Of a DNA stretch of 50,867 bases, positions 1 to 50,867 are shown one piece after another. Source of the DNA: Eledone cirrhosa (taxonomy: Eukaryota); NCBI GenBank assembly GCA_964016885.1, contig CAXHJY010001356.1, positions 1-50,867 on the forward strand, read 5' to 3'. Each line of letters opens with the position of its first letter. The first letter of the stretch is position 1. Position numbers and translations under genes: made by a program. A model generated the notes under the pieces. The model saw nothing but the letters and a program-made list of their open reading frames with translations, was not told where the DNA came from and ran no database searches.

Positions 1-5
1 GGGGA

Positions 6-74
6 TTGGAAGAGAGTACCGTGTAGTAGATATAGAGCGGGGCAGAGTGATGATGCTAATTGATACAGAGAGGG
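6..74 (+). repeat. Dispersed purine-rich repeat, second copy at 41644-41720
   Basis: 6-36 (TTGGAAGAGAGTACCGTGTAGTAGATATAGA) is identical to 41690-41720; 31-74 resembles 41644-41686. Confidence 0.8.
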
Positions 75-84
75 AAAATGAAAG

Positions 85-355
85 AGAAACGAACTCATAT
101 ACTAAGCATATCTGACGACCTTTCGATTACAGAATCAGGTTCGATCTATAATAGATCTTGCCTCGAGCTGATCGATAGTGAAACATATGTAATATGTTAT
201 TAAATATATGATGCATCACTGAATCCTTGGTCCTTGGACCTCTCAAAATTCGTTTGATATTTTAATTGGATTTTCACCGCGATACTGGATACCAACCCGG
301 AGTACACCTGGACTTCCACCAGGAAATCTTTCGTATCATTGAAATGTTTGTGCTT

Positions 356-358
<3 letters not shown>
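85..358 (+). mobile_element. Putative non-autonomous Penelope-like/retrozyme-type element carrying the hammerhead
   Basis: Hammerhead followed by ~160 bp of non-coding tail that ends at an (AT)n tract (358-387). Minimal hammerheads are an established hallmark of Penelope-like element termini. Boundaries are inferred. Confidence 0.45.
105..198 (+). ncRNA. Type I hammerhead ribozyme (minimal stem III, long stem II)
   Basis: Stem I AGCATAT(105-111)/ATATGTT(192-198); core CTGACGA 112-118; stem II 119-179 is an imperfect hairpin (CT.TCGAT/ATCGA.AG, CAG/CTG, AGG/CCT, GATCTAT/ATAGATC); GAAA 180-183; palindromic stem III ACATATGT 183-190; cleavage triplet GTA 189-191. The stem II closing pair C119/T179 is a mismatch. 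Confidence 0.8.
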
Positions 359-389
<31 letters not shown>

Positions 390-994
390 AGATGAATAAA
401 GTTGGGTTTAATACCAAATTCATACCAAATGCGGAGAAGTTGTATGTAGTTGTCTATTTTTTTTATATATTTATTTTAAGGACAGGCTGTGTTTGTGTAT
501 TTGTGTGCGTGTTTCTGTGTCTGTCTGTGTAGCAGTGTGTGTGTAAGTGTGTATAGAAGTATTTGATCAGGTGTTTGGTAACTACGTGTAGTGTTAGAAT
601 AAGTAGAATCCATGTGTTGAGTACGTAACGTCTGTATAATTTGGTGTAATATATGGTTGCCTGGAAAAGCAATGTTACTTGTGGTTCAATGAAAGAAAGG
701 AAAGACGGAAGAAGGACGGAAGGAAGAAAGAAGTAAAGAAAGAAAGAATGAAGGAAGGAAAGAAACTTATTCCTGATTAGTAGTTCTTTTGTATTACAAA
801 TCAAAACGAGAAATTAAGCTATAGAAAAGCATCTCACTTTCATTTCAGTGGCAGATGTGAATCTATCGCAATAACATCTGCCATTTGATGTGATGATGCT
901 AACAAGAAAATAGAGGGAAATACAGAGAAATAAATAAATAAATAAATAAATAAATAAAATTATCGTCTGCATCATTTGATAAATTACTATTGAC

Positions 995-1050
<56 letters not shown>

Positions 1051-1562
1051 GACTATTGGTAAAGACACTCGCCACTAGTGTTCGGTAAAAAGTTATTCAG
1101 TCTAAAACTTCACCAACTCTCCATATTGTGTCGTTATCTCAAGACAAATAAAGATTTATTTTATTTTATTTTGTTCTTAATTTTGAGGGGAGTGTAGTCT
1201 ACTGGTGGCGTCGGCGGTGGTGGTGGTGGTGGTGGTGGTTGAGTGTAATCTAATGATGGTGGTGGAGTATAGTCTACTGATGGTGGTGGGGTGTGGAAAA
1301 CAAAATCTGGAAAATAAAAAATACGACAGAAAAAATTGTAAATGTATATAAATATAAAAAATATTGTATTGTGTAAAAAACTTTAAAATAACTCTAGTTT
1401 GATGTCGTACTTGTATGTTTGTCAGTAATTTAGTCGCCATATTGACTGTGACAGTGGCTGTCTGGCGGCACCTTCTCTTTAACATACAGATGACATATAC
1501 ACAGAGACATAAACACATGCTCTGATGTAAACACAGGCACACTCACATACACATACACACAC

Positions 1563-1595
<33 letters not shown>

Positions 1596-2151
1596 TATAG
1601 ATATAGATAGAGAAAGAGAGAGACGCATTATGATGTAAACACAAATACATAATGAACGGAACACACACAATCACACAATCACACACACACACAGAGTGAG
1701 ATACAGTAAGACACTGTTTCATGCTGTCATATGTTCTCACACCCTTGTGGCCATTCACACAGAGTTAGGACACAATAGAATTATAGGAAATACGAGAATA
1801 GAATAGATATGAAAAATCACAGCAGTGATATTTAGCTGGAGAGAGAGAGGGAGAGAGAGAGATGGGGGAGAGGGGGGGGGACATATTTGTATACATACAT
1901 ATATAGAGAGAGAGAAACAAATATATATACATCTATATATATAGAGAGAGAAAGACAATGTATATACGTATATATATAGAGAGAGAGAACTATATACGTA
2001 TATATAGAGAGAAAGACAAATATATATATATATACGTATATATAGAAAGAAAGACAAATCTATATACGTATATATAGAGAGAAAGATAAATATATATATA
2101 TATACATATAGAGAGAGATAAATATATATATATACATATATTTAAAGATAA

Positions 2152-2201
<50 letters not shown>

Positions 2202-2454
2202 AGAGAGACATATATATATACATAGATATACAGAGAGAAATATGTATATTGTTACTATATATATATATAGAGAGAGAGGGGGAGAGAGGGAGTGACAGTT
2301 ATAGAGTGAGGTAGACAGAGACTCCATTGAAAATAAAGATGGATACTTTAACAAAACTAATGAATTCAATTGAAGAAATAAATCCGTAAGAAATAATTTT
2401 TAAGAAATAAATTCACTTCTGTCTTTTGTATTTATAATATGGTTGTCACAGCTA

Positions 2455-3545
2455 ATGATGGTATTGATGGTGGTGGTGGTGGTGGTGATGGTGGTGGTGC
2501 TAGTGGTAGTGGTGGTGGTGGTGGTGGTGGTGCTAGTGGTGGTGGTGGTGTTGTCTCTTGAATGGTACGTCATGTTGCTGTGGTGGTGGTAGTGGTGGTA
2601 GTGGTGGTAGTGATTGTCTCATATAAGGATGGTATTGATGGTTTTATTGGTGGTTCTTAATGATGTTGTGGCGGTGCTAGTGGTGGTAGGGGTTGTTGCT
2701 ATTGTGGTGGTGGTGCCAGTGGTTTTGGTTGTTAGTAGTCCTTGTTGTGGTGGTGGTTGTGATTGTTGTAGTGGTGGTGGTGCCAGTGGTTTTGGTTGTT
2801 GTGGTGGTAGTGTTAGTAGTCCTTGTTGTGGTTGTGATTGTTGTAGTGGTAATGGTGCCAGTGGTTTTGGTTGTTGTGGTGGTAGTGTTAGTAGTCCTTG
2901 TTGTGGTTGTGATTGTTGTAGTGGTAGTGGTGCCAGTGGTTTTGGTTGTTGTGGTGGTAGTGTTAGTAGTTCTTGTTGTGGTTGAGATTGTTGTAGTGGT
3001 AATGGTGCCAGTGGTTTTGGTTGTTGTGGTGGTAATGTTAGTAGTCCTTGGTGTGGTGGTGTTTGTGATTGTTGTAGTGGTAGTGGTGCCAGTGCTTTTT
3101 GGTTGTTGTGGTGGTAGTGTTAGTAGTCCTTGTTGTGGTGGTGTTTGTGATTGTTGTAGTGGTAGTGGTGCCAGTGGTTTTTGGTTGTTGTGGTGGTAAT
3201 GTTAGTAGTCCTTGGTGTGGTGGTGGTTGTGATTATTGTAGTGGTAGTGGTGCCAGTGGTTTTTGGTTGTTGTGGAGGTAGTGTTAGTAGTCCTTGTTGT
3301 GGTGGTGGTGGTGGTTGTGATTGTTGTAGTTATTGTGGTGGTAGTGGTTTTGGTAGTGGTTGTTGTTGTTGTTGTTGTTGTTGTGGTAGTGTTAGTAGTC
3401 GCTGTTGTGATGGTATTGGTGGTAGTGGTGATGGTAGTGGTGGTGGTAGTTGCTGTTGGGGTTGTGGCAGTTTTTGTTGTTGTGGTGATGATGATAGTGA
3501 TGATTATAATAGTTGTCATCGTTGTAGTTGGTGATGATGATGATA
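2455..3545. repeat. (GGT/GTT)n low-complexity block with higher-order ~75-82 bp units
   Basis: Recurring TGTTAGTAGTCCTTG...GATTGTTGTAGTGG...GGTGCCAGTGGTTTTGG units from ~2710 to 3330, with 1-nt indels among units. Confidence 0.9.
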
Positions 3546-3796
3546 CTGTTACTGACGTTGCTGAGAGAGGGGGGGTGAAAGCAAGATTATTTTTTCATTC
3601 CTTAGTTTTTAGGTTCTGTGTAAGAAGAGTTAAGTTAATTATAATCCAAGATTGTGTTTCTATGTTGAAAAAATCTAAAACTACCGACAACTACTAACTC
3701 CATTTACTTTTTCGAGGAATTCTACATTTTTTTCCTTCTGTCATCACAAAAATACTTTTGATACACACATGACAAAGTGTTTATACATATATATAC

Positions 3797-3816
3797 AAAT
3801 TCTCTCTCTCTCTCTC

Positions 3817-3871
<55 letters not shown>

Positions 3872-3952
3872 TCTCTCTCTCTCTCTCTCTCACTATATAT
3901 ATATATAAAATCTCTCTCTCTCTCTCTCACTATATATATATATATATATATA

Positions 3953-4002
<50 letters not shown>

Positions 4003-4026
4003 ATATATATATAAATTCTCTCTCTC

Positions 4027-4065
<39 letters not shown>

Positions 4066-4073
4066 TCTCTCTC

Positions 4074-4112
<39 letters not shown>
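3797..4112. repeat. Compound (CT)n-CAC-(TA)n-AAATT repeat
   Basis: About six units of AAATT(CT)nCAC(TA)n with variable tract lengths. Confidence 0.9.
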
Positions 4113-4117
<5 letters not shown>

Positions 4118-4756
4118 GTATGTATGTATATATACATTATAAATGCATTATGTGTATATACATTATAAATGCATTATGTATATATACATTATATATACAT
4201 TATATATATAGAGAGAGAGAGAGGGAGAGGGAGAGAGAGAGAGAAAGAGAGAGAGTGAGTATGTATATATATGTTGCCAATATTTTATTCTCATGTCTCC
4301 ATGTAGCCAACCTGTTGTCCTTATGTCTCCATGTAGCCAGACTTATATCCTCACGTGACTCCTATTGTATTTCGTCAATTTACTTTTAAACCTCCCTCAA
4401 CAGTCATAAAAAACAGTCACAAACATTAGTGTAGAAAACTCTCATCAACTTCTTCTCTCCTAAGTAATCAGTAGTGCTGGTGTGTACAAACTTCAACATC
4501 ATTCTAATAAATATTGCCTGTTCAAGCTAATCAAAGTATGTATACATTTTTGGGGGACACCATGTATATAGAACGATAAAAAAAAAAGCTCGCAGAATAA
4601 CAAAATCAGGGAAAGAAATGTTCTGTAGATCAATCAATTGAATAATAAAATAGTATACTAAATTACTATCGATTTCTATAACGTTGATTAGAAAAAAAAA
4701 ATGTTTTTCCTCAAACCAGAAATATCACTAAATGTGGACTAAAACTTCGTAAAAGT

Positions 4757-5040
4757 TCTTCTTCTTCTTTCTTTTTCTTTTTCTTTTTCTTTTTCTTTTT
4801 CTTTTTCTTTTTCTTTTTCTTTTTCTTTTTCTTCTTCTTCTTAGGGTCGTGGGGACAAAGTCCTCAAACATTCCTTCCAGCAGGTCCTGTCAATAGCAAC
4901 CGTCCATAAACTGATCCGGCTGCTGGATCCCCCAAGCGTGACCAGCCAAGCTCATGGATGTTATCCAACCATCTTGCTCGGGGTCTACCCCTGGGTCTCC
5001 TGCCGGTAAAATCTGTCCATAGTATCGTAGCTGTGATCTT
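4757..5040 (-). mobile_element. 5'-truncated RTE-clade (Expander/Rex3-like) LINE 3' end with (GAA)/(GAAAAA)n tail
   Basis: Minus strand translates KITATILWTDFTGRRPRGRPRARWLDNIHELGWSRLG, then after a frameshift TVAIDRTCWKECLRTLSPRP* (stop at 4841-4843). This matches the RTE C-terminal GRRPRGRP..RW.D motif. A simple-repeat tail (4757-4840) follows directly. Confidence 0.85.
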
Positions 5041-5116
5041 TCAATACTGAGAAGTAGCAGCTCTACCTGGAGTGACTCTCTTATCTTCCGAGCTACACAC
5101 TCTATCGAGTAACGTT

Positions 5117-5266
5117 AGGCAAGATCGGTAGAGCGTCAAACACCATGCTTTGCATCATAATTCAAATCCGCCGAAGTTAACTTTGCCTTTCATCCTTACG
5201 GGGTCGATAAAATAAAGTACCAGTAATGCACTGGGTAATTGCTGGCCTTGTGCCAAAAGTAGAAAT
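5117..5266 (+). mobile_element. tRNA-type cephalopod SINE, internally deleted, with target-site duplication
   Basis: Contains TTCAAATCC..CTTTGCCTTTCATCCTTACGGGGTCGATAAAATAAAGTACCAG..GCTGGCCTTGTGCCAAAA, near-identical to 23078-23171 and 29567-29728. Flanked by TCTATCGAGTAACGTT (5101-5116) and TCTATCAAGTAACATT (5267-5282). Confidence 0.85.
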
Positions 5267-5328
5267 TCTATCAAGTAACATTTCTTCATTAAAATTATTT
5301 ATATTAATATAAAAGAACCTCAACAATT

Positions 5329-5850
5329 CTGGATTAAATGATGTCAACATAGAATATATTAAAGATGGCTGGATTAAATGATGTCAACATAGAATATATT
5401 AAAGATGGCTGGATTAAATGATGTCAACATAGAATATATTAAAGATGGCTGGATTAAATGATGTCAACATAGAATATATTAAAGATGGCTGGATTAAATG
5501 ATGTCAACATAGAATATATTAAAGATGGCTGGATTAAATGATGTCAACATAGAATATATTAAAGATGGCTGGATTAAATGATGTCAACATAGAATATATT
5601 AAAGATGGCTGGATTAAATGATGTCAACATAGAATATATTAAAGATGGCTGGATTAAATGATGTCAACATAGAATATATTAAAGATGGCTGGATTAAATG
5701 ATGTCAACATAGAATATATTAAAGATGGCTGGATTAAATGATGTCAACATAGAATATATTAAAGATGGCTGGATTAAATGATGTCAACATAGAATATATT
5801 AAAGATGGCTGGATTAAATGATGTCAACATAGAATATATTAAAGATGGCT
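5329..5850. repeat. Perfect 40-bp tandem repeat, 13 copies
   Basis: Unit CTGGATTAAATGATGTCAACATAGAATATATTAAAGATGG repeated with no visible variation. Confidence 0.97.
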
Positions 5851-6353
5851 AACACGAACCATTCTCACCTGATCACATAATTACAGGTGTGATATAGAGT
5901 TTTGATAAGTTGAGAAATTATTGTTTTATATTGAGTTCATATTCTGACAGACCAACTGCCGACATTATAATAATGATGGCGGCGTTATCTGTAATGGTGC
6001 TGCTGCTACTACTGCTGGTGGTTGGGGGGGGGGCTACCTATGGTGCTGCTGCTACTACTGCTGGTCGTGGTGGTGGTGGTGGAGTGAAGTTACTACATGA
6101 GGGAAACAGAGAAAGGGTGTGGTGTAGATGAGAGAGGGAGGAGTGGGAGGGAGAAGGACAGAGTGCGTGAGGGAGAGAGAGAGTGTGTGAGGGAGAGGGA
6201 GAGTATGTGAGAGAGTGTGAGGGAGAGAGAGAGTGTGTGTTGGAGAGAGAGAGAGTGTGTGAGGGAGCAATTCTAGAGAACTTTCAATTGAATCTTATCT
6301 TCTAGCTAATCTACACAATTCACTTATCAATAGCGATCTCTGTATTAATATGT

Positions 6354-7269
<916 letters not shown>

Positions 7270-7693
7270 TTATGTATCTCTGGTGGGGATTTTTTTAATC
7301 CTAAGTTATTCAACTATTTTTTTAGTTTAAAATATTTCCACAGGTTTTATTTCAGTATTTTTGTTTTTATTTTTTGTCGTTTTTGTTTCGTAAAAACTAA
7401 TTTATTCACCTTTAAATGTAAAACTTAAGATTTTCTTACAATTTAGGTAACCTTTTGCTTCATATAGCATTTTCAACACAACTAGAAAACATGAAGTAAA
7501 AATTAAAAAGCCTGCTGAGAAAAACGCTTTGAATAAAATTAAAAAACAATGACAAACAACATTTAAGATATCTCTGGAAACTTATTTCAGTTACAAAATA
7601 TAACGTCTTCTAATTGCGAATGATGTTAGACTTATAAACTTTGCAGGAAGAATTTTACTGAAATTTTCTTTTAAAATGTTTCAACGAACAACG

Positions 7694-7795
7694 AAATGTT
7701 TTCTCTAAATCAATGAAAATATATTCTAAACTTTCCGTTTTTTGTTTTGTTTTGTTTTTCCAATGTTCCAGAATGATAAAGACGTGGTGAATTGT
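7694..7795 (-). pseudogene. Possible decayed non-LTR reverse transcriptase fragment
   Basis: Minus translation TIHHVFIILEHWK...SLEYIFIDLEKTF resembles the LINE RT motif T.D.IF.L......L...FIDLEKAFD. It is short and interrupted by a (CAAAA)n expansion. Confidence 0.4.
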
Positions 7796-7802
7796 GGGAA
7801 AG

Positions 7803-7947
7803 ATTGTTTGGTGATAGTAATAGCTATATTGGTGTTTTGGTGACATTGTTTGGTGATGGTAATAACGATATTGGTGTTGTGGTGACATTGTTTGGTGATA
7901 GTAATAGCTATACTGTTGTGATGTCATTGTTTGTTGGGAATAATAGC
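7803..7947. repeat. ~42-bp minisatellite, ~3.5 diverged copies
   Basis: Unit ATTGTTTGGTGAT(A/G)GTAATA..TATTGGTGTT.TGGTGAC. Confidence 0.85.
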
Positions 7948-8149
7948 AGACAATGTTTGGTTTGTGTGAATGAATATAGTCAGCATTATAAACTTGAAAC
8001 CGTTTCAGAGGAATCCATTCACATAGAACCATTCTCGTCATTTATTATGAACATAAACCATGTAACACAATACTAGAAACACAAAAAAAATGTATATCAT
8101 ATTGAGTGTACTACCAGCTTTCTATACACGACACTATATGTATGTATGC

Positions 8150-8217
<68 letters not shown>

Positions 8218-8812
8218 ATATATATATATATATATATTCTATATATACTGTATATATATATACATACATATTTTGTATAACCTCCCCATTTTTTATATTG
8301 TATTATATACATATTTATTATATATTTATTATATATTTATTATATATTTTTTATATAAATTTGTTTCTTTCTTGCTGTACATATGTTGTGGTCATCAGTA
8401 GAATTGGTGTCAGGCATATGTTGTTCCCAGGGGAAGTAAAGGGGCGACATGGTGTGTATCAAATATATACCTAATTTAATAAAGGGACTAAACAATTTAA
8501 CAAGAACGAGAATGAGAAGAAAAAGAATCTCGTACAAAAAATACAAACAGAAAATATAAATCGAATTCGATGTCTCGTCTGTATAAAATGGCGTCATTTG
8601 TTCATTGGTGTGTGTTTGTCGTTTCTATCTTCTGTTAATAAGGTTAAATTCTGTGACGGTTTATAGATTCAAGAGAAAATATATTGAGGAACGAAAACCT
8701 CAAACCTCACCAAAAACACTGAAAACCCCAACACCAACACCAACACCAACACATATACATATACATATATATACACACATATATATATATATAAGGATAT
8801 ATATATATATAA

Positions 8813-8859
<47 letters not shown>

Positions 8860-9224
8860 TACATATATACATATATATACTATATATATATATATACATA
8901 TATACATATATATACTATATATATATATACACATATACATATATATACTATATATATATACTATATATATATATATATATATACATATATACATATATAC
9001 ATATATATACTATATATATATATACATATATACATATATACATATGTATATATATATATATATATATATAGTATATATAAGTATATATATATATACATAA
9101 GTATATATATATATATATATATACATAAGTATATATGTGTATATATATATATATATATACTTAAGTATATATATACATAAGTATATATATATACTTATAT
9201 ATATATATAACTATATATAGACTT

Positions 9225-9258
<34 letters not shown>

Positions 9259-9388
9259 TTATATACATACACACACACACAAATATATATATATATATAT
9301 GTATAGGTATTGAAGTTTCCGTTGAAAATTGAAAAAGTCAGAGGAATGAAGAGTGCTCTATGTAAGTTACAGATTGTTTATTATACAT

Positions 9389-9433
<45 letters not shown>

Positions 9434-9572
9434 GTATATAAGGTGGAATTTGTAGTTTACCTGAAGCATTGTATAAAGAATTCGAAGTTTGACAGCCACG
9501 ACAAAGCGGAATGGGCGGATAAACAAATAATAATTCGTAAGAAACTAGGACGGTTTTTTACCTGAATTTATG

Positions 9573-9610
9573 TCCTGATATTTCGAGATTAACATCTCTT
9601 CTTCCGAGGA
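9573..9610 (-). ncRNA. Variant or degenerate minimal hammerhead motif (Penelope-type)
   Basis: Minus strand reads TCCT-CGGAAGA-A-GAGAT-GTTA-ATCTC-GAAA-TA-TC-AGGA. Stem I is TCCT/AGGA and stem II is GAGAT/ATCTC. The core has U4>G and an extra A after position 9. Confidence 0.5.
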
Positions 9611-9914
9611 AAATAAAGGAACTATTGCAGTCTCCGATGCAGCATGGTAGATAGATATATAGATAGATAGATATTTCATTTTATTTTATTTTATTTCTAT
9701 TTTATTTTATTTTATTAAATTTTTATAATACTTTATTTTATTATTTATCTTATTTTATTTCTATTTAATTTTATTTTATTTTAATTCATTTTATTTTATT
9801 TTATTTTGTTATTTGATTTATTTTATTTTATTTTAATTTAATTTAATCTAATTTAATATATTTTATTATGAAAGTAGGTTTATAAGTAATATTTTTCAGT
9901 AGATATTTGTAGCA

Positions 9915-9986
9915 GTTTCTGTGGCCTAGTGGGAAGTGTTAGGTACAGCGGAGAACCTGTTCCGGGGTTCAATTCTACTCGGGAAT
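9915..9986 (+). pseudogene. tRNA-like Pol III unit, copy 1
   Basis: 72 nt; A box TGGCCTAGTGG 9922-9932; B box GGTTCAATTC 9966-9975 with T54-T55-C56-A58 at canonical positions; ends GTTTCTG/CGGGAAT pair with G-U; T5 run at 10011. Anticodon and T arms are non-canonical. Confidence 0.65.
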
Positions 9987-10171
9987 GCATGTACCTGTGT
10001 TCTATTAATCTTTTTCAATTTTCCTATTGCAACTCTTAGAAGAAAATTGAAAAAGTTTAGTGAGAGATCCAATGTCTATTTATTTAATTTTATCTTATTT
10101 TAATTCATTTATTTCAATTTTATTCTGAAAGTAGGTTTATAAGTATGAATTTTCAGTAGATTCTTGTAGTA

Positions 10172-10243
10172 GTCTCGGTGGCTTAGTGGGAAGTACTAGG
10201 GATGGTGAGATCCTAGTCTGAAGGTTCAGTCCTGGTTTGGGAT
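10172..10243 (+). pseudogene. tRNA-like Pol III unit, copy 2
   Basis: 72 nt; A box TGGCTTAGTGG 10179-10189; B-box-like GGTTCAGTCC 10223-10232; central stem ACTAGG/CCTAGT. It lies in a diverged tandem duplicate of copy 1 (offset 257 bp). Confidence 0.6.
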
Positions 10244-10364
10244 TTAGTCCTGGTCAGGAGATACAAGTAGGCTGTCCTATTTATATTTTGTAATTTTCGT
10301 ATTCCAGCTCTTAGAAAAAAAAATTGAAAATGTTTCGTGCGAGCCCCTATGTGTACTTATTTTG

Positions 10365-10490
10365 TTTTATTTTATTTTATTTTATTTTATTTTATTTTAT
10401 TTTATTTTATTTTATTTTATTTTATTTTATTTTATTTTATTTTATTTTATTTTATTTTATTTTATTTTATTTTATTTTATTTTATTTTAT
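10365..10490. repeat. (TTTTA)n pentanucleotide microsatellite
   Basis: Seen directly. Confidence 0.95.
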
Positions 10491-10619
10491 CAATAAAATG
10501 AAAAGACAGAAAGTAAGATGTAAAGGAATGAAGGTGGAGAGGATGTGATGGAGAAAATAAGGGACCGAAATCGTGTTCCTTTGGTGGGTTTTTAGAGTAA
10601 AGTTACTGGATAGAGTGTA

Positions 10620-11539
10620 GAGATGGTAGCTTCTGACAGGTCTGGAGACGGTAGCTTCTGGAAGGTCTGTAGATGATAGCTTCTAGAAGGCCAGGAGACG
10701 GTGGCTTCTGGAAGGTCTGGAGACGGTAGCTTCTGGAAGGTCTGGAAACGGTGGCTTCTGGAAGGTCTGGAGATGGTGACTTCTGGAAGGTCTGGAGACG
10801 GTAGCTTCTGGAAGGTCTGGAAACGGTGGCTTCTGGAAGGTCTGGAGACGGTGGCTTCTGGAAGGTCTGGAGACGGTAGCTTCTGGAAGGTCTGGAGACG
10901 GTGGCTTCTGGAAGGTCTGGAGACGGTAGCTTCTGGAAGGTCTGGAAACGGTAGCTTCTGGAAGGTCTGTAGATGATAGCTTCTAGAAGGCCAGGAGACG
11001 GTGGCTTCTGGAAGGTCTGGAAACGGTAGCTTCTGGAAGGTCTGGAGACGGTGGCTTCTGGAAGGTCTGGAGACGGTAGCTTCTGGAAGGTCTGGAAACG
11101 GTGGCTTCTGGAAGGTCTGGAGACGGTAGCTTCTGGAAGGTCTGGAAACGGTAGCTTCTGGAAGGTCTGTAGATGATAGCTTCTAGAAGGCCAGGAGACG
11201 GTGGCTTCTGGAAGGTCTGGAAACGGTAGCTTCTGGAAGGTCTGGAAACGGTGGCTTCTGGAAGGTCTGGAGACGGTAGCTTCTGGAAGGTCTGGAAACG
11301 GTAGCTTCTGGAAGGTCTGTAGATGATAGCTTCTAGAAGGCCAGGAGACGGTGGCTTCTGGAAGGTCTGGAGACGGTAGCTTCTGGAAGGTCTGGAAACG
11401 GTAGCTTCTGGAAGGTCTGGAAACGGTGGCTTCTGGAAGGTCTGGAGACGGTAGCTTCTGGAAGGTCTGGAAACGGTAGCTTCTGATAAGACTGGAGATG
11501 GTGACTTCTGGAAGGTCTGGAGACGGTGACTTCTGGAAG
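10620..11539. repeat. 25-bp minisatellite, ~37 copies with recurring variants
   Basis: Unit GT(A/G)GCTTCTGGAAGGTCTGGA(G/A)ACG. A variant pair (..TCTGTAGATGATAGCTTCTAGAAGGCCAGG..) recurs at 10661, 10961, 11161 and 11311. Confidence 0.97.
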
Positions 11540-11768
11540 CGGGCTTGAGGAATCAACCTCATTGACACTACAAGGAATAAGTGGGCGAAGACGGAGAAGA
11601 AGAAGAAGAAGAAGAAGAAAAAGTGAATATAAGAAATACAGAGACAGTGAAGGAAGAAGTTAATAGAAAGGAAATATGGAGTAAAGGGAGATGGAAGAAA
11701 TAAAGTAAAGTTGTTGTCATGATAGAAAGACTTAATGACATCTGCATATATAAACATATTTACAGCAG

Positions 11769-11851
<83 letters not shown>

Positions 11852-48499: not shown

Positions 48500-49751
48500 T
48501 TGACTGATTTACTGTGGATGGTCATTGCTGGTTGATGGATGGCTGAGTGTGGATGTTGGATGGTGTCTGGTGGAGTGTGGACGGTGGTGTGGTGTTCGAT
48601 GGTCGCCATATTCAATAACCAATGAAACCAAGTCAACAACTCTACCATTTACTGGCAATCCGTGTTGTTGTTGTTGTTGTTGTTGTTTTGGTCCTTTAAT
48701 CTTTACAGCTAAGATTACATTCTACACTTCTCTCTCTCTCTCCCTCATTCACTCACTCACTCTCCACCTCTCTCTCTTCCTCTCTATCCCTCTCTCTCTC
48801 TCTCTATCCCCCTCCCCCCTCTCTCTCTATCTCTCTCTCACTCACTCACTTCACTCACTCACTCACTCTTTATTTCACTCCCTCTCTCTCCCATTCTCTC
48901 TCTCTCCCTCTCTGTCTCTGTCGCTCTCTCCCTCTACCTCTCTCTCTCCCTCCTCCTCTCCTCCACAGCCCCTCCTCCTCTCCTCCACAGCCCCTCCTCC
49001 TCTTTCTATTATTTCAGCTATAAATATGTTTTCTTCTTCATTTACTTTATTAATTAGGAGAAAGAAAGAAGGAAAGAAAGAAAGAAGGAAAGAAAGAATT
49101 AATAACAAAGTCGTTATGACGAAAATATAAATCTTGTTTTTGATGTTGGTCTGTTTCTTGTCCAGTGGGGGGGGCATTAGTGGTGGTGGTGGTGTTGTGG
49201 TGGTGGTGGTGGTGGTGGTTGGTAGCGTTATTAGTATGGTTGTTGTTGTTATTGGTGGTGGTGGTGGTGGTGGTGGAGGAGGTGTTCCAACAAACATATT
49301 GTGGTTTAATGAAATCCGTTTCAAAAGACTTCTACAGTCAATATTGGATATAACAAATAACATCAGTAGCAGCAGCAACAACAACAACAGCAACAACATC
49401 AACAGCTTCAACAACAATTCTCTCCCTCTCGTCTCTCTCTCTCTCTCTCTTGCTTCTTCTCTCTATCTCTATCTCTCTCTCCAAGACTGGGCACTTGACC
49501 TTCATATTCACCCCCCTCCATGACTGGCTTCACCCCACCCCTCTCTCTCCCTCTCTCTCCTTCTTTCTCTCTCTCTCTCATGTATTATAACACAGTGAAT
49601 GTCCTTCCTATCACCAACCACTTTACACAATGAAGTCGATACATTTTACCATGGCACTCGCTCTAGGGAGGTTGTCATGTCTTTGACACAACCTAAGAGT
49701 CCTTTCAACTCTTCTTACCTCATGATTTCTTCAGCTGGATGTCCTTCCCAA

Positions 49752-50051
49752 CACCACCCAAAGGCAGATGTAGATCATCTTTACCTTCCCAAAACTCAAA
49801 AAGGCTTAGACTTGGCCGAGTTTGAACTGTCTTACAACTCGCTGAAAAACACGAGAGGAGTAAGAAGCTTCATTCGATCTTAAAAGACAGCAAAACTTTT
49901 GCTACTGACTTCACGACTTAAAATCCACACTAGAGAGACCAGGAGTATTGTGGCAACTCTTGTTGCAAAACAAGTAAATTTAATGGCTAAGAAAACGGAG
50001 CATGAGCAATTAACATCAAAGTGGAAGCAGAAACCTCTGCATCCCAAATAT
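49752..50051 (+). mobile_element. Decayed R4/Dong-like non-LTR retrotransposon ORF fragment
   Basis: Across frameshifts: HHPKADVDHLYLPKTQKGLDL / EKHERSKKLHSILKDS / AKQVNLMAKKTEHEQLTSKWKQKPLHPKY. These match the HHPKADV.RLYLPR..GGRGL and W..KPLHG.Y motifs downstream of RT in R4/Dong elements. Confidence 0.82.
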
Positions 50052-50266
50052 ATGACCCATGGAAATATGTGACCCATTACAAATATGTGACCCATCACAA
50101 GCAAGCTGGCACCAAACACTTTACAATATATTCTAGTTTTAAACTTTAAGAATTTTCCCAGCCTTTCAAGACTCCTTGCTAAAGTTTAACCCCAACAGTT
50201 TTATTATCAAAAGCCTTCAGGCTAAAACCATTCCTTATTTCTCAGCCCTTCTTTTATTCTTTAATT

Positions 50267-50340
50267 ACAGTTTACTTGGTGTCAGTCATGGAATGCGACC
50301 CTACTGGAGCACTGCTTTCAAGAGGGTAATTACCCCAGTA
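50267..50340 (-). mobile_element. Degenerate fragment of a second cephalopod SINE family
   Basis: TTTACTTG.T.TCAGTCAT...TGCG.CC...CTGGAGCAC.GC.TT..ACCCCAG resembles a recalled octopus repeat consensus; not verifiable within the window. Confidence 0.4.
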
Positions 50341-50371
50341 AGTTGTCTTATACTTCTTCTATGTTCTATAG

Positions 50372-50425
50372 ATTTATGTATAACAATTCTTATAATTCTC
50401 CATCTGAAAGCAATGTTTTACTCAG
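50372..50425 (+). other. Candidate 54-nt internal exon
   Basis: Acceptor CTTATACTTCTTCTATGTTCTATAG| and donor CAG|GTGAGG; length is a multiple of 3; open in two phases (LCITILIILHLKAMFYS or FMYNNSYNSPSESNVLL). Confidence 0.35.
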
Positions 50426-50867
50426 GTGAGGTATTCACTGTTTGATACAGAAATTTTCATTTACAACACAGTATGAGAAAGTTGCCATTTAAAAATAAAA
50501 ATAATTAGTTGAACTTAAAATTCGTGTGAAATTTTAAATTACCCGCAAAACATTTGTCGTAAAATTTCGAAGAAAAGAAAAGAAAAATAAGACAAAAAAA
50601 ATCTGAAATATGTAAGAATATTATTGAAGAGAAAGGAAAGGTGGAATTACTGAAATAAAAAGATCAATGTTTGATACTGAAAAGCGATGGTAGTAGATTG
50701 AAGGAGGTCGATAATCTAGTATTATTACTTTAACTACATACTAAATAATTTAAATGATGAATATATTGTATAACAACCGTAACATTTTAGTTGATGTATG
50801 GAAACATATAGTGGGATATACACTCATATAGATATCTATCTATATATATATATATATGTTGATAGAT

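Follow-up and report, generated by a model that had tools for sequence, protein, structure and literature searches.

A type I hammerhead motif with a 61-nt stem II in a probable Penelope-like element remnant of Eledone cirrhosa, and a reading frame that may run through it

At the beginning of a 50,867-nt stretch of Eledone cirrhosa DNA (the whole stretch analyzed, hereafter the window), positions 105–198 carry what looks like a hammerhead ribozyme whose core halves are 61 nt apart. This locus raises the question of whether the motif could be a genuine ribozyme, what kind of element carries it, and what the long intervening sequence represents. A sequence-only reading had described a type I hammerhead in an ORF-less, ribozyme-bearing retroelement. 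Direct reading of the sequence located every component of the proposed hammerhead at its place:

105..111, plus strand: hammerhead stem I, 5′ strand (sequence reading; structural descriptor)
112..118, plus strand: catalytic core C3–A9, CUGACGA, with N7 at 116
119..179, plus strand: stem II, 61 nt, with a pyrimidine/U mismatch at the base followed by a 22-bp interrupted hairpin
180..191, plus strand: G12-A13-A14, stem III palindrome (183–190) and cleavage nucleotide A191 (sequence; descriptor)
192..198, plus strand: hammerhead stem I, 3′ strand (sequence reading; structural descriptor)

The core nucleotides C3, U4, G5, A6, N7, G8, and A9, then G12, A13, and A14, the A15.1-U16.1 pair, and H17 are all present in order, and stem I is the open helix. 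GAAA occupies 180–183 and A191 corresponds to H17. Stem I (105–111 with 192–198) comprises 7 bp, two G-U pairs among them, and the 8-nt palindrome of stem III (183–190) forms one A-U and one C-G pair around a 4-nt loop. At the base of stem II, C119 and U179 are unpaired; the closing pair G10.1-C11.1 is absent, with C or U at 119 facing U179. The arm has more than twice its normal length. It had been claimed to fold as one long imperfect hairpin, and this was borne out: the 61 nt form 22 interrupted base pairs at −18.8 kcal/mol (z = −2.9), a stability matched by 16 of 2,000 dinucleotide shuffles. The whole 94-nt motif reaches a z of −1.56 only, with 16/200 shuffles as stable.

A structural descriptor search allowing a long stem II (up to 100 nt), which the sequence-only reading had asked for, recovered 105–198 as a strict match; the only other strict match in the whole window was at 41329–41394 on the minus strand. 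When the 16,731 unmasked bases were shuffled 1,500 times, a stem I of at least 7 bp appeared in 12 shuffles, and in one together with a palindromic stem III. The Rfam hammerhead models, suggested in the same place, left 105–198 unmatched at the gathering score, at which the whole window had no match to any Rfam family; among weaker matches (E up to 10), none of the 15 in 1–600 and neither of the two in 85–230 was a hammerhead. A match in Rfam is a database criterion and no defining biochemical feature of hammerheads. Looser patterns consisting of the core letters and a long gap matched 59 viral and 7 metagenome loci, none of which has a stem I of at least 5 bp (0–4 bp in all), and we judged them to be chance matches rather than relatives. 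The exact family motif was found in no metagenome contig. Three of the metagenome loci (L062, L065, and L066) represent one common repeat in which the core pattern was matched and stem I is lacking; two of them, L065 and L066, additionally match 201–229 of the window (86% over 29 nt, E = 1.5e-4), probably by chance. On sequence and predicted fold, the motif at 105–198 is best described as a genuine type I hammerhead.

Modeling indicated that all three helices are possible around the core (stem I with 7 bp, stem II with 22, and a palindromic stem III with 2). In the computed minimum fold of the monomer the hammerhead is nevertheless not formed: the 5′ strand of stem I has shifted to pair with 185–190, and this inactive fold has −21.6 vs. 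−19.2 kcal/mol for the active one, a difference of 2.4. In the computed monomer ensemble this strand pairs with 185–190 with a probability of 0.73 and with 192–198 with 0.07. Because the same six bases occur twice after GAAA, it would pair mostly with the first of them. For two RNAs, the double hammerhead, in which the palindromes join as an 8-bp stem III and the stem I strands are swapped, was computed at −50.2 kcal/mol vs. −43.2 for two monomers, and the best dimer fold is an inactive one at −51.2, 1 kcal/mol below it. Cleavage by the predicted hammerhead is expected 3′ of A191 and chiefly in the dimer.

The sequence around the motif was then compared with contigs from four public runs, none of them recorded as RNA, of one study on the same organism (X1–X4, of which X1–X3 represent one sample, so that pieces repeat). 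At 80% likeness, 2,068, 2,099, and 2,059 contigs of X1–X3 and 87 of X4 aligned to 1–357, part of them belonging to a different repeat at 1–48; with thousands of contigs fitting this region, the proposed multicopy nature of the retroelement was supported. The family is an abundant repeat, roughly 5–15% diverged, and contigs identical to the window have a depth of only 5–10. In X1–X3 the summed depth, which does not equal copy number, is 12–34 at 73–84, about 4,600–5,600 at 109–120, 92,000–113,000 at 181–192, 34–77 at 217–228, and 15,000–20,000 at 313–324; it can be read only as a family of hundreds to many thousands. Depth rises to thousands from 97 on, with pieces starting at 86–98, and its steady fall through the arm could reflect either reverse transcriptase stalling in the hairpin or subfamily divergence. 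Behind 345, loose ends indicate that the family continues where the window copy ends. These data delimit the following features:

86..357, plus strand: 5′-truncated 3′ end (pseudo-LTR region) of a multicopy, very probably Penelope-like element (PLE), from depth, piece starts, and loose ends
358..387, no strand: (TA)15 microsatellite adjoining the 3′ end of the window copy, the likely insertion target

The long arm is kept throughout the family. Among the 32 pieces listed (6,509 more lie outside the listing), 24 span 112–191, 18 of these without gaps and 6 with, and 21 of the 24 carry at least six differences; thus the arm was inherited and is no one-off insertion, in agreement with the earlier suggestion that it could be a family-specific module. 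Opposite-strand joints were found at 89/154, 89/155, and 95/130, and one contig carries two copies head to head, although contigs through repeats can be chimeric. Both observations fit 5′-truncated PLE copies with an adjacent inverted copy, and inverted 5′-truncated copies are described for PLEs (PMC8557442). One 861-nt contig of X4 (depth 25.9, the shallowest in that run having 4–7) contains 785 nt upstream of the motif, which hints at a longer element body. Other contigs, identical to the window or one letter off over 97–206, have different flanks, one of them being an inverted second copy; they may represent a very recent sister insertion, the other haplotype, or a chimeric contig path. No second copy of the element is present within the 50,867-nt window.

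Variants were taken from 40 of 89 rows, the lowest listed share being 11%; those in the other rows are presumably rarer. Among the listed rows, 105–198 has 21 substitutions at 17 sites, of which 16 fall among the 61 sites of stem II and one is N7 (116), the sole varying position of the catalytic core; none affects the 32 other sites of the core, stem I, and stem III (Fisher's P = 0.0009, a contrast somewhat biased by alignment ends and by seeding on the conserved block). The deepest-covered block of the family, 180–191, has no listed variant. At the stem II base, U119 accounts for about 30% of aligned depth and U179 has no listed variant. The sequence-only reading had raised the possibility that the C119/U179 mismatch weakens this copy. 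Hydra-clade hammerheads often have U/U here (14 of 26 rows by eye count in File S2 of PMC8557442), and U10.1-U11.1 variants are described as active, natural, and tolerated (PMC3088659). Considering the share of U119 together with these two observations, the mismatch is a style of the family rather than decay, and a weakening of this copy is not supported.

Covariation of the helices was not evident: variation is as frequent at paired as at unpaired sites (11/44 vs. 5/17, counted without linked copies), and 5 of 12 single changes in pairs leave the pairing intact with no change in the partner. The changes 148 A>G and 152 U>C occur at matching shares (9–13%) in X1–X3, with no linkage between them visible; likewise, the common changes at 158/160, 148/152, and 140/160 would strengthen the hairpin if linked, linkage again not being visible.

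A different pattern was detected when the same variation was viewed in codons. The following features are involved:

87..203, plus strand: ORF through the whole ribozyme, with TAA at 201–203; 38 of its codons lie within the element, and it is a candidate for the terminal part of the element ORF
204..357, plus strand: non-coding 3′ part of the element, from indels and absence of single-frame bias

In the window copy this frame is open from 60 to 200, its stop lying 10 nt after the cut site. Third codon positions account for 12 of the 17 variable sites, 14 of the 21 substitutions are synonymous, and none creates a stop. Wholly synonymous sites number 11 of 17 vs. 4.8 expected (base-matched permutation, P = 0.0004); the frame was noticed post hoc, the P-value is about 0.003 after six-frame correction, and the rows are partial and without linkage data. 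The bias toward third positions persists among paired sites only (6/11 vs. 5/33, P = 0.016) and without CpG sites (8/17 vs. 4/36, P = 0.011). Of the third positions, 11 of 21 vary in stem II, as against none of the 9 that fall in the core, stem I, or stem III (P = 0.011), as would be expected under a joint constraint on protein and ribozyme. In the antisense frame that shares the same third positions, 12 of 21 substitutions are synonymous; this frame is interrupted by a stop in the majority allele, and both of its ends are closed. No indels are listed in 63–205; insertions of 1–3 nt appear at 206–208 and a 13-nt deletion at 252, and variation in 204–357 shows no single-frame bias. The plus frame has no start codon inside 86–200. 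These patterns make it reasonably likely that the plus frame overlaps the ribozyme as coding sequence, and they suggest that the 61-nt arm doubles as such. The description of the element as ORF-less is at odds with the codon-periodic variation and with the 861-nt contig that extends 785 nt upstream.

To date the putative peptide has no recognizable relative in the collections searched. Two word-index searches gave no candidates at longer or near lengths, a HMMER search of 1.84 billion proteins gave no true relative (the 11 matches were summed weak repeats of unrelated repeat proteins), and Atlas gave no usable match, with low recognition of the query. The peptide was also considered as the end of a GIY-YIG endonuclease and rejected for its E-to-N spacing of 6, which is too short; in the PLE endonuclease alignment of PMC8557442 (Fig. 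S2, by eye) this spacing is about 10–16. At its cut-offs, Pfam matched neither the peptide nor any of 16 chosen frames of the window; no reverse transcriptase (RT) or GIY-YIG domain was seen, and the truncated window copy has no PLE-type RT. A minus-strand frame at 203–358 was rejected as a PLE protein: it has no Pfam family, its two candidates gave no match, and it shows no third-position bias.

Taken together, we consider it highly probable that the locus is a PLE remnant with a real hammerhead, and the family itself very probably belongs to the PLEs. Its hammerhead lies near the element 3′ end, with 167 nt between the cut site and the (TA)n junction, and is apparently in sense orientation, judging from the plus frame and the 5′ truncation. 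The window copy shows Hydra-style traits ((TA)n insertion, a Y/U base of stem II, and a palindromic stem III), which amount to a resemblance to the Hydra clade in sequence features; (TA)n targets are common to Hydra, Naiad, and Neptune PLEs and so are not diagnostic. Thus, of the proposal of an ORF-less ribozyme-bearing retroelement, the Penelope-type dimer hammerhead and the multicopy nature stood, and the lack of an ORF did not, given the codon-periodic variation. The reading that we prefer, with moderate confidence as a whole, is that an abundant PLE family, closest in type to Hydra, left a 5′-truncated 3′ end at (TA)n, whose hammerhead arm is of dual use.

A possible way of working can be outlined. 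The element 3′ end would insert at (TA)n, and reverse transcription would usually stop early, leaving 5′-truncated copies. Tandem or abundant element RNAs would be cut 3′ of A191 via dimer hammerheads. In source elements, the ribozyme would lie within roughly the final 30 codons of the reading frame, and stem II would be long since it is also coding sequence, shaped into a hairpin. With cleavage at 191, the message would lose its stop codon and the three codons before it, and tandem transcripts would be processed as well. As shown for the Poseidon element PAc (PMC11167929), uncut RNA, reverse-transcribed from a point downstream, would serve as the template for insertion, since sequence on either side of 191 is retained in the copies. 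That the whole hammerhead sits in a PLE's last codons, and that dimer self-cleavage removes the stop and couples RNA processing to protein shut-off, is a tentative proposal that may well prove wrong.

Several other explanations were weighed. The strongest of them, which is still unlikely, sees in the family a mini-element or retrozyme of about 120–270 nt, derived from a PLE, non-autonomous and without an ORF, with the arm as a pure RNA module and the codon pattern as chance or relic. Many pieces are confined to the stretch from 86–98 to 203–207, depth drops by a factor of about 100 or more at 217–228, two such units stand head to head in one contig, the plus-frame peptide lacks a protein relative, and non-autonomous PLE derivatives with type I hammerheads are known (PMC7229834 and bioRxiv 10.64898/2026.07.22.740005). 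Variation that is codon-periodic and synonymous argues against such a unit, as do the contig of depth 25.9 with 785 nt upstream and the lack of a tandem second unit beside the window copy. Moreover, loose ends behind 207 continue like the window, which implies that part of the depth drop is local divergence.

A more remote alternative would leave the frame coding and place it elsewhere, as a first coding exon or short upstream ORF, so that the ribozyme overlaps the gene start of the next unit, with an intron from GT 189–190 or with the stop at 201–203. The ORF of an anole Poseidon element starts at stem II (PMC11167929), PLEs keep introns, one of which in Drosophila virilis ends at helix I (PMC4209133), 189–194 resembles a weak splice donor that would follow a complete codon, and pyrimidines abound where the family continues behind 345 (the last two by eye). 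The absence of a start codon inside 86–200 and the weakness of the donor match make us regard this as quite doubtful.

Much less probable still is that the hairpin is mainly a double-stranded ADAR or Dicer substrate for editing or small-RNA control of the element, a role that the sequence-only reading had also envisaged. RNA editing is heavy in cephalopods, and 61 nt with 22 pairs have the size of a pre-miRNA-like hairpin; however, the helices are 2–6 bp long and broken by loops, the longest unbroken one being 6 bp, and A>G is not in excess among the fixed differences (9 of 74 places in X1, vs. 18 for C>T and 13 for G>A), and the suggestion found no support.

Equally improbable is that no ribozyme exists and that the conserved coding end of a repeat just happens to contain hammerhead-like letters, a view for which one could cite the silence of Rfam, the like variation of paired and unpaired sites with 5 of 12 changes keeping pairing by themselves, and the 59 viral loci matched by core letters alone, and against which stand the single shuffle in 1,500 that joined a 7-bp stem I to a palindrome, the synonymous third positions that are frozen in the core and vary in stem II, the variation of N7 as the one free core position, and a second such motif within the same window.

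This second motif (41329–41394, minus strand) is a type I hammerhead candidate of another family, with an 8-bp stem I and a CUGAUGA core. Its stem II has 31 nt (−7.2 kcal/mol, 134 of 1,000 shuffles being as stable), (TA)n follows about 45 nt later, and no Rfam hammerhead matched it at E up to 10. Its core halves are in the same codon phase as those of 105–198, with a stop five codons past the GAA codon and another stop upstream. The window is rich in microsatellites (197 tandem-repeat rows), with 34% GC in the first 2 kb. A purine-rich high-copy repeat with units of about 35–48 nt occupies 1–87, directly upstream of the element, and recurs at 30045–30699 and 41640–41720, once lying about 250 nt from the second hammerhead. 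At 26278–27054, a partial tandem (174 + 28 nt repeated at a spacing of 581–582, 97–100% identical) adjoins a (TA)n run; it has no strict hammerhead and no Rfam or Pfam match, and its pseudo-LTR-like layout is possibly that of another PLE-type element. Frames at 4867–5114 and 49599–49880, which have no Pfam match, are presumably relics of RTE-type LINEs, judging from their motifs, and 5158–5298, 22962–23174, 29450–29852 (frames at 29450–29689 and 29607–29852), and 31202–31539 are what we take to be copies of a SINE-like repeat of octopus genomes.

In vitro, PLE insertion can do without hammerheads, which by themselves are slow. A cut inside a reading frame, if true, would permit a direct test of a regulatory role by comparing stop-less and intact messages, and third positions, if coding, would separate the protein constraint from the RNA constraint. 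Searches in which stem II is capped at about 26 nt undercount animal hammerheads, because two motifs beyond this cap (61 and 31 nt) occur in one 51-kb window. If the coding signal fails, what is left is an ordinary PLE hammerhead with a long arm.

Full-text searches of the open literature turned up neither a hammerhead that spans the final codons of an ORF in a PLE nor this repeat family; they took in passages of PMC7229834, PMC13282606, PMC13725137, the Naiad preprint, and bioRxiv 10.64898/2026.07.22.740005. The metazoan hammerheads in PLE pseudo-LTRs (Cervera and de la Pena 2014, PMC4209133) have the same dimer design, mostly in solo 5′-truncated copies, and resemble the present family further in opposite-strand pairs, an extra nucleotide after A9, and variable families. 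They differ in having G10.1-C11.1, which is absent from the window copy, and in size: a "larger than usual" helix II there means 7–8 bp, whereas 22 bp are present here, and none of the 56 motifs in their Fig. S3 exceeds about 24 nt between A9 and G12, vs. 61. The descriptor used there (stem of 3–7 bp, loop of 3–10 nt) could not find the window motif. Animal non-LTR retrozymes (PMC7229834; bioRxiv 10.64898/2026.07.22.740005) are likewise multicopy repeats related to PLEs that carry a type I hammerhead whose stem III is weak. They are, however, defined by a tandem arrangement in which every unit spans a few hundred bases and has its own hammerhead, whereas the window copy is single and has a coding signal; none of the 15 joints listed among 20 goes back over the motif, and tandems are possible at other loci. 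For Xenopus retrozymes, only one of nine predicted dimers cut in vitro (bioRxiv 10.64898/2026.07.22.740005).

An overlap of hammerhead and ORF is found in PAc, a Poseidon element of Anolis carolinensis, whose 3′ end is also downstream of the ribozyme, whose uncut RNA likewise is the insertion template, and whose targets are AT-rich (PMC11167929). The PAc hammerhead depends on the protein of its element, and insertion can do without the hammerhead. The arrangement is different in that the PAc ORF begins at stem II and runs on, whereas here the frame enters upstream, covers the ribozyme, and stops 10 nt past the cut.

The closest likeness is to Hydra-clade PLEs (Craig et al. 2021, PMC8557442), whose hammerheads are likewise of type I, with a palindromic stem III, near the 3′ end (about 90–430 nt from it), in elements with (TA)n targets; one of these families is from Octopus bimaculoides. 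On the other hand, their stem II has about 10–26 nt vs. 61 here and their palindrome mostly 9–10 nt vs. 8, the motif of Hydra-1_Obim differs in sequence from that of the window, and the hammerhead of Hydra-2_Amil comes well after the stop codon, whereas ours is inside the frame. No published octopus Naiad or Hydra consensus was found to be this family, a weak miss as long sequences are broken in the PMC8557442 supplement; two family motifs and the peptide end are absent from the available text of that supplement. The same source provides cases of longer spacing: PLE-X1_sMoe and PLE-X1_sTam of Selaginella, flagged as non-canonical, have about 53 and 48 nt between core halves, and eight Naiad "HHR_half_core" cases, two from cephalopods, have core halves 35–50 nt apart. 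The two PLE-X1 elements are from plants and lack an endonuclease, the Naiad motifs were left there untested as half cores, and coding was not reported in the part of PMC8557442 available. Long arms thus have partial precedent, PLE hammerheads with arms of about 50 nt being already in print. Lunse et al. in RNA Biology reportedly describe dimer-cleaving PLE hammerheads, which may show longer arms. Long-arm hammerheads of the coding kind proposed here could include the half-core cases of cephalopod PLEs.
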